From assembly GCA_018402525.1 (NCBI GenBank), contig JAGYIR010000013.1, positions 29,390-93,389 on the forward strand: DNA of 64,000 bases, in the 5' to 3' direction. The DNA comes from Crocinitomicaceae bacterium (lineage in GTDB: Bacteria > Bacteroidota > Bacteroidia > Flavobacteriales_D > Crocinitomicaceae). How positions within the stretch are numbered: the stretch's first letter is position 1; the number at the start of each line of letters is the position of its first letter. Position numbers and translations under genes: made by a program. A model generated the notes under the pieces. The model was not told the DNA's origin. It saw nothing but the letters and a program-made list of their open reading frames with translations, and made no database searches. This document shows, one piece after another, positions 1 to 64,000 of this stretch.

Positions 1-1323
1 CCAAAGAAGAAAAAGATCTATGTACTAGATACATCCGTATTACTTCATGACCATCAAGCGATTACAAAATTTAAAACAAACGATGTGGCAATTCCAATCA
101 CCGTATTGGAGGAGTTGGACAATTTTAAGATAGGGAACGATACAAAAAATTTCTCCGCGCGTGAAGTCATCCGGTTCATTGATAAACTGTCAATTAAAGT
201 TAGTTTGCAAGAGTGGATTTCTCTTGGCAAAGGGCTTGGACAATTCAAGATCATACTAGAATCTAATCCAACTGGTCTGAACGCTGAAAACGTTTACGCG
301 AAAGGGAAAAACGATCATAAAATCATCAATGCAGCACTCCATTTAAAGGAAACAGAGGTGAACAGTGATGTCATTTTGGTAACAAAGGACATCAATTTGA
401 GGATAAAAGCAAAAGCTCTGGGCATCCAATCTGAAGATTATAAAACTGACAAGGTGGACACTGAGCTCACAAAGTCTTCTAGTGTCTGCACGATTGAAAA
501 TGTCGATTCAGAACAAATTCGTCAGATATTTACCAAAGGAAGAATTGAAGAAAACGGAATTCTAGGTGCCCATAAGGTTGCGAATGGTTATTATATTTTG
601 AAGAATGGAAAGTCGTCTTCACTTGCCGTATATAATCCACATTTAGATCATTTAGAGCGCATTGAAAAAGAATTTGTCTACGGAATAAAACCTAAGAATG
701 CTGAGCAAGCATTTGCGTTGAATGCATTACTGAATGAAGATGTGAAGCTAGTCGCACTTCAAGGTGTTGCAGGAACTGGTAAAACACTTTTGGCACTGGC
801 TTCGGCACTCGAGCAAAGTAAAAAGTTTCAACAAATAATTTTAGCACGACCCATCGTTCCACTTTCGAACAAAGAAATCGGTTTTTTACCTGGAGACGCC
901 AATGATAAAATTGGACCTTACATGGAGCCTCTTTGGGATAATTTAAAGTTCATTAAATCTCAATTTGGTGAAAACGAAAAGAAACATAAGGCAATCACCG
1001 AGTTACAGGAAAGTGGCAAAATCGTTATTTCACCGCTTGCTTTTATTCGCGGCCGAAGCTTGTCTAATATTATCTTTATTGTGGATGAGGCACAAAACCT
1101 AACCCCACATGAGGTAAAGACAATAATCACTAGAGCGGGAGAAAACACGAAAATCATTTTCACAGGTGACATTAATCAAATTGATACGCCGTACTTAGAT
1201 GAGCATAGTAATGGACTCGCCTATCTGGTTGATAGGTTGAATGGTCAGAAGTTATTTGCACATGTAAAACTAGAAAAAGGAGAACGCTCTGAACTAGCGA
1301 ATTTAGCGAATGAGTTGTTGTAG
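1..1323 (+). CDS. PhoH2-type protein (N-terminal PIN domain fused to PhoH-like ATPase), 5-prime partial
   Basis: Frame 1 is open from nt 1 (PKKKKIYVLDTSVLL is a PIN start), so the true start lies upstream of the window. Walker A is GVAGTGKT and Walker B is IIFIVDEAQNL, with a PhoH-like C-terminal half. Confidence 0.85.
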   Translation, partial: PKKKKIYVLDTSVLLHDHQAITKFKTNDVAIPITVLEELDNFKIGNDTKNFSAREVIRFIDKLSIKVSLQEWISLGKGLGQFKIILESNPTGLNAENVYAKGKNDHKIINAALHLKETEVNSDVILVTKDINLRIKAKALGIQSEDYKTDKVDTELTKSSSVCTIENVDSEQIRQIFTKGRIEENGILGAHKVANGYYILKNGKSSSLAVYNPHLDHLERIEKEFVYGIKPKNAEQAFALNALLNEDVKLVALQGVAGTGKTLLALASALEQSKKFQQIILARPIVPLSNKEIGFLPGDANDKIGPYMEPLWDNLKFIKSQFGENEKKHKAITELQESGKIVISPLAFIRGRSLSNIIFIVDEAQNLTPHEVKTIITRAGENTKIIFTGDINQIDTPYLDEHSNGLAYLVDRLNGQKLFAHVKLEKGERSELANLANELL

Positions 1324-1331
1324 GCTAACTT

Positions 1332-1772
1332 TCAAAAAAACAAGCGTCCATTGATCCACTCTGGATCTAATAGTGCTCCCTTTTTCTTGTAGAAATTAAT
1401 TGCTGGCTCGTTCCAATCAAGCACTTGCCAATCCATCCGTTTAACTCCTCGTTCTTTTGCAATCTCAACGACTTTGTCAAATAAAAGGGAACCGGCTCCG
1501 TTCTTACGCTCGGTTTCCAACACGAATAAATCCTCGAGATAAATGCAAGGTCCCTTCCAAGTAGAGTAGGATGTGAAGTATATCGCAAAACCAATAATTC
1601 TACCTGCTTCCTCAGCGACAATTCCTTCGCATATCTTAGTTTGAAATAAATCCCGCGTTAAACCCTCTTCCGTATTCACCACCTGCTCAGGTGCTTTCTC
1701 GTACAAAGCCAATCCCTTTATTAACTCAAGGACTGCCTTTACGTCTTTCGGTGCAATGGTGCGAATAATCAT
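1332..1772 (-). CDS. GNAT family N-acetyltransferase (diamine/spermidine acetyltransferase-like)
   Basis: 146 aa with acetyl-CoA motif RKNGAGSLLFDKVVEIAKERG. Its ATG overlaps the sprA stop (TAATG). Confidence 0.8.
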   Translation of the reverse strand: MIIRTIAPKDVKAVLELIKGLALYEKAPEQVVNTEEGLTRDLFQTKICEGIVAEEAGRIIGFAIYFTSYSTWKGPCIYLEDLFVLETERKNGAGSLLFDKVVEIAKERGVKRMDWQVLDWNEPAINFYKKKGALLDPEWINGRLFF

Positions 1773-4700
1773 TATTGTACTCCAGCTAAGTTGAATCTTA
1801 ATTTAAGTCCAGCATTTATATTTCCTGTTGGATAAGACGTTGCGATTTTCGGTGTGTTCAGGGTCTGATCATAATACAGTTGCAATGTAACGTACTTTGT
1901 TAAGTTGTAATCTGCAGAAGCCTTAATAGAAATCACTTTTTGACCTGCCGTTGCTTGGTTGGAGTTCTCCACTACTTTACGAATAACGGTCAAGTTATCT
2001 CTGAACGAGAAGTCAAATCGAATGTTCACAGGACTTGCCTCGATTTTTTCAAACGGTAATTTCACCTTGTTAAATTTATACCCTACACCAACAACGTATT
2101 CTTCACCTAAGATTTCGGTTACTTGGTTGTTATTTAACGAAAGTGTAGAATTTCGATCCTTCTTATATTCGAATTTCGTGATTAACCCTTGTCCTTTAAT
2201 TGTCCACGTGGCATCAAAACCAATCAATGGAGAGAACCTTTCTGAAATCACCAAATTCTGGACTTGCATTGCGGCAATAAAGTTGTTGTTCAAATCGCGA
2301 GCCGTTGCATCCCCATTGCTATCAAATGCCGCATTTAAGTTCGACTGCATACCTGATACACTTACCGTCGAAGTATATGCATGACGCAATACAAAATTAC
2401 GTAAGTACTTTTTCATGAACTCAAAATTCTTAAGACCATTGTAATTAACCGACCAATTCGGAAGCGGCATATTCTTGATTGGGTTAATGTTCTTTCCACT
2501 TACACCACGGTTTGTATAAGAAGTTAAGAAAGCACCCATTACTACCTCCTGCTGCGCACCGTTGTACCCACTAAAGTAACCTGTTGATTGCAATGCACTA
2601 TTACCGTTCTGCTCTCCCAACAACCTAGAAACCTCTTGTCGTTTGTTCAATAAGTCATCAAAGACAGAAGATTGATATTCACTTCCCATTAAGGCAAAGG
2701 CCGAACCTATTGATACATTGGAATACGTCAATGTAGATGTTTCCACCCTGCTCTGACTTTCATATGCCTCCGTTAACGAGTTCCATCGATAAAACTCACC
2801 TGTATTGGTTCCAAATGTTTTAGTCACGGAAAGCTCAATAGAAACATCCTTAATTGGTTCCAAACTTGCCCTCAGGTTCAAATTCTTTGAGTGCGTATTG
2901 GTATACTGTCTATTCAAATTTTCATTTTCAACCAGCCAACCATTGTCTCTGGCAGTTTCAGCAACATTATATCCAGTTTCATTGCCCCAAATATCATAGC
3001 GTTGCTTTCCAAAAATAAACCCTCCCATTTGGGAATTAAAACTAGGATTGAATCCTAAAACACTTGTTTGTTGATTGTAACCAGGTAACAACGTTCCATC
3101 GGTTTGAGTGTATGTCCCGGAGACATTTCTAACACTCATTCCTAGTCGAGCAACGAAACCAGCAACAGGATGAACCTTATCTTTGCGTTTCTTCTTACGC
3201 TCGTCTTTTCGTTTCTTTCTTCTCTTTTTTCGTTCCCATTTTCGCTTTTCCTTCTTCGTCATTTCCTCCTCTGGTTTGTCTGGCACCAGTTCCTCTTCGA
3301 CTTTGTCCACCTGAGCTTCACCATCTCCCTTGCTCTGCTGAGCAGCAGTTGCTCGTGTCCTCACTGCTCTTCCCCCTCCGTTTACTTTCTTCAAGTAAGG
3401 AATCTTGTTGTATAAATTGGTGAAGTTCAGTTGAGCCGTTCCGTTTATATTTCTACTGTTTTGGACTGTATTTCCGAATTCAGACTGACCCAAAGGAGCA
3501 CGCTGCCAATTATAGGAAGATGAGTATTTCGCATTGGCATTCACCCAATCAAGTGCAGGAATTTTATCAAAGGGAAGGGTATAATTAATACTATAATTGT
3601 GCGTGTAGTCCATTGTTTGACCGAACGTACTCATTTGGGACTTGATTGAATCCGTGAATTCTCGGTATCCGTCTGGGTCTTCTCTCCTATCAACGCGACC
3701 ATCGCCCTCCTCAAAAATAGATTGATTTGTAGCTGAAAAGTTAAACTTTAACTTTTGGGTGATGTCATAAGCCAAACTATAATCTCTATTCCAGTTAAAT
3801 CTCTTCACATAAACTGCCGCAAATTCGTAATCAGGAACAATGTTATTTTTAACTTGCCGCTCATTGTAACTTCGCATGGTGTTCGTTCCAAACGCAATGT
3901 TTTTCGGCGTTAAAAAGAAGTTCATATCGCGAATCAACGCCCACCAATTCGACTTTTTCATGAACTTAACCTTGTCGAACGGTTTAATTGGCTTCGATGA
4001 AAATGCGTAATTATAATTTAATCCTCCACTCCAAACTTTTGTTCTATCGTACCTAGTATTGAAGTCCCTGCTGTATGTTTCAGAGAAGGAGTAATTCGCA
4101 GACCAATTCGAGAGGCGCCACAGATGTGGTTTTGCTCCAGCCTTCATGGCAACTCGAACATTTGTAAAATTGTATGACTTTCTTTCTGTAAAATCTTGGC
4201 CTTCCCTTGCTCTTTCTCTTCTGGTCTGAGCATCCTCATAATCCTTGAGTTTAATATCTGGATTGTAAGGGTCATATTCAGGATTAATTATCCCAAGTGA
4301 ATAGCCGTAGAAGAAAGGTAAAGATACTTGCGCACGTTTACCAAAAAATTGACCCAACTGAACGTTGGCATTCATATCAAAACCAATCTGTTCATTACGC
4401 TGTCTGTCTTGAACTCTACTTTCAACAGCGCCCCAGTTTATTCCTGAGTAGTTACCTGACATGTTAACATTTGCAAAGTCCGCCAATTGAACTTGCATTT
4501 GCGCAATTGCTGCCGAACCGCCTTCGCTCACGAAGTCCGTTAATCTAAGTTCATTTACCCAAACTATAGCGCACTTAGCTTCACCGTCTTCGTTCCAGTC
4601 ATCCAACACATGCTTGTCCTTATGAGGATTTCGGACACCAATCATAATGGTTCTAATTCCCTGAAGGTTCGGACTTCCCTTCACCTTAATAATTCTATCT

Positions 4701-7700
4701 GGGTTGGATGGATCCACAGATGCGTACTCAACGACATACGACGCTGCTGACGATCCAGCAGAAATTTCCGCGTTTCTCTTTCTTTTGAGTGACAGAAGAT
4801 GATCAAAAATAATTTCGACGTTGTTCTCTTGAGGCCAAATATCGGTATCGATACTAGAACCCCAAGCTGTTGTTTTAAGTGGTAATTCGTATTCGTAATA
4901 GTTGTCAGTGAAATCTGTTCCTAAACGCACGAAAAGCGAAACATCCTCATCGTCTAAGGGCATTGTTTGAAGCACCTCCTCAGCGTGAACAAACATCTTT
5001 AGTTTTTTGTATGCACGAACATCGAATTGCACGTTTCTGTAAGCAGCTCTCGCATCACCATCGCCTAAATTACATACCTCCAAGCTAAGCGATTGTTCGT
5101 TTAGCAGACGCTGAAAGGTCTGAGAAGGATCTGTTTCCTGAATAATTCCAGGTGGCACTTTGTATTCAATTGGCGACCTTTTATCATTTTCTTGAATGTT
5201 AACCGCTCCAATATCGAAAGAAGTCAAATTTGGGTCTACTACGACCCCTTCTCCAGGTTGCGTCAAATCGTCAAAGAACTTTCTCCATTCACCACGAATA
5301 AACTCCAATCGTGCAAAACGCAATAACACCTCTTCGTCAAAACCATGCAAAAACATACGCATAAAACGAATGGACCTAAAATCAGTAATTCCATTTACCT
5401 TTTTCTCGAAATCACGAATAGGGATTTTAAACTGGTACCAATTTTCAACCTCTCCATTTCCTTTTACGAAAGGTTGAACACTTGTAATATAATTTTGTCC
5501 CACTTGCATATCCCCAGGGCGAAGACTTATTTTGTACTGAAAATAACTTTCCGTCTCCGACAAGTTATTGTCTTGATTAATATCCTCTACATCAGGTGCG
5601 TTCGTGCTCAAAGTCGGGTAACCTTCAGAGTTCATGGTGGCAGACATTTCCGTTGTTGGAGAATTACCTTCCATCCCATTAAATTTCTTATAGCGTTCTA
5701 AAATGTTAAGTTGATCGGAGTCGTACTGATCATCACGGTAATAGTTGTAATCATCATTGGATGGATCGGCAATCATTCTCGCCTTCGCATCTGCACTTAG
5801 TGTAGGATTGTTTTGCACCCACGTCACATAATCTTGAAAGTGCACTTGTTCGTCTGTATTGTTCCACCCATCTAAACCAACATCTTGATTAGCTCTAGCC
5901 GCAGGGTCATTATCAAACGCATTGACCACTACCTGTTGTGTGGAAACCCTTCCCCATGCCGTTGTGTCAATATTGTCAGTTATTGCAGTACCCGATGGAG
6001 GCAATCCATTTTCGAAACTCTTCCTTGAATCAGGTAAAATATCCTCCGAAATATTACCAAGATTAAAGTATAAATCACCTCCATTGTGCGGTGCGTTAGG
6101 ATCGACATTCTCAGCATCAATATTAAAAGGATCTAGCACCCAAAATTGAATGTATTCGACGTTTGTTTCTTCAAAATTAGTTGTCGAAAGTGCACGCATA
6201 ACACCACCCCATCTATTTTCTGGATCTGTGAATGTTCCGTCAGGGTTGACCGTATTCGTCGTATCATAATTATACATACCGCGTTCTTTCGGGTAATACG
6301 CCAACTCCAACAATGAAACGTTCGTAATTGATCCATACTGCGGATCCCAGTTTGGCCAAATATCTTTTTGGTTTACGGCTCTCATTCTACTATCCGAGAG
6401 CTGTTCAGGATTGTTTGTAATATGTGCCGGTGTAAGGTTATTGCTTTGGTAAAACAATGGGTCGATGACGTACCATGCAGTTTTCGCTCGTTTAAAACCT
6501 GCTGACAAATCTAAATTATCTGCCTCTGGAAACAGGTCCGGTTGCCCCTGCGGAACAGTCGCCAGGTGCCAAGAAGACATTGCTTTAAGGTCGATGGCGC
6601 TTTGTGACCCTTCGAAATCATCTATGTAAGAAGTTCCAGACTTTTCAATCGCTCTGGGCGAACCAGGAATCAAATGTGCAAATTCACCATTAAACGAAAA
6701 TGTAGATTTCTCCTTTGTCGAAATTACTGGCAGCATGTCCACCAATTTCGTTAAAAAAGGCACATCCGTTCTGTACTGAAAATCAAATCCAACAATGTTG
6801 TTTTTGAATGGCTCACTTCCATAATCCACCTTTTGAGTAACTGGTCTTTCCTGCATCCTCATCCAAGTACCAGCAATATTAAGCTTGTTACCAAAACGAT
6901 GCGATACACGAGCACCAAATAGCGATTTCGATTGAAATCCAAAAACGGAGTTACTCTCGACTGAAATGGTAATTGGTGTATTCGACTCGAGAATACCTGA
7001 GTTAAGAATTTTAACGCGACCAAGGTTATAATCCACTGTATAATCTACCCCTTCAATAAGTCTGATTCCACCAGCTGTAACAGAAACCGCTCCTTCGGGA
7101 ACATTTAAAGCATTCAGCGGAATGTCTGAAGTGATAGAAGATTGATACTCCCCCTTAAAAGTGAACCTATTTTTACTTGGAATCTGCTGGGCCGCAGTTT
7201 TTGTAGAATCGTACAGTTCAGTATAAGCAATTTGGTCAATAATTAAATTAGAAACATTCGCATCACTTAACTTGTCCGCTAATGTTTTCCCAAAAGGTTC
7301 CACTGTCGAAAAGTAAATTCTACCGTTTCTTGTATTAATTGTTCCACCATTCTCAGCTCGATTTCCATTAAATTGAATTGGCACAAAATCCAAAACCCCA
7401 TCCGAAAACGGTTGATTTTGTTGATTAATCTTGTCCATTTCTAGGAGGGTAACCAATTGCTTATCCGAAATTCCTGTAATGTTAGGTCCCAAGTTTTCTG
7501 CAGGCATGAATGGAACCGCCAAAGATGTAGCTGGGTTGTTATACAAAATATCCATTCTAAATCCTTCTGGACTCAATTGATAGGCGCCAATTGAATAGAC
7601 GTTTTTCATCATAAGTCTCCACAATTTATTTTGTGGATTAATGATTGTCGGTTTAATTAATTTCAAAATCAAGGCTTCCTGACCAGCGACACCATCGGTA

Positions 7701-9076
7701 GAAAACTCACCTACTTGATATGTTTCTCCTCTGTATGTATACTCATAGGCTACGGCTAAAACCTCATCATTATTCAACGGTTGATTTAATGAAATAAAAC
7801 CCAATTGAGCGTTGTACGTAAACTCCTGATCCGCCAATTTTCTCGCATTCTCAACCTTTTCGTAATCAAATGCTTGTTGAAAAGGTCCAGGTGCATTTAC
7901 TTGAGAACTAAGCACTGCAACCGCATTTACAAATCCTCTAATCAATGGTTGGCCAGAAGCCCAAGCGTATAATCCATTTGCGCCATTTCTTGGCAACTCA
8001 TCAGGTGACAACGAACCAGGGTTTCCTTGAATATTTTGAGGAAGCGCTTCACCTAAATCTGTAAATCCGATGATATTTCTTGTGTTTTCGGTATTGTTCG
8101 TTCTATTAGTCAACCACACCTCCATTCGCGTTATATTAATCGTGGTATTGACAATTGGCAATGTCGACATACTCTCGTCGTAGTGATCATGGTGATAGAG
8201 GTTGACAAAATAGTGACGATTCACCTCATAATTGTCTGCGCTCAGCTCGAACTCTTGCACCTGAGCTTTTCCAGCAATGTTAATTTCATCACGTTTTCCT
8301 TTTGAAGAGGCTGCAATCAGGTCTACTAACGTATTACCAAATTTTAATTGAGTCGTTGCCCCAAACAAGGTCTGAGAACCTTGAATTAGAGAAGTGGGTA
8401 ACGCCATCGAAACATTCCCAAGTTCCAGCTTTTGTATAATTTGATCTTCATCACCAGCGTACTGAAGTTTTGTAACATTGTCAAAATCAAAAGCGGCTTG
8501 GGTGTTGTAACTAACTCCTAGTTTCAAACGCGTACCAATTTCTCCAACCAGGTTCAAGTTAATCTGTTGGTCAAAATCAAAACGAGTAATTTTTCTTTGT
8601 CTTACTGGCAGCAGCGGATTGTCGTACCGTGATGAATTTACACCCAGAGAAAGCTCGACGGTTCCTTGCGGTCGAATGGTGATTTGATCAGAACCGAAGA
8701 AACTCTCAAACATCTTATTTCCAATCTGAATTGGAAACTCCATCGGTTGATTCTCCGCCGTTTGCTCATCAATTTTATCCTTCCAATTTTCTTGTAATGA
8801 TTTTTGGCGTTCATATTCTAGGTACTCATCCAAAGTCATCATAGAAGGATTTCTATAGTTCAATCCTGTGTTCCCAATTGTTTCACTGAAGACGTATGTT
8901 CCTGTTACAGGGTCATAAACAATTGTTTGGGTTACGCCAGTAGGATCACCTAAGTCGAAGCTTTGAGGAGATGTTTGGGTAGGATCCACATTATTCTGAA
9001 TAGGAAATACCAGTGTAGAATCCTGTGCCAACGAACACACGGAAATAAAAAGAAATACACCAAGTAGCAACCTCAT
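1772..9076 (-). CDS. sprA: T9SS outer-membrane translocon SprA/Sov
   Basis: About 2430 aa giant protein immediately downstream of ruvA. Signal peptide MRLLLGVFLFISVCSLAQ starts at the ATG at 9076 (the ORF track extends to a TTG at 9100). Beta-rich, SprA-typical sequence throughout. Confidence 0.9.
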   Translation of the reverse strand: MRLLLGVFLFISVCSLAQDSTLVFPIQNNVDPTQTSPQSFDLGDPTGVTQTIVYDPVTGTYVFSETIGNTGLNYRNPSMMTLDEYLEYERQKSLQENWKDKIDEQTAENQPMEFPIQIGNKMFESFFGSDQITIRPQGTVELSLGVNSSRYDNPLLPVRQRKITRFDFDQQINLNLVGEIGTRLKLGVSYNTQAAFDFDNVTKLQYAGDEDQIIQKLELGNVSMALPTSLIQGSQTLFGATTQLKFGNTLVDLIAASSKGKRDEINIAGKAQVQEFELSADNYEVNRHYFVNLYHHDHYDESMSTLPIVNTTINITRMEVWLTNRTNNTENTRNIIGFTDLGEALPQNIQGNPGSLSPDELPRNGANGLYAWASGQPLIRGFVNAVAVLSSQVNAPGPFQQAFDYEKVENARKLADQEFTYNAQLGFISLNQPLNNDEVLAVAYEYTYRGETYQVGEFSTDGVAGQEALILKLIKPTIINPQNKLWRLMMKNVYSIGAYQLSPEGFRMDILYNNPATSLAVPFMPAENLGPNITGISDKQLVTLLEMDKINQQNQPFSDGVLDFVPIQFNGNRAENGGTINTRNGRIYFSTVEPFGKTLADKLSDANVSNLIIDQIAYTELYDSTKTAAQQIPSKNRFTFKGEYQSSITSDIPLNALNVPEGAVSVTAGGIRLIEGVDYTVDYNLGRVKILNSGILESNTPITISVESNSVFGFQSKSLFGARVSHRFGNKLNIAGTWMRMQERPVTQKVDYGSEPFKNNIVGFDFQYRTDVPFLTKLVDMLPVISTKEKSTFSFNGEFAHLIPGSPRAIEKSGTSYIDDFEGSQSAIDLKAMSSWHLATVPQGQPDLFPEADNLDLSAGFKRAKTAWYVIDPLFYQSNNLTPAHITNNPEQLSDSRMRAVNQKDIWPNWDPQYGSITNVSLLELAYYPKERGMYNYDTTNTVNPDGTFTDPENRWGGVMRALSTTNFEETNVEYIQFWVLDPFNIDAENVDPNAPHNGGDLYFNLGNISEDILPDSRKSFENGLPPSGTAITDNIDTTAWGRVSTQQVVVNAFDNDPAARANQDVGLDGWNNTDEQVHFQDYVTWVQNNPTLSADAKARMIADPSNDDYNYYRDDQYDSDQLNILERYKKFNGMEGNSPTTEMSATMNSEGYPTLSTNAPDVEDINQDNNLSETESYFQYKISLRPGDMQVGQNYITSVQPFVKGNGEVENWYQFKIPIRDFEKKVNGITDFRSIRFMRMFLHGFDEEVLLRFARLEFIRGEWRKFFDDLTQPGEGVVVDPNLTSFDIGAVNIQENDKRSPIEYKVPPGIIQETDPSQTFQRLLNEQSLSLEVCNLGDGDARAAYRNVQFDVRAYKKLKMFVHAEEVLQTMPLDDEDVSLFVRLGTDFTDNYYEYELPLKTTAWGSSIDTDIWPQENNVEIIFDHLLSLKRKRNAEISAGSSAASYVVEYASVDPSNPDRIIKVKGSPNLQGIRTIMIGVRNPHKDKHVLDDWNEDGEAKCAIVWVNELRLTDFVSEGGSAAIAQMQVQLADFANVNMSGNYSGINWGAVESRVQDRQRNEQIGFDMNANVQLGQFFGKRAQVSLPFFYGYSLGIINPEYDPYNPDIKLKDYEDAQTRRERAREGQDFTERKSYNFTNVRVAMKAGAKPHLWRLSNWSANYSFSETYSRDFNTRYDRTKVWSGGLNYNYAFSSKPIKPFDKVKFMKKSNWWALIRDMNFFLTPKNIAFGTNTMRSYNERQVKNNIVPDYEFAAVYVKRFNWNRDYSLAYDITQKLKFNFSATNQSIFEEGDGRVDRREDPDGYREFTDSIKSQMSTFGQTMDYTHNYSINYTLPFDKIPALDWVNANAKYSSSYNWQRAPLGQSEFGNTVQNSRNINGTAQLNFTNLYNKIPYLKKVNGGGRAVRTRATAAQQSKGDGEAQVDKVEEELVPDKPEEEMTKKEKRKWERKKRRKKRKDERKKKRKDKVHPVAGFVARLGMSVRNVSGTYTQTDGTLLPGYNQQTSVLGFNPSFNSQMGGFIFGKQRYDIWGNETGYNVAETARDNGWLVENENLNRQYTNTHSKNLNLRASLEPIKDVSIELSVTKTFGTNTGEFYRWNSLTEAYESQSRVETSTLTYSNVSIGSAFALMGSEYQSSVFDDLLNKRQEVSRLLGEQNGNSALQSTGYFSGYNGAQQEVVMGAFLTSYTNRGVSGKNINPIKNMPLPNWSVNYNGLKNFEFMKKYLRNFVLRHAYTSTVSVSGMQSNLNAAFDSNGDATARDLNNNFIAAMQVQNLVISERFSPLIGFDATWTIKGQGLITKFEYKKDRNSTLSLNNNQVTEILGEEYVVGVGYKFNKVKLPFEKIEASPVNIRFDFSFRDNLTVIRKVVENSNQATAGQKVISIKASADYNLTKYVTLQLYYDQTLNTPKIATSYPTGNINAGLKLRFNLAGVQ

Positions 9077-9102
9077 ATGTAGTAACTGAGCCAGTTTCAA
9101 AA

Positions 9103-9678
9103 TTATAATATTTTCAACGCGTCTTTAATCAACTGTTCAACAGACTCTTCACCAGTACTCACTTTATCAATTGCTTTTTCTGCTGATTTTTTGTCGAAAC
9201 CTAAAGACATCAATGCAGTTAACGCATCATATTGATTAGTATTGCCCGCACTAAAAATATTTTCCGTCGAAAATGCCATTTTTAACATTTTATCCTTTAA
9301 ATCAACAATAACACGTTGTGCTGTTTTGGCTCCAATCCCTTTAATACCTTGAATTGTTCTAACGTCTTCAGATTGAATTGCGGATGCGATTTCCTCTGGG
9401 ACCAACGACGAAAGCATAATCATTGCTGTATTAGGACCAATACCAGAAACAGAAATCAAATGATTGAACATTTCACGCTCAATTTTTTCAGCAAAACCGT
9501 ACAAAATTTGAGCATCTTCACGCACAATAAACTTTGTGTAAATTTTGGCCTTTCCAGAATTGGGAATAGCACTAAATGTATTCAGGGAAATTTTTACCTC
9601 GTAACCTACACCGTTGCAATCAACAATAATTTCAGTAGGGTTCTTTTCTACAAGTTCTCCGTATAGATGTCCTATCAT
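9103..9678 (-). CDS. ruvA: Holliday junction DNA helicase subunit RuvA
   Basis: MIGHLYGELVEKNPT start, HhH motifs (GIGPNTA, GIGAKTAQR) and the C-terminal domain III. ATG at 9678; a GTG lies one codon upstream. Confidence 0.95.
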   Translation of the reverse strand: MIGHLYGELVEKNPTEIIVDCNGVGYEVKISLNTFSAIPNSGKAKIYTKFIVREDAQILYGFAEKIEREMFNHLISVSGIGPNTAMIMLSSLVPEEIASAIQSEDVRTIQGIKGIGAKTAQRVIVDLKDKMLKMAFSTENIFSAGNTNQYDALTALMSLGFDKKSAEKAIDKVSTGEESVEQLIKDALKIL

Positions 9679-9680
9679 CA

Positions 9681-11945
9681 CTATTTATTTTGAGCATCGA
9701 CCACTGCTACTTTCACCATATTGATGATTTCACGGACCGAAGAGCCCATTTGTAAGACATGAATTGATTTCTTTAAACCAACAAGTACAGGTCCAACCGC
9801 ATCCCCTTCTGTCATTTCTTGGAGCAGTTTGTAAGCAATGTTTCCTGCTGAAAGGTTTGGGAAAATTAGCGTATTTACCTTCTTATTAGCGAGCATTGAG
9901 AATGAAAAATTCTCATCCATGAGCGTCCCGTTCAATGCGAAATTTGCTTGCAACTCTCCATCCACGATTAAATTGGGGTCCTTTTCATGCAGGATTTTCA
10001 CTGCTTCGGACATTTTTCGTGCATCGTCACCAACAGAGGAGCCAAAATTTGAATAACTCAGCAATGCCACTCGAGGAATAACTTTAAATTTTCTAATTGT
10101 CTTGGCAACATTGGACGTTATTTCAGCTATGTCCTCTGCCGTTGGGTTCAGATTGATTGTTGTATCTGCTAAAAACAAAGGTCCACGTTTTGTACTTAGA
10201 ATGTACATTCCAGCTACCTTCGTCATTCCCTTTTGAAGTCCAACGGTTTGAATCGCTGGCCTAACAACATCTCTATAGTTTCTTGTGATACCCGAAATCA
10301 TAGCGTCAGCATCTCCCATTTCCACCATCATAGCACCAAAGTGATTTCTCTCACGCATCAATTGAATCGCTTCAAACTCCGTAACTCCCTTTCGACTTCT
10401 TTTTTCGAAAAATGCTGTTCCAAACGCAATTCTACGTGGCTTTTCTTCGTCAGATTTCGGGTCAATAATTTCTACATCTTGAAATTCAATATTATACTCT
10501 CGGATTAGCTCCTCAATCATCTTTCGTTTGCCCAGTAAAATTGGATATGCGACACCTTCCTCCCAAGCGGTTTGCGCAGCTTTGAGAATTTTTATATTAT
10601 CTGCTTCAGCAAATACTACTCTTTTTGGCGATCGCTGCGCCTTTTCGGTGATGTTACGAATCAGTTTGTTGTCGAGTCCAAGTCTATTCTTCAATTGCAT
10701 TTCATAAGCCTCCCAGTCGTCAATAGGGTTCTTTGCAACACCAGATTCCATAGCAGCCTTGGCTACTGCTGGTGCAATGTAATAGATCAATCTTGGGTCA
10801 AGTGGTTTTGGTATAAACTGTTCGCGTCCAAAAGAGATATTCTTTTCTCCGTAAGCCTCAATTACTTCTTCTGGAATTGTCTCCTTTGCCAGTGAAGAAA
10901 GCGCACGAACGGCAGCCAATTTCATTTCCTCATTGATGGTTGTTGCTCTAACATCAAGTGCCCCTCTGAAGATAAACGGAAACCCCAAAACGTTGTTGAC
11001 TTGATTCGGATGATCTGAACGACCTGTAGCCATAATGATGTCCTTGCGAACCGACATAGCTTCTTTGTAACCAATTTCTGGGTCTGGATTGGCCAATGCG
11101 AAAACGATGGGATCTTTCGCCATGACCTTAATCATTTCCTTCGTTACGATTCCCCCTCTAGAAAGACCTAAAAACACATCCGCCTTTTTAAAGGCTGCCT
11201 CGAATTCAATGGATTTTTTATGCTTTGCAAACGGGACTTTGTTCTCGTCCAAATTCTCTCTTTCTTCGCATAACAAACCTTTCGAATCAAACATGAAAAT
11301 GTTTTCAGGTTTCGCACCCAGAGCAGTGTACAACTTGGCACAAGCCAGAGCAGAAGGCCCTGCTCCAGAGACAAGAATTTTCACCTTTTCAATTTTCTTC
11401 TTTGCCAACTCCAGAGCATTCAAAAGTCCCGCTGACGAAATTATAGCAGTTCCATGCTGGTCGTCGTGCATAATTGGAATATCAAGCTCTTCCTTCAATC
11501 GACGTTCTATTTCGAAAGCTTCTGGTGCCTTAATATCCTCTAAATTGATCCCGCCAAATGTAGGGGCAATAGCTTTCACTGTTTGAATAAAAATCTCTGG
11601 ATCAGTAGCATCAACCTCTATGTCAAACACATCAATATCCGCGAAAATCTTAAAGAGAAGCCCCTTTCCTTCCATAACAGGTTTGGATGCCTCAGGACCA
11701 ATATCACCTAAACCTAGCACTGCTGTTCCATTAGAAATCACAGCGACCAAGTTACCTTTGCTCGTATACTTGTATACGTCTTCCTTGTTTTCAGCAATCT
11801 TAAGACAAGGCTCAGCTACCCCAGGTGAATAGGCCAACGACAAATCCCTTTGAGATGAATAGGGTTTGGTTGGAACCACCTCAATTTTACCAGGTTTCCC
11901 CATTGAGTGATAATCTAGTGCGTCTTGTTTTCTAATTTTTGACAT
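9681..11945 (-). CDS. maeB: NADP-dependent malic enzyme (malic enzyme plus phosphotransacetylase-like C-terminal domain)
   Basis: About 754 aa from [13 protein letters not shown]. Malic-enzyme N-terminal and NAD(P)-binding regions are followed by a PTA-like domain. Confidence 0.9.
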
Positions 11946-12151
11946 ATAGGTGTTTTGAAGCGTGTAAAGATAGGAAAATGCATGAAGCAACAAAAATTAT
12001 GCTTCATGATAAACCTCAAGAATGACACAATTTGATTTTGGGATTACAAGAATCTATTAAATGATCAAACGAAAATATAATGGAGAAGATGATAAAATGT
12101 GTTTAATTAGCATTCTAGAAATATTTTTAACACACATTTAATACTAAAATT

Positions 12152-13936
12152 ATGAAACAAATTACTAAATTAATAATGGTTGGCGTTTTTGCTTCTCCAG
12201 TAATTGGGTTTGCTCAGGTAAGTACTACCCCGCAACCAAGAAATGCTGTCATAGAAGAGTGGACAGGTATCTACTGTGGGTATTGTCCAACAGGACACGC
12301 TGCAGTTGAAACAGCTGTTACAAATAACCCAGGTCGTGTTGTCGCTGTAAACATTCACTCGGGTGGTTTTGCTGCTCCAAGTGGAGGAGACCCAGATTAC
12401 AGAACTCCACATGGTACAGCGCATGATGCTGCATTCCCAATTTCTGGATACCCATCTTCAACTTTAAATAGAAGAACAATTGGTGGATCACAAACGTATC
12501 ATCCTGCTGGTTCTAACGATGCAAACAAAGTCCCTACGGTTCTTGCAGAAACGTCAGAAGTAAACGTTCATATAACGGCAACAGTCGATATCGTAACTCG
12601 CTTATTGGAAGTTGATGTTGAATATTATTATACGGCGAATGCTCCTAATGCTACGAACTACATGAATGTGGCTATTTTGCAAAACAATGTTCATGGTCCA
12701 CAAACAACTTATGGTGGAGGAACATATAACCCAGGTGGTTGGATTGATTATCCAACAGTTTATAACCACATGCACATGTTTAGAGGATTTATGTCTGGCC
12801 AATGGGGAGAAGCAATTAACTCAACAACGACTGGTTCAACCGCTACAATGAGTTACTCGCAAGTACTTCCAGCTGCAATTAATGGTGTTCCATTAGATTT
12901 GGCAGAATTAGAGATTGCTGCATACATTGGTGATGGCTTTCAATCAGCAGGTAACATTCTTACAGGTGCTTCCGTTTACCCAACACTAACTGGATTTACA
13001 GCGGCGGATGAGGTGATTTTTGCTTCTGCTGCGGCTCCAGTTATCGATGTTTGTGATGCCTCACCTGTCTCTGTTACACCTACAGTATCAATACAAAACT
13101 GGGGGTCTAATCCGATTGCTACAGCCACTATTACCTACGATATGAATGGGGGAACTCCTCAAGTATTTAATTTTAGTGATGCTGGAAATCCAATTGCTCC
13201 AGGAGCAACTCGAATGGTGACTTTAAATCCAATCACATTTAATCCAATTGCTAGCAACACATTAAACGTAACAGTTACAAATCCAAATGGAGTTGCTGAT
13301 GACATTTCAGACAATTCAGGATCTACTCCAGTCGTGGTAAATACAGCTGTTGCTGCAACAGATTTAGTAGCTACTGTGTACTTGACAACTGACCGTTATG
13401 CTTCTGAAACAACTTGGAATATTAAAAACAGTGCTGGAACCACGGTTGCCTCAGCAGGTCCATGGGCTGATTTATCAGCGAATGGAACTACTGTTCAAAC
13501 TCCAGTTGAAGTTAATTTGAACCCAAATGATTGTTACACTTTCACTATTGAGGATACTTATGGTGATGGTATTTGCTGTGCGTATGGTGCAGGAAGCTTT
13601 GAAGTGAGAGACGGGAACAATGTCCTTTTAGTTTCTGGTGGAACTTTCGCAGACGAAGATAACGGTTTGTTTGAAACAAGCATCGCTTCTTTAGGGACTG
13701 TTGAAATTGAAAATGTTTCAATCTACCCTAACCCAGCGACGAATGTGTTGAATGTTAAATTCGAAGCGGAATCCAATGCAACTGTTTCAATTCTTGATTT
13801 ATCTGGAAGAGTTGTTGCAACTGAGACAGGATTAAATAGTGTTGTTTTCCCAGTAAACGACTTATCGAGCGGAAGTTACATTGTAACTATAACGACAGAA
13901 ACTGCTGTTTACCAAGAAAACGTAGTGATTAAATAA
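12152..13936 (+). CDS. Secreted T9SS cargo protein with type-A C-terminal sorting domain; N-terminal thioredoxin-like/Omp28-related region
   Basis: Signal peptide present, EEWTGIYCGYCP motif near the N-terminus, and the last ~75 aa (VSIYPNPATNVLNVKF...VVIK) match the Por secretion tail pattern. Confidence 0.8.
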   Translation: MKQITKLIMVGVFASPVIGFAQVSTTPQPRNAVIEEWTGIYCGYCPTGHAAVETAVTNNPGRVVAVNIHSGGFAAPSGGDPDYRTPHGTAHDAAFPISGYPSSTLNRRTIGGSQTYHPAGSNDANKVPTVLAETSEVNVHITATVDIVTRLLEVDVEYYYTANAPNATNYMNVAILQNNVHGPQTTYGGGTYNPGGWIDYPTVYNHMHMFRGFMSGQWGEAINSTTTGSTATMSYSQVLPAAINGVPLDLAELEIAAYIGDGFQSAGNILTGASVYPTLTGFTAADEVIFASAAAPVIDVCDASPVSVTPTVSIQNWGSNPIATATITYDMNGGTPQVFNFSDAGNPIAPGATRMVTLNPITFNPIASNTLNVTVTNPNGVADDISDNSGSTPVVVNTAVAATDLVATVYLTTDRYASETTWNIKNSAGTTVASAGPWADLSANGTTVQTPVEVNLNPNDCYTFTIEDTYGDGICCAYGAGSFEVRDGNNVLLVSGGTFADEDNGLFETSIASLGTVEIENVSIYPNPATNVLNVKFEAESNATVSILDLSGRVVATETGLNSVVFPVNDLSSGSYIVTITTETAVYQENVVIK

Positions 13937-13961
13937 TCCAATTTAATTTCTAATTAATTTT

Positions 13962-13996
13962 GAAGGCTGGACAATTACTGTTCAGCCTTCCTTTTT
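13962..13996 (+). terminator. Rho-independent terminator after the T9SS cargo gene
   Basis: GAAGGCTG-13 nt-CAGCCTTC stem followed by CTTTTT. Confidence 0.7.
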
Positions 13997-13998
13997 AT

Positions 13999-14691
13999 AT
14001 GAAGAAAATTGTTGTTTTTAGTGGCGCTGGAATGAGTGCTGAGAGTGGAATATCCACATTTAGAGATAGTAATGGCCTCTGGGAGAACCATAATATAAAT
14101 GAAGTTGCAACTCCAGAGGCTTGGAAAGCAAATCCTTTATTGGTTCAAGAATTCTACAATGTTCGTCGAAAAAACATCATCGATGCACATCCGAACAAAG
14201 CGCATGAACTAATTGCCCAACTCGAAGTGAAGTTTGATGTTTGCGTCATCACTCAAAATATAGACGACTTGCATGAAAGGGCTGGTAGCTCAATCGTATA
14301 CCATTTGCACGGCAACATACGATATGCAAAAAGTTCTGGTCCAAATCAAGAAAAAGCGTATTATCCAATTGAGGGGGCCACATTAGACTTAGAAAAGGAC
14401 ATTTGTCCTGACGGCTACCCTTTAAGACCGCATGTTGTATGGTTCGGAGAGAGCGTTCCAATGTATGAGGTCGTAATTCCTGTAATCGCGGCAGCAGACG
14501 TATTGATCATAATAGGAACTTCTCTTAACGTGTATCCAGCTGCTGGTTTAATTCACCATTGTTCACCAAGTTGCCAAGCATATCTCATTGATCCTAAAGC
14601 ATCAGAAATAAACATTCCTCCTAATTATAATGTCATCGAGGAAAATGCGGTAGCTGGAATGACTCAACTTTTCAATAAACTAATGGAATAA
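13999..14691 (+). CDS. cobB: Sir2-family NAD-dependent protein deacylase
   Basis: GAGMSAESGISTFRD and TQNIDDLHERAG motifs, catalytic HG present. Start taken at MKKIVVFSGAG (ATG 13999), because the upstream part of the ORF overlaps the terminator. Confidence 0.85.
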   Translation: MKKIVVFSGAGMSAESGISTFRDSNGLWENHNINEVATPEAWKANPLLVQEFYNVRRKNIIDAHPNKAHELIAQLEVKFDVCVITQNIDDLHERAGSSIVYHLHGNIRYAKSSGPNQEKAYYPIEGATLDLEKDICPDGYPLRPHVVWFGESVPMYEVVIPVIAAADVLIIIGTSLNVYPAAGLIHHCSPSCQAYLIDPKASEINIPPNYNVIEENAVAGMTQLFNKLME

Positions 14692-14696
14692 TATGC

Positions 14697-15446
14697 CTAT
14701 TTTTTCCTATTGTGTTCCTTTACAAAATTCTCAATAGCACCTGTCATGGATGGTGCATTTGGCTGAGGGGCGTGTAAATCCAACCGAAGGTTATTCTTTA
14801 CTATAGCATTGGCTGTTGTAGGACCGAAGGCTGCTATATAGGTTCCATTTTGCTTAAAGTCAGGGAAGTTTTTTAGCAATGACTCGATGCCACCTGGACT
14901 GTAAAAAACCAACATGTCGTACGACACATTCTCCAAGTCCGATAAATCTGACGCCACAGTTCTATATAAGACTGTTTTTGAAAAATCGATGTTGTTTTCT
15001 TCCAATGTCAACGGAATTTTATCCCTCAAAATATCTGTGCATGGCAACAGGAATTTTTCTTTTTTGTGCTTCTTAAGTACGTCTACTAACTCCTCAATCG
15101 TTTGCTTTCCAAAAAATATTTTTCTTTTTCTGTATGCGACATACTTCTGAAGGTAATAAGCAATCGCCTCTGAAATACAGAAATACTTCATTGTATCAGG
15201 GACTTCAAACCTTGTTTCCTCAGCAATTCTAAAAAAGTGATCAACAGCAGTTTTGGAAGTGAAAATAACTGCTGAATGCGCCTTTAAATCAACTTTTTGC
15301 GATCGAAACTCCTGAGCTCCGACGCCTTCAATATGAATAAAGGGTCTAAAATCTATCGTTAAGCCATGTTTTTCGGCCAAATCAAAATAAGGAGATTTAG
15401 CGCCTTCTGGCTTGGGTTGAGAAACCAAAATTGTTTTAATAGCCAC
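14697..15446 (-). CDS. hemD: Uroporphyrinogen-III synthase family protein (HemD-like)
   Basis: About 250 aa HEM4-like protein in the DUF4271-hemD pairing common in Flavobacteriia. Start uncertain: GTG at 15446 gives VAIKTILVSQPKP; TTG at 15470 is the alternative. Confidence 0.6.
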   Translation of the reverse strand: MAIKTILVSQPKPEGAKSPYFDLAEKHGLTIDFRPFIHIEGVGAQEFRSQKVDLKAHSAVIFTSKTAVDHFFRIAEETRFEVPDTMKYFCISEAIAYYLQKYVAYRKRKIFFGKQTIEELVDVLKKHKKEKFLLPCTDILRDKIPLTLEENNIDFSKTVLYRTVASDLSDLENVSYDMLVFYSPGGIESLLKNFPDFKQNGTYIAAFGPTTANAIVKNNLRLDLHAPQPNAPSMTGAIENFVKEHNRKK

Positions 15447-15472
15447 TTGACTCTTGTTTAGTTTAAGCAATT

Positions 15473-16168
15473 CTAAAAACTGAAATCTATCGCCAAATAG
15501 TAGTACAATACTAGCAGAGGTAGAATTTCAAGGGTGCAAAGATATATAATAATATAATACCATGAAACACCAGCGGTTAGAACAAATAGAAAACTTCTAA
15601 TAATTCGAAGAATATTCTCGGTAAAAATGCCCCAAATACATAATTCAACAAATAACAATTTATTCATGAACCCTAGTGCCCATAGAAAAACGAGTATGGA
15701 ACTGTACAGTCCAAGCAATTGAGCACCATTAATCTTCATCAAGATAGGGGTTGCAAAAACCTCTCTTTCTCCAGTTAAAAGCATCCCGACCAATAAGGAA
15801 CCAATCCCAAAAAATAAAAAGACGATTGGGGTAAGCGTAACAATAAACAGTTCGTGGCTCATCTCAAACTGTGGCAAGCTCAAGACGAAATACAATAAAA
15901 TACTAAAGGACAGGAGGTAATTCACAAACAGCAAAAGGGAGGAACCTTTAAATACAGGGAAGGACTCTTTAAGATATAGAAATAATTGTTTGCCTTTAAA
16001 AAAAGATTTTAGCAAAACTGTGTAAACATCCGACTGTAACAACTTAGCCAAAGAAATAAGTACAAACGATAGAAACATTCCCAAACCGACGAGCACAGTA
16101 ATTGGATGCTCTCTCACCGTCAACTCCGTTGGGATGGTTTCAAATATGGTAAGTATGTATCCTTTCAC
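15473..16168 (-). CDS. Multi-pass membrane protein (DUF4271-like)
   Basis: 231 aa with about 6 hydrophobic helices, directly upstream of the hemD-like gene. Confidence 0.55.
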   Translation of the reverse strand: MKGYILTIFETIPTELTVREHPITVLVGLGMFLSFVLISLAKLLQSDVYTVLLKSFFKGKQLFLYLKESFPVFKGSSLLLFVNYLLSFSILLYFVLSLPQFEMSHELFIVTLTPIVFLFFGIGSLLVGMLLTGEREVFATPILMKINGAQLLGLYSSILVFLWALGFMNKLLFVELCIWGIFTENILRIIRSFLFVLTAGVSWYYIIIYLCTLEILPLLVLYYYLAIDFSF

Positions 16169-16288
16169 GATAATATTAACTTATACTATTTCTCTCAATC
16201 AACAAAGTTATCTTTTGAAAGTGAATTCTTCTAACGTAGAAGAAAAATATCGTTAAATTTGTCACCTTGTATCTTTAAATATCGAAAC

Positions 16289-17485
16289 ATGAGAACTGAC
16301 TTATATGTGCACCCTGATTACTACAACATGGATGATTTACTTTCGGAAGAGCATAAACTCGTCCGTGACGCTGCGAGAGCTTGGGTGAAAAAGGAAGTAT
16401 CCCCAATCATAGACGAGCACTATGAAAACGCAACTTTTCCGATGCATATATTGCCAGGGCTGGGTGAAATAGGTGCTTTTGGTCCTTACATTCCAGAAGA
16501 GTATGGTGGGCCTGGCTTAGATCAAATTTCTTATGGATTAATTATGCAAGAGCTAGAACGATGTGATTCTGGTTTGCGCTCAACTGCATCCGTTCAAAGT
16601 TCACTCGTCATGTATCCTATTTGGAAATATGGTAGTGAAGAACAAAAGCAAAAGTACCTACCGAAACTTGCGACTGGTGAAATGATTGGTTGTTTCGGAT
16701 TAACAGAGCCGGATCATGGATCAAACCCTGGTGGTATGATTACCAATTTTAAAGATGCTGGAGATCACGTAATTCTTAATGGTGCAAAAATGTGGATTTC
16801 CAATGCTCCTTTTGCGCAAATTGCCGTTGTTTGGGCCAAAGATGAAACTGGTCGAATTCACGGTCTCGTTGTAGAAAGAGGTATGGAAGGATTCTCTACG
16901 CCAGAAATGCATGGAAAATTATCGTTACGTGCTTCTGCAACTGGAGAGCTAATTTTTGATAATGTTAAAGTCCCAAAAGAAAATATATTGCCTGGACGAA
17001 GTGGCCTTGGTGCACCTCTTAGTTGTTTAGACTCGGCTCGATTCGGTATAGCCTGGGGGGCTCTTGGTGCTGCAATGGATTGTTATGATCAAGCCTTAAG
17101 ATATTCAAAAGAACGCACGCAATTCGGTGTTCCGATTGGATCGTTTCAATTGATTCAAAAGAAATTGGCAGAGATGATTACTGAAATTACAAAAGCGCAA
17201 CTATTGACGTTTCGCTTAGGTCAACTGAGAAACGAAGGGAAAGCAACTTCCGCTCAAATATCTATGGCGAAGAGAAACAATGTTGAAATTGCTTTAAACA
17301 TTGCTCGAGAAGCACGCCAAATTCATGGCGGAATGGGAATTACAAGTGAATACTCAATGATGCGTCACATGGCGAACTTAGAGTCGGTATTAACTTATGA
17401 AGGAACGCACGATATTCACCTCCTAATTACTGGAATGGATGTCACTGGTATACCTTCATTTACGCGTGAAATGCCCGAAATGTAG
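16289..17485 (+). CDS. gcdH: Glutaryl-CoA dehydrogenase (acyl-CoA dehydrogenase family)
   Basis: GCFGLTEPDHGSNPGGM and YEGTHDIHLLITGMDVTGI are GCDH-like. ATG at 16289 preferred over the upstream TTG. Confidence 0.8.
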   Translation: MRTDLYVHPDYYNMDDLLSEEHKLVRDAARAWVKKEVSPIIDEHYENATFPMHILPGLGEIGAFGPYIPEEYGGPGLDQISYGLIMQELERCDSGLRSTASVQSSLVMYPIWKYGSEEQKQKYLPKLATGEMIGCFGLTEPDHGSNPGGMITNFKDAGDHVILNGAKMWISNAPFAQIAVVWAKDETGRIHGLVVERGMEGFSTPEMHGKLSLRASATGELIFDNVKVPKENILPGRSGLGAPLSCLDSARFGIAWGALGAAMDCYDQALRYSKERTQFGVPIGSFQLIQKKLAEMITEITKAQLLTFRLGQLRNEGKATSAQISMAKRNNVEIALNIAREARQIHGGMGITSEYSMMRHMANLESVLTYEGTHDIHLLITGMDVTGIPSFTREMPEM

Positions 17486-17607
17486 TTTTTCATTAACTTT
17501 TTGTTAATTATTTAATTTTTTTGTAGTTTTGTCGCGTTTGAGGAACTTCCTCACACCCTTTTGGGTGATTTATAGTAAAATATAGAATAAACGAACATAC
17601 TACTACA

Positions 17608-18729
17608 ATGAAAAAACTATTATTCGGTTTGTGTGTCTTTGCACAGGCTATTTCTTGGGTTAATGCTCAACAAAATACCTTTAGAATAGATTACGACGTT
17701 GCTTTATTTGACATTCCTGTAACATCTATTGAGTCACTTAGTCCTGATCAATATTTATTCTCTGGAATTCATGCTGATTTTATTCCCCTTGCCTCATCAC
17801 TTTCTGAAGTGGACGCAACTGGTGCATTACTCTGGGGTAAAAGATATTCCTCAGGATTCGCATTTACATTCGGTGATGTTAAAAAGGATGTCGCTTTGAA
17901 CCGCTATTATGCGTGTGGTGGAGGTGAAACGAGCGGTCCTGCTTTCTTACTATTCTTGGATGCAACTGGAAATGTAATAACAGCAAGAAATTTCTCCATT
18001 GCCCAGGCAGATGGAGCCTATTTCAACAGAGTTATAAAAACAAGTGACGGAGGATACCTTTGCGTTGGTTCTGTAACGGGTTATGATCCAGATGGCGCTG
18101 GCCCTGAAGCAGACTTCAATTCAGTCACTAATAATGACCCTGGCTGTGACAACTCTCATACTGAATCCATTCAATCTCCATTAATTGTGAAGTTCGATGC
18201 AAGCGGAAATCATATATGGCATCATGTTTTTAGATATTACGTCACCTCAGCAATACCAGCGAATCGCATTTATAACGATGCAAGCTTTGTTGATCTTGTC
18301 GAAGTCAGTGATGGATATATTGCAATTGGAAATTATGATGTAAACAATGTATTTTCAACTTTTGACGCCGAAGATTGTGACGACACGACGCCTACCGATG
18401 CATTTTTCCTGAAAACGACAACGGCTGGAGCCATTACCTATCATCGGCAGATTGACAACCCTAGTAATTCAACAGGTCAATCAAGCAAAAGTTTAGTTTC
18501 AGCTGAGAAAACTGCTGCTGGAGAACCACTGATATCAGGTACAGACGGGAGTGGTAGACCTTGTGTTTTAATGCGACTCCCTAGTTCTGGGGGGTGGGCT
18601 AATCCATCTTGGATTAGGAAATATGCAGGACTTGAAATTACTGTTTTTGGTTTTCCAACAGGGGATTATTATCCATACTTACCAAACCGATTTTTGAAAC
18701 CAGTGATGGAAATTATGCCGCATGGTTAA
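17608..18729 (+). CDS. Adhesin N-terminal fragment (signal peptide plus SDGGY-type repeats); probably the 5-prime part of the next ORF
   Basis: Signal peptide MKKLLFGLCVFAQAISWVNAQ and repeated xxSDGGYxxxG motifs. The ORF terminates 24 nt before the next ORF, which continues the same motif in the -1 frame. Confidence 0.7.
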   Translation: MKKLLFGLCVFAQAISWVNAQQNTFRIDYDVALFDIPVTSIESLSPDQYLFSGIHADFIPLASSLSEVDATGALLWGKRYSSGFAFTFGDVKKDVALNRYYACGGGETSGPAFLLFLDATGNVITARNFSIAQADGAYFNRVIKTSDGGYLCVGSVTGYDPDGAGPEADFNSVTNNDPGCDNSHTESIQSPLIVKFDASGNHIWHHVFRYYVTSAIPANRIYNDASFVDLVEVSDGYIAIGNYDVNNVFSTFDAEDCDDTTPTDAFFLKTTTAGAITYHRQIDNPSNSTGQSSKSLVSAEKTAAGEPLISGTDGSGRPCVLMRLPSSGGWANPSWIRKYAGLEITVFGFPTGDYYPYLPNRFLKPVMEIMPHG

Positions 18730-18752
18730 ACTATTTACCAGTTGTAGGACTT

Positions 18753-21700
18753 ATGCCTCAATTCAGTAATGCACTTATGAAGGTAAACCCTTCAACCAAT
18801 AATTCTATCTGGGCCAAACAACATACGTTCAATTTTGCTTCCTTTTTACCTCATGGACAACACGTTTCTGATGGTGGATATATTGGGCTTTCTTACACGC
18901 TTTCGGGTGCAGGACACGACATGCACTTTATCAAAACAAATGAAAACGGTGAAACTGCAATAGCATGTCCTACGAACGACATCACCGTTTCTCATAATGG
19001 ACCATCATACACATACGGAACCCCCATATACAATAGCTGGAATTCAAACACGGTAACAAATGGCACTTTTACACCAACCGTTACCAATATTAACCCTGGC
19101 TCGACGGTTCAATGCTCCTTTACATCATGCACCGCACCAACGATCAATACGCAACCTACAGACGAAACTATTTGTTCTACAGGAATTGGAAATCTTACCG
19201 TTGCCGCAACAGCAGGACCTTACCAATGGCAATACAACAATGGTGGGTCATGGGAAAATGTAACCAACGGTTCACCAACTGGATTTACCTATACGGGTGC
19301 AACTACAGATAACTTAACAATTAATGCCGCAGGAGCACCTCAAGGAACTTACCAATTCCAAGTTATTGCTGGAGACCCTGCCTGTGAGACAATTTCAAAC
19401 ACGGTGACTGTAACTGTACCTGGTGCGACTCAATTGGCACCCGCGAGTCCAACATGTAGCGGAGTTGCCTTAAATTTTGAAGCATTACCTGCAGCTGGAG
19501 CAACTTATGCGTGGAGTGTCACAGCGCCTATCGGAACGTCAGCGACGCCTACAAATGGCAGTGGTCAAACATTCTCGTATACGCCAACAAACAATACAGC
19601 CACAGCTCAGAATTTTACGGTTGATGTCGATGTTACTTTTAACAGTGTAACATGCCCAGTGCAGTTCATTAATACCGTCAATCCACAACCTACAGCGCCA
19701 ATCGTGGGCACGATTACTCATCCTGATTGCGCTACACCAACTGGAAGTGTTGCCTTAAGTGGATTACCAGCTTCAGGCACATGGACCGTTACAGCATCAC
19801 CAGGTGGAGCGACGCTGACCAGTAGTGGAACAACAGGAGTTATCACTGGACTCGCTGCAAATACTTCATACACCTTTACTGTGGAGAATAACTTTGGTTG
19901 TACATCCGTTGCATCAACAGGTGCAACAATAGACCCACAACCGCCAACACCATCAGCACCAACCATTGGTACAATTACACAACCAGACTGTAATACCCCA
20001 ACAGGAAGTGTAGCTCTAAGTGGATTGCCTGCTTCGGGAACATGGACAGTAACCGTATCTCCAGGCGGTGGAACGATTAATGGAACTGGCACCACGGGCA
20101 ATTTTACTGGTCTAGCACCAAATGCAACATACACGTTCACAGTAACAGATGATACGGGTTGTACTTCTGTGGCTTCTGCAAATGCCTTGGTTAATCCCGT
20201 TCCTGGAGCGCCATCAGCACCGATTGTTGGAACAATTACTCAACCTACATGCTCTACAGCGACAGGAAGTGTACAGTTAAATGGGCTACCCGCATCTGGA
20301 ACTTGGACATTGACTGAAACTCCTGGTGGAGGAACAATTAACGGAACTGGGACAACAACTACAATTACCGGTCTCGCAGGTGGGACAACCTATACATACA
20401 CTGTTACAGATGACTTAGGATGTACTTCATCAACTTCTGTTGACGTTGTAATCATTCCTCAACCGGCAATACCTTCAACACCAATCGTTGGAACAGTAAC
20501 TCAACCAAATTGCGCTACCGCGACTGGAAGTGTTGCGTTTAGTGGACTTCCAGCAACAGGATCATGGACAATCACCGCGTCGCCAGGTGGCGCGACTGAA
20601 ACCAATACCGGTACGACGGGAACAATTTCTGGTTTAGCTGCGAACACATCGTATACATTTACTGTTGAAAATAGCGATGGGTGTACATCGTCAGCGACTA
20701 TCTCTGTGGATATTGATCCACAGCCAACAACACCATCGGCTCCAATCCTTGGGACAGTTACTCAACCAGATTGTGCAACTCCAACTGGAAGTGTTGATCT
20801 AAGTGGACTTCCTGCTTCTGGAAACTGGACAGTAACAACATCACCAGGTGGTGGAACATTAAACGGAACTGGAACCACGACAACAATAACAGGTTTAGCT
20901 CAAAATGATACGTATACCTTTACTGTCACTAACGACGAAGGTTGTACATCTGTTGTTTCAGCTAATGTCATCATCGACCCTGTTCCAGGAGCACCAATAG
21001 CACCGATCGTTGGAACAATTACTCAACCTACTTGTGCAACAGCAACAGGAAGCGTGCAATTAAGTGGATTACCTGCAACTGGAACGTGGACATTGACTGA
21101 AACACCTGGTGGTGGAACAATTAACGGAACTGGGACAACGAAAACAATCACTGGTCTAACTGGAAGCACCACGTACACATACACTGTTACGGATGACTTA
21201 GGATGTACTTCATCAACTTCTGTTGACGTAGCAATCAATCCACAACCAACGACACCTTCAACACCAATCGTTGGAACAGTAACGCAACCAGACTGTGCAA
21301 CGGCAACAGGAAGTGTTGACTTTAGTGGATTACCTGCAACTGGAACGTGGACTATCACTGCGTCCCTGGGTGGAGCAACTGAAACAAATACTGGAACAAC
21401 TGGAACAATTTCTGGGCTTGTTGCAAATACATCGTATACATTTACAATAGAAAATAGCGATGGTTGTACATCTTCAGCGACTATCTCTGTGGATATTGAT
21501 CCACAGCCAACAACACCATCGGCTCCGATCCTTGGGACAGTTACTCAACCAGATTGTGCAACTCCAACTGGAAGTGTTGATCTAAGTGGACTTCCTGCTT
21601 CTGGAAACTGGACAGTAACAACATCACCAGGTGGACTTACAGCAAATGGTACAGGAGCATCAACAACTTTCACTGGGTTAGCTCAAGGCAATACGTATAC

Positions 21701-22766
21701 TTTTACTGTCACAAATGATGAAGGTTGTACTTCCGTATCTTCAACTTCAGTGGATATTGATCCTGTAGCTGGAGCACCAATAATTACACTTGATGATCAA
21801 ACAAATGTTACATGCAACGGAGACACGGACGGTGAGTTAGTCATTTCTGTCGCTGGTGGTCAAGCGCCATACGATTACAGCTGGACGCCAAATGTTGGAA
21901 CAACTCCAACAGTATCTGGTCTCTCAGCTGGAAGTTACACAGTGATTGTCACTGATGATCTCGGCTGTACTGGAACAGACACATATACTATAACGGGACC
22001 AGATGCACTCTCTATCAATGAACTTGTTACGAATGTCACTTGTGAATCATCACTTGGAAGTATAACAACAAGTGTCACCGGTGGAAGCGGACCTTATGAC
22101 TATGCATGGACACCAAACAGTGAAATTACTGCCGACTTGACAGATCTAGCTGCTGGAAACTATGGATTAGAAGTGACTGATGCGAATGGATGTACAGTAA
22201 GCGACAATTTTACAATTGTAACGGTTGGTTCATTGTCCATTGACGTTGATCCCGAGTATAGCTTGATTGATGAAGGCGAGTCCGTTCAACTCACTGCTAC
22301 AGGAGGTGAAAACTATTCTTGGACACCTTCTACTGGACTTAGCTGTGACGACTGTGACGACCCGATTGCAAGTCCAACAGAAACCACAACTTATTTTGTT
22401 ACCGCTTCAGATTCATCTGGATGTACTGGTGCTGATACTGCACTTGTTGAAATCAGAATTCGCTGTGGAGAACTATACGTTCCAAATATTTTCTCTCCAA
22501 ATGGAGATATGAATAACGACTATTTATGTCTGTACGGAAGCTGCGTTACCAAAGTAATCTACACAGTTTACGACCGATGGGGAGAACTAGTTTTTGAAAC
22601 TGAATCGACTGTAGACTTGGAAACTGGGAATTACCAAGAAGTTTGTTGGGATGGAACATTTAGAGGGAAACCTTTGAACAGCGGTGTATTTGCATACAAG
22701 CTCTATGCTGAACTATTCGACGGAGAAATAATTGAAGAGTCTGGAAACATAACATTAGTTCGTTAA
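18753..22766 (+). CDS. Giant repeat adhesin with SprB-type repeats and type-B T9SS (gliding motility-associated, CHU_C-like) C-terminal domain
   Basis: No signal peptide of its own. Eight ~87-aa tandem domains, two CNGDTDG/PYDYxWTP SprB-like repeats, and C-terminal LYVPNIFSPNGDMNNDYL...ITLVR. This frame is open back to about 18645. Confidence 0.85.
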   Translation: MPQFSNALMKVNPSTNNSIWAKQHTFNFASFLPHGQHVSDGGYIGLSYTLSGAGHDMHFIKTNENGETAIACPTNDITVSHNGPSYTYGTPIYNSWNSNTVTNGTFTPTVTNINPGSTVQCSFTSCTAPTINTQPTDETICSTGIGNLTVAATAGPYQWQYNNGGSWENVTNGSPTGFTYTGATTDNLTINAAGAPQGTYQFQVIAGDPACETISNTVTVTVPGATQLAPASPTCSGVALNFEALPAAGATYAWSVTAPIGTSATPTNGSGQTFSYTPTNNTATAQNFTVDVDVTFNSVTCPVQFINTVNPQPTAPIVGTITHPDCATPTGSVALSGLPASGTWTVTASPGGATLTSSGTTGVITGLAANTSYTFTVENNFGCTSVASTGATIDPQPPTPSAPTIGTITQPDCNTPTGSVALSGLPASGTWTVTVSPGGGTINGTGTTGNFTGLAPNATYTFTVTDDTGCTSVASANALVNPVPGAPSAPIVGTITQPTCSTATGSVQLNGLPASGTWTLTETPGGGTINGTGTTTTITGLAGGTTYTYTVTDDLGCTSSTSVDVVIIPQPAIPSTPIVGTVTQPNCATATGSVAFSGLPATGSWTITASPGGATETNTGTTGTISGLAANTSYTFTVENSDGCTSSATISVDIDPQPTTPSAPILGTVTQPDCATPTGSVDLSGLPASGNWTVTTSPGGGTLNGTGTTTTITGLAQNDTYTFTVTNDEGCTSVVSANVIIDPVPGAPIAPIVGTITQPTCATATGSVQLSGLPATGTWTLTETPGGGTINGTGTTKTITGLTGSTTYTYTVTDDLGCTSSTSVDVAINPQPTTPSTPIVGTVTQPDCATATGSVDFSGLPATGTWTITASLGGATETNTGTTGTISGLVANTSYTFTIENSDGCTSSATISVDIDPQPTTPSAPILGTVTQPDCATPTGSVDLSGLPASGNWTVTTSPGGLTANGTGASTTFTGLAQGNTYTFTVTNDEGCTSVSSTSVDIDPVAGAPIITLDDQTNVTCNGDTDGELVISVAGGQAPYDYSWTPNVGTTPTVSGLSAGSYTVIVTDDLGCTGTDTYTITGPDALSINELVTNVTCESSLGSITTSVTGGSGPYDYAWTPNSEITADLTDLAAGNYGLEVTDANGCTVSDNFTIVTVGSLSIDVDPEYSLIDEGESVQLTATGGENYSWTPSTGLSCDDCDDPIASPTETTTYFVTASDSSGCTGADTALVEIRIRCGELYVPNIFSPNGDMNNDYLCLYGSCVTKVIYTVYDRWGELVFETESTVDLETGNYQEVCWDGTFRGKPLNSGVFAYKLYAELFDGEIIEESGNITLVR
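19692..21779 (+). repeat. 8 x 261-bp in-frame tandem repeat inside the adhesin gene
   Basis: Unit register at 19701+261k, read from the IVGTIT/TIGTIT codons. Units 3-5 are re-duplicated as units 6-8 at a 783-bp offset, with stretches of ~150 bp differing by one base. Confidence 0.9.
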
Positions 22767-22784
22767 TATTAAAGGGATAAAATC

Positions 22785-23831
22785 ATGAAAAAAACAGTAA
22801 AATACCTCATCATTGCAACTGGATTTGCGATTTCGACTAGTGGGTTTGCTCAAGATGTACATTTCTCTCAAATGTCATTTTCTCCACTAAATTTAAATCC
22901 AGCTCTTGCCGGTGCTAATTCAACTTTACAGGGAATCGTAAACTATCGATCGCAGTGGAACAGTGTTGCAGAGCCGTATCAAACGATTGGTGCTTCGGTA
23001 GACGGTCGATTTAACGACAACAAGCGAAATAAGAAAGGCATCATCGCTGGTGGTTTGAACTTTTTCAATGATCAAGCTGGTGATTTAAAAGTTTCGACTA
23101 CAATTGTCAATCTGAATTTGGCTTACCACCTCATTTTAGATCAAAAGAGCACATTAGGTTTGGGAATCTATGGTGGTTTTGGACAACGCGCTATTGACCC
23201 ATCAGACGGTCGTTGGGGATCGCAGTATGATGGCACAAGTTACAATGAAGCTTTACCAAGCAACGAAGTCTTTGATTCTCCAAGCTTTTCGTTTCTGGAT
23301 GCCGGAGCTGGACTGTTGTATACCTTTAAAAAGTTTGAAGGCTACATGACTCAAAACAATCAGCGACAGTTTAATGTTGGAGCAGCATTCTTCCATGTCA
23401 ACAATCCAAACTATTCATTTATTGACAACGGAACAGAGAAACTATACATGAGATGGTCGCTTTTTGCAAATGCCGTGATCGGAGTAAATAACTCACGGGG
23501 CGCATTTTTACCAGGAGTGTACTTCAACAGACAAAAATCTGCAATGGAGATTTTGTATGGAACTTACTATAGAATAACACTAACCGAAGGATCCAAAGTA
23601 ACTGGATTTAATAAACCTTTCTTTTTCCATTTAGGTCTATTCAATCGATGGAGTGATGCACTTGTTGCAAAAGCAATGTTGGAATGGTCAGATATTTCTG
23701 CAGGATTTGCATACGATATTAATATCTCATCCCTGAATGAAGTTTCAAGCGCTAGAGGTGGTTTTGAAATCTTCCTAAGATACAATATGCTCTCAGGAGG
23801 AAAACCATTGTCGCGCTCAAGAGTACGATAG
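22785..23831 (+). CDS. PorP/SprF family T9SS membrane protein
   Basis: Signal peptide then QDVHFSQMSFSPLNLNPALAG, the hallmark N-terminus of the family. Located immediately downstream of a type-B CTD cargo gene. Confidence 0.9.
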   Translation: MKKTVKYLIIATGFAISTSGFAQDVHFSQMSFSPLNLNPALAGANSTLQGIVNYRSQWNSVAEPYQTIGASVDGRFNDNKRNKKGIIAGGLNFFNDQAGDLKVSTTIVNLNLAYHLILDQKSTLGLGIYGGFGQRAIDPSDGRWGSQYDGTSYNEALPSNEVFDSPSFSFLDAGAGLLYTFKKFEGYMTQNNQRQFNVGAAFFHVNNPNYSFIDNGTEKLYMRWSLFANAVIGVNNSRGAFLPGVYFNRQKSAMEILYGTYYRITLTEGSKVTGFNKPFFFHLGLFNRWSDALVAKAMLEWSDISAGFAYDINISSLNEVSSARGGFEIFLRYNMLSGGKPLSRSRVR

Positions 23832-23840
23832 GGAATTACA

Positions 23841-23866
23841 AAAGGAGGCTTCGGTCTCCTTTTTTA
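23841..23866. terminator. Bidirectional hairpin between convergent porP/sprF and lrp genes
   Basis: AAAGGAGGC-TTCG-GTCTCCTTTTTT, with A-run and T-run flanks. Confidence 0.6.
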
Positions 23867-24310
23867 TGGCTTAATTATACTCATAACAAAAGAACTTTGA
23901 ACATTAGAGATACTTGGAATTGATGCTAGCTTGTACTTCAGAAAAGTTTCGTATTCAACCATATCAGCAACTTCTATCAGCATAACGTAGTCGAAGTCCC
24001 CAGCAATGTGACAACAAGTGGCAACTTCATTTAAACTGGCGATTTTTCTTTCAAAGCCCTCCAACAATTCTAGATTATGCTCTTTGAGAGAAACCATGCA
24101 GAACACGCTTAATCCCTTTCCAATTTTTCTCTTATCAAGTCTTACACCATAACCTTGTATGATTCCAGACTTTTCGAGTTTTTTAATTCGCTCATACGTA
24201 GGAGTAACGGTCAAACCAATTTGAAGAGCGATTTCTTTCATCCCCAATTTTGAGTTTTCCTGTAGAATCTCCAAAATTGCATTATCTATATTGTCAATCG
24301 TATGGTCCAT
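23864..24310 (-). CDS. Lrp/AsnC family transcriptional regulator
   Basis: 148 aa with an N-terminal HTH (LDNIDNAILEILQENSKLGMKEIA) and a C-terminal RAM-like domain. Divergent from the PLP enzyme gene. Confidence 0.9.
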   Translation of the reverse strand: MDHTIDNIDNAILEILQENSKLGMKEIALQIGLTVTPTYERIKKLEKSGIIQGYGVRLDKRKIGKGLSVFCMVSLKEHNLELLEGFERKIASLNEVATCCHIAGDFDYVMLIEVADMVEYETFLKYKLASIPSISNVQSSFVMSIIKP

Positions 24311-24458
24311 AGTTTATCTTTCTCTTTTAACCTCATTTCAACACGAAAAAAAGATTAAAAATCCTAATATATCAATTAATTTAGAATAATATTCTACACC
24401 AACTCTATTTTACAGAAATTTTCATAGGTTTAAACGTACAACACTTTAAAAAAGAGCT

Positions 24459-25718
24459 ATGGATTATTCAAAAATGCAACCCGAAAGTTTAATGATGAGT
24501 TATGGCTACAAACCATCCTTATCCGAAGGAGCAATTAAATGCCCAATTTTTCAAACTTCTACTTTCGTTTTTAATTCTGCCATGGAAGGAAAACGCTTTT
24601 TTGAAGTTGCCTATGGTCTTCGTGAAAAAGAGAAGGATGAAGAGCTTGGACTGATCTACAGTCGTCTAAATAATCCTGATTTAGAAATTTTAGAAAATCG
24701 ACTTTGCTTATGGGACGGTGCTGAAGACTGTGCCGTTTTTGAAAGTGGCATGTCTGCAATAAGCACTGTAATGATGGAATTGCTTTCCCCTGGGGATTTA
24801 TTGGTTTACAGTCGCCCGGTTTATGGTGGAACAGATCATTTCATTCATCACTTTTTAAAACGAATGAAAATACAGAGTGTTGGTTTTAGAGCAGGTGAAA
24901 CAAAAGAGGAAATCATTGAACGAATAGAAGCGACAGGAAATGCTGCAAATTTAAAGCTAATTCATATTGAAACTCCTGCCAATCCTACAAATGCTGTCAT
25001 AGACATTGAATTATGCGCTGAAATAAAGTCACATTTCTCGACCAGTGAAAACGAAGTAATTTTATCCGTTGACAATACGTACATGGGACCAATTTGGCAA
25101 CATCCTCTGAAACATGGCGCCGACTTAGTGTTATATTCTGCAACTAAATACATTGGTGGCCATTCAGATGTAATTGCAGGGGCGTGCTTAGGCTCAAAAG
25201 GTCTAATGGCTAGAATAAAAGGCTTAAGAACATTTTTAGGAAATATGGCTGGTCCTTGGACGGGTTGGCTGCTGATGAGAAGTCTCGAGACGCTAAAGGT
25301 TAGAATGGATCAACAAGCGACAAACGCAGAGTATGTCGCTGAATTTTTGAACAACCACCCGAAAGTAGAAGCAGTTTACTACCTTGGAAATACTGCAAAA
25401 AATGGAACAGCTGTCGACAAAGAGGTAATCAAACGTCAGTTCAAGTCCTATGGAGCAATGATAGCTTTTGATGTGGTAGGAGGCGAAAAAGAAGCTTTTC
25501 AGTTTCTAGACAACTTGAAATTAATCAAACTAGCAGTATCGTTAGGTGGAACAGAAAGTTTAGCTGAACATCCACAAACCATGACGCATGCCGATGTAGA
25601 CCCCGAAGATAAAAAGGTCATGAACATCACTGAAAAATTAGTGCGGCTGTCCATTGGAGTTGAAAATTACAATGACATCATTTCAGATATTGATCAAGCG
25701 CTTGATACTATCAATTAG
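24459..25718 (+). CDS. PLP-dependent Cys/Met-metabolism enzyme (methionine gamma-lyase / cystathionine gamma-synthase family)
   Basis: PIFQTSTFVF near the N-terminus and the YSATKYIGGHSDVIAG PLP-lysine motif. Exact reaction not assignable by eye. Confidence 0.8.
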   Translation: MDYSKMQPESLMMSYGYKPSLSEGAIKCPIFQTSTFVFNSAMEGKRFFEVAYGLREKEKDEELGLIYSRLNNPDLEILENRLCLWDGAEDCAVFESGMSAISTVMMELLSPGDLLVYSRPVYGGTDHFIHHFLKRMKIQSVGFRAGETKEEIIERIEATGNAANLKLIHIETPANPTNAVIDIELCAEIKSHFSTSENEVILSVDNTYMGPIWQHPLKHGADLVLYSATKYIGGHSDVIAGACLGSKGLMARIKGLRTFLGNMAGPWTGWLLMRSLETLKVRMDQQATNAEYVAEFLNNHPKVEAVYYLGNTAKNGTAVDKEVIKRQFKSYGAMIAFDVVGGEKEAFQFLDNLKLIKLAVSLGGTESLAEHPQTMTHADVDPEDKKVMNITEKLVRLSIGVENYNDIISDIDQALDTIN

Positions 25719-25742
25719 CATCTAGGAAGTTATTTCAATCAA

Positions 25743-27476
25743 TTAAAGCATCTCGCGAATATCTTTGATATTCAATTGAACGGTCTCTTTACCATTCCAA
25801 CGATTCGATTCCAAGGTATATGCAATTTGAAACGGTAGTCCTGAAGCAACGGTGTTCATTTTATCTGCCATATTGAAGCCAATACCATCCACAACAACAT
25901 CGGAAGTGGGTTGGGTCATGGACAACTTCAGGTGGGCTTCTTTGAGCAATCGAACATCTGTGCTAAACACGTTATCGGAAACAAAAACAGGTTTCATATT
26001 TCCAGGTCCATGGGGTTCAAACTGATTTAAAATCCGCTTTAAGCGTGGAATCTGTAAACGATTTTCTTCTGGTGTAAACAATTGATTAAACGATAAATTG
26101 AGGTCAATCTTTTGCTCTGGAACGAGGATTTCCGCAGTAATTGAATTCGAAACAACCTCTTCGAACCTAGCGATGAATTCATTCAAATCTTCCCTTTTCA
26201 ACGTCAATCCAGCTGCATACATGTGACCACCAAATTGTTCCAACAAATCTTCACATTCGGCAATGGCTTGGTAAATGTCAAACCCTTCGATGGAGCGTGC
26301 AGAACCAGTAACAACACCATTCGATTCTGTAAGCACAATAGTTGGTCGGTAATACGTTTCTATCAAACGAGAAGCGACAATCCCAACTACTCCCTTGTGC
26401 CAATTTTCTTTAAAAACGACCGTCGTGACTTTCTCCATTTCCTCCTGCTCAATTAACTCAAGTGCCTCAGTTGTAATTTCCTTATCAAGTAATCGTCGTT
26501 CACTGTTGTCAGCATTTATTTCTTCTGCTAAGGCATTAATCTCATCAACTTCATCGCTGATCATTAAATCAACCGCAAACTTTCCGGATCTAAGTCGACC
26601 TGCGGCATTGATCCGCGGTGCAATTGTAAAAACAACATCCGTTAACGTCACTGGAAACGGGCGATTGGCTAACAGCAATAATTCTTGAAATGCCTTCCGC
26701 GGGTTTCTGTTCAACAGCTCCATACCATGGTAACACAAAATTCTGTTTTCCCCAGTCACTGGAACGATATCTGCACCGATGCTGATTGCCAAGAAATCGA
26801 GCAAAGAAAACAACTGATTGTACGACCAATTGTTGTAATCGCATAGACCTTGTAGCAATTTAAATCCTACCCCACATCCTGAAAGATCATCGTAAGGGTA
26901 ATTACAATCAATTTGCTTTGGATCTAAAATGATTCCATCTGGCAATTGATCTCCAGGAGTATGGTGATCGCAAACAATGAAGTCAATACCTTTTTCTCGA
27001 GCATACAATACAAGTTCAACAGATTTGATTCCGCAATCGAGTGAGATGATTAAATCGACTTGATGTTCACTTGCGAAATCAATCCCTTGCTTGCTCAATC
27101 CATAGCCTTCTGTGTATCTATTTGGAATGTAAAAATCAACCAAAGCGGTCTCTTTCAAAAAGGAATACATCATTGCGACAGCCGTTGTGCCGTCCACATC
27201 ATAATCTCCAAACAACAAAATGCGTTGTTGCTGTTCAACCGCTTCCTGCAAACGCTCCACCGCCTCTTTCATGTTCTTCATTAAAAAAGGGTCGTGCAAA
27301 TCTTCTAATCTCGGACGAAAAAATGCCTCCGCTTCATCAAAAGTTGTAATTCCGCGTTGCAATAATAACTCCGCTACGACTGCGTCTACTTTAAGGGTTG
27401 AACGAAAGCTCTCAACAGCTGTACTGTCAATTGTTTTATTAACGAGCCATCTTTTCTGCATGATTGTGTTTTTCAT
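25743..27476 (-). CDS. recJ: Single-stranded-DNA-specific exonuclease RecJ
   Basis: DHH motifs (LFGDYDVDGTTA, LDCG, VCDHHTP) and the DHHA1 region; 577 aa. Confidence 0.92.
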   Translation of the reverse strand: MKNTIMQKRWLVNKTIDSTAVESFRSTLKVDAVVAELLLQRGITTFDEAEAFFRPRLEDLHDPFLMKNMKEAVERLQEAVEQQQRILLFGDYDVDGTTAVAMMYSFLKETALVDFYIPNRYTEGYGLSKQGIDFASEHQVDLIISLDCGIKSVELVLYAREKGIDFIVCDHHTPGDQLPDGIILDPKQIDCNYPYDDLSGCGVGFKLLQGLCDYNNWSYNQLFSLLDFLAISIGADIVPVTGENRILCYHGMELLNRNPRKAFQELLLLANRPFPVTLTDVVFTIAPRINAAGRLRSGKFAVDLMISDEVDEINALAEEINADNSERRLLDKEITTEALELIEQEEMEKVTTVVFKENWHKGVVGIVASRLIETYYRPTIVLTESNGVVTGSARSIEGFDIYQAIAECEDLLEQFGGHMYAAGLTLKREDLNEFIARFEEVVSNSITAEILVPEQKIDLNLSFNQLFTPEENRLQIPRLKRILNQFEPHGPGNMKPVFVSDNVFSTDVRLLKEAHLKLSMTQPTSDVVVDGIGFNMADKMNTVASGLPFQIAYTLESNRWNGKETVQLNIKDIREML

Positions 27477-27516
27477 CGATTGTGTTTTGTAAATTTAGGT
27501 TCTCTTTTATTAAGTT

Positions 27517-28170
27517 ATGAAAATAGTTGGTTTAATTGCAAGTCTCTCTCTTACTTTTTTTTCAATAGGACAAAAGTCCTATTATTTTTCAAGTTCACTT
27601 CCTTCGGGTGAAGCGTCACTTGTAACCGTGGATAAAAAATGGCACGGAAAATATGCCTTAGGCGCTGGAAATCTAGTGCTGGAAGTCAGTGAAACTGGAA
27701 TTGCAATGATCTCTACCACCATTTCATCTATCAGTCGCGAAGAAATCCGTGAGTCTTCCGCATACGATGTGCGCAATGGTTATATTTTCGGTGTCTTGCT
27801 AAACGACTCCCTGCCTTGTGTTTTAGAGGACGATCGCTATTTTTTCGGAATTCGAAACAAAGACCAAATTGTTGGAGGAAGCTCCAGAAATGTGCTCAGT
27901 GCTTCAGGAAGAGCAGCCAATGAATATGTTCTAAATACATACGAAAACGGCTATTACATCCCTTCCATTTTGATTTTTGAAAACAAATCCGTTACCTCAA
28001 AACAGTTGGATTACGACTTGGAAACCTCCGTTTTCGATTTTGTTGCCTCTCAGAAAAATGTGCAAGGAGCGCAATTAGATCTTGTGGTACTTTCACCGAC
28101 CAACGAAGAATTTAAATCCTTATTGAACACGGTTTTCCTTATTGTTGATGTGTACAAAAGGACTAAATAA
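27517..28170 (+). CDS. Hypothetical secreted protein
   Basis: 217 aa ORF with a hydrophobic N-terminus and no recognisable motifs. Confidence 0.5.
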   Translation: MKIVGLIASLSLTFFSIGQKSYYFSSSLPSGEASLVTVDKKWHGKYALGAGNLVLEVSETGIAMISTTISSISREEIRESSAYDVRNGYIFGVLLNDSLPCVLEDDRYFFGIRNKDQIVGGSSRNVLSASGRAANEYVLNTYENGYYIPSILIFENKSVTSKQLDYDLETSVFDFVASQKNVQGAQLDLVVLSPTNEEFKSLLNTVFLIVDVYKRTK

Positions 28171-28176
28171 CCTGAG

Positions 28177-30474
28177 TTAGACAATCAACGAAGCCTGATA
28201 CAATCTCAACTCTTCCCAAGAGAATTCCTCCCCCACTTGCTCTTTTAAAGGGGTTAGGGACATTCCATTGTACTTGCTGAACAGTTCTTCCAGTTCGTTA
28301 ATTCTGTAGCGTTCTAAGACCTCATCCAGTTCCAATTTTTCCAGGCGAATTAATCGTTCACAATGTCCGTAAATCGTCTTGGGGCTCAATTGGCGCTCAT
28401 TGGCTATTTCTTCAACGGTCTTGCCGCTTTTTAACATCTCCAGCGTTTGCTCATAAGTCGATACCTTTACCTTCTTCGGTGCGGATTTACGTGATTTCTT
28501 AGTCTTGACTTCAACAAAATCAGTGTCAAAATCAAATGTTGTTTTAGATTCCCGCAATTCGTTTTTGACCAAATTAACCTTCGTCAACTTATAATGCTTG
28601 ATCTCTTCTGTCATAACAACACCTTTATCCAAAGGTCTTCCTGTAAGAAGCGCTTCGTTTAAAATTCGTGCTTTTTTTAATCGCAACACAACGTCTGTGC
28701 TCAACTGATCGAGCTCTTCGAGTTCCTCGTTGTAATTCTTGCTGTTTTTCTTTTGTTGGATTTCGCCCATCTTTTTCAAGGTCGCATAGACAATTCCATC
28801 CAACGGTTTTATGAAATAATTGTAGCCCGCTTCTACACGCTCAAGAACTAGATCGACATTTATGTTTTTTTCTTGAAACAAACGTTCGATTTGATGTCTG
28901 AACTTTCGTGCAGCGTCCATCGTTCCGCTTAAGATCTGAAGTTGTTGAGCTGCCCATGAAGCATTCCCGCCCTTGAGCGATTTTGCACCCAACGTGGTGT
29001 GTGACGCAGCATGACTTTTCCATGCATTGTACAACTCCACCCAATCAAATGCTCTGACTAAAACTCCGCTCAAGTATTGATAGGTTGCATCGTCTAATTT
29101 CTCCGTCAAGCCTGTCTCATTTTCTTTCGAGCGCGCGTAATCAATCACATGTTGATCGCTGGTCAGTCCATTTAACCGAATCGGATTCAACAGCACCAAC
29201 CCATCCAATGAGCGAAGTCTCGACAAAGCGACATACGCCTGTCCAGCGACAAAAACCTTGGACACATCAATTACCGCCTTGTCAAAAGTTAAGCCTTGAC
29301 TTTTATGCACAGTTATCGCCCAAGCAAGCTTTAACGGATAATGGACAAATGTTCCCAAAATCTCTTCTTCTACCTCGCCCGTTGCAGCATTTAGATTGTA
29401 TTTGATGTTGTTCCACTCGTAGCGATCTACAGTAATGGTCTTTCGCTCTTCAGGAAAATTGACTTTGATTTCATTTGCTTCCAGCGCAACAATCTTCCCC
29501 ATCTTTCCATTGTAGAAATCCTTTTCTTGGGAAAGATCATTTTTGATAAACATCACTTGCGCGCCAATTTTCAACTCTAGAACACTTTCAATGGGATATA
29601 AATGCTCCGGGAAATTGCCCGTGATTTCTGCTTCATAGCTCACCTTGTTGGTCTTTAATCTGTCCAACGCACTTCTGTTCATCTCATCAGCGGCGTTATT
29701 GTGGGTGGTCAGCGTGATGTAATCATCGTGTTCAGAAGCATCGAAATTCGATTGAACGTGTGCGTTTAATGCATCAACGTCACTCTGCGTGATTGCATTC
29801 ATTCTCAAATTGTTCAAAATGGAAATAAACGCTTGATTGTCTTGTCGGTAAACCTTTTCAAGTTCAATATACACAGGCGCACTTTCTTCTATCACCTTCG
29901 CATTGAAGAAGTAAATCCCTTTGTAATAATTCCGCAAAAAATGCCATTCATTTTGTTTTATGACTGGAGGAAGTTGCAATAAGTCACCAATAAACAATAC
30001 TTGCACTGCGCCAAAAGGTTGATTGATTTTACGCACATTGCGCAACGTCCAGTCCATGGCATCCAGTACGTCAGCACGCAACATACTAACCTCATCAATA
30101 ATGAGCAACTCCAAATTTTGCATGATACTTTTTTGGCGTGCATTCATTCTGAAGTGGCGCATCAATGAGCTTTTCGATTCAAGCTTGACGTGCTCAGAAA
30201 ATTCGGGACTCACATTAAAATCAGGAATAAATCCTCCAAAAGGCAATTGAAAAAAGGAGTGAATCGTCACCCCTCCAGCGTTCAAGGCGGCAATTCCTGT
30301 CGGTGCAACGATAACCGTTTGCTTATAGGTTGACTTGACAATTTTTTGAAGCAAGGTAGTTTTACCCGTTCCAGCTTTCCCAGTAAGAAAAATAGATTGG
30401 TCGGTTTGATTGATAAAACGCTCGACAAATTGGGCGATTTCATTCGTTTCAATAGGTTGGTTTTTTGTCATCAT
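28177..30474 (-). CDS. Pif1/RecD-family (SF1B) helicase with C-terminal helicase-associated helix-turn-helix
   Basis: Walker A LTGKAGTGKTTLL, Walker B LLIIDEVSML, ITVHKSQGLTFD motif, and a C-terminal HTH (TVEEIANERQLSPKTIYGHCERL). Confidence 0.85.
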   Translation of the reverse strand: MMTKNQPIETNEIAQFVERFINQTDQSIFLTGKAGTGKTTLLQKIVKSTYKQTVIVAPTGIAALNAGGVTIHSFFQLPFGGFIPDFNVSPEFSEHVKLESKSSLMRHFRMNARQKSIMQNLELLIIDEVSMLRADVLDAMDWTLRNVRKINQPFGAVQVLFIGDLLQLPPVIKQNEWHFLRNYYKGIYFFNAKVIEESAPVYIELEKVYRQDNQAFISILNNLRMNAITQSDVDALNAHVQSNFDASEHDDYITLTTHNNAADEMNRSALDRLKTNKVSYEAEITGNFPEHLYPIESVLELKIGAQVMFIKNDLSQEKDFYNGKMGKIVALEANEIKVNFPEERKTITVDRYEWNNIKYNLNAATGEVEEEILGTFVHYPLKLAWAITVHKSQGLTFDKAVIDVSKVFVAGQAYVALSRLRSLDGLVLLNPIRLNGLTSDQHVIDYARSKENETGLTEKLDDATYQYLSGVLVRAFDWVELYNAWKSHAASHTTLGAKSLKGGNASWAAQQLQILSGTMDAARKFRHQIERLFQEKNINVDLVLERVEAGYNYFIKPLDGIVYATLKKMGEIQQKKNSKNYNEELEELDQLSTDVVLRLKKARILNEALLTGRPLDKGVVMTEEIKHYKLTKVNLVKNELRESKTTFDFDTDFVEVKTKKSRKSAPKKVKVSTYEQTLEMLKSGKTVEEIANERQLSPKTIYGHCERLIRLEKLELDEVLERYRINELEELFSKYNGMSLTPLKEQVGEEFSWEELRLYQASLIV

Positions 30475-30571
30475 TTACCTTAAGTTAAACAAAAAGTTGA
30501 AATCTATCATCCAAAAAGTGAAAAAAATTTCAATTTTATTGAGCACCCAGATTCTACTAAAACTGATGGAA

Positions 30572-32017
30572 CTACAGGACTTTTTCTCCTTGATTAATTC
30601 TATTGAGCCTAATCTCAAATCCAATAAACGCTGCACAAAAGACCCAAACTGGCACAGCGGCTTTATCGGCATCGAGGTAATTATTCAAAAATCCATGAAC
30701 AAAGTAAGTGACAAGTGCAAGGATCATCGCGAGGATCATCGTGCGCATAAATTTGTCTTCAACTGGCCATTTATAGTACAGCGTAATACTCTTGTAAAAA
30801 ATCGCACTTACGATAAAGATCATTGCCAGTAATCCAAAAAATCCCATTTCAGCAAGAGGACCCAAGTATTCACTGTGCGCATTTCCCATGTCCCCAAAAT
30901 TGGTCGAGATGATGGTGAGTTTCTCTGGATCCTGAAAACGCGCATACTCAAACGCATAAGTTCCCGGACCAAAACCGAACACGGGACGTTCCTGGAACAT
31001 ATCAATCGCGCTCGACCAACGATTCAAGCGTTCCAAATTGGAAGCATCCGAAGTGATATTTGTTGCACTTTGTAATCGCTCTCCAAATTCTTCTGTTGTA
31101 TGCTCCGATTTATTTCGCTCCAACTCCATTTGGATAGTATCCCACGTAAAGTAGAGCGTTATCAAACTTATAACCGCAACACCAGCGAGAATGCTAAACT
31201 TAATTCGAAGTTTGATCACGGCAAGAACCATCAGTGCCGCTACGACACTTAGCCATGCTGCGCGGGTATATGAAAAATACAAACCAATCAGAACAATAAC
31301 AATCATAAAAATGATGACCAACTGCACCAAGGGACTGTATTTTTTAGCGAAATAGATTCCAAAAATGAGAGGTGTCACCAAGGCGATCGTTGCGCCATAA
31401 ATAGTATGATCCTTGAAGAATGGCCACATGACCCAGTGTCCTTCTTTTTCACCAAAATTGTAGCCTGCATGCATCACAAGCGTGTAGCAAATAGCAATAC
31501 ACATGGCGATACAAAAAAGCCAAATAAAGCGCGTTATGTTTTTCGGTGTGTTGAAGATTCTCGTTCCAAAAAACAGCAGTGGAACGATGAACCAGAGTCG
31601 TGCTAATAAAAACTTAAACGAAACGAGTGGCGAACTACTGGTGATGGAAGTGACAAACACCCAAAATAAGTAAAATCCAACTGCCCAGATGATCGGGTTT
31701 TTCCAAATTTCTTTGTCCAAGGTGTTTCGCTGAAACTGCTGAAAAACAAGCAAAAGCATTAATCCAAAAAGCAAGGGTTCGGTGGGAAGATACAGTCCAA
31801 AACTTTCGGTATACTTCTCAATATTGATAGATAATGGTGTTAAAAATGCAATCGCTAAAAAGGTATACTCCGTGAAAAAAATGGCGAAATACACTGCCAT
31901 CAAACCTAAAGGAAGTAAGGTCAAATAACTAAGGTCAATCCAAATAAAAAAACAAGAAAGCGCTATGAAAAGCAGGCTTAAACCCGTAATAACTTTATTT
32001 TGCCCCAATTCTCGCAC
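30572..32017 (-). CDS. O-antigen ligase/polymerase-like (Wzy_C domain) membrane protein
   Basis: About 11 TM helices with a YSYTRAAWLSVVAAL-type Wzy_C segment. GTG start abuts the stop of the upstream gene. Confidence 0.75.
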   Translation of the reverse strand: MRELGQNKVITGLSLLFIALSCFFIWIDLSYLTLLPLGLMAVYFAIFFTEYTFLAIAFLTPLSINIEKYTESFGLYLPTEPLLFGLMLLLVFQQFQRNTLDKEIWKNPIIWAVGFYLFWVFVTSITSSSPLVSFKFLLARLWFIVPLLFFGTRIFNTPKNITRFIWLFCIAMCIAICYTLVMHAGYNFGEKEGHWVMWPFFKDHTIYGATIALVTPLIFGIYFAKKYSPLVQLVIIFMIVIVLIGLYFSYTRAAWLSVVAALMVLAVIKLRIKFSILAGVAVISLITLYFTWDTIQMELERNKSEHTTEEFGERLQSATNITSDASNLERLNRWSSAIDMFQERPVFGFGPGTYAFEYARFQDPEKLTIISTNFGDMGNAHSEYLGPLAEMGFFGLLAMIFIVSAIFYKSITLYYKWPVEDKFMRTMILAMILALVTYFVHGFLNNYLDADKAAVPVWVFCAAFIGFEIRLNRINQGEKVL

Positions 32018-33013
32018 CTAGGCTGCTTTACGAAGTTCAGAAATTCGTTCTTTAACGAGCAATGCAAAAATGGCAAAGATGAAAGCACCAAGGGTGGAAA
32101 TAATCACGATAATCGCACGCTTTGGCTTGTCCTTACGGTCAGCGACAACGGCAGGTTCTACGACAAACTTATGGTTGAAATTCGTGTTTGCATCCGACTC
32201 CGCCTGTTCGTAAGCTTCTTCAAATTTTGAAAGTTTCACAAGCTTCTCGTCACGCATCATTTCCAATCCATCGTACGTCGCTCCATAAAGTAAGTTAACA
32301 TCGATCTGACGTTTGAAAAACCTTCTATCCTCCTCGTTCTTCGATTGGTTATAAGCTGAAAACAAATTTGCTCGACCTTCTATCGATACAACACCTATTT
32401 CAGACAAACTGTCCATTTTGGCTAAAATGTCCTTTTTCTCAATCTGCAGCATGTCCATTTTACGCTGATTGATCTCAAAAGCTGGAAGCGTACGTTCTCG
32501 CACCATTTCATTCTTAACCGTATCGATCAAATCGACAATTTTGTTTGCTATTTGTGCAGCAAGTTCACGATCTCTGTCCAGTACGTCAATTTGAATGGAG
32601 CCATAACGCGTACGTTGAAAGGTGATGTGCTTCTCCCATTCTTTCCCCAATTTATAGTATTTGTTCACGTCATCAGAATCGATTTCGTAGTGATTCATCA
32701 AATCAAATTGCTGTACAATTCTATTTCGGATTCGGGAAGATTGTAATATTTGCACCAGTTGCTCTGCTTGCTCTTCTTCACCAAAATCCATGGAAGATGC
32801 TTTCGCATTTCTTTGTTCGGAAAAGGATACTGTGCTTGTCGCAGCTGGGAAAACGATAGCTGTTGACTTGAAAATAGGCGTTAAAAGCAATGAAACCACA
32901 ATCGATGCAACGAAGGCAATGGCTGTAATAATCAGAATCACCTTTCTTTTGAGCCAAATGAACAACAAGAGGGATTGTCTTTCTTGGTCGAATTCATTCG
33001 TGTTTTCAATCAT
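32018..33013 (-). CDS. Polysaccharide chain-length determinant (Wzz-like) protein
   Basis: N- and C-terminal TM helices flank a coiled-coil-rich periplasmic region, with a TPIFKSTAIVFP-type motif after TM1. Confidence 0.7.
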   Translation of the reverse strand: MIENTNEFDQERQSLLLFIWLKRKVILIITAIAFVASIVVSLLLTPIFKSTAIVFPAATSTVSFSEQRNAKASSMDFGEEEQAEQLVQILQSSRIRNRIVQQFDLMNHYEIDSDDVNKYYKLGKEWEKHITFQRTRYGSIQIDVLDRDRELAAQIANKIVDLIDTVKNEMVRERTLPAFEINQRKMDMLQIEKKDILAKMDSLSEIGVVSIEGRANLFSAYNQSKNEEDRRFFKRQIDVNLLYGATYDGLEMMRDEKLVKLSKFEEAYEQAESDANTNFNHKFVVEPAVVADRKDKPKRAIIVIISTLGAFIFAIFALLVKERISELRKAA

Positions 33014-33113
33014 AGCTTTTTATTTAAGTTGTCAAAGTTAATTTTTCTAGCCGAATCTAATAACTGTGAAACTTGTAATTTATTTTGTTGAGAATATTTT
33101 TAACCTGCACCGA

Positions 33114-34553
33114 TTATTCTTCCGAAGAACTTTTGATGATTGCGCGCATGGATTTGACGTCAATAAATCGAAAAACGATCATGGAAATGAATGTCAAAAG
33201 CAGCAATAATAAAAATAGTGCTAATGAACTTACTACCAAATAATAGCTGATGGCAATCAAGCTCGTCAAGAACAGCACAAACTGTACTAGAAAAAACAGT
33301 GAGAACTGAATTTTTAACTCTCGAATACAGTAAATCAATTGTGTGAGCGATACAACAGTTTGAGTAATGCATGTGGCAATGGCAGCACCTGTCGCCCCGT
33401 AGATTGGAATGAGGTATAAGTTGATGATGAAGTTAATCGCTATCCCAATTCCGGCTACCACATTTAAGAAAAGCATGTTTCCCTTCGCCGTTAAGAGTGT
33501 TCCAAAAATAATCGTGGCACACATTCCAACAAAGCTGATCATCAACAATTGAAATGCATGCTTGCTTTCTGCAATATCGCCGTTGTACACGAGGTCAAGA
33601 ATAAATTCGCTGTTGTAAAAACTCACCACTGCCAACAAAATAGCCCCTCCGATCAGCAGTCGCGATGCTGTTGAAAACAAGGGTGTTGTATCTTCCTTTA
33701 GTTTGAACATTTTCGAGAAAATTGGAAACAATAAATTGGAAAAAAGCATGGCAAACATGAAAAACGCGTTCACCAACCGAAATCCTTGTGCATAATATCC
33801 TGCCTCCGCCTTTCCGTTTATGTGCATTCGTTCAATCATCACAGAATCCACGCGTGTGTAGATCATCATAAGCATGATCAAGAGCGCATACGGAAAGCTT
33901 TTTCGAACGATTACCATAGAAAACGCTGTCGTATATTTGAACTTCGGAATTCCTATTTTTCCAAACAGCAGGATAAATCCTATAAACAGTGTAATCCCGT
34001 AGGACAGGGTTTGAATCCAAATAAACCATTCTATTTTAAACGGAGTGTCTGTCATTGGGAAATACAGGACAGCACCACAGATAAAGATTAAAAGTACTCG
34101 ATCCAAAACCCCAATAAATGCTTCTGTCTTAAAAAAGAGGAGACCGCCAAAATGACTTCTAACATAGGCGATCAACGTCACCAGTAGTTGATTCAACACC
34201 AGAAAGCTCAACAAATAAAGTTCGTAGCTATTCCAGTTCAATGCATACGCAATCGAATAACTGAAAACGGCATAAAACACAAACAAAATCAATCGGAAAA
34301 CAAGTATTTTACCTATGTACTTCGAAGCAATTTGTGGATGCTGGGCAATATTTTTAGTCGTGAAATTATTGATGCCAAAATCGAGCAGAATATTGAAGAG
34401 CATGGAGAAATTCAGCAGAGAAAAGTAAATACCATAACTCTCGGCACCCACTTCATTCTGAACCGCAGCATCAATTCCGAATATAGCCACAGGTTTCACC
34501 AACAGGTTCAATAGAACCAAAAAGGCAAGATTGGAAATAAACTTTTTCTGCAT
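33114..34553 (-). CDS. Oligosaccharide flippase (Wzx / polysaccharide biosynthesis protein family)
   Basis: 479 aa, about 12-14 TM helices, MOP-superfamily appearance. Confidence 0.75.
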   Translation of the reverse strand: MQKKFISNLAFLVLLNLLVKPVAIFGIDAAVQNEVGAESYGIYFSLLNFSMLFNILLDFGINNFTTKNIAQHPQIASKYIGKILVFRLILFVFYAVFSYSIAYALNWNSYELYLLSFLVLNQLLVTLIAYVRSHFGGLLFFKTEAFIGVLDRVLLIFICGAVLYFPMTDTPFKIEWFIWIQTLSYGITLFIGFILLFGKIGIPKFKYTTAFSMVIVRKSFPYALLIMLMMIYTRVDSVMIERMHINGKAEAGYYAQGFRLVNAFFMFAMLFSNLLFPIFSKMFKLKEDTTPLFSTASRLLIGGAILLAVVSFYNSEFILDLVYNGDIAESKHAFQLLMISFVGMCATIIFGTLLTAKGNMLFLNVVAGIGIAINFIINLYLIPIYGATGAAIATCITQTVVSLTQLIYCIRELKIQFSLFFLVQFVLFLTSLIAISYYLVVSSLALFLLLLLLTFISMIVFRFIDVKSMRAIIKSSSEE

Positions 34554-34742
34554 CTGTTAATTAACGATGCAAATTTAACAAAAGTTGGAAGTAGTCACTC
34601 TAGTTATTCAACCCGTTGCTATTTAAGATTGAAAAAATCAGTCACTGGAAAGCTAGGAAAAGATAAGAGTGGACGAAAGGACGAAGAAGCTACAAAGAGA
34701 ATAAGTCTTAACGTCCTAAAGTCTTAATATCTTAATATATAG

Positions 34743-35435
34743 CTACTTAACGATTAACTTAAACCCCTTTCCGTGCACATTCATGATTTCAATGGCTGGA
34801 TCCTCTTTCAATGCCTTTCTTAGCTTCGCGATGTACACATCCATGCTTCGACCGTTGAAATAGTTGTCATCGCCCCAAATTGCGCGTAAAGTGGCATTTC
34901 TATCCAAAATTTCATTCTGATTTTTTACCAATAATTGAAGTAACTGATTCTCTTTGGTAGTCAATTTCTTTTCACCTTCCTTTAAATGCAACAGACGGTA
35001 TTCTGGCTCGTACTTTATCTTCCCGACTTGCACTTCACCATTCTCCGATTCTTCAGATTCTGTCTCAGATCGTCTCAAAATTGCTGTAATTCTCGCCAAG
35101 AGCTCTTCCATAGCGAAAGGTTTAGTCAAGTAATCATCTGCACCAATTGAAAAACCTTCCAATTTATCTTCCTTCATCGACTTAGCGCTGAGGAAAAGAA
35201 TCGGCACCTTCTTATCAATCTCTCTGACTTCCTTGGCCAGCGTGAAGCCATCCATTTCGGGCATCATGATATCGAAAATACAAAAGTCGTATTCCTGTTG
35301 ATTAAACTTCTCAAAAGCGATTTTTCCATTCTGTGCGAGTGAAACCTCAAATCCCTTTGATTTCAAAAATGTATGAAGCAATTGACCCAAATTGATGTCA
35401 TCTTCGGCTAATAGTATACGTGTTAAGTTTTTCAT
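34743..35435 (-). CDS. OmpR/PhoB-family response regulator
   Basis: REC domain (LLAEDD, DIMMPEMDGF, GADDYLTKPF) plus a winged-helix output (RSMDVYIAKLRKAL). Overlaps the kinase gene by 4 nt. Confidence 0.92.
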   Translation of the reverse strand: MKNLTRILLAEDDINLGQLLHTFLKSKGFEVSLAQNGKIAFEKFNQQEYDFCIFDIMMPEMDGFTLAKEVREIDKKVPILFLSAKSMKEDKLEGFSIGADDYLTKPFAMEELLARITAILRRSETESEESENGEVQVGKIKYEPEYRLLHLKEGEKKLTTKENQLLQLLVKNQNEILDRNATLRAIWGDDNYFNGRSMDVYIAKLRKALKEDPAIEIMNVHGKGFKLIVK

Positions 35436-36943
35436 TTCTCTTCAACTTTAATTATCAATGTAAACACAGATCCCTGATCAATTTTACTTTTTACTTGAAT
35501 TTCCCAGTTATGTACATCCGCAATGGCCTTTACATAGCTTAGTCCTAATCCAAAGCCTTTTACGTTGTGTACATTTCCTGTTGGAATACGGTACAATTTA
35601 TCAAATATTTTGTCCAAATGCTCTTTTTTAATCCCAATTCCTTTATCTGCCACGCTCAAATAAATCTTTTTACCTTCCTTTTTCAACGTAATAAGTATAT
35701 CTGGTGCTCCATTGCTGTATTTAATGGAGTTGTCTAATAAATTAGAGATCGCATTGGTAATGTGCATTTTATCCCCATTAATATGAATCAATTCGGAACA
35801 TAAGTCGAGATGGATTTTACCACCAGCGCTTCCAACTCTTAATTCCGCGCTTTGCACGATCGTGTGAATCACCTCATTCAGCAACACAGATTCCGACTGA
35901 AGTTTTAAATCGCCCTTATCCAACGAAGCACTCTGCAGGATCCGCTCTACAAGTAGGCTCAAACGATTGTTTTCATCGTTAATCATTTTGACGTAAGGCT
36001 GTACATTTGTGCTGTCCGACCCAATCATATCCTTATCGTTCATTGCTTCGCACGCCAATGAAATAGTAGAAATAGGCGTTCTAAACTCATGCGTCATATT
36101 CGAAATGAAATCACTCTTTAATTCAGAAAATTTCTTTTGCGTTAGAATCGTTCTGAACATGAACACCATTGCCACGACAATAATCAGAATTAAAATAAGA
36201 TTAATCGCCAAAGGCAAGCCCATTTGCTTCAGTAAAAAGTAATCCTGACGCGGGAAACGAATATGTAGAAATAAATCTTCATCCAGGGGGTTGCTTGGGA
36301 ACAACATCGCTTTGTGTGACCAAGAGGGATCGACGGAAGAACCGTAATTACTAGGCGCCTTATCAAACTTGACAAGGTTGTTATTTTCATCGCTTATCAC
36401 AAATTCGTACTGACTGGGCAAATCATGTCCTTTCAACTCATGTTGAATGATAGAATCCAATAAGTCAATCGTTAAACGCTTCGACGGGTCTTCGTACACA
36501 TTGTTGCGAAACGCTTCGATCATCATTTCGTTTACAAAGCGTGCCTTCTTAAAAATCTGTTGAATTACGCGTTGATCGAGTTGAATGGCCAGCTTTAATG
36601 AATCCTTGCTGACGTGCGCATTGTTTTGAAACAAATCCCGCAGCTGTCGAACATCTCGCGCCAAAACCCGTTGTTCCGCTGTTAATCCAGAAATAGAATC
36701 ATACGTTTTACCTTTGATGATGAGGTAATTCACCATTTCTCCGTTCTCAAAAACGGAAGTATCTTGAATAGAAATCGACTCTTGCGCCGATAATAAATTT
36801 TGAAATTCTTCCTTTAAAATGTCCTTATACTGACCGCTGAAATCTTTATTGGCCAACTGCATGAACTTACGCATGTCTTCAGCCTTCTCATGACGAAGCG
36901 TAATGCTCTCCATGGTAGTTGAGAAATAGCTTTGTGAACTCAT
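35432..36943 (-). CDS. Sensor histidine kinase (HisKA + HATPase_c), apparently lacking its first TM segment in this frame
   Basis: H-box HEFRTPISTI, N-box NLLDNSIKYS, G-boxes DKGIGI and GFGLGLSYV, and one internal TM helix (LPLAINLILILIIVVAMVFMF). Confidence 0.88.
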   Translation of the reverse strand: MSSQSYFSTTMESITLRHEKAEDMRKFMQLANKDFSGQYKDILKEEFQNLLSAQESISIQDTSVFENGEMVNYLIIKGKTYDSISGLTAEQRVLARDVRQLRDLFQNNAHVSKDSLKLAIQLDQRVIQQIFKKARFVNEMMIEAFRNNVYEDPSKRLTIDLLDSIIQHELKGHDLPSQYEFVISDENNNLVKFDKAPSNYGSSVDPSWSHKAMLFPSNPLDEDLFLHIRFPRQDYFLLKQMGLPLAINLILILIIVVAMVFMFRTILTQKKFSELKSDFISNMTHEFRTPISTISLACEAMNDKDMIGSDSTNVQPYVKMINDENNRLSLLVERILQSASLDKGDLKLQSESVLLNEVIHTIVQSAELRVGSAGGKIHLDLCSELIHINGDKMHITNAISNLLDNSIKYSNGAPDILITLKKEGKKIYLSVADKGIGIKKEHLDKIFDKLYRIPTGNVHNVKGFGLGLSYVKAIADVHNWEIQVKSKIDQGSVFTLIIKVEEK

Positions 36944-37052
36944 TGGATTTCCTGTAATAGATTTGAGCCGACTGAAATGCTTGTATTAAAAGCAGTGCAA
37001 TCATTGCTACGATAACTAAGACAAGAATAAAGTTAACACGAATCTTTTTCAC
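36888..37052 (-). other. 54-codon ORF fragment encoding the probable N-terminal TM segment of the histidine kinase, in a different frame
   Basis: From a GTG start: VKKIRVNFILVLVIVAMIALLLIQAFQSAQIYYRKSNEFTK.... It overlaps the annotated kinase start, and removing one A from the AAA run joins the two frames. Confidence 0.5.
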
Positions 37053-37219
37053 TAAAATGGATTTTCACGAATGTAAATCAAACACCTCTGCAAATGAAGG
37101 CGGTTAACGTTTTTTAACACCGAAAAACAATCAAAATAGGCGTCTCACCAAATGAAAAATCAGACTTTAATCACCATAAAACACGATTTTTCTAAGTTCT
37201 ACGTTGTACATTCGTGATA

Positions 37220-40200
37220 ATGTCATTCAACACAGGGCGTTTTATAGTTCTTCTGCTGCTTGTGATTCCCTTTTTCGGAATGACGCAAACCTCCAATATC
37301 CATAAAAAAAAGGTCTACAACTCAGGTAATCCAATTAAACTAGACACGCTAAGTATCTACCCCAACTCCTTCAAGGTGAGTTGCAACGGGCAGGCATTGG
37401 AGCTGGAAGATTACTACCTCAACTATGCGGCTTCGGAGCTTCAAATTTACTCAGAATGCGTTGAATTAGAAGTTGAATACCGCGTTCTCCCTATGGATTT
37501 ATCCAAGGTATATGCTGTGCGCGATACGAGTGTGGTTTACTCTGAAGAAAAGGGTTTTAGAGAACGATTTTTAATCGGAACGCAAAACACCAATGCTGAT
37601 ATTTTTGGAGGAGTGGGACTTAATAAATCTGGAAGTATTTCTCGGGGGATTACGTTTGGAAATAGTCAAGATCTTGGGGTTAATTCCTCACTAAACCTGG
37701 AGCTGTCAGGACAAATAGCACCAAATTTAAAATTATTGGCTTCCGTTTCAGATGATAATCTACCTATTCAGCCTGAAGGAAATACGAACCAATTACGCGA
37801 ATTTGATCAAGTCTTTATCCAAGTGTACAACGATCGATTTAAACTGATCGCTGGAGATTTTTGGTTAGATAAACCGAAAGGCTACTTTATGAAGTACAAA
37901 AAACGGGGACAGGGACTTACGGTGAACTACCAGTGGAATGCCGACACCAACAAGGTGTGGAATACGCAGGTCAGCGGGGCACTCTCCAAGGGGAAGTTTC
38001 AACGTCAAATAATTCCTGGAGTTGAAGGGAATCAAGGTCCGTACCGTTTGCGTGGGGCTGAAAACGAACCGTTTATTATTGTTCTTTCTGGTACAGAAAA
38101 AGTCTTCATTGACGGAAAACTGATGGAACGAGGTCAAGAATTCGACTATGTGATTGACTACAATACTTCTGAAGTAACGTTTACTGCAAGAAATCAAATC
38201 ACAAAAGATTCGAGAATTGTCGTGGAGTTTCAATACTCTGACCAAAATTATGCGCGTTCATTGCTTCAAACATCAACAACGTATTCATCGAAAAAGTTTA
38301 ACTTTTGGTTGAATGCCTATTCCGAGCAAGACGCTAAAAATCAAACTCTGCAACAAGATCTTTCTCCAGCACAGAAAAAAACGCTGTCAAATATTGGCGA
38401 TACGCTTTCTCTAGCGCGAATTTCTAGTATCGACTCTGTCGGTTATTTTGAAAATCAAAACTTGTACCGTTTGACAGACTCGCTCGGCTATGATTCGATC
38501 CTTGTTTATTCTGTCAATTCTGCAGTTGCTAACTTTAGTGCTACTTTCGAGTTTGTGGGTGCTGGAAACGGCGATTACGTCCTAAACAATTACAATGCAT
38601 TGGGAAAAGTCTTTAAATGGGTACCACCTATTGCTGGAGTATCGCAGGGAGATCATCAACCATCACGACTCATCATTACTCCTAAGCAGCGCCAAATGGT
38701 GACGATGGGCATGAACGCTCAACTCACCAAGCATTTATCACTGGAATCAGAGATCTCCTACACCAAAAATGATATCAATACCTTTTCAAAATTTGATGCA
38801 CGCGATGATAGGAGTTTTGGTGGGCGAGCCAAGCTCATTGGTGATTTACCTCTTTCCAAAGATTCCATTCCAAAATGGCGCTTGCAAACTGGATTAGAAG
38901 TGGAAACACGAGATCGGTACTTCACTCCCATTGAAGAATATCGAGCGGTGGAGTTTGATCGTGATTGGAATACGCGCAACCAAGGATTTGAAGGAAATCA
39001 GTTGGCGACAACGTTGAGCACCAATTTCATCCATAAAAACTATGGGAATTTCAATTTAGAAGGGCAACAATTCCTTATTGGAAGCGATTATACTGGTCTC
39101 AGAGGCGCATTTGACGGTCGATGGAATCAGAAAGGATTCGCTGCTGTTTGGGACTTCAGTTATCTATCAAGCGATGCCCTCAATACCAATGAGTTTATAC
39201 GACACCGGACTGATATCTCTCAGAAACTAGGGTGGTTTAGAATTGGCTATAAAGATGATCACGAAATGAATCGTTACCGAAGCGACATTTTGAATACCAA
39301 CAGCTATCAATTTTTTGATTATCAATTTTATATCGCAAACGGTGACACCAGTAAGAATGAGTACAAATTATTCTACCGAGAGCGGTACGATCGTCTTTCT
39401 GATAGCACACGATTAAGAGGTGCTGCCAAAGCGACGTCGGTTGGTGGGGAAGTTCGATTCAACGGCTGGAAAAATCAGAAATTAAACATTGTGGCAAGCT
39501 ACCGTGAACTAAAAATTAGAGATTCTTTGTTAATGACACAAGCCCCTGAAAATACGCTTTTGGGAAGGGTTGAACATGAAATCAATCTGTTCAAAGGAGC
39601 GCTTTCACTGACTACTTTTTATGAAATTGGCTCTGGGCTAGAGCTAAAACGCGAATTTCTCTACATCGAAGTAAATGCAGGACAAGGAATTTACACATGG
39701 ATTGACTACAACAACGATGGAATTAAAGATTTGAATGAATTCGAGGTTGCACAATTCGTGGATCAAGCCAAGTACATTCGTGTGTTCACTCCAAGCGATG
39801 AGTACGTAAAAACGTATTCCAATGAGTACAATCAATCTCTTTATTGGCGACCGGAGCGCATTTGGGCTTCGAAAAAGGGGTTTCTGAAGTTTCTTTCTCG
39901 TTTCTCGGATCAGGCACGTGGAAGGATCAACCGTAAAACAAGTCTATTTGATGGCGCAGAAACATTTAACCCCTTCGCAACTGTAATTAATGATCCTAGC
40001 TTGATTTCGACCACGTCCAACCTGCGAAATACACTTTTCTTTAATCGAACTTCCAGTATTTTTGGTGCCGATTACAGTTATCAAAACGTTCGAAGTAAAT
40101 CGTTGTTAGCAAGTGGGTTTGATTCACGTGCAGATGAATTCAACCAAATTTCTTTGCGTTGGAACATTTTGCGGAAATTCACCATCAAAACATCAGGGAA

Positions 40201-40657
40201 AGTTGGAAACAAAGAATCTAAAGCAGATTACACCTCAGGAAGAGATTTTGAATTGAGTTATTACTTCATCGAACCAAGTTTCATCTATCAACCCAACACC
40301 AAGTTCAGAGTCACCCTAGATGGAAGAATATCTGAAAAAACCAACGCTGAAATATTCGGAGGAGAAGTCGCAAAAGTAGCTGAAATTGGTTCAACGTTTA
40401 AATTCAATCAAGCGGAAAAAGGAAGTTTGCAGGGTGGAATAAAAATGCTTCAAATTGCGTATACCGGAATTCAAAACTCGACACTTGGCTTCGAAATGCT
40501 AGAGGGACTGCGGCCTGGAATTAACTACACGTGGAATTTGGGGTATCAACGCTCTATTTCGAAGAATCTGCAACTTTCCATACAGTACAACGGAAGAAAG
40601 TCAGAGGACAGTAAATTTATCCATGCGGGTGGAATGGAAGTCCGTGCATTTTTCTAA
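37220..40657 (+). CDS. Large predicted outer-membrane beta-barrel protein with SprA-like N-terminal motifs; function unknown
   Basis: Signal peptide MSFNTGRFIVLLLLVIPFFGMTQ, beta-rich sequence, C-terminal ...GMEVRAFF. Short motifs are collinear with SprA (see findings). ATG at 37220; a GTG lies at 37214. Confidence 0.7.
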   Translation: MSFNTGRFIVLLLLVIPFFGMTQTSNIHKKKVYNSGNPIKLDTLSIYPNSFKVSCNGQALELEDYYLNYAASELQIYSECVELEVEYRVLPMDLSKVYAVRDTSVVYSEEKGFRERFLIGTQNTNADIFGGVGLNKSGSISRGITFGNSQDLGVNSSLNLELSGQIAPNLKLLASVSDDNLPIQPEGNTNQLREFDQVFIQVYNDRFKLIAGDFWLDKPKGYFMKYKKRGQGLTVNYQWNADTNKVWNTQVSGALSKGKFQRQIIPGVEGNQGPYRLRGAENEPFIIVLSGTEKVFIDGKLMERGQEFDYVIDYNTSEVTFTARNQITKDSRIVVEFQYSDQNYARSLLQTSTTYSSKKFNFWLNAYSEQDAKNQTLQQDLSPAQKKTLSNIGDTLSLARISSIDSVGYFENQNLYRLTDSLGYDSILVYSVNSAVANFSATFEFVGAGNGDYVLNNYNALGKVFKWVPPIAGVSQGDHQPSRLIITPKQRQMVTMGMNAQLTKHLSLESEISYTKNDINTFSKFDARDDRSFGGRAKLIGDLPLSKDSIPKWRLQTGLEVETRDRYFTPIEEYRAVEFDRDWNTRNQGFEGNQLATTLSTNFIHKNYGNFNLEGQQFLIGSDYTGLRGAFDGRWNQKGFAAVWDFSYLSSDALNTNEFIRHRTDISQKLGWFRIGYKDDHEMNRYRSDILNTNSYQFFDYQFYIANGDTSKNEYKLFYRERYDRLSDSTRLRGAAKATSVGGEVRFNGWKNQKLNIVASYRELKIRDSLLMTQAPENTLLGRVEHEINLFKGALSLTTFYEIGSGLELKREFLYIEVNAGQGIYTWIDYNNDGIKDLNEFEVAQFVDQAKYIRVFTPSDEYVKTYSNEYNQSLYWRPERIWASKKGFLKFLSRFSDQARGRINRKTSLFDGAETFNPFATVINDPSLISTTSNLRNTLFFNRTSSIFGADYSYQNVRSKSLLASGFDSRADEFNQISLRWNILRKFTIKTSGKVGNKESKADYTSGRDFELSYYFIEPSFIYQPNTKFRVTLDGRISEKTNAEIFGGEVAKVAEIGSTFKFNQAEKGSLQGGIKMLQIAYTGIQNSTLGFEMLEGLRPGINYTWNLGYQRSISKNLQLSIQYNGRKSEDSKFIHAGGMEVRAFF

Positions 40658-40664
40658 TTTGAAC

Positions 40665-41975
40665 CTACTTCTTTCGGAAAAATATTTTGATCGGAACACC
40701 GGTAAAGTGGAATTCTTCCCTAAGTCGATTCTCCAAAAATCGCTTGTAACTGTCTGGAATGTACTGTGGCAGATTACAGAAAAATGCGAATGCGGGAGAA
40801 TGCGTCGGCAACTGTTGCACGTACTTGATCTTAATGTATTTGCCTTTCGTAGAAGGCGGTGGTGTTCCTTCAATAATCGGCAACATCACCTCATTGATTT
40901 CAGAAGTTGGAATTTTACGGATACGATTTTCGTACACTTCCATCGCAGATTCGAGCGCTTTGTGAATACGTTGTTTTGTCACCGTAGAAGTAAAAATAAT
41001 TGGTACATCGTTGAATGGCGCCAGTTGTTCTCGAATTTTTTCTTCGTATGCGAGCATTGTTTTGTGATCCTTCTCGACTAAATCCCATTTGTTCACCAAA
41101 ACAACAACTCCTTTTGAATTTTTCTCGATGATGTAAAAAATATTCAGGTCTTGCTTTTGAATTCCCTCTTCGGCATCAATCATGAAAATACACACATCCG
41201 AATTCTCAATCGCGCGAACAGATCTTAAAACTGAGTAATACTCAATATCCTCCGTCACTTTTGCCTTTTTTCGAATTCCCGCTGTATCAATCAGCATAAA
41301 GTCGAAACCATAGGCATTATAACGTGTGTTGATTGTGTCTCTCGTCGTTCCAGATATATTGGTGACAATGTTTCGTTCTTGTCCTGTCAACGCGTTCACC
41401 AACGACGATTTCCCGACGTTTGGCTTTCCAATAACGGCAATATGAGGTAAGTCATCGCCCACACGAACAGATGAATCTTCTGCGTCAAATTCTTTAACAA
41501 TCTCATCGAGTAATTCCCCTGTTCCACTTCCGTTTGCTGCGGAGAGATCAAATACTTCCCCCAATCCAAGCGACCAAAATTCAGCCGACAAACCAAATCG
41601 TTGGGTATTATCTACCTTGTTGGCAACAATGAAAACTTTTTTCTTCGCCTTTCTCAACAGTTGTGCGACCACCTCATCCAAATCAACAATTCCAGTTGTC
41701 ACATCTAGCATAAAAACGATCACGTGCGCTTCATCAATCGCAATCTCCACTTGTTTACGAATTTCTTCTTCAAAAATATCGTCTGAACCCTTTACGTATC
41801 CACCAGTATCAATCACCGAAAAATCGACACCGTTCCACTCTCCACGACCGTAGATTCTATCGCGCGTAACACCACTCACCTCTTTGACGATTGCTGTTTG
41901 CGATTCAGTTAAACGATTAAAAAGGGTTGATTTCCCTACGTTGGGACGTCCAACTATTGCGATTATGTTGCTCAT
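40665..41975 (-). CDS. der: Ribosome-associated GTPase Der/EngA
   Basis: Two tandem G domains (GRPNVGKST and GKPNVGKSS) and a KH-like C-terminus. Confidence 0.95.
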
Positions 41976-42071
41976 ACTATAAGTTCAAAGTTTATCTCGA
42001 CAGGCTCGATAACCAAGTTCGGTCATCGAGTTTGTCGAGATGCCGAAGAATGAATTCTTCAATTCGTAATT

Positions 42072-42947
42072 CTAATACCCGTATTTCTTCAATTTTTGTG
42101 CAGATCCTCTCCAGTCCTTGTCGACTTTCACAAAGCTCTCCAAAAACACTTTTTTATCTATAAATTTTTCCATTTCAATGCGGGATTCTCTTCCGATGCG
42201 TTTCAACATTTCACCTCCTTTTCCAATGATAATTCCTTTTTGAGAATCACGCTCGACAATAATGATGGCACGAATGCGCACAAGATCATCCTCTTCGAGG
42301 TATTCTTCAATCTCCACTTGGCATGAATAAGGAATCTCTTTTTTACAATGAATAAAGATCTTTTCACGAATCATTTCTGAGATAAAAAAACGCATAGGCC
42401 GATCTGAGATAGCGTCTTTGTCAAAATAAGGTGGACTCTCTGGAATATTCTTTAAAATTTCTTCCCAAACACCATCGATGTTAAAACCGTGTAATGCTGA
42501 AATTGGAAAAACATTTGCATTAGGTAGGCGCGATTGCCAATAATCCAGTTTTTCTTTCACTGCTTCTTGGTCAGAAAGATCCATTTTATTGATCAAACAC
42601 AAGACAGGCACTTTTAAGCGTTGAATGCGCTCCAAAGTCTCCTTGTGATTCATTTCCGTTTCCTTGATGTCAGTAATGAAAAGCAAAACATCTGCATCTG
42701 ATATAGACGCATTGACGTATTCCATCATATTCTCATGCAATTTGTACGATGCATTCACAACTCCGGGAGTATCTGAAAATACGATTTGATGGTCGTCATC
42801 GTTAACAATTCCAAGGATTCTGTGACGTGTTGTTTGTGCTTTTGATGTAACAATCGACAGTTTTTCTCCTACCAAACGATTCATCAACGTTGATTTACCA
42901 ACATTTGGACTTCCAACAATATTCACAAAACCTGATTTATGCGCCAT
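42072..42947 (-). CDS. era: GTPase Era
   Basis: [14 protein letters not shown] and NKMD motifs plus a KH domain (GKGGEMLKRIG). Confidence 0.95.
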   Translation of the reverse strand: MAHKSGFVNIVGSPNVGKSTLMNRLVGEKLSIVTSKAQTTRHRILGIVNDDDHQIVFSDTPGVVNASYKLHENMMEYVNASISDADVLLFITDIKETEMNHKETLERIQRLKVPVLCLINKMDLSDQEAVKEKLDYWQSRLPNANVFPISALHGFNIDGVWEEILKNIPESPPYFDKDAISDRPMRFFISEMIREKIFIHCKKEIPYSCQVEIEEYLEEDDLVRIRAIIIVERDSQKGIIIGKGGEMLKRIGRESRIEMEKFIDKKVFLESFVKVDKDWRGSAQKLKKYGY

Positions 42948-43023
42948 TTCTACAAATTAGAACTGCAAAGTAACGGAATTTTAATTGATTAGAAAGGAAT
43001 CTGAGAGGCTAAAAGCAATAATA

Positions 43024-43064
43024 ATGATTCCCAGATTCATCTTAAAAGTGAAACTGGGAATCAT
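43024..43064 (-). terminator. Hairpin downstream of the 341-aa secreted-protein gene
   Basis: Perfect 11-bp stem ATGATTCCCAG/CTGGGAATCAT with a 19-nt loop. T-rich on the minus strand after the stem. Confidence 0.5.
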
Positions 43065-43071
43065 TCAAGTA

Positions 43072-44097
43072 TTATGGTCTTCTCTGTGGAGTTGTCCTTG
43101 TCGGAGTGCTACGCGGAGGTGAACTTGGTCGCACTTGCGGACTTCGATTCTGCGAAGGCTTTGGAGTATACTGCGGTGTTCGATTTGGCGACGTGCGTGT
43201 GTCCATACGCGGCGTCGGGTTAGGGTTATTCATCGTTGGATTCGTTCTTGGAGTATGCGTTGGCGCAGTGCTCTCTGGACGTTCCATAATACGTTCATTC
43301 GAAACTGGTTTTTGATTAGGAGTGCCTTCATGTTTTACTGGCTTACCAGTGTTCATCGGCACAGAACCTACCTTCGCCGCTTGTTTGTTTCTAGGCAAAC
43401 TACTTTGAGCTGCTATGTGCTTTTGACTTTGGTAATACGTTTTTGAATAATTCTTGTTCTTGTAATAAAATGTATGCGCATGGTAAGATCGGTAAAATCC
43501 ACATGGTCGGTAGTATCCGTAGAAAGGATGCACATATCCGTAGTACATGTCCCATGGGTATGGTCGCCAAGGGTTGTGCCAGTGAGGATAAAATCCGTAG
43601 TGCCAAGGAGAAACCCAGATTACATACTGTGGACCATACATGTATTGTACGGTAGGCCAGTGATTAACATTCGCAGCCGTTCTGTCTGACTCTGTTCTCG
43701 GCTCAATAATGTAATCGCGACCGTAAAGTGCTTCGTCACCAACTATCTGAACTACGGTATTATTGTCATCCGGTTTGTCCAAATGAATTACCGCAACATC
43801 TTGGATATCGTCTGCACTAAAGGCTACTTGCAACGTCACTAAATGAATCGTTCCACTTGAGTAATTTACAACGCGGATGTAATCGACAAATCCATCATCG
43901 TTTAAATCGAGGTTGTTCACTTTTGATTTTTCCGAATTCAACTCGCGTTCGAAATCTTCGAGATTCTTCGATTTTTTAAATAATTCTAATACCGCATTTA
44001 AATCCAAGTTAGCGCCAGGCAATCTAGTATTTGCCGCGACAGAAAAACTGGAGAGTGAGAATGCGATAAGTCCGAGAAATAAGATAAATGCTTTCAT
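43072..44097 (-). CDS. Hypothetical secreted protein: EF-hand-like loop, aromatic/His-rich core, Pro/Thr/Arg-rich tail
   Basis: Signal peptide MKAFILFLGLIAFSLSSFSVAA, a DLNDDGFVDY loop, a WHYGFYPHWHNPWRPYPWDMYYGYVHPFYGYY segment and a disordered PT/R-rich C-terminus. Confidence 0.6.
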   Translation of the reverse strand: MKAFILFLGLIAFSLSSFSVAANTRLPGANLDLNAVLELFKKSKNLEDFERELNSEKSKVNNLDLNDDGFVDYIRVVNYSSGTIHLVTLQVAFSADDIQDVAVIHLDKPDDNNTVVQIVGDEALYGRDYIIEPRTESDRTAANVNHWPTVQYMYGPQYVIWVSPWHYGFYPHWHNPWRPYPWDMYYGYVHPFYGYYRPCGFYRSYHAHTFYYKNKNYSKTYYQSQKHIAAQSSLPRNKQAAKVGSVPMNTGKPVKHEGTPNQKPVSNERIMERPESTAPTHTPRTNPTMNNPNPTPRMDTRTSPNRTPQYTPKPSQNRSPQVRPSSPPRSTPTRTTPQRRP

Positions 44098-44312
44098 GAC
44101 GTTTGATTTTTACTTTTCTTATATGTTTTGACCGATAAAACCTTTATTGGTGTAATCGAAAATTTCAATTTCTGTGCCAGTCTTATACAAAATTACGTTT
44201 TTTAACTCTTTTTGTCTTTTGTAAGAAACACATAAATATAACGAATTTTTTAGCGTTAACGTGTGGGGTGGCGCTAGAAAATTGCTAAAGAACGTTAAAT
44301 GAAAATGATGTG

Positions 44313-44518
44313 GGATTACTCCGTGATCCCCTAAAGGGGGTGTTCAAGACCAAAAGTCCTTTTCATCGCTGAAGCGCTGAAGACTTTTTCATTTCATAGC
44401 CCAGCTCAAGACGGGGTCTTTATGATTTGAAGAATATTAGGATTACTCCGTGATCCCCAAAGGGGGATGTTCAAGACCAAAAGTCCTTTTCATCGCTGAA
44501 GCGCTGAAGACTTTTTCA
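44313..44518. repeat. Two copies of a 79-bp structured element (127-bp spacing)
   Basis: 44313-44391 and 44440-44518 are nearly identical: GGATTACTCCGTGATCCCC..AAAGGGGG..TGTTCAAGACCAAAAGTCCTTTTCATCGCTGAAGCGCTGAAGACTTTTTCA. Confidence 0.85.
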
Positions 44519-44547
44519 ACTGACGTTGAAAATGGACTTTTGGTCTT

Positions 44548-44809
44548 GCGGAGAGAGGGGGATTATTCCGCTGCGCTCCATGCTTTCGTCGTGCCTCCTC
44601 AGGTCGAACCCTGGGTTCTCATCTCACCTCTCTAAACCTAAAAAGTCCAACCTTTCGGTTGGACTTTTCGCGGAGAGAGGGGGATTATTCCGCTGCGCTC
44701 CATGCTTTCGTCGTGCCTCCTCAGGTCGAACCCTGGGTTCTCATCTCACCTCTCTAAACCTAAAAAGTCCAACCTTTCGGTTGGACTTTTCGCGGAGAGA
44801 GGGGGATTC
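44548..44809. repeat. 122-bp perfect tandem repeat x2, plus a partial third copy that forms the 3-prime end of tRNA-Ser
   Basis: 44548-44669 is identical to 44670-44791. The next 18 nt (44792-44809) repeat again and run into the tRNA gene. Confidence 0.9.
44762..44790 (-). terminator. tRNA-Ser terminator hairpin (identical copy at 44640-44668)
   Basis: AAAAAGTCCAACC-TTTC-GGTTGGACTTTT. On the minus strand the stem is followed by TTTTT. Confidence 0.7.
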
Positions 44810-44877
44810 GAACCCCCGTTACGTTTCCGTAAACACGCTTTCCAAGCGTGCGCGTTCAGCCACTCTGCCACCTCTCC
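44793..44877 (-). tRNA. tRNA-Ser (anticodon GGA), type II with long variable arm
   Basis: Folded by hand. Acceptor GGAGAGG/TCTCTCC+G, anticodon stem CACGC/GCGTG with loop TTGGAAA, variable arm TTACG-GAAA-CGTAA, T arm GGGGG-TTCGAAT-CCCCC. CCA is not encoded; 85 nt. Confidence 0.9.
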
Positions 44878-44903
44878 ATTCCTTAACTATTTTAAGGTGG
44901 CCA

Positions 44904-44911
44904 CAAATCTA
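44904..44911 (-). promoter_or_regulatory. Candidate Bacteroidota -7 promoter element (TAGATTTG) upstream of tRNA-Ser
   Basis: Matches TAnnTTTG about 27 nt upstream of the mature tRNA 5-prime end. No convincing -33 TTG at standard spacing. Confidence 0.3.
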
Positions 44912-45048
44912 CGAATTCAAATGAGATTGCGAATGGAATGGTAAAATCTTTTTAAAATGCACGAATTGACATTCAAAATCCGTCGTTTAGCGTATTTTAA
45001 AAGTCACCTTAAAATGCAATCTTTGTATTGTAAAATTAATTTAAAAAG

Positions 45049-45690
45049 ATGATCAAAATATTAATCGCAGAAGACATATCTAAACTTGCATTGGCTCTTA
45101 AGGAAAAGATTGAATTTGGAGTAGAATTTAAAGTCACGGATATTTCTTCCAACGGAAAAGAATTAATAGATCGCTTGGAAAAAAATCATGCAGTAGACAT
45201 TGTAATTATGGACATAAATATGCCTGTGATGAATGGCATTGAAGCAACTGAAATAATTGCCAATCGTTGGCCACACATCAAAGTAATCATGAGTACTGTT
45301 TTTGATGATGAACAAAATATTTTTGATGCAATTATGGCTGGAGCAAGTGGTTATATGCTAAAGGATGAGCCCCCAGCGAAGGTGCACCGATCAATTTACG
45401 AAGCGCTGGAAGGAGGTGCTCCGATGAGTCCTATGATTGCTAAAAAAGCATTATCTTTGCTTCGCAATGGCGTTCCAAAGCAAGAAATCACTGAAGACTA
45501 CGAGCTGACGAAACGTGAATTAGAAATACTCGAACAAGTAGCAAAAGGTTTAAGTTACGATCAAATATCCGTTAATTTGTTCATAAGTTATGGCACCGCT
45601 AGAAAACATGTGGAGAACATTTACAAAAAAATGAAAGTTCACAACAAAATTGAAGCAATTGAAAAAGCAAAAAAAGGTGGGATACTTTGA
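45049..45690 (+). CDS. NarL/LuxR-family response regulator
   Basis: REC domain plus a LuxR HTH (LTKRELEILEQVAKGLSYDQISVNLFISYGTARKHVENIYKKM). Confidence 0.92.
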   Translation: MIKILIAEDISKLALALKEKIEFGVEFKVTDISSNGKELIDRLEKNHAVDIVIMDINMPVMNGIEATEIIANRWPHIKVIMSTVFDDEQNIFDAIMAGASGYMLKDEPPAKVHRSIYEALEGGAPMSPMIAKKALSLLRNGVPKQEITEDYELTKRELEILEQVAKGLSYDQISVNLFISYGTARKHVENIYKKMKVHNKIEAIEKAKKGGIL

Positions 45691-47548
45691 ACTCAACTTT
45701 CGGTTGAAAATACCATCGCTCCTACTTCTATTTTTCGTGTCCTTTTCCTCCCTTTCGCAAGTTGAGGAATTAAAGAAAAAATACCCCAAACAAAAAGGTA
45801 AAGAACGAATTCTAACATTGCTTGATATTTGTTATTACCAAGCGTTAAGTGACAACGTTGATGCTATTTGCTACGGAAAAATGGCAGAAACAGAAGCTAA
45901 AAAATTAGGTGATTCTGCACTTTTGGCAAACGTATGGAACGATTGGAGTATCCCCTATTTTTACAGCGGTAACCTTGATTCCTCACTTTTATTAAACCAA
46001 CAGGCCCTAAAGTATCGGACGCAATTGAAAGATACGCTTGGAATGGCCAAGTCGCTTAATAAGATTGCAGGTACCTATTATGAAATGGGCGTGCACGATA
46101 AATCATTGAATGCTCATTTTAAATCCTTAAAATACTTTAAACAGCAAAATGCAACTCAGTATTTTGGCCAGGTGTATACAAACATAGGCAATATCTATGA
46201 CCGCATTAACAACCCAGAAAAAGGTTTAAAATACCATACGCTTTCTGTGAACGCAGCAAAAAAACACAACAATCTTCAAGCTGAAGCGATTGCTCAATTA
46301 AATAAAGCGAATAGCTTAAGAGCACTTAAAAGAACGGAGGAATCAAAGAAAGAATACTTCGATGTTTTGCCTTTATTAGAAGAACTCCAAATGGTAGAAC
46401 ATAAGGCAGGAGTTTATCAAGGGTTGGGAGTAATTGAACGAGACGCAAAAAATTTGAATGGAGCGATTGAGTATTATGAACTTGCTCTAAAGTACTATCG
46501 AGATGCAAATACAAAAGGGGGGATTTCATTGGTTTTAGTAAACCTTGGAAATTGTTATACCGATAAGAAAGATTATGTGAAGGCCGAGAAAATGTTAAAA
46601 GAAGGATTGGACTTGGCATTAGAAATGCATTCTTACTATAATATTCGACATGCCTATAAGTTCTTAACTCGTCTAGAAAACTTAAAAGGGAATTATGAAG
46701 AGGCTGACCAGTATTTTCAATTGTACGTGGAAAACATGGACTCTATCTATAATGATGAAAGCACCAAAGCACTTGCCGATATGCAAGTCAAATACGATAC
46801 AGAACAAAAGGAGTTAGCGCTTGCACAAGAAAAAATAAAAACAAAGAATGCAACAATTTGGTTGTTAATTGCAGGTATTTCCATCTTCCTGTTAACCGTT
46901 ATTGTGTGGCACATTAATCAACGGAAACGTTTTGAAAAAAGAAACGCAGAGCTTCAAAACTTGAGGAATTTAGAGCGAGAAAGAATTCGTATTGCACGTG
47001 ACTTGCACGACAATTTGGGAGCAGAGTTAATGATGATTACCTCAAAAGTGGACGCCAAATCATTTAAATCTACCAATGACGCTGAAAAACTCGAATTAGA
47101 AGAATTGGGCGCTATTTCTAGAAATGCCAATTTAGTATTACGCGAAACCATATGGTCCATTCATAAAGAAGTAATCACAATTGATGAACTCATTTCTAAA
47201 GTAAAGGAATACTGTAGTAGAGTTTTTTCCGACAGTCCAACCAACATTGACATTACTGGAAATGATATACATACGGAAATATCACCAGCAATCGCACTGC
47301 ACTTATTCAGAATAATTCAAGAATCTACCAACAACGCGTTTAAATATGCGAATTGTTCGAAAATCTCCATTCAAATTAGCCCCAATGAAGTTGTCATAAT
47401 TGATGACGGAAAAGGATTTGACAAAGCTGCTGTAAAGAAGGGGTACGGTTTGCAAAACATTGAAGTTCGAACACAGGAAATGGGTGCCAATTTAACAATT
47501 CATTCTTCAGAAGAAAATGGGACCTCCATTCGCATAAGGTATTCCTAA
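45650..47548 (+). CDS. TPR-repeat sensor histidine kinase (HisKA_3 + HATPase_c)
   Basis: TPR-like repeats, one TM helix (IWLLIAGISIFLLTVIVW), H-box RIARDLHDNLGAEL and an ATPase domain. Start uncertain: ATG at 45650 overlaps the regulator gene; TTG at 45704 gives MKIPSLLLLFFVSFSS. Confidence 0.85.
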   Translation: MKQLKKQKKVGYFELNFRLKIPSLLLLFFVSFSSLSQVEELKKKYPKQKGKERILTLLDICYYQALSDNVDAICYGKMAETEAKKLGDSALLANVWNDWSIPYFYSGNLDSSLLLNQQALKYRTQLKDTLGMAKSLNKIAGTYYEMGVHDKSLNAHFKSLKYFKQQNATQYFGQVYTNIGNIYDRINNPEKGLKYHTLSVNAAKKHNNLQAEAIAQLNKANSLRALKRTEESKKEYFDVLPLLEELQMVEHKAGVYQGLGVIERDAKNLNGAIEYYELALKYYRDANTKGGISLVLVNLGNCYTDKKDYVKAEKMLKEGLDLALEMHSYYNIRHAYKFLTRLENLKGNYEEADQYFQLYVENMDSIYNDESTKALADMQVKYDTEQKELALAQEKIKTKNATIWLLIAGISIFLLTVIVWHINQRKRFEKRNAELQNLRNLERERIRIARDLHDNLGAELMMITSKVDAKSFKSTNDAEKLELEELGAISRNANLVLRETIWSIHKEVITIDELISKVKEYCSRVFSDSPTNIDITGNDIHTEISPAIALHLFRIIQESTNNAFKYANCSKISIQISPNEVVIIDDGKGFDKAAVKKGYGLQNIEVRTQEMGANLTIHSSEENGTSIRIRYS

Positions 47549-48567
47549 TTCAGCGTCAATTCACCTCTTAAATTAGAACCCAACAGTTCTTTTGTGTTTG
47601 CTGAATTCAATGCAACCATAAGCTTAGTAACAGCCGCTTCAGTTGTCATATCCCTTCCACTGATAACACCTAAATCGTTAAACACTGCACTCGTGGCGTA
47701 CATACCTTGCTTTACACTACCTGAATTGCATTGTGTAATGTTGAGCACAATTCCACCTTTTCCAATAAAATCACTTAGCAAAGACCTAAAAATGGACGAT
47801 GTGGGTGCGTTCCCTGCACCAAATGATTCAAGGATTATAGCACTGACATTGGTTGGGTTAAAAAGTCCTTTGTACAACTCAAAGTTAATTCCAGGGTAGA
47901 GCTTCAACAGAACGACCTTGGTGTTGATGTCCATGTTGACCGTAAATTCTTGACTTTGCGTATGGTAAAATTTATCTTCGTTGTAGACAATGTGAACACC
48001 CGCGACTCCTAATGGAACGAAGTTCGGTGAACGAAACGCTTCAAAATTTTCTGCTGAGTCTTTGGTGCAACGATTTCCTCGGAAAAGTTGGTAATCAAAA
48101 TAGACTGCCACTTCTTGAATCAATGGAGCTCCATTTTTATTTTTCGCTGCGGCGATTTCAATAGCCGTAATCAAGTTTTCTTTACCGTCGGTGCGAATGG
48201 TTCCAATAGGTAATTGAGATCCCGTGAAAATGATCGGTTTCTTCAAGCCGTCAAACATAAAGCTCAATGCTGATGCTGAATATGCCATTGTATCTGAGCC
48301 GTGCAATACGACAAACCCATCAAATTGTGCGTAGCGATCGCGAATAATCGTCGCCAAAGTTTTCCAGTTTTCCACACCAATTTCTGATGAATCTACTGGG
48401 TGTTCAAAGCTAACTGTTTCTATATCTACATTGAAGCGTTTCAATTCAGGAACATGGTTGTAAATCAAATTGAAATCAACGCTTTTTAATTGCGCCGTTT
48501 CAGGATCTTTCATCATTCCAATGGTTCCTCCAGTATATATGACAAGTATGTTCGCTTTTTGATTCAT
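47545..48567 (-). CDS. ansA: Type I (cytoplasmic) L-asparaginase
   Basis: VIYTGGTIGM, HGSDTMAYSA and LNITQC motifs. ATG at 48567 (MNQKANILVIY). Confidence 0.9.
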   Translation of the reverse strand: MNQKANILVIYTGGTIGMMKDPETAQLKSVDFNLIYNHVPELKRFNVDIETVSFEHPVDSSEIGVENWKTLATIIRDRYAQFDGFVVLHGSDTMAYSASALSFMFDGLKKPIIFTGSQLPIGTIRTDGKENLITAIEIAAAKNKNGAPLIQEVAVYFDYQLFRGNRCTKDSAENFEAFRSPNFVPLGVAGVHIVYNEDKFYHTQSQEFTVNMDINTKVVLLKLYPGINFELYKGLFNPTNVSAIILESFGAGNAPTSSIFRSLLSDFIGKGGIVLNITQCNSGSVKQGMYATSAVFNDLGVISGRDMTTEAAVTKLMVALNSANTKELLGSNLRGELTLN

Positions 48568-48577
48568 CTTCTTCACT

Positions 48578-49351
48578 TTAATTACCAAGTTGAAATAATT
48601 CAACCGCATTTTTTGTCGTTTGTTCTTCGATTTGCTTCAGTGAACAGCCATAAATTTCTGCCAATTTCTCTGCAACATGCAAAAGATACGCACTTTCATT
48701 GCGCTTCCCACGATGTGGAACTGGAGGAAGATAAGGTGAATCCGTTTCAAGCACAATGTATTCCAATGGAACATTTTTAAGTGATTCGTCGAGTTTGGCG
48801 TTTTTATAGGTCAGTACGCCGCCTAATCCCAATTTAAATCCACCGTATCCAATAATCTTTGCTGCATCATCAGCTGTTCCTGTGAAACAGTGAAACACGC
48901 CTGTTAGACGTTCATCGTTTAGTTCATCTACAATCTCAAAAATCTCTTGAAATGCTTCACGTGCATGGATGACAATTGGCAATTTCAATTTCTTCGCCCA
49001 TTCGATGTGTGTTCGGAAAACTTTTTTCTGCGCTTCGATGTGTGTTTTATCCCAGTACAGATCCATTCCGATCTCACCAACAGCAACGTATTTTCCCGAG
49101 AACAAATGAGTGCGGATCGTCTCAAGTTTAGTTTCCCAATTAGCGTCGACAGAACCAGGATGAAGCCCCATCATTGGAAAACAATTTGTTGGAAAGGCTC
49201 TTGCTAACTGATGCATAGCTTCAACGGTATCGACATCAATGTTCGGTAATAACATCATCTCAACCCCAGCATCTATTGCTCGTTTAATAACAATATTTCT
49301 GTCTTCGTTAAACTCCTCTACGAAAAGATGTGTGTGTGTGTCAATAAACAT
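48578..49351 (-). CDS. tatD: TatD family metal-dependent hydrolase
   Basis: FIDTHTHL start, with HxH, E, H, H and D metal ligands in TatD order. Confidence 0.9.
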   Translation of the reverse strand: MFIDTHTHLFVEEFNEDRNIVIKRAIDAGVEMMLLPNIDVDTVEAMHQLARAFPTNCFPMMGLHPGSVDANWETKLETIRTHLFSGKYVAVGEIGMDLYWDKTHIEAQKKVFRTHIEWAKKLKLPIVIHAREAFQEIFEIVDELNDERLTGVFHCFTGTADDAAKIIGYGGFKLGLGGVLTYKNAKLDESLKNVPLEYIVLETDSPYLPPVPHRGKRNESAYLLHVAEKLAEIYGCSLKQIEEQTTKNAVELFQLGN

Positions 49352-49360
49352 TGGATCAGC

Positions 49361-50107
49361 TTAATAAAGTGACAGGCTCAATCCCATCTGAACAAGATTC
49401 AATTGTGTGCTTTGCTTATTGGAAAAAATGGTATTGAAATTATAACTCGCAAAAAGCGCCCAATTTCTCATTCCAATGCGCACATGTGTGGAATAAATAA
49501 GTCGATTTACATCGTAAAACTCATTGCTTTTGAGAATTTTTGTATGGTCATTGGAGTGAATGCGGTACTTCGAATTCAAGGTTGCTTGGTAACCAATTTT
49601 ACCTCCCACGTGGAATTTGAAGTGTTTCCAGCTTGCATTTCTGAATCTCAATTCAATTGGCACTGAGAAGCTATTCCCTGTCAGTGAACTACGTGAAAAA
49701 ACATCGTTTGTATCTTTTTCATAGAAAACAGTTGTCTTTTGTACTTGATCTGAAACTAAATGTGCATTATGTCGAATAGTTGTAAACTGATGTGAAACCC
49801 CAATTGCCAGAGCAACTGTATTTCCTTTGGAAAGTGGAATATCGAACATCACATTGGTATTCAATCCCAGCGAAGCCCAGTGATTTTTAAAAGGTCCTCT
49901 ATCTCCCAGCCAATCGTTGTAGGTCAAGTCGAAAATGAGTCGATCGTATTTACGGGCTTTACCTTCCTTCCCTGGTCGCACTCCTGTATAAAACCAAAAT
50001 GCTCCGGGGCGGAAACGCGAAATTTCATCCCTACCCTTTCCGTCGTATTGAGCGTTCGCTCCAAACAACAAAAAGCAGGTTATGAATGTTATTATAAACT
50101 TACTCAT
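49361..50107 (-). CDS. Predicted small outer-membrane beta-barrel protein
   Basis: Signal peptide, alternating beta-strand pattern, C-terminal ...LSLSLY. Family not recognised. Confidence 0.45.
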   Translation of the reverse strand: MSKFIITFITCFLLFGANAQYDGKGRDEISRFRPGAFWFYTGVRPGKEGKARKYDRLIFDLTYNDWLGDRGPFKNHWASLGLNTNVMFDIPLSKGNTVALAIGVSHQFTTIRHNAHLVSDQVQKTTVFYEKDTNDVFSRSSLTGNSFSVPIELRFRNASWKHFKFHVGGKIGYQATLNSKYRIHSNDHTKILKSNEFYDVNRLIYSTHVRIGMRNWALFASYNFNTIFSNKQSTQLNLVQMGLSLSLY

Positions 50108-51128
50108 TTCTTCTTTTTAACTCCCAGTTCCATGCATCGAAAATGGCATCTTTCACATTTCGATTTGCTTTCCAATCTAACAATTGTTCTGCTTTCGTAA
50201 CATCTGCGTAAATCTCAGGGACATCACCCTCTCTTCTGTTTCCAAATTCCCAATTTAGCAGTTGTTCCGAAACTTTTTCGAAAATATGAATTATTTCCAA
50301 AACACTCGTTCCCTTTCCTGTACCAATATTCACCGTATCTGTCATGTTTGAGTTTTGCTTCATCAGCCATTCTAACCCTTTTACGTGCGCATTTGCTACA
50401 TCGCAGACATGCACATAATCACGGACACATGTTCCATCGTGCGTCGGATAATCATTTCCAAAAACAATCAATTTTTCGAGTGTGCCAATTGCTGTTTGCG
50501 TAACATAAGGTAACAGGTTATTCGGTTTTCCAATGGGCAATTCACCAATTAGTCCTGTATCATGTGCACCAATGGGATTAAAGTAGCGCAGTTTTAAAAT
50601 TTTCAGTTCAGCACCACTATTGATGACATCGTTGATTATTTCTTCGCCAATCTGTTTCGTATTTCCATAAGGTGAGTTTGCTGGTTGCACAGAAGTGTTT
50701 TCTGTCACCACGTTTACTCCTTTTGGTTCACCATACACCGTGCAAGACGAAGAAAATACGATATCATGAACCTTATAAATCTGCGCTAATTCTAAACAAT
50801 TGAGAAGTCCATCCAGGTTGTTGCGGTAATACTTGATCGGTTCGAGAACGGATTCACCCACTGCTTTGTACGCTGCGAAATGAATAATACCAACGAACGA
50901 AAACTCGATAAAAATATTTTCAAATGCGTTGAAATTGCAGACATCAATTTTTCTATAAATGATGTCGGTCTTGGTAATTTTTTCCAACCCTTCGATAACA
51001 GAGTAATGTGAATTTCGGAAATCATCCACAATCACTGGAGTGAATCCATTTTCATACAATTCGACGACGGTGTGAGAGCCGATGTAACCCGCCCCACCCG
51101 TTACTAAAATGTATTTTGAATCCTTCAT
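50100..51128 (-). CDS. galE: UDP-glucose 4-epimerase
   Basis: VTGGAGYIGSH Rossmann motif, the YGNTK (YxxxK) catalytic motif and GalE length. Confidence 0.9.
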   Translation of the reverse strand: MKDSKYILVTGGAGYIGSHTVVELYENGFTPVIVDDFRNSHYSVIEGLEKITKTDIIYRKIDVCNFNAFENIFIEFSFVGIIHFAAYKAVGESVLEPIKYYRNNLDGLLNCLELAQIYKVHDIVFSSSCTVYGEPKGVNVVTENTSVQPANSPYGNTKQIGEEIINDVINSGAELKILKLRYFNPIGAHDTGLIGELPIGKPNNLLPYVTQTAIGTLEKLIVFGNDYPTHDGTCVRDYVHVCDVANAHVKGLEWLMKQNSNMTDTVNIGTGKGTSVLEIIHIFEKVSEQLLNWEFGNRREGDVPEIYADVTKAEQLLDWKANRNVKDAIFDAWNWELKRRNE

Positions 51129-51164
51129 TGTTCAAAGGTAAGAGAAATGAATTAATTTTAAGGT

Positions 51165-51359
51165 ATGGAAGAAGAACGTAAGATCGATTTTAAAAAATAT
51201 ACCTCCTCGCCTGTTTCGAAGATGTATTTGCTTCGGATTGTCTTCTACATTGTCTTGTTAGTGGTTCTCTTATCGGTCTTCTTTTCGCAGCGACCCGACA
51301 AGCACCAACCAAAAAAATCAATTGAAACGATTGAGAACATCACAATTGATGTCGAGTGA
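51165..51359 (+). CDS. Small single-TM hypothetical protein
   Basis: 64 aa ORF with one clear TM helix (LLRIVFYIVLLVVLLSVFF), followed by a strong hairpin. Confidence 0.4.
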   Translation: MEEERKIDFKKYTSSPVSKMYLLRIVFYIVLLVVLLSVFFSQRPDKHQPKKSIETIENITIDVE

Positions 51360-51366
51360 TACGAAA

Positions 51367-51414
51367 AAAGGCGAAAAATCAATTCATGTTGTCATGAACG
51401 TCATTTTCGCCTTT
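51367..51414. terminator. Bidirectional terminator between convergent genes
   Basis: 11-bp stem AAAGGCGAAAA/TTTTCGCCTTT enclosing a second hairpin, TTCATG-TTGT-CATGAA. Confidence 0.65.
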
Positions 51415-51438
51415 CAATGAATTAAATTTTTTCTACGA

Positions 51439-51975
51439 TTATACTTTCATTCCTTTCACGACGCGATCTTTACGCTTCGTTTTCTGAAGTTTTTTACGGA
51501 TGACTTGAAGGTAAGCTGTAGCACTTGCCTGCGTAGCAGTGTACAACTCATTCCCATAAGAAACAGTTCCTCTCGCCGCACCGTTGTTCCAATCTGCCAC
51601 TAGGTAATATTTTCCGTTCACAGAATTATCACGCATCGCAAATGTGATCGTCTTTCCAACACCGACTTCAAATCTTAGCACTAAAGCTCCTCCCTCACCG
51701 TAACTTTCAAAAACACATTTTGTTCCAGCGGGAATAATTACTCTGTCCTGTGTATTACTAGAAGATTCAACCAAAGTTCCATCTTCATTCGTGCCTACAT
51801 TTCCAGATTTTTTGTTTTTCTCAAAAATAATTGTCGAGGAAGTCAAAAACTGTACTTTTTTGATTGTTTTTTCAGAATCCAAACCGAATTCGTCTCTGAT
51901 TTCATTTGTATAAGGTACACGAGCACCACAACTAGTTAAAAGAATACCGATAATTGCTATTACTACGTACTTCAT
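51439..51975 (-). CDS. Hypothetical lipoprotein
   Basis: MKYVVIAIIGILLTSCGA lipobox, starting at the ATG at 51975 (the ORF track extends to a TTG at 51993). Confidence 0.55.
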   Translation of the reverse strand: MKYVVIAIIGILLTSCGARVPYTNEIRDEFGLDSEKTIKKVQFLTSSTIIFEKNKKSGNVGTNEDGTLVESSSNTQDRVIIPAGTKCVFESYGEGGALVLRFEVGVGKTITFAMRDNSVNGKYYLVADWNNGAARGTVSYGNELYTATQASATAYLQVIRKKLQKTKRKDRVVKGMKV

Positions 51976-52079
51976 ATCTCTATTTTTTTCCAAATATAAC
52001 GAATTGATTTCTTCAAAAACAATGCCTAAATGATATCATTCTTAAAAACATTCTATTTTTGTGCTAAAGTTCGTAAGAA

Positions 52080-52724
52080 ATGAGTGTGACTGTCCAAAAA
52101 TTTTGCTTTAATCCTTTTCAAGAAAATACGTACATCGTGCATAACTCAAGGTCGTGTGTAATAATTGATCCGGGTTGTTATGAAAAGTCTGAGCAGACTG
52201 AATTACTCAATTATATCACATCCAATAATTTAACTCCTGTCGCTCTTTTGCTGACACATGCGCATATCGATCATGTGCTTGGTTGTGCTTTCGTACTTTC
52301 TCAATTTGAGATAGATTTTTATATCCATAAAGAAGACTTACCGACGCTTCATGCCGTTCCAAACTATGCGCATGTGTATGGATTTCCAGGATATACGCCA
52401 CCCGCTGAACCGAACAAGATTTTGAACGGTGGTGAACAATTGGACTTTGACGGGATAACATTTGACGTGTTATTCACACCTGGACATTCAGTTGGACATG
52501 TCGTTTATTACAATGCTGAACAAGGTTTTGTGATTAACGGTGATGTTCTTTTCGCTGGCAGTTTTGGACGTGTTGATTTACCTGGAGGTGATATGGATAC
52601 GTTGAAGGACAGTATTTTCAATACGATGTTTAATCTTCCAGATGCTACTGTAGTTTATTGTGGGCACGGTGCAGAAACGACGATCGGTCAAGAAAAAAAG
52701 ACCAATTACATTCACCAGTTTTAA
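52080..52724 (+). CDS. MBL-fold metallo-hydrolase (glyoxalase II-like)
   Basis: THAHIDH motif, later H and D ligands, 214 aa. Confidence 0.85.
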   Translation: MSVTVQKFCFNPFQENTYIVHNSRSCVIIDPGCYEKSEQTELLNYITSNNLTPVALLLTHAHIDHVLGCAFVLSQFEIDFYIHKEDLPTLHAVPNYAHVYGFPGYTPPAEPNKILNGGEQLDFDGITFDVLFTPGHSVGHVVYYNAEQGFVINGDVLFAGSFGRVDLPGGDMDTLKDSIFNTMFNLPDATVVYCGHGAETTIGQEKKTNYIHQF

Positions 52725-53851
52725 TGAGAATCGCGGTCAATACTCGGTTTTTGCTTTCCAATAAAATGGAAGGATTTGGCTGGTACACCTATGAAGTAAC
52801 CAAACGACTCGTTGAGCAACACCCCGAACATGAATTTGTGTTCTTTTTTGACCGTACCTTCGATGAAAAATTCATTTTTGGAAAAAACGTAACGCCTGTT
52901 GTTTTAAATCCACCAGCGCGACATCCAATTCTATTCTACATTTGGAATGAAATCGCGGTGCGTAGAGCGCTGAAAAAACACAAGATTGATGTCTATTTTT
53001 CACCCGATGGTTATTTGTCATTGAAAAGTGATGTACCTCAAGTAAACGTTATTCACGATATCAACTTTGAGCATAATCCGTTGGATGTCCCAAAACGATT
53101 ACGAAACTATCTGCGTCACTATTTTCCCAAATTCGCAAAAAAGGCAAAACACATTCTAACAGTTTCGGAATATTCTAAGCAAGATATTTGTGCCACGTAC
53201 GGAATTTCACCTGATAAAATTACGGTCGCTTGGAACGGCGCTTCAGAAGTCTTTCAACCCATTGATGCGAGCACGAAAAAAGAAATCGAACAATGCTATT
53301 CTGAAGGTAAGCCTTATTTCTTATTCGTTGGTGCTATTCACCCTCGAAAGAACGTACATCGCTTAATTCAAGCCTTTGAGCAGTTTAAAAACAATAATCC
53401 TACCAGTGAACATCAACTTTTAATTGTTGGAGAAGCATTGTTTTCTAAGTCATTTGATGCGCTGACGTTATCAGCAAAGGTTCAGCAAGACATTAAATTT
53501 ACAGGACATTTGGCGCTAGATGAATTAGCAAAAGTAATGGCAGCTGCTGAAGTTTTTACGTTTGTTCCTTATTTCGAGGGATTTGGAATTCCACTCGTTG
53601 AGGCGATGCGCTGTGGGACACCAGTTTTATCGGGGAATTTAACTTCTCTTCCCGAAGTAGGTGGCGATGCTGTGTTGTATTGCGATCCCATGGATGTAAA
53701 CGACATCGCTGAGAAGTTAACCTTGCTCACATTCGACAGTGAACTGCAAGCGACACTGCGCAGAAAAGGATTGGAAAGAAGCCAACTTTTTTCTTGGGAT
53801 AACACGTCGAAGGTTGCTTGGGAGGTGATTGAAAAGGCTGTGAAGAAGTAA
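52724..53851 (+). CDS. Glycosyltransferase family 1 (GT4-type)
   Basis: MRIAVNTRFL start overlapping the upstream stop (TAATG). EGFGIPLVEAM E-x7-E motif. Confidence 0.88.
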   Translation: MRIAVNTRFLLSNKMEGFGWYTYEVTKRLVEQHPEHEFVFFFDRTFDEKFIFGKNVTPVVLNPPARHPILFYIWNEIAVRRALKKHKIDVYFSPDGYLSLKSDVPQVNVIHDINFEHNPLDVPKRLRNYLRHYFPKFAKKAKHILTVSEYSKQDICATYGISPDKITVAWNGASEVFQPIDASTKKEIEQCYSEGKPYFLFVGAIHPRKNVHRLIQAFEQFKNNNPTSEHQLLIVGEALFSKSFDALTLSAKVQQDIKFTGHLALDELAKVMAAAEVFTFVPYFEGFGIPLVEAMRCGTPVLSGNLTSLPEVGGDAVLYCDPMDVNDIAEKLTLLTFDSELQATLRRKGLERSQLFSWDNTSKVAWEVIEKAVKK

Positions 53852-53922
53852 GGAGTGACGGATTAATTCGCTCCAAAATGCATCTTTAAAAAATTTTTAA
53901 CTTTGTCCAAAAAACATTCATT

Positions 53923-54939
53923 GTGGCTAAAATCTCTACTATTATTCTGTTTCTTTTCATTTTAATTTCTTGTGGATCGGTAAAAAAAATTGATGTCTCT
54001 TCAATTCGGACGATCTATCTGGAACACAATCCCATCTTGCCATTGAACTATGGCGGAAAAATTGAAGGGAAAATAAAAGCAATTACCACCGATGGTGAAG
54101 AGATTGACATTACGAATAATCGTCATTTGACACTTACCTCTAACGATGTTGTTCAACGCGGCAAAGTGTTTGAAATTGTAAAGCACCCCAATTCTTTTAA
54201 CGACCAATTTCTTCGCTTATCTTATACCTATGTTAACAAAGAAGAGGTGTTGGTTATTTCGGACTCCATTCAACTTAACTTGCGTGGCGATTTGCGCATA
54301 GATGGAAGCGGTGCCGATGGTCTGAATGGTGTAAATCAATCGAACCGAAGCACTCCGCTGGTATTTAGAGATGGGAAGGATGGCGAGCATGGCACCGACG
54401 GTCAGCATGGCAGTTCTGCAGAGAATTACATCGGTTATATCTGGAAAGAAGGAAGCGATTATTATGTGTATGTTCAAAACATTATCACAAAAGAAGAATG
54501 GAAGTATATCAGCCGTGAACCGAGCAAAATTCTATTCGATCTTTCTGGAGGAGATGGTGGAAATGGAGGTAACGGTGGAGACGGTAGCAACGGAAAAGAC
54601 GGTGAATTGGACGGTGAGAAATCAAAACGTCCTGGGAACGGTGGAAATGCTGGAAACGGTGGAAGTGGCGGAAATGGGGGAAGCGCTGGTTCCATCGTAC
54701 TTTTTCTACACTCAAATGCTGCAGAACTGGAATCAAAAATTTCTTTTGATATGTCAGCTGGCAATGCTGGAAGAGCTGGAGAAAAAGGTAAACCGGGATT
54801 GCCTGGCAAGGCACTCGCTGGTCAAGTGGCAGGTATAAAAGGGCGAATAGGTGTCAATGGGTTGACTGGAATGCGTGGGCAAGATGGTCAAGTGCCCGAA
54901 ATTGCCATTCAAGAGTTTGATTTTAGTGGGTATAAATGA
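53923..54939 (+). CDS. Lipoprotein with glycine-rich / collagen-like (G-X-Y) segments
   Basis: GTG start and lipobox LFILISCGS. Contains GGDGGNGGNGGDGSNGKDG, GNGGNAGNGGSGGNGGSAG and GRAGEKGKPGLPG...GIKGRIGVNGLTGMRGQDG. Confidence 0.65.
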   Translation: MAKISTIILFLFILISCGSVKKIDVSSIRTIYLEHNPILPLNYGGKIEGKIKAITTDGEEIDITNNRHLTLTSNDVVQRGKVFEIVKHPNSFNDQFLRLSYTYVNKEEVLVISDSIQLNLRGDLRIDGSGADGLNGVNQSNRSTPLVFRDGKDGEHGTDGQHGSSAENYIGYIWKEGSDYYVYVQNIITKEEWKYISREPSKILFDLSGGDGGNGGNGGDGSNGKDGELDGEKSKRPGNGGNAGNGGSGGNGGSAGSIVLFLHSNAAELESKISFDMSAGNAGRAGEKGKPGLPGKALAGQVAGIKGRIGVNGLTGMRGQDGQVPEIAIQEFDFSGYK

Positions 54940-54947
54940 TAAGGGGT

Positions 54948-55005
54948 TAGTGACTATTTGCTAGTGGCTAGTGACTGGTTTTTAGTGACTGGTGGCGGGG
55001 TGACT
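54948..55005. repeat. Cluster of five (T)AGTG(A/G)CT direct-repeat motifs
   Basis: TAGTGACT at 54948, 54969 and 54983; TAGTGGCT at 54962; GGTGACT at 54999. Confidence 0.6.
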
Positions 55006-55216
55006 ACATTTTATTTAAACCAACGAAGCGTAAGCTTTCATCCTTAATGAGGATACCTATTCCAAAGGTTACAGCTCTTCTATTGTTTGCGTTATTTAGG
55101 ATAGAGGCGAGTTGACTTTTATAATTAATGGTAATGCAAAAGCCTCAAAAATAAGTGGCATGATACATTGAAAAACACCAAAATTTGGGACAACAGGAGA
55201 AGCGACTAACAATTGT

Positions 55217-55238
55217 ATAATAGGAACGTTCCTATTAT
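55217..55238. promoter_or_regulatory. Perfect 22-bp palindrome ATAATAGGAACGTTCCTATTAT
   Basis: Read directly. Lies in a 416-bp ORF-free gap between convergent genes. Confidence 0.35.
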
Positions 55239-55356
55239 CCGCACTACATATTTCCAACACCAAAAAACTCAAAAAAGCTTACATCACTTTTTATAAGCGA
55301 TAGTTACCGTTTGTAATTAATTGTGCTGGTGTTTTACAAATAGGGTAAAGTAGCAT

Positions 55357-55890
55357 TTACTTCCCGTAAAACGGTGAAATCATCAAATAAACGATCACGC
55401 CTGTCGTAGCGACATAAAACCAAATTGGCCAAGCGAAACGGGTCCATTTTTTGTGACGTTCAAAATTCCCTTGCCAGGCAAAAAGATAGGTGAACAAGAC
55501 AATTGGAATAACCGCAACACTCAATAGAATGTGTGAAATCAGAATCGCGTAGTACAACGTTTTATAATCGCCGAGGTACTCGGTTGGGTCAGAAGTCATG
55601 TGATACGCCACATAAAGGGCCAAGAACAATAATGAAAGCAATAACGAAAAGCGAATCAATGCTCTATGAAGTGACTGATTCCTTTTCTTAATTGCGATCA
55701 ACGCAAGCACCAAAGTTACAGCTGTTATTCCATTGATGGTGGCGTAAACTGCTGGAAGAAATGATAAATCAACTCCTTCAATTTTAACACCGAACAACAC
55801 AGCTACGACTACAGGGACTACAATGGATAAACCGTAAATCCCAATTTTTGCCTGTTTTAATTTATTTGGATCCTGTAAAGTTGTACTCAT
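55357..55890 (-). CDS. DUF420 family membrane protein (CtaM-like oxidase assembly factor)
   Basis: 177 aa, about 5 TM helices, last gene of the oxidase-assembly cluster. Confidence 0.6.
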   Translation of the reverse strand: MSTTLQDPNKLKQAKIGIYGLSIVVPVVVAVLFGVKIEGVDLSFLPAVYATINGITAVTLVLALIAIKKRNQSLHRALIRFSLLLSLLFLALYVAYHMTSDPTEYLGDYKTLYYAILISHILLSVAVIPIVLFTYLFAWQGNFERHKKWTRFAWPIWFYVATTGVIVYLMISPFYGK

Positions 55891-56533
55891 GTTCTAATAA
55901 TTTACGTAAATCGTTTTGCAGCGAATCTACCTGGTCAACATCTGTTCCTCTGTATATTCCACGCACATGTCCTTTTGTATCAACCAATGCAAAATAGTCC
56001 GTGTGACCAAAACCACCATCGGCATCCTCATCGCGTTCTGCACCATTAAAAAACTCTTTCGCTAACAGATGTGTTTCCTCTTCATCACCCGTCATAAAAT
56101 ACCAATTGGAAGTCTTAATTTCATACATCCCCATGTACTCTCTCAATCGACTTGGTGTATCCCTTCTTGGGTCTATGGAAAAGCTCAAGTACTGCACCTT
56201 TTCTGATAAATCTAGCGTTGCATCGTGCAAACGTTTCATCTGAGAAGTCATTGGAGGACAGATCGTAGGACAGTGTGTAAAAAAGAAATCCACCACCCAA
56301 ACTTTATCCTTCAAATCGGTTGATTCAATTCGCAGCGAGTCCTGATTGATGTAAGAAAACTCTGGAACAACGTGGTAAATTGTATCAGCAACTTCTTTCC
56401 CATCAACCATTTTGTAGTCAACATCACGTTCTCCCAAAATAGGTAATATTAATCCTTCCCTCTTCGTCTCGGTACATGCAACTGTACTCAAAACAAGAAT
56501 TGCTAGAAAAAAACTATTTCTTCTTCTCTTCAT
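55862..56533 (-). CDS. SCO1/SenC family copper chaperone
   Basis: FFFTHCPTICP CxxxC motif and a thioredoxin fold with a downstream His. Confidence 0.88.
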   Translation of the reverse strand: MKRRRNSFFLAILVLSTVACTETKREGLILPILGERDVDYKMVDGKEVADTIYHVVPEFSYINQDSLRIESTDLKDKVWVVDFFFTHCPTICPPMTSQMKRLHDATLDLSEKVQYLSFSIDPRRDTPSRLREYMGMYEIKTSNWYFMTGDEEETHLLAKEFFNGAERDEDADGGFGHTDYFALVDTKGHVRGIYRGTDVDQVDSLQNDLRKLLEHEYNFTGSK

Positions 56534-57197
56534 CTGCTTGTTCCTTATCGTACTGTTTTCTCAACAACGCCATGTGCTCTTTCATTCTACGGATCATCCC
56601 TTCAGAATTACCTTTAAGTACCATGCGTAAATGGTTCTTGGTATCTACTAACAATTGTAGTTCTTGGTAGGCTTCTCCACCAAAATATTCTTCACCTGTT
56701 TGGTTTAATGATTCCCCATTATTGCGCATATCAAAAATCGAGCGTGCATCGCCTGACGCCAAGTACCAAATTTCGGGATCATAGCCTTCCACGTTGTCGT
56801 ACAGCATGTCATTCACAGAAGACAAATCGCTCAATGGCTGTCCCTCTCCATCAGTTACGAAAGAAATGATGCGCACAGAACCTAGTTTTTTCTTGTTCTT
56901 GCGCACATGTTGGTAGATCAGTTGATCTAGGTGCCAAAAAGAAATCGCACAGCTGTCGGGACATGTTGGTTGAAGGGTATTTATAATTACGACTTTATCG
57001 CTAAAATCTTCTGCTGTGCGTTTTATTCCGCCAGCATCAACAAACGAATAATCGACCACCTGTCCATAATCGTCTAGTTCCAAGAACTTATGGTTACAGC
57101 CTCGGGTAGCAATGAACAACAAAATAAAAGCCGGACCAAACAAAATAAACAACGCGAGCCATTTTCTTGTTCGTCCGGCAGTACTTTTTACAGCCAT
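56514..57197 (-). CDS. SCO-like thioredoxin-fold membrane-anchored protein
   Basis: N-terminal TM helix, a CPDSC (CxxxC) motif and similar length; a paralog-like neighbour of the SCO gene. Confidence 0.5.
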   Translation of the reverse strand: MAVKSTAGRTRKWLALFILFGPAFILLFIATRGCNHKFLELDDYGQVVDYSFVDAGGIKRTAEDFSDKVVIINTLQPTCPDSCAISFWHLDQLIYQHVRKNKKKLGSVRIISFVTDGEGQPLSDLSSVNDMLYDNVEGYDPEIWYLASGDARSIFDMRNNGESLNQTGEEYFGGEAYQELQLLVDTKNHLRMVLKGNSEGMIRRMKEHMALLRKQYDKEQADEEKKK

Positions 57198-57206
57198 AAT
57201 AGCGTC

Positions 57207-57575
57207 TTAACTACCGTAAATTCTCAATGTTTCTCCAACCGCAGTTCCTTCAACTAGGAGAATAAAAATCAAGTAGATAATGAATATAAAGTAGGGTACT
57301 AAAATCGAGTACTTCAATGCTTTTCTTTCATCTCCAAGGTGCATAAACACAAGAACGATGTAACCAGCTTTAAAAAGTGTCATAATGATAAAGGACCACT
57401 TTACAACTGGCCAAGCAGCTGAATCTTGTTTAATTAGGGCTCCAAGAACAACTTCAACAATTGTGATTACAGTAAGTAATACTGTAACAAAAATAATTTT
57501 CTTACGAATTTTAACCCCTGCTTCTTCGCTATGATGTGCATCCAAAGAATATTCTATAATATCGTCTCTTTCCAT
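57207..57575 (-). CDS. Cytochrome c oxidase subunit IV-like small membrane protein
   Basis: 122 aa, 3 TM helices, position downstream of the two subunit III genes. Confidence 0.55.
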   Translation of the reverse strand: MERDDIIEYSLDAHHSEEAGVKIRKKIIFVTVLLTVITIVEVVLGALIKQDSAAWPVVKWSFIIMTLFKAGYIVLVFMHLGDERKALKYSILVPYFIFIIYLIFILLVEGTAVGETLRIYGS

Positions 57576-57599
57576 AATAGATGTGTTTGAACCTTTTAA

Positions 57600-58625
57600 T
57601 TAAACCAAGTAGAAGAATGTAAATACGAATACCCAAACCAAATCGACAAAGTGCCAGTAAAGTCCAGTTTTCTCTACCATTTCATAGTGTCCTCGTTTGT
57701 GGTAAACACCACGAAGCACACCAAATAAAATAATAATGTTGATGATTACCCCTGAAAATACGTGGAATCCGTGGAATCCAGTAATGAAGAAGAAAAACTG
57801 TCCGTATTGTTGTGGACCGTATTCGTTTTGTTGAAGGTTCGCACCGTAAACAACGCGTCCTGCTTCACCTGAGTTTACAATTCCCTCATACATTGCAATG
57901 GCTTCATCACCTTCGATAACAGAACCAATAGCGTATTTCCCACCTTTTTCTTTTACAACCAACTGCAAATCTTCATTCGCTTTCTTCGCAATTTTTGCTT
58001 TTGATCCGTCGTGTAAATGAATGAATCCATTTTCAACGTGACCAAGCGCCACTGCATGCTGGTACTCGTGCATTAAGTCCTCTGTAATAACATCCCCTTT
58101 CTTATGGTGACTTCCTGCTTCTTCCACTCTAAAGTTTTCGATTTCACCAAAAGTACCTTTCACAATTGCAAGTGAACCGTCAGCTAATTCAACTTTTCCA
58201 AATTTAGAACCGTGAATAAAGTGAGACCATTCCCAAGCTTGTGATCCAACGAAGAAAAAACCACCAATAATGGTAGCAATCATCCACTTGATAACACCTT
58301 TTTTATCCATTCGATGTCCAGCTTCAACGGCTAACACCATTGTTACCGACGAAACGATCAAAATAAACGTCATTAACGCCACGTACAAAAGTGGGTATCC
58401 GCTTCCCAAGAAAGGCATCGAATTAAACGTTTCCTCACCGATAGGCCAAGAACCTAAATAATCGTGTCTAGTAAATCCATAAGATACTAGTAATCCCCCA
58501 AAAGTCAATGCATCAGAGACAAGGAAGAACCACATCATTAACTTTCCGTAGCTCGTGCTAAACGGGGAAATTTTCCCTCCCCAAAGTGTTTTAGCATCAA
58601 TTTCTTTAGTAGCGTGTCCAGCCAT
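57600..58625 (-). CDS. Cytochrome c oxidase subunit III
   Basis: C-terminal GFHGFHVFSGVI...YWHFVDLVWVFVF signature. Contains a long soluble insertion. Confidence 0.85.
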   Translation of the reverse strand: MAGHATKEIDAKTLWGGKISPFSTSYGKLMMWFFLVSDALTFGGLLVSYGFTRHDYLGSWPIGEETFNSMPFLGSGYPLLYVALMTFILIVSSVTMVLAVEAGHRMDKKGVIKWMIATIIGGFFFVGSQAWEWSHFIHGSKFGKVELADGSLAIVKGTFGEIENFRVEEAGSHHKKGDVITEDLMHEYQHAVALGHVENGFIHLHDGSKAKIAKKANEDLQLVVKEKGGKYAIGSVIEGDEAIAMYEGIVNSGEAGRVVYGANLQQNEYGPQQYGQFFFFITGFHGFHVFSGVIINIIILFGVLRGVYHKRGHYEMVEKTGLYWHFVDLVWVFVFTFFYLV

Positions 58626-58649
58626 TTGTAAAAAATTTTATTTGCAAGT

Positions 58650-59708
58650 TTAATGAATAAAAAGTAAAAATAGTAATAAATAGATCCACAAAACACCCAA
58701 AAAGTGCCAGAAAATTGATCCGACGCGAATGCTGATGTTGTTTTCTTGAGTAATACCTCCTGTAAATGAACGAATTACAAGTTTTACGACAAAAATCAAT
58801 GTGACTAAAATATGTAGTAAATGGACAAAAGTTATGATATATAAGTACGATGATGCTGTGTCGGCTGATGACATCGATTTTACCTGTAAATAACTGTCTA
58901 ATTTTTTACCGTCGAGTTGCAACTGGCGATCTTTGTACGTCAACTCCTTCCCTTTGTAATAAATGTGGAAGTCCTTTCCAAGTGTTCCCTTCGCGAAGAA
59001 ATCGCCACGTAAATCTTTTACGTTAACTGCCAAATCTCTCAATCGTGCATTGTCCAAAAACTTTAATTCTTCTCCTTCTTCGGTTTGCAAAACACCATTC
59101 TTTACAATCAACGGTGTGTTTTGAAAGTACAAAATGAAATCCTTTCCGTATTGGTTGACTTTAAATGGTTTCTTCTCATCCAACACCAAGAACTGTGACA
59201 TAAATTTTTGATACGCCGCCAATTCATCCGCATTCATTTTTTTTCCCTTCAGTAAAAAGTCATTTCCGTTGATTTCGATAAAATCACCTTTGTATTTAAC
59301 TTCAAAATAATCGCCGTACTTTCCATCGGTTACAATGATATGGTTGGAAGAGGCGTGAATTCCACTGTCCACCAATTCACCGTATCCTTTAAACTGAAAA
59401 TAGATAAAGCTAATTCCAAGGACGAGTACCAACGAAATCGAAGTCTTTAGCGCACCTGTATTTCCCTTTTTCGCAAACGAAACTGCCAATTGAAAGACAA
59501 TACTGCTGGCAATAATAATCCCTGTACTGATCCAAAAAGGGGTCGGTAAACCAATTTTCAACCAGAAAGAATCACCCATCGAAACGATGTAGCCCGAAGT
59601 CAACCCTGCAAATAACATAGCAACACTGAGCATTCCAACGTATGCTAAATTCTTTTTCGCTTTTTCGATCTGTTCTTTATTGTCGTCTGACGGAAGAATG
59701 TCGTTCAT
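58650..59708 (-). CDS. Cytochrome c oxidase subunit III family protein with a large extramembrane insertion
   Basis: FVHLLHILVTLIF...FWHFLGVLWIYLLLF signature. A segment of about 170 aa is hydrophilic and lies between TM helices. Confidence 0.75.
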   Translation of the reverse strand: MNDILPSDDNKEQIEKAKKNLAYVGMLSVAMLFAGLTSGYIVSMGDSFWLKIGLPTPFWISTGIIIASSIVFQLAVSFAKKGNTGALKTSISLVLVLGISFIYFQFKGYGELVDSGIHASSNHIIVTDGKYGDYFEVKYKGDFIEINGNDFLLKGKKMNADELAAYQKFMSQFLVLDEKKPFKVNQYGKDFILYFQNTPLIVKNGVLQTEEGEELKFLDNARLRDLAVNVKDLRGDFFAKGTLGKDFHIYYKGKELTYKDRQLQLDGKKLDSYLQVKSMSSADTASSYLYIITFVHLLHILVTLIFVVKLVIRSFTGGITQENNISIRVGSIFWHFLGVLWIYLLLFLLFIH

Positions 59709-59710
59709 AA

Positions 59711-60616
59711 TTACAAGTTAATTAATTTATAAATCATTTCATCTACGCTATCAAACACGTACACGAATTGAATAATAGGAAGGTAAATAAATGAGGCAAA
59801 CATTAATTTTCGTGCGTCTTTGTCATCACACGTTAAAAACAGGCGAAACGCGTAATAAAAAAACCAGACTCCCATGATCAGGGCTATGAAAAAGGAATAG
59901 ATTCCTGTCATCCCCATCATCCATGGCAATAAACTGAATGGAATTAATGCGAGCGAATAAACTACGATTTGAAATGCTGAATTTTTTGATTTACCATGTT
60001 TGGAAGGAAGTAAAGAAAATCCACCTGCTTTGTAATCATCGTGGGAAACCCAAGCGATTGCCCAAAAGTGCGGAAACTGCCATGTAAACTGGACAAAGAA
60101 GAGTACACCGGGTACCAATCCGAAATCACCTGTGTAAGCAATTGCTCCTAACATGGGTGGAATTGCACCTGGAATTGCTCCGACAAACACAGCCCATGGC
60201 GATTTTCGTTTCATCGGTGTGTACATAAATACGTACGAGATAAAAGCAAAAAGACCAAGAAGTGCGGAGTGAATATTGAGCAAGTAAAGTAAATAAGTCC
60301 CAACGATTAGGCAAACGATAACAATGGTATATGCTTCTGTGAGCGACATTTTTCCTGTTGGAAGCGGACGATTTAATGTGCGCTTCATCAAAATATCGTA
60401 TTCTCTTTCCCAAATTTGGTTGGAACCGTTGGATGCTGCTGTGACCAATAAACCACCTACGAGGAGGTATGTTAACTCCAATCCATCTCTTCCGCCAACA
60501 AATAAATAACCTGATAATGCCGAGACGATCACCAACGCTGATAACCTGAATTTCGTGAAAACCATGTAGCTTTTTACTTTGCCTCCCACGGTTAATCTAT
60601 TTTCGGCGCTTCCCAT
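59711..60616 (-). CDS. cyoE: Protoheme IX farnesyltransferase (heme O synthase)
   Basis: UbiA-type motif NQIWEREYDILMKRTLNRPLP; 9 TM helices. Confidence 0.92.
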   Translation of the reverse strand: MGSAENRLTVGGKVKSYMVFTKFRLSALVIVSALSGYLFVGGRDGLELTYLLVGGLLVTAASNGSNQIWEREYDILMKRTLNRPLPTGKMSLTEAYTIVIVCLIVGTYLLYLLNIHSALLGLFAFISYVFMYTPMKRKSPWAVFVGAIPGAIPPMLGAIAYTGDFGLVPGVLFFVQFTWQFPHFWAIAWVSHDDYKAGGFSLLPSKHGKSKNSAFQIVVYSLALIPFSLLPWMMGMTGIYSFFIALIMGVWFFYYAFRLFLTCDDKDARKLMFASFIYLPIIQFVYVFDSVDEMIYKLINL

Positions 60617-60717
60617 AATGAAATTTTGCTGTACAAAAATAATGATTATTTGATGGTACAGGCTAGTAATTGCAAGTATTAAAATAAAGTTTCTTTAACT
60701 TTTTTTCATCAAATTTG

Positions 60718-60754
60718 GTTTTTGTCGACAAAAACAGTTTCTTTGTCGACGAAA
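60718..60754. promoter_or_regulatory. Two GTCGAC-centred palindromes upstream of cyoE
   Basis: A perfect 18-bp palindrome, GTTTTTGTCGACAAAAAC (60718-60735), and a near-palindrome, TTTGTCGACGAAA, 23 bp away centre to centre. About 100-140 bp upstream of the cyoE ATG. Confidence 0.35.
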
Positions 60755-60837
60755 ACTGCCGTTTGGTATTGGGGAACAAACGGATTTTATCCAAACTACA
60801 CACTACTTATCAACCCTAAACCATATTTAACCTACAA

Positions 60838-60874
60838 CAAAAAAAGGATGTTGAGCCGACTCAACATCCTTTTT
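60838..60874. terminator. Bidirectional rho-independent terminator downstream of queA
   Basis: A7-GGATGTTGAG-CCGA-CTCAACATCC-T6. Confidence 0.8.
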
Positions 60875-60893
60875 TAATATGTTTATTCTTGAA

Positions 60894-61943
60894 CTATAGT
60901 ATTAACATGGCATCACCATAAGAGTAGAATTTGTATTTCTCTTTCACTGCTTCTTGGTATGCTTCGATCATTAAATCATGTCCGCAGAACGCAGAAATCA
61001 TCATAAGCAAGGTCGATAGCGGTGTGTGGAAGTTTGTAATCAACCCGTCTGCAATACTAAAATCGTAAGGAGGGAAAATAAATTTATTGGTCCAACCGTC
61101 AAATGGTTTTAGCATTCCATCCGTAGAGACTGAAGTTTCAATTGCACGCATGGATGTTGTTCCAACAGCAATGACACGTTTTTTGTTCTGCTTCGCTTCG
61201 TTGACCAAGTTCACGCACTTTTCAGGAATAATGACTTGCTCAGAATCCATTTTGTGCTTGGTTAAATCTTCTACTTCCACTGGACGAAATGTTCCCAATC
61301 CAATGTGCAAGGTAATTTCTGCAAAATCAACCCCTTTTAATTCAAGGCGTTTTAGCAACTGGCGCGAAAAGTGCAATCCAGCAGTTGGTGCAGCTACAGC
61401 TCCTTCTTCTTTCGCATAAATCGTTTGGTAACGGTCTTCATCCGTTGATTCAACTTTACGCTTGATGTATTTTGGAAGAGGTGTCTCTCCTAATTCTGTA
61501 ATCGTTTTCTTAAATTCTTCGTAGGGTCCATCAAACAAGAAACGCAATGTTCTACCGCGCGATGTCGTGTTATCAATTACCTCAGCAACCAACGAATCAT
61601 CTTCACCAAAATAAAGTTTGTTTCCAATTCTTATTTTTCGTGCCGGATCTACTAAAACATCCCACAATAAACTCTCTCTGTTCAATTCTCTCAAAAGAAA
61701 AACTTCGATTTTCGCTCCCGTTTTTTCTTTATTCCCGTACATACGTGCTGGGAATACTTTTGTGTTGTTCATGACCATTACATCTCCTTCGTCGACATAA
61801 TCAATCACATCCTTAAACATTTTATGCTCAATTTTTCCAGAATCACGGTGGATAACCATTAAACGTGACTCATCACGATTTTCACTTGGGTATTCTGCAA
61901 TCAGTTCTTCCGGGAGGTCGAAACTAAATTGCGATAACTTCAT
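60894..61943 (-). CDS. queA: S-adenosylmethionine:tRNA ribosyltransferase-isomerase
   Basis: [19 protein letters not shown] start (ATG 61943; an alternative ATG lies 3 codons upstream at 61952). QueA-typical throughout. Confidence 0.93.
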
Positions 61944-62015
61944 TTTGTTCATAATAACGATACCGTTTTTAATCTTCTCAATTTTGAGGGATGCAAAGAT
62001 ACAATAATTAACATT

Positions 62016-62711
62016 TTACAAGGATGAATTGCGAATAAATTCTATCCACTCATCCACCGACTTACTATTCTCAATAGTTTGATCTCCAGATTTAGTACGT
62101 CTCAATGCGATTAAAGTTCCGCCTGAGTTCAATTTTTTTCCAAAATCATGTGCAATTGATCGAATATATGTGCCTTTACTGCACTCAATTTCAAAGTGAA
62201 TTTCTGGTAAATTCGAAGCATCAAACGACAATTGTTCGATTACAACGGTGCTTGCTTTTAATTCAACTTCTTTTCCTGCCCGTGCTAAATCGTAAGCTCT
62301 TTGTCCATCGACTTGTTTTGCGGAAAAAATAGGTGGTACTTGTTGTTGTTCTCCTAAAAATGAAACGCGCGCTTCTTCGATCAATTCAGCTGTGATGTGT
62401 TCTGTTGGATATTCTTGATCATAACTGGTTTCTAAATCGTACGATGGTGTTGTTTTGCCCAACAAAATCGTTCCGGTATAGGTTTTCTTTCCTGCCATCA
62501 GTGCATCGATGAGCTTCGTGTTTTTCCCTACGCAGAGAACAAGAACGCCTGTCGCAAGCGGATCTAATGTCCCAGCGTGACCGACCTTGATTTTTTTAAT
62601 TCCTAACTTCTGTTTTAGGTTCCATCGGATTTTGTTCACCACATCGAAGGACGTCCAACCCAACGGTTTATCGACCACAATTGTACTTCCTTCGGAAAAC
62701 GCTTTGATCAT
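62016..62711 (-). CDS. truB: tRNA pseudouridine(55) synthase
   Basis: GHAGTLDPLATGVL catalytic motif; 231 aa. Confidence 0.93.
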   Translation of the reverse strand: MIKAFSEGSTIVVDKPLGWTSFDVVNKIRWNLKQKLGIKKIKVGHAGTLDPLATGVLVLCVGKNTKLIDALMAGKKTYTGTILLGKTTPSYDLETSYDQEYPTEHITAELIEEARVSFLGEQQQVPPIFSAKQVDGQRAYDLARAGKEVELKASTVVIEQLSFDASNLPEIHFEIECSKGTYIRSIAHDFGKKLNSGGTLIALRRTKSGDQTIENSKSVDEWIEFIRNSSL

Positions 62712-62713
62712 AA

Positions 62714-63529
62714 TTAACTAACTAGTGTCCAGCCCATGGCTACAATTCCGATGACAAAACAATAATATGAGAAATAGGACAATTTACTTTTTTTCACAAG
62801 TGAGATCATCCACGTACAGGCGATAATACCTGTCACAAATGCTGCAACGAATCCAACGGATAAAGCAAAAAAGGAAACACTCGACTCTGAGCCTCCTGCT
62901 AGTACTTCTTTAAATTCAGGACTCATCATGTCCTTGGCCATTTTTCCAAAAATCAAAGGTACGACCATCAAAAACGAAAACCGTGCAGCACGTTCGCGAT
63001 CAATTCCTAGGATTACGGAAGTCCCAATTGTTGCTCCTGAGCGCGAAATTCCAGGTAAAATAGCAATCGCCTGCGCAATACCGATGATGATGGCATTCCC
63101 AACGCTTACTTTTTTTGTCGTGTTTTTTGCTCTGTCTGCTAAGAACAATAAAAGCCCAGTTACGATGAGCATCATTCCAACGATGAGTAATTGTCCGTCA
63201 AAAAAACTTTCAATTTCTTCGTTAAATACAACACCAACAACAGCTGCGGGAACCATGGATATGACGATTTTTACGGCAAACATGAACTCTTCATTGACTT
63301 TAAACTGAAAAAGTCCACGAAAAATTTCTAGAATATCCTTTCGAAAAACGATAACGGTGCTGAGTGCTGTTGCGAAGTGAACAACAACCGTCATCAACAT
63401 GCTTGATTCACCTGATAATTCTTGACCTTGGAGCGCTTTTACGATTTCCAAATGCCCACTACTACTAACGGGCAAAAACTCTGTTAATCCTTGAATAATT
63501 CCGAGAATTAACGCTTCAAGAAAGCTCAT
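62714..63529 (-). CDS. uppP: Undecaprenyl-diphosphate phosphatase
   Basis: LTEFLPVSSSGHL and PGISRSG motifs; 8 TM helices. Confidence 0.93.
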   Translation of the reverse strand: MSFLEALILGIIQGLTEFLPVSSSGHLEIVKALQGQELSGESSMLMTVVVHFATALSTVIVFRKDILEIFRGLFQFKVNEEFMFAVKIVISMVPAAVVGVVFNEEIESFFDGQLLIVGMMLIVTGLLLFLADRAKNTTKKVSVGNAIIIGIAQAIAILPGISRSGATIGTSVILGIDRERAARFSFLMVVPLIFGKMAKDMMSPEFKEVLAGGSESSVSFFALSVGFVAAFVTGIIACTWMISLVKKSKLSYFSYYCFVIGIVAMGWTLVS

Positions 63530-63535
63530 ACGGTA

Positions 63536-63907
63536 TTATTTTGTAGTGGATTTTTGCTTTTTCATGATGGAATACATGATAATGATGTATCCTAAAACAA
63601 TCAACATTGGAGCGATCGTAATACGTCGCGTTCCAAACAATTCATCCTTATTAAAATCATTGAGGTTCTCTGCAGCTCCTCCTATCATTAAAAGAAATCC
63701 TAAGATATTTACTGCCAATCCAATAAATAGGAGCTTATAATTTTTTGCATTAAAAGCGAAAGGACCAGTCTTACTAAATTCCTTTAATCCCCCTTCTCCA
63801 CGCTTAGAAGTAGCTGCTGAAGTAGATGTTACGGTTTGTTCTACAGCGACGTCATCCAATACATCTGCTGATTTTGCCGCTTTTTGTGTTTTCTTTTTTG
63901 CGCTCAT
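63536..63907 (-). CDS. DUF3098-like small membrane protein
   Basis: 123 aa with two C-terminal TM helices, in the conserved position between ftsX and uppP in Flavobacteriia. Confidence 0.6.
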   Translation of the reverse strand: MSAKKKTQKAAKSADVLDDVAVEQTVTSTSAATSKRGEGGLKEFSKTGPFAFNAKNYKLLFIGLAVNILGFLLMIGGAAENLNDFNKDELFGTRRITIAPMLIVLGYIIIMYSIMKKQKSTTK

Positions 63908-63916
63908 GCTTCAAAT

Positions 63917-64000
63917 TTAATACAAATCATCCAATTTCATTCTCAAATATTTGTTAAGAGCGAACCAAGTCGACACCAACGTTATCACCACTCCTAGACT
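63917..64000 (-). CDS. ftsX: Cell division protein FtsX, C-terminal end (gene continues beyond the window)
   Basis: The reverse frame reads ...SLGVVITLVSTWFALNKYLRMKLDDLY-stop, an FtsX-like last TM helix and tail. Too short to appear in the ORF track. Confidence 0.55.
   Translation of the reverse strand, partial: SLGVVITLVSTWFALNKYLRMKLDDLY

Follow-up and report, generated by a model that had tools for sequence, protein, structure and literature searches.

The closest described counterpart of the locus analysed here is the RtT RNA of E. coli (RF00391), encoded behind the tRNA-Tyr genes tyrT and tyrV. Its repeats were published as a 178-bp unit present in 3.14 copies, involvement of the RNA in the stringent response has been suggested, and the E. 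coli work on it dates from 1978 to 1991. The tyrV and tyrT units, read directly in our analysis, run GGGGAAGGAUGAGAAGC...GGUUCGAC...GAGUAAUCC into the tRNA-Tyr 3' end, score 134-137 bits against the Rfam RtT model and are spaced 178 nt apart according to their Rfam matches. As relayed in two later accounts (Bosl & Kersten 1991, via PMC4986893 and bioRxiv 10.1101/2024.07.17.603846), the processing of the tRNA is reported to set RtT RNA free from the tyrT transcript; the second of these accounts describes its function as still unknown. In A. pleuropneumoniae, Northern blots showed homologues beside Asn and Lys tRNA genes (PMC4986893), a tandem GA and helices supported by covariation were described for the tyrT repeat RNA (PMC8250186), and a pseudouridine-mapping preprint cites the RtT paper and gives no RtT modification result (PMC11623569).

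Two cassettes from a Crocinitomicaceae bacterium belong to this known, poorly understood kind of element; they do not form a new tRNA-like class, nor are they scars of an integrase. They lie in a window of 64 kb (the whole stretch of DNA analysed, 64,000 nucleotides), behind the single tRNA that ARAGORN identified there, tRNA-Ser(GGA). An earlier sequence-only reading had placed this gene on the minus strand, in agreement with both the ARAGORN call and the Rfam tRNA match (44877-44792), and its cloverleaf folds at -38.8 kcal/mol (z -3.2). The features of the locus are listed in Table 1. The first unit begins 33 nt past the tRNA on the same strand, and each unit comprises 89 nt, or 122 nt including its hairpin, with a variable middle of about 38 nt. 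The perfectly identical 122-bp units already noticed in that reading (44548-44669 and 44670-44791) were recovered as 100% matches by Tandem Repeats Finder and by a repeat search, and the fractional '.1' of the 2.1-copy array is a third copy of the tRNA 3' end. The 3'-end sequence AATCCCCCTCTCTCCG and the 17-mer GCGGAGAGAGGGGGATT both occur three times at 122-nt spacing, the hairpin motif GAUGAGAACCC-A-GGGUUCGAC is found at 44745-44725 and 44623-44603, and each of the searched motifs was expected 0 times in shuffled sequence. The 100% identity between the two copies points to a recent duplication.

Table 1 Features of the tRNA-Ser(GGA) locus, ordered along the minus strand.
Feature	Position	Strand	Evidence
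tRNA-Ser(GGA) gene, no encoded CCA	44792..44877	minus	ARAGORN; Rfam tRNA 51.4 bits
83-nt imperfect palindrome: cassette 1 5' arm paired, across hairpin 1, to the T-arm and acceptor 3' strand of the tRNA	44735..44817	minus	folding
Tandem array, 122 nt x 2.1 copies, 100% identity	44548..44808	.	Tandem Repeats Finder, repeat search
Hairpin 1, AAAAGUCCAACC-GAAA-GGUUGGACUUUU(U), terminator-like; tip of the longer palindrome	44763..44790	minus	sequence, motif search
RtT-like unit 1	44671..44759	minus	R1 38.5 bits, E 7e-8, full model; Rfam RtT 24.3 bits
Unit 1, 5' arm AGAGAGG	44755-44749	minus	sequence
Unit 1, GAUGAGAACCC	44745-44735	minus	sequence
Unit 1, GGGUUCGAC	44733-44725	minus	sequence
Unit 1, GGAAUAAUCC, then tRNA 3'-end copy	44686-44671 (copy)	minus	sequence
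Hairpin 2, identical copy of hairpin 1	44641..44668	minus	motif search
RtT-like unit 2, identical to unit 1; tRNA 3'-end copy 44564-44549	44549..44637	minus	R1 38.5 bits; Rfam RtT 25.7 bits
Distal hairpin after unit 2, arms CAAGACCAAAAGUCC and GGACUUUUGGUCUUG (arm pair 44530-44548 / 44472-44490); unlike hairpins 1 and 2	44472..44548	minus	inverted-repeat search
Two 79-nt repeats, 96% identity, ending in CCCCnUUnGGGGAUCACGGAGUAAUCC	44313-44391 and 44440-44518 (span 44313..44518)	minus	repeat search

The architecture of the cassettes is that of the E. coli repeats. As in E. coli, the units sit directly 3' of a tRNA gene on its own strand, are repeated in tandem and close with a fractional last copy consisting of the tRNA 3' end. 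Every unit finishes by directly repeating the neighbouring tRNA from the 3' part of the T-loop up to the discriminator or the CCA, and it carries a 5' arm complementary to this 3'-end copy; the two form the closing helix P1 (AGAGAGG with CCUCUCU, 7 bp, and GAU with AUC). Both systems carry the GAUGAGAA(C/G)C-loop-GGUUCGAC hairpin (P2), with its tandem GA flanks, and a G(A/G)RUNAAUCC junction in front of the 3'-end copy, which reads GAGUAAUCC in E. coli and GAAUAAUCC in the window (in full GGAAUAAUCC, and GGAGUAAUCC in the related genome locus L034). The differences lie in the host and in size: tRNA-Ser(GGA) of a flavobacterium (Flavobacteriia, Crocinitomicaceae/Fluviicola-like) as opposed to tRNA-Tyr of an enterobacterium, and a unit of 89 nt (122 nt with the hairpin) against about 130-178 nt. 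In contrast to E. coli, moreover, CCA is not encoded, successive units are set apart by a terminator-like hairpin, and the cassettes lack P3, P5 and P6, the inner helices located between GGUUCGAC and the junction.

A covariance model, R1, was built from 19 metagenome units and E. coli, with no window-type sequence included. Both cassettes matched it significantly from end to end of the model (38.5 bits, E ~7e-8) and were its only matches in the 64-kb window; its alignment deletes the segments of the missing inner helices. The L034 orthologue scored 35.4 bits and the E. coli RtT units 41-49 bits. The Rfam RtT model RF00391 returned weak full-length matches, with 24.3 bits (E 0.043) for unit 1 and 25.7 bits (E 0.019) for unit 2, short of its gathering score of 45. 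The best 20 metagenome loci likewise stay below this threshold, so that the Rfam RtT model appears narrow. The scan with tRNA and Rfam models that the sequence-only reading had in mind gave a genuine tRNA upstream, and for the cassettes it gave weak RtT matches in place of a tRNA match. A tRNA gene or pseudogene identity of the cassettes was rejected, as neither ARAGORN nor the Rfam tRNA model (E <= 10) matched them. A hammerhead-like ribozyme, suggested by a CUGAGGAG...CGAAA string, was also set aside: Rfam at E <= 10 gave only tRNA, sX4, RtT and chance microRNA matches, and the string is missing in relatives, L083 among them.

These results recast what had appeared to be a tRNA with a swapped core as a recognisable element, whose 5' arm is the inverted 3' end of the tRNA. 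A position-by-position comparison reproduced the shared ends described in the sequence-only reading, with GAGAGGTG at positions 2-9 and AATCCCCCTCTCTCCG at positions 70-85 in equal spacing. What had been taken for a conserved tRNA 5' end is nevertheless better understood as the tRNA 3' end in inverted form, which pairs with the terminal 3'-end copy; in CCA-encoding relatives (L167) this arm extends to TGGCGG..., which a tRNA 5' end cannot provide. In E. coli RtT, too, it is the reverse complement of the tRNA 3' end that the 5' arm matches, and not the 5' end of tRNA-Tyr. Both the GAACCC-A-GGGTTC palindrome and the string GGTTCGA of the interior were found as described. The interior is, however, not wholly foreign to the tRNA, since GGTTCGA is the start of the T-arm and the first ~21 nt repeat the T-arm and acceptor 3' strand imperfectly and in inverted orientation. 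The agreement in length between the 85-nt cassette and the tRNA is coincidental, because homologous units span 67-155 nt. Folding the lone 85-nt cassette brought no gain over shuffled sequences on either strand (z +0.3 to +0.5). The hairpin said to follow every cassette, AAAAGTCCAACC/GGTTGGACTTTT, occurs only twice, after the tRNA and after cassette 1; cassette 2 is followed by a different and longer one (arms 44530-44548 and 44472-44490). A simple terminator scan did not flag hairpin 1.

Metagenome contigs were scanned with the pattern GAGAG..GATGAGAAC..GGTTCGA, which identified 86 contigs. The tally of 95 pattern matches also covers four reference loci, with matches in the window, L034 and L083 and none in L179, and in 62 of the 95 a tRNA gene lies on the same strand within 700 nt upstream. 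These tRNAs are Ser-GCT (22), Gln-CTG (16), Ser-GGA (9, of which 3 in the window and L034), Ser-TGA (8) and Gln-TTG (4), together with Arg, Tyr, Val and Ser-CGA. The units often occur two or three in tandem, each ending in the 3' end of its own tRNA. The metagenome units (L093-L172, R1), which are unannotated and lie behind tRNA-Ser, Gln, Arg and Val genes, have the full architecture, and in contrast to the window most are long forms of 104-155 nt with covarying P3, P5 and P6 and an encoded CCA; none of their best 20 loci reaches the Rfam RtT threshold. Closest to the window are the short forms L141, L136, L145, L151 and L083, which have in common with it GGUUCGACCUGAGGAG and a GACGAAA-containing middle.

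Covariation was strong across the helices of the family. In the MAFFT alignment A2, 87.4% of cells were paired against 76.4% after shuffling, and 86 cells carried double changes against 30 (0 of 500 shuffles). In the alignment A3 (97 units), compensatory changes were present in 30 of 35 pairs and slid controls were 32-54% paired, with pair counts inflated by the fitting of A3 to the model. The short-form alignment, on the other hand, contains no conserved helix in the 38-nt middle. P3, P5 and P6 covary although nothing in the tRNA corresponds to them; for the family as a whole this indicates selection acting on a folded strand. As to which strand, the sequence-only reading had considered the matter undecidable from sequence. 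The internal helices of the family, in the model-fitted alignment, contain G-U over A-C pairs at 58 to 18, and this excess favours the tRNA-sense strand; the corresponding count in A2 (21 to 18) is uninformative because P1 is out of register there.

Of 80 genome loci compared via Era, only L034 keeps a tRNA-Ser beside Era, and synteny via the response regulator retains the tRNA adjacency only where the proteins are at least 87% identical (L083-L088); at the more distant L089-L092 there is no tRNA in this place. Copy number varies, as had been thought possible, with two cassettes in the window and a single one in L034, a genome about 90% identical. The cassette itself is 96% identical between the two, not clearly above the 88-95% of its flanks, and this comparison gives no clear sign of purifying selection acting on the copy. 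The downstream side of the array is a synteny breakpoint among relatives, and in L001 the contig ends within the repeat.

Reading the cassettes as short, diverged members of the RtT family that are read through and processed together with the tRNA appears to us the probable account as a whole; of its parts, family membership follows from the features and model scores above, and the mechanism and function are proposed. Within a unit, the 5' arm, which complements the tRNA's T-stem and acceptor 3' strand in inverted orientation, is followed by the conserved GAUGAGAACC-loop-GGUUCGAC hairpin, the variable middle (~38 nt here), the junction GAAUAAUCC and the direct tRNA 3'-end copy, which pairs back with the 5' arm as helix P1. 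The units would be transcribed on the tRNA strand from the tRNA-Ser promoter. Since a strong, terminator-like hairpin stands between the tRNA and each unit, their transcription requires read-through. Enzymes of tRNA 3' maturation may then cut at every tRNA 3'-end copy, releasing small RNAs with the predicted end ...CUCUCUCCG, in which the closing helix would imitate the stacked acceptor/T-stem of a tRNA. Copy number would shift by unequal recombination or slippage between units. The truncated form in the window may be weakly functional or in decay. The tRNA-like small RNA processed through the tRNA pathway, the first explanation offered by the sequence-only reading, comes closest to this evidence, with the difference that the RtT homologues make it a known family and not a new one.

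A more far-reaching proposal, which we regard as speculative and on balance improbable, is that RtT units are phylum-spanning structured RNAs behind many tRNAs, with arms matched to the 3' end of the host tRNA. Each would be at once antisense to and a mimic of the acceptor/T-arm, and could regulate in a general way, or serve as a decoy in, the maturation of tRNA 3' ends, the addition of CCA or the sensing of uncharged tRNA. The 85-nt form of the window would then be a minimal working version, reduced to a core of P1, the GAUGAGAACC/GGUUCGAC hairpin and the AAUCC junction.

The most serious alternative, although an unlikely one, holds that the cassettes are a non-functional by-product of DNA replication and inert relics of RtT: template-switching would have extended the terminator palindrome by an inverted and then a direct copy of the tRNA 3' end, and slippage would have duplicated the 122-bp unit. 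It draws on the folding results, in which the most stable structure is the 83-nt palindrome (-46.1 kcal/mol, z -7.4; 0 of 200 shuffles as stable) and not the cassette (z +0.3), and many family members (e.g. L109, L146, L167) contain a near-perfect long inverted repeat of tRNA 3' end, terminator and 5' arm. The missing inner helices, the full identity of the copies, indicating recent duplication, and the great instability of the trailer region between relatives speak for it as well. Against it stand motifs of non-tRNA origin that the window shares with E. coli and the metagenome units: GAUGAG where the T-loop complement would read GAUUCG, the GAC that follows GGUUC, and the GAGUAAUCC junction. 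The strong covariation of P3, P5 and P6 across the family and the intact state of P1 and P2 in both the window and L034 likewise speak against it.

Far less probable is a MITE-like or RNA-mediated miniature mobile element whose target is the tRNA 3' end, from which it would template its arms anew. The presence of the family after nine or more tRNA species in diverse bacteria, the grouping of units in arrays and terminal inverted repeats of up to 15 bp (TGGCGGAGAGAGAGG / CCTCTCTCTCCGCCA in L167) would suit such an element, yet the arms follow the adjacent tRNA (e.g. GCGATTGGAT for Val and GACAGGAT for Arg), unlike ends defined by a transposase, and no transposase or reverse transcriptase was seen at nine loci examined. 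Fixed terminal inverted repeats were not found, nor were dispersed copies within the window, where the copies are confined to the trailer of the tRNA, and the third explanation of the sequence-only reading is not supported in its classical form. The least probable explanation is its second, serial att-site scars left by elements that integrated repeatedly at the tRNA-Ser 3' end and were then deleted down to attL/attR remnants, since, although the tRNA 3' end, directly repeated over 16-17 nt, brackets 106-nt segments of non-tRNA DNA downstream of the gene in the formal manner of integration, the array borders a synteny breakpoint and one of nine family loci examined (L094) has a large serine recombinase beside the unit, no integrase lies near the locus in the window (neighbours Era, a Pro-rich protein, and a response regulator with a kinase), L034, L083 or L085, the neighbours across the family are of heterogeneous housekeeping type, the other eight downstream neighbours being unrelated non-recombinase proteins or lacking a Pfam match (including RpiA, TetR, citrate-synthase-like, CHAD and Mg-chelatase/ComM-like proteins), no phage or plasmid homology was found, and the inverted tRNA-end copy, the conserved, structured GAUGAGAAC hairpin core and the covarying internal helices are left unexplained. 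A phage or attP origin was rejected: BLAST against 50,697 phage records matched only the tRNA itself, and scans of 2.9 million viral contigs with four patterns of the interior were empty.

The RtT architecture is found in many uncultured bacteria and one Flavobacteriia genome, with Ser, Gln, Arg, Tyr and Val as the tRNAs concerned and with covarying helices at the family level, and Rfam's current model misses nearly all such units. A broad alignment combined with naturally minimal versions offers a handle on which parts of RtT are essential, and annotation pipelines could flag RtT-like units near tRNA genes where at present unexplained repeats or contig breaks are recorded.

A further candidate for comparison is sX4 of Xanthomonas (RF02223), whose model covers a tRNA-Ser, the hairpin behind it and the first part of a GGGGGGUGAGA... 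arm. Its alignment to the window takes in the tRNA, hairpin 1 and the beginning of cassette 1 and reaches 42.8 bits, mostly contributed by the tRNA and below its gathering score of 70. For sX4, a Northern band of 280-300 nt was reported where sequencing led to an expected 156 nt (PMC3300014). This band is compatible with a co-transcript of tRNA and trailer, the link between sX4 and RtT being drawn here and absent from that paper.

Downstream of the array, the two 79-nt repeats (44313..44518) were not matched by R1. Compared with L083 and L085, they are probably decayed units of a second type of trailer repeat; intact copies of this type in L085 end in the tRNA 3' end.

A single tRNA gene, tRNA-Ser(GGA), was identified in the window by ARAGORN (51.4 bits with the Rfam tRNA model), trailed by a tandem array with a period of 122 nt (2.1 copies, 100% identity; Tandem Repeats Finder). 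The tRNA-terminal 17-mer is present three times at a spacing of 122 nt, GAGAGGTG and AATCCCCCTCTCTCCG are common to cassette and tRNA at identical positions, and none of the searched motifs was reproduced in shuffles. Repeat finding, motif spacing and tRNA calls thus bear out the two-cassette array proposed in the sequence-only reading, with two corrections. First, the shared hairpin follows the tRNA and cassette 1 as described, but the hairpin after cassette 2 differs. Second, the 85-nt unit, in which an acceptor-like stem had been noted, has no stable fold on its own (z +0.3 to +0.5); the most stable local structure is instead an 83-nt imperfect palindrome (44735-44817, minus strand; -46.1 kcal/mol, z -7.4), composed of the T-arm and acceptor 3' strand of the tRNA, hairpin 1 and the first 25 nt of cassette 1, with the cassette 5' arm pairing across the hairpin to the tRNA portion. 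The tRNA cloverleaf reaches -38.8 kcal/mol, and given read-through the palindrome would compete with it.

Features of the tRNA-Ser(GGA) array, in minus-strand reading order
Feature	Coordinates	Strand	Place in the array
tRNA-Ser(GGA)	44877-44792	minus	first feature
hairpin 1, AAAAGUCCAACC-GAAA-GGUUGGACUUUUU	44790-44763	minus	directly 3' of the tRNA
cassette 1		minus	between hairpins 1 and 2
hairpin 2, repeat of hairpin 1	44668-44641	minus	after cassette 1
cassette 2		minus	after hairpin 2
distal hairpin, longer, unlike hairpins 1 and 2	44548-44472	minus	after cassette 2
two 79-nt repeats (96% identity)	44313-44391, 44440-44518	minus	last in order

In a permissive Rfam scan, each cassette was weakly matched over its full length by RtT RNA (RF00391; 24-26 bits, E 0.02-0.04, below the gathering score of 45), and no tRNA, ribozyme or further family was matched on the cassettes. 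The model of the Xanthomonas sRNA sX4 aligned at 42.8 bits (gathering score 70) to 44744-44890 on the minus strand, running from tRNA-Ser through hairpin 1 into the beginning of cassette 1. On Northern blots sX4 measures 280-300 nt against an expected 156 nt (PMC3300014), which would be compatible with co-transcription of tRNA-Ser and its trailer in Xanthomonas.

A search of metagenome contigs with the pattern GAGAGN{2,6}GATGAGAACN{2,6}GGTTCGA, composed of motifs common to the window and the related locus L083, yielded 86 contigs. Most share one architecture: a tRNA 3' end, a terminator-like hairpin, (TGGC)GGAGAGAGAGG, nnn and GAUGAGAACCC-loop-GGUUCGAC, then several hairpins, GARUNAAUCC and the 3' end of that tRNA once more, including CCA. 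Tandem groups of two or three units, spaced 150-180 nt apart, are frequent, and unit length ranges from 67 to 155 nt, so the earlier-noted match to the 85-nt tRNA length is coincidental. Under a pattern biased toward tRNAs with CUCUC ends, the upstream tRNAs (ARAGORN) were Ser-GCT (22), Gln-CTG (16), Ser-GGA (9, including three from the window and its MAG relative L034), Ser-TGA (8) and Gln-TTG (4), in addition to Arg, Tyr, Val and Ser-CGA. In every case the 5' arm corresponds to the tRNA that it follows (tRNA-Val, GCGATTGGAT/ATCCAATCGC; tRNA-Arg, GACAGGAT/ATCCTGTC), and in one tRNA-Ser trailer it forms a 15-bp pairing, TGGCGGAGAGAGAGG/CCTCTCTCTCCGCCA. Since the arm includes complements of both CCA and the discriminator, it represents the tRNA 3' end copied in inverted orientation, not the 5' end; GAGAGGTG in the window resembles the tRNA 5' end because the acceptor strands are complementary to each other. 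The tRNA 5'-end identity first noticed in the cassette is real but better read as an inverted 3' end. Many of the metagenome contigs start or stop inside units, and breaks at the tRNA or within its repeats are also seen in the contigs of L001 and L084-L088; trailer arrays thus seem a frequent cause of assembly breaks beside tRNA genes.

The same anatomy is found in the E. coli K-12 tyrV/tyrT trailer units (GGGGAAGGAUGAGAAGC-UUCGACCAA-GGUUCGAC ... GAGUAAUCCUUCCCCCACCACCA; 134-137 bits with Rfam RtT), which share the 5' arm, the GAUGAGAA motif, GGUUCGAC, the junction and the tRNA-end copy. RtT is reportedly released from the tyrT primary transcript in tRNA processing and tied to the stringent response (cited in PMC4986893 and bioRxiv 10.1101/2024.07.17.603846). 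Northern signals have been obtained in A. pleuropneumoniae from RtT homologues adjoining Asn and Lys tRNA genes (PMC4986893), and the tyrT repeat RNA has helices with covariation support and tandem GA (PMC8250186).

Nineteen metagenome units and an E. coli unit aligned end to end (alignment A2, MAFFT), with a curated structure comprising the closing helix P1, GAU/AUC pairs, P2 (GAACC/GGUUC) and the inner helices P3, P5 and P6. The helices covary at the family level: 87.4% of cells were paired versus 76.4% in shuffles and 34-54% in slid controls, double-change cells numbered 86 versus 30 (0/500 shuffles), and compensatory change was seen in 8/9 pairs of P3 and 5/5 of P6. A covariance model built from A2 with window-type sequences left out (R1) matched the 64-kb window exactly twice, at the two cassettes, each over the whole model (38.5 bits, E 7e-8). 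Scores were 35.4 bits for L034, 29.6 and 26.0 for metagenome loci L141 and L136, 23.9 for L083, and 41-49 for four E. coli units. Across all loci R1 identified 97 units, whose alignment A3, fitted to the model and hence somewhat favourable, has compensatory changes in 30/35 pairs; the excess of G-U (58) over A-C (18) in internal helices suggests that the strand which folds has the polarity of the tRNA. None of the best 20 metagenome loci reaches the Rfam RtT gathering score, L158 alone coming near it (36 bits), and the Rfam model is thus much narrower than the family. One of the E. coli matches, in the tyrT-tyrV spacer (L179 1367-1486, 41.3 bits), is a fourth RtT-type unit; the RefSeq record has a single rttR annotation (locus positions 1067-1237).

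The cassettes therefore belong to an RtT-like family. Aligned to R1, they retain P1, the GAUGAGAACCC/GGGUUCGAC hairpin and the GGAAUAAUCC junction, and P3, P5 and P6 are deleted. A short-form alignment (n=8: window, L034, two L141 units, L136, L145, L151 and L083) confirms P1 and P2, its middle region lacking a conserved helix. The observation is real but ordinary in kind, a minimal, sub-threshold addition to the known RtT tRNA-trailer repeats, in a phylum and behind a tRNA for which the family is unannotated. The wider family pattern is more interesting than the single locus, and it is testable.

The host is a Crocinitomicaceae/Fluviicola-like flavobacterium, and copy number changes between its relatives. 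The same cassette is present in a metagenome contig whose response-regulator gene is identical; this contig ends within the repeat. L034, ~90% identical across the neighbourhood, has a single cassette (96% identity, not clearly exceeding the 88-95% of the flanks), which retains P1 and the GAUGAGAACCC/GGGUUCGAC hairpin, is frayed at its 3' end and is followed by a 4.5-kb insert with a 1360-aa gene. The response regulators of L083 and L085 are 92% and 87% identical, and at both loci tRNA-Ser(GGA) is followed by repeats that each end in the tRNA 3' end and differ in part in their interiors, L083 including a diverged cassette homologue. These differences indicate that the trailer array, whose units are built on the tRNA 3' end, changes rapidly.

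An origin at the DNA level alone, in which a palindrome was extended and slippage followed, accounts for the local palindrome and the instability and is a fair description of the window copy if it is a relic, but leaves the conserved non-tRNA motifs and the family covariation unexplained. Att scars of an integrase are disfavoured, since there was no integrase near the locus, searches gave no phage or viral homology (the family pattern had no match in 2.9 million viral contigs), and neighbours are heterogeneous, with a recombinase at 1/9 loci. Variation of the arms with tRNA identity speaks against a classical MITE. As RtT-like trailer units, the cassettes would be transcribed through read-through from the tRNA-Ser promoter, and the tRNA 3'-end copies may act as 3'-processing sites. 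P1 could imitate the stacked acceptor/T-stem helix and stabilise the product, the 5' arm might instead pair with the tRNA end that precedes it, and arrays would expand and contract via unequal recombination.

The 79-nt repeats terminate in CCCCnUUnGGGGAUCACGGAGUAAUCC, and L085 and L083 have the same 3' module ahead of an intact tRNA-Ser 3'-end copy (...GGGAUCAUGAAAUAAUCCCCCUCUCUCC); the repeats, on which R1 gives no match, appear to be degenerate units of another trailer-repeat type. Directly upstream of its genuine tRNA-Ser(GGA), L034 carries a pseudo-tRNA 5' fragment (742-822; GGAGAGGTGG, a foreign hairpin and an anticodon-arm-like stretch) that is absent from the window. A 132-codon ORF with a TTG start (44526-44924, plus strand), antisense over the entire array and tRNA, is most likely spurious. 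Just downstream of the array lies a synteny breakpoint (window 43072-44300; L034 1027-5544; L083 1-4228; L085 1-4011), with Era and a Pro-rich 341-aa protein without Pfam match in the window, a 1360-aa secreted-type protein in L034, a 2298-aa protein in L083 and ExbB/ExbD genes in L085; the upstream side (response regulator, kinase, asparaginase) is conserved. Finally, TAGATTTG (44904-44911, minus strand), located 27 nt before the tRNA start, is similar to the -7 promoter box of Bacteroidetes (consensus TAnnTTTG); its counterpart TAGTTTTG is kept in L083, L084 and L085, and a near-copy, TAGGTTTA, immediately precedes each cassette.
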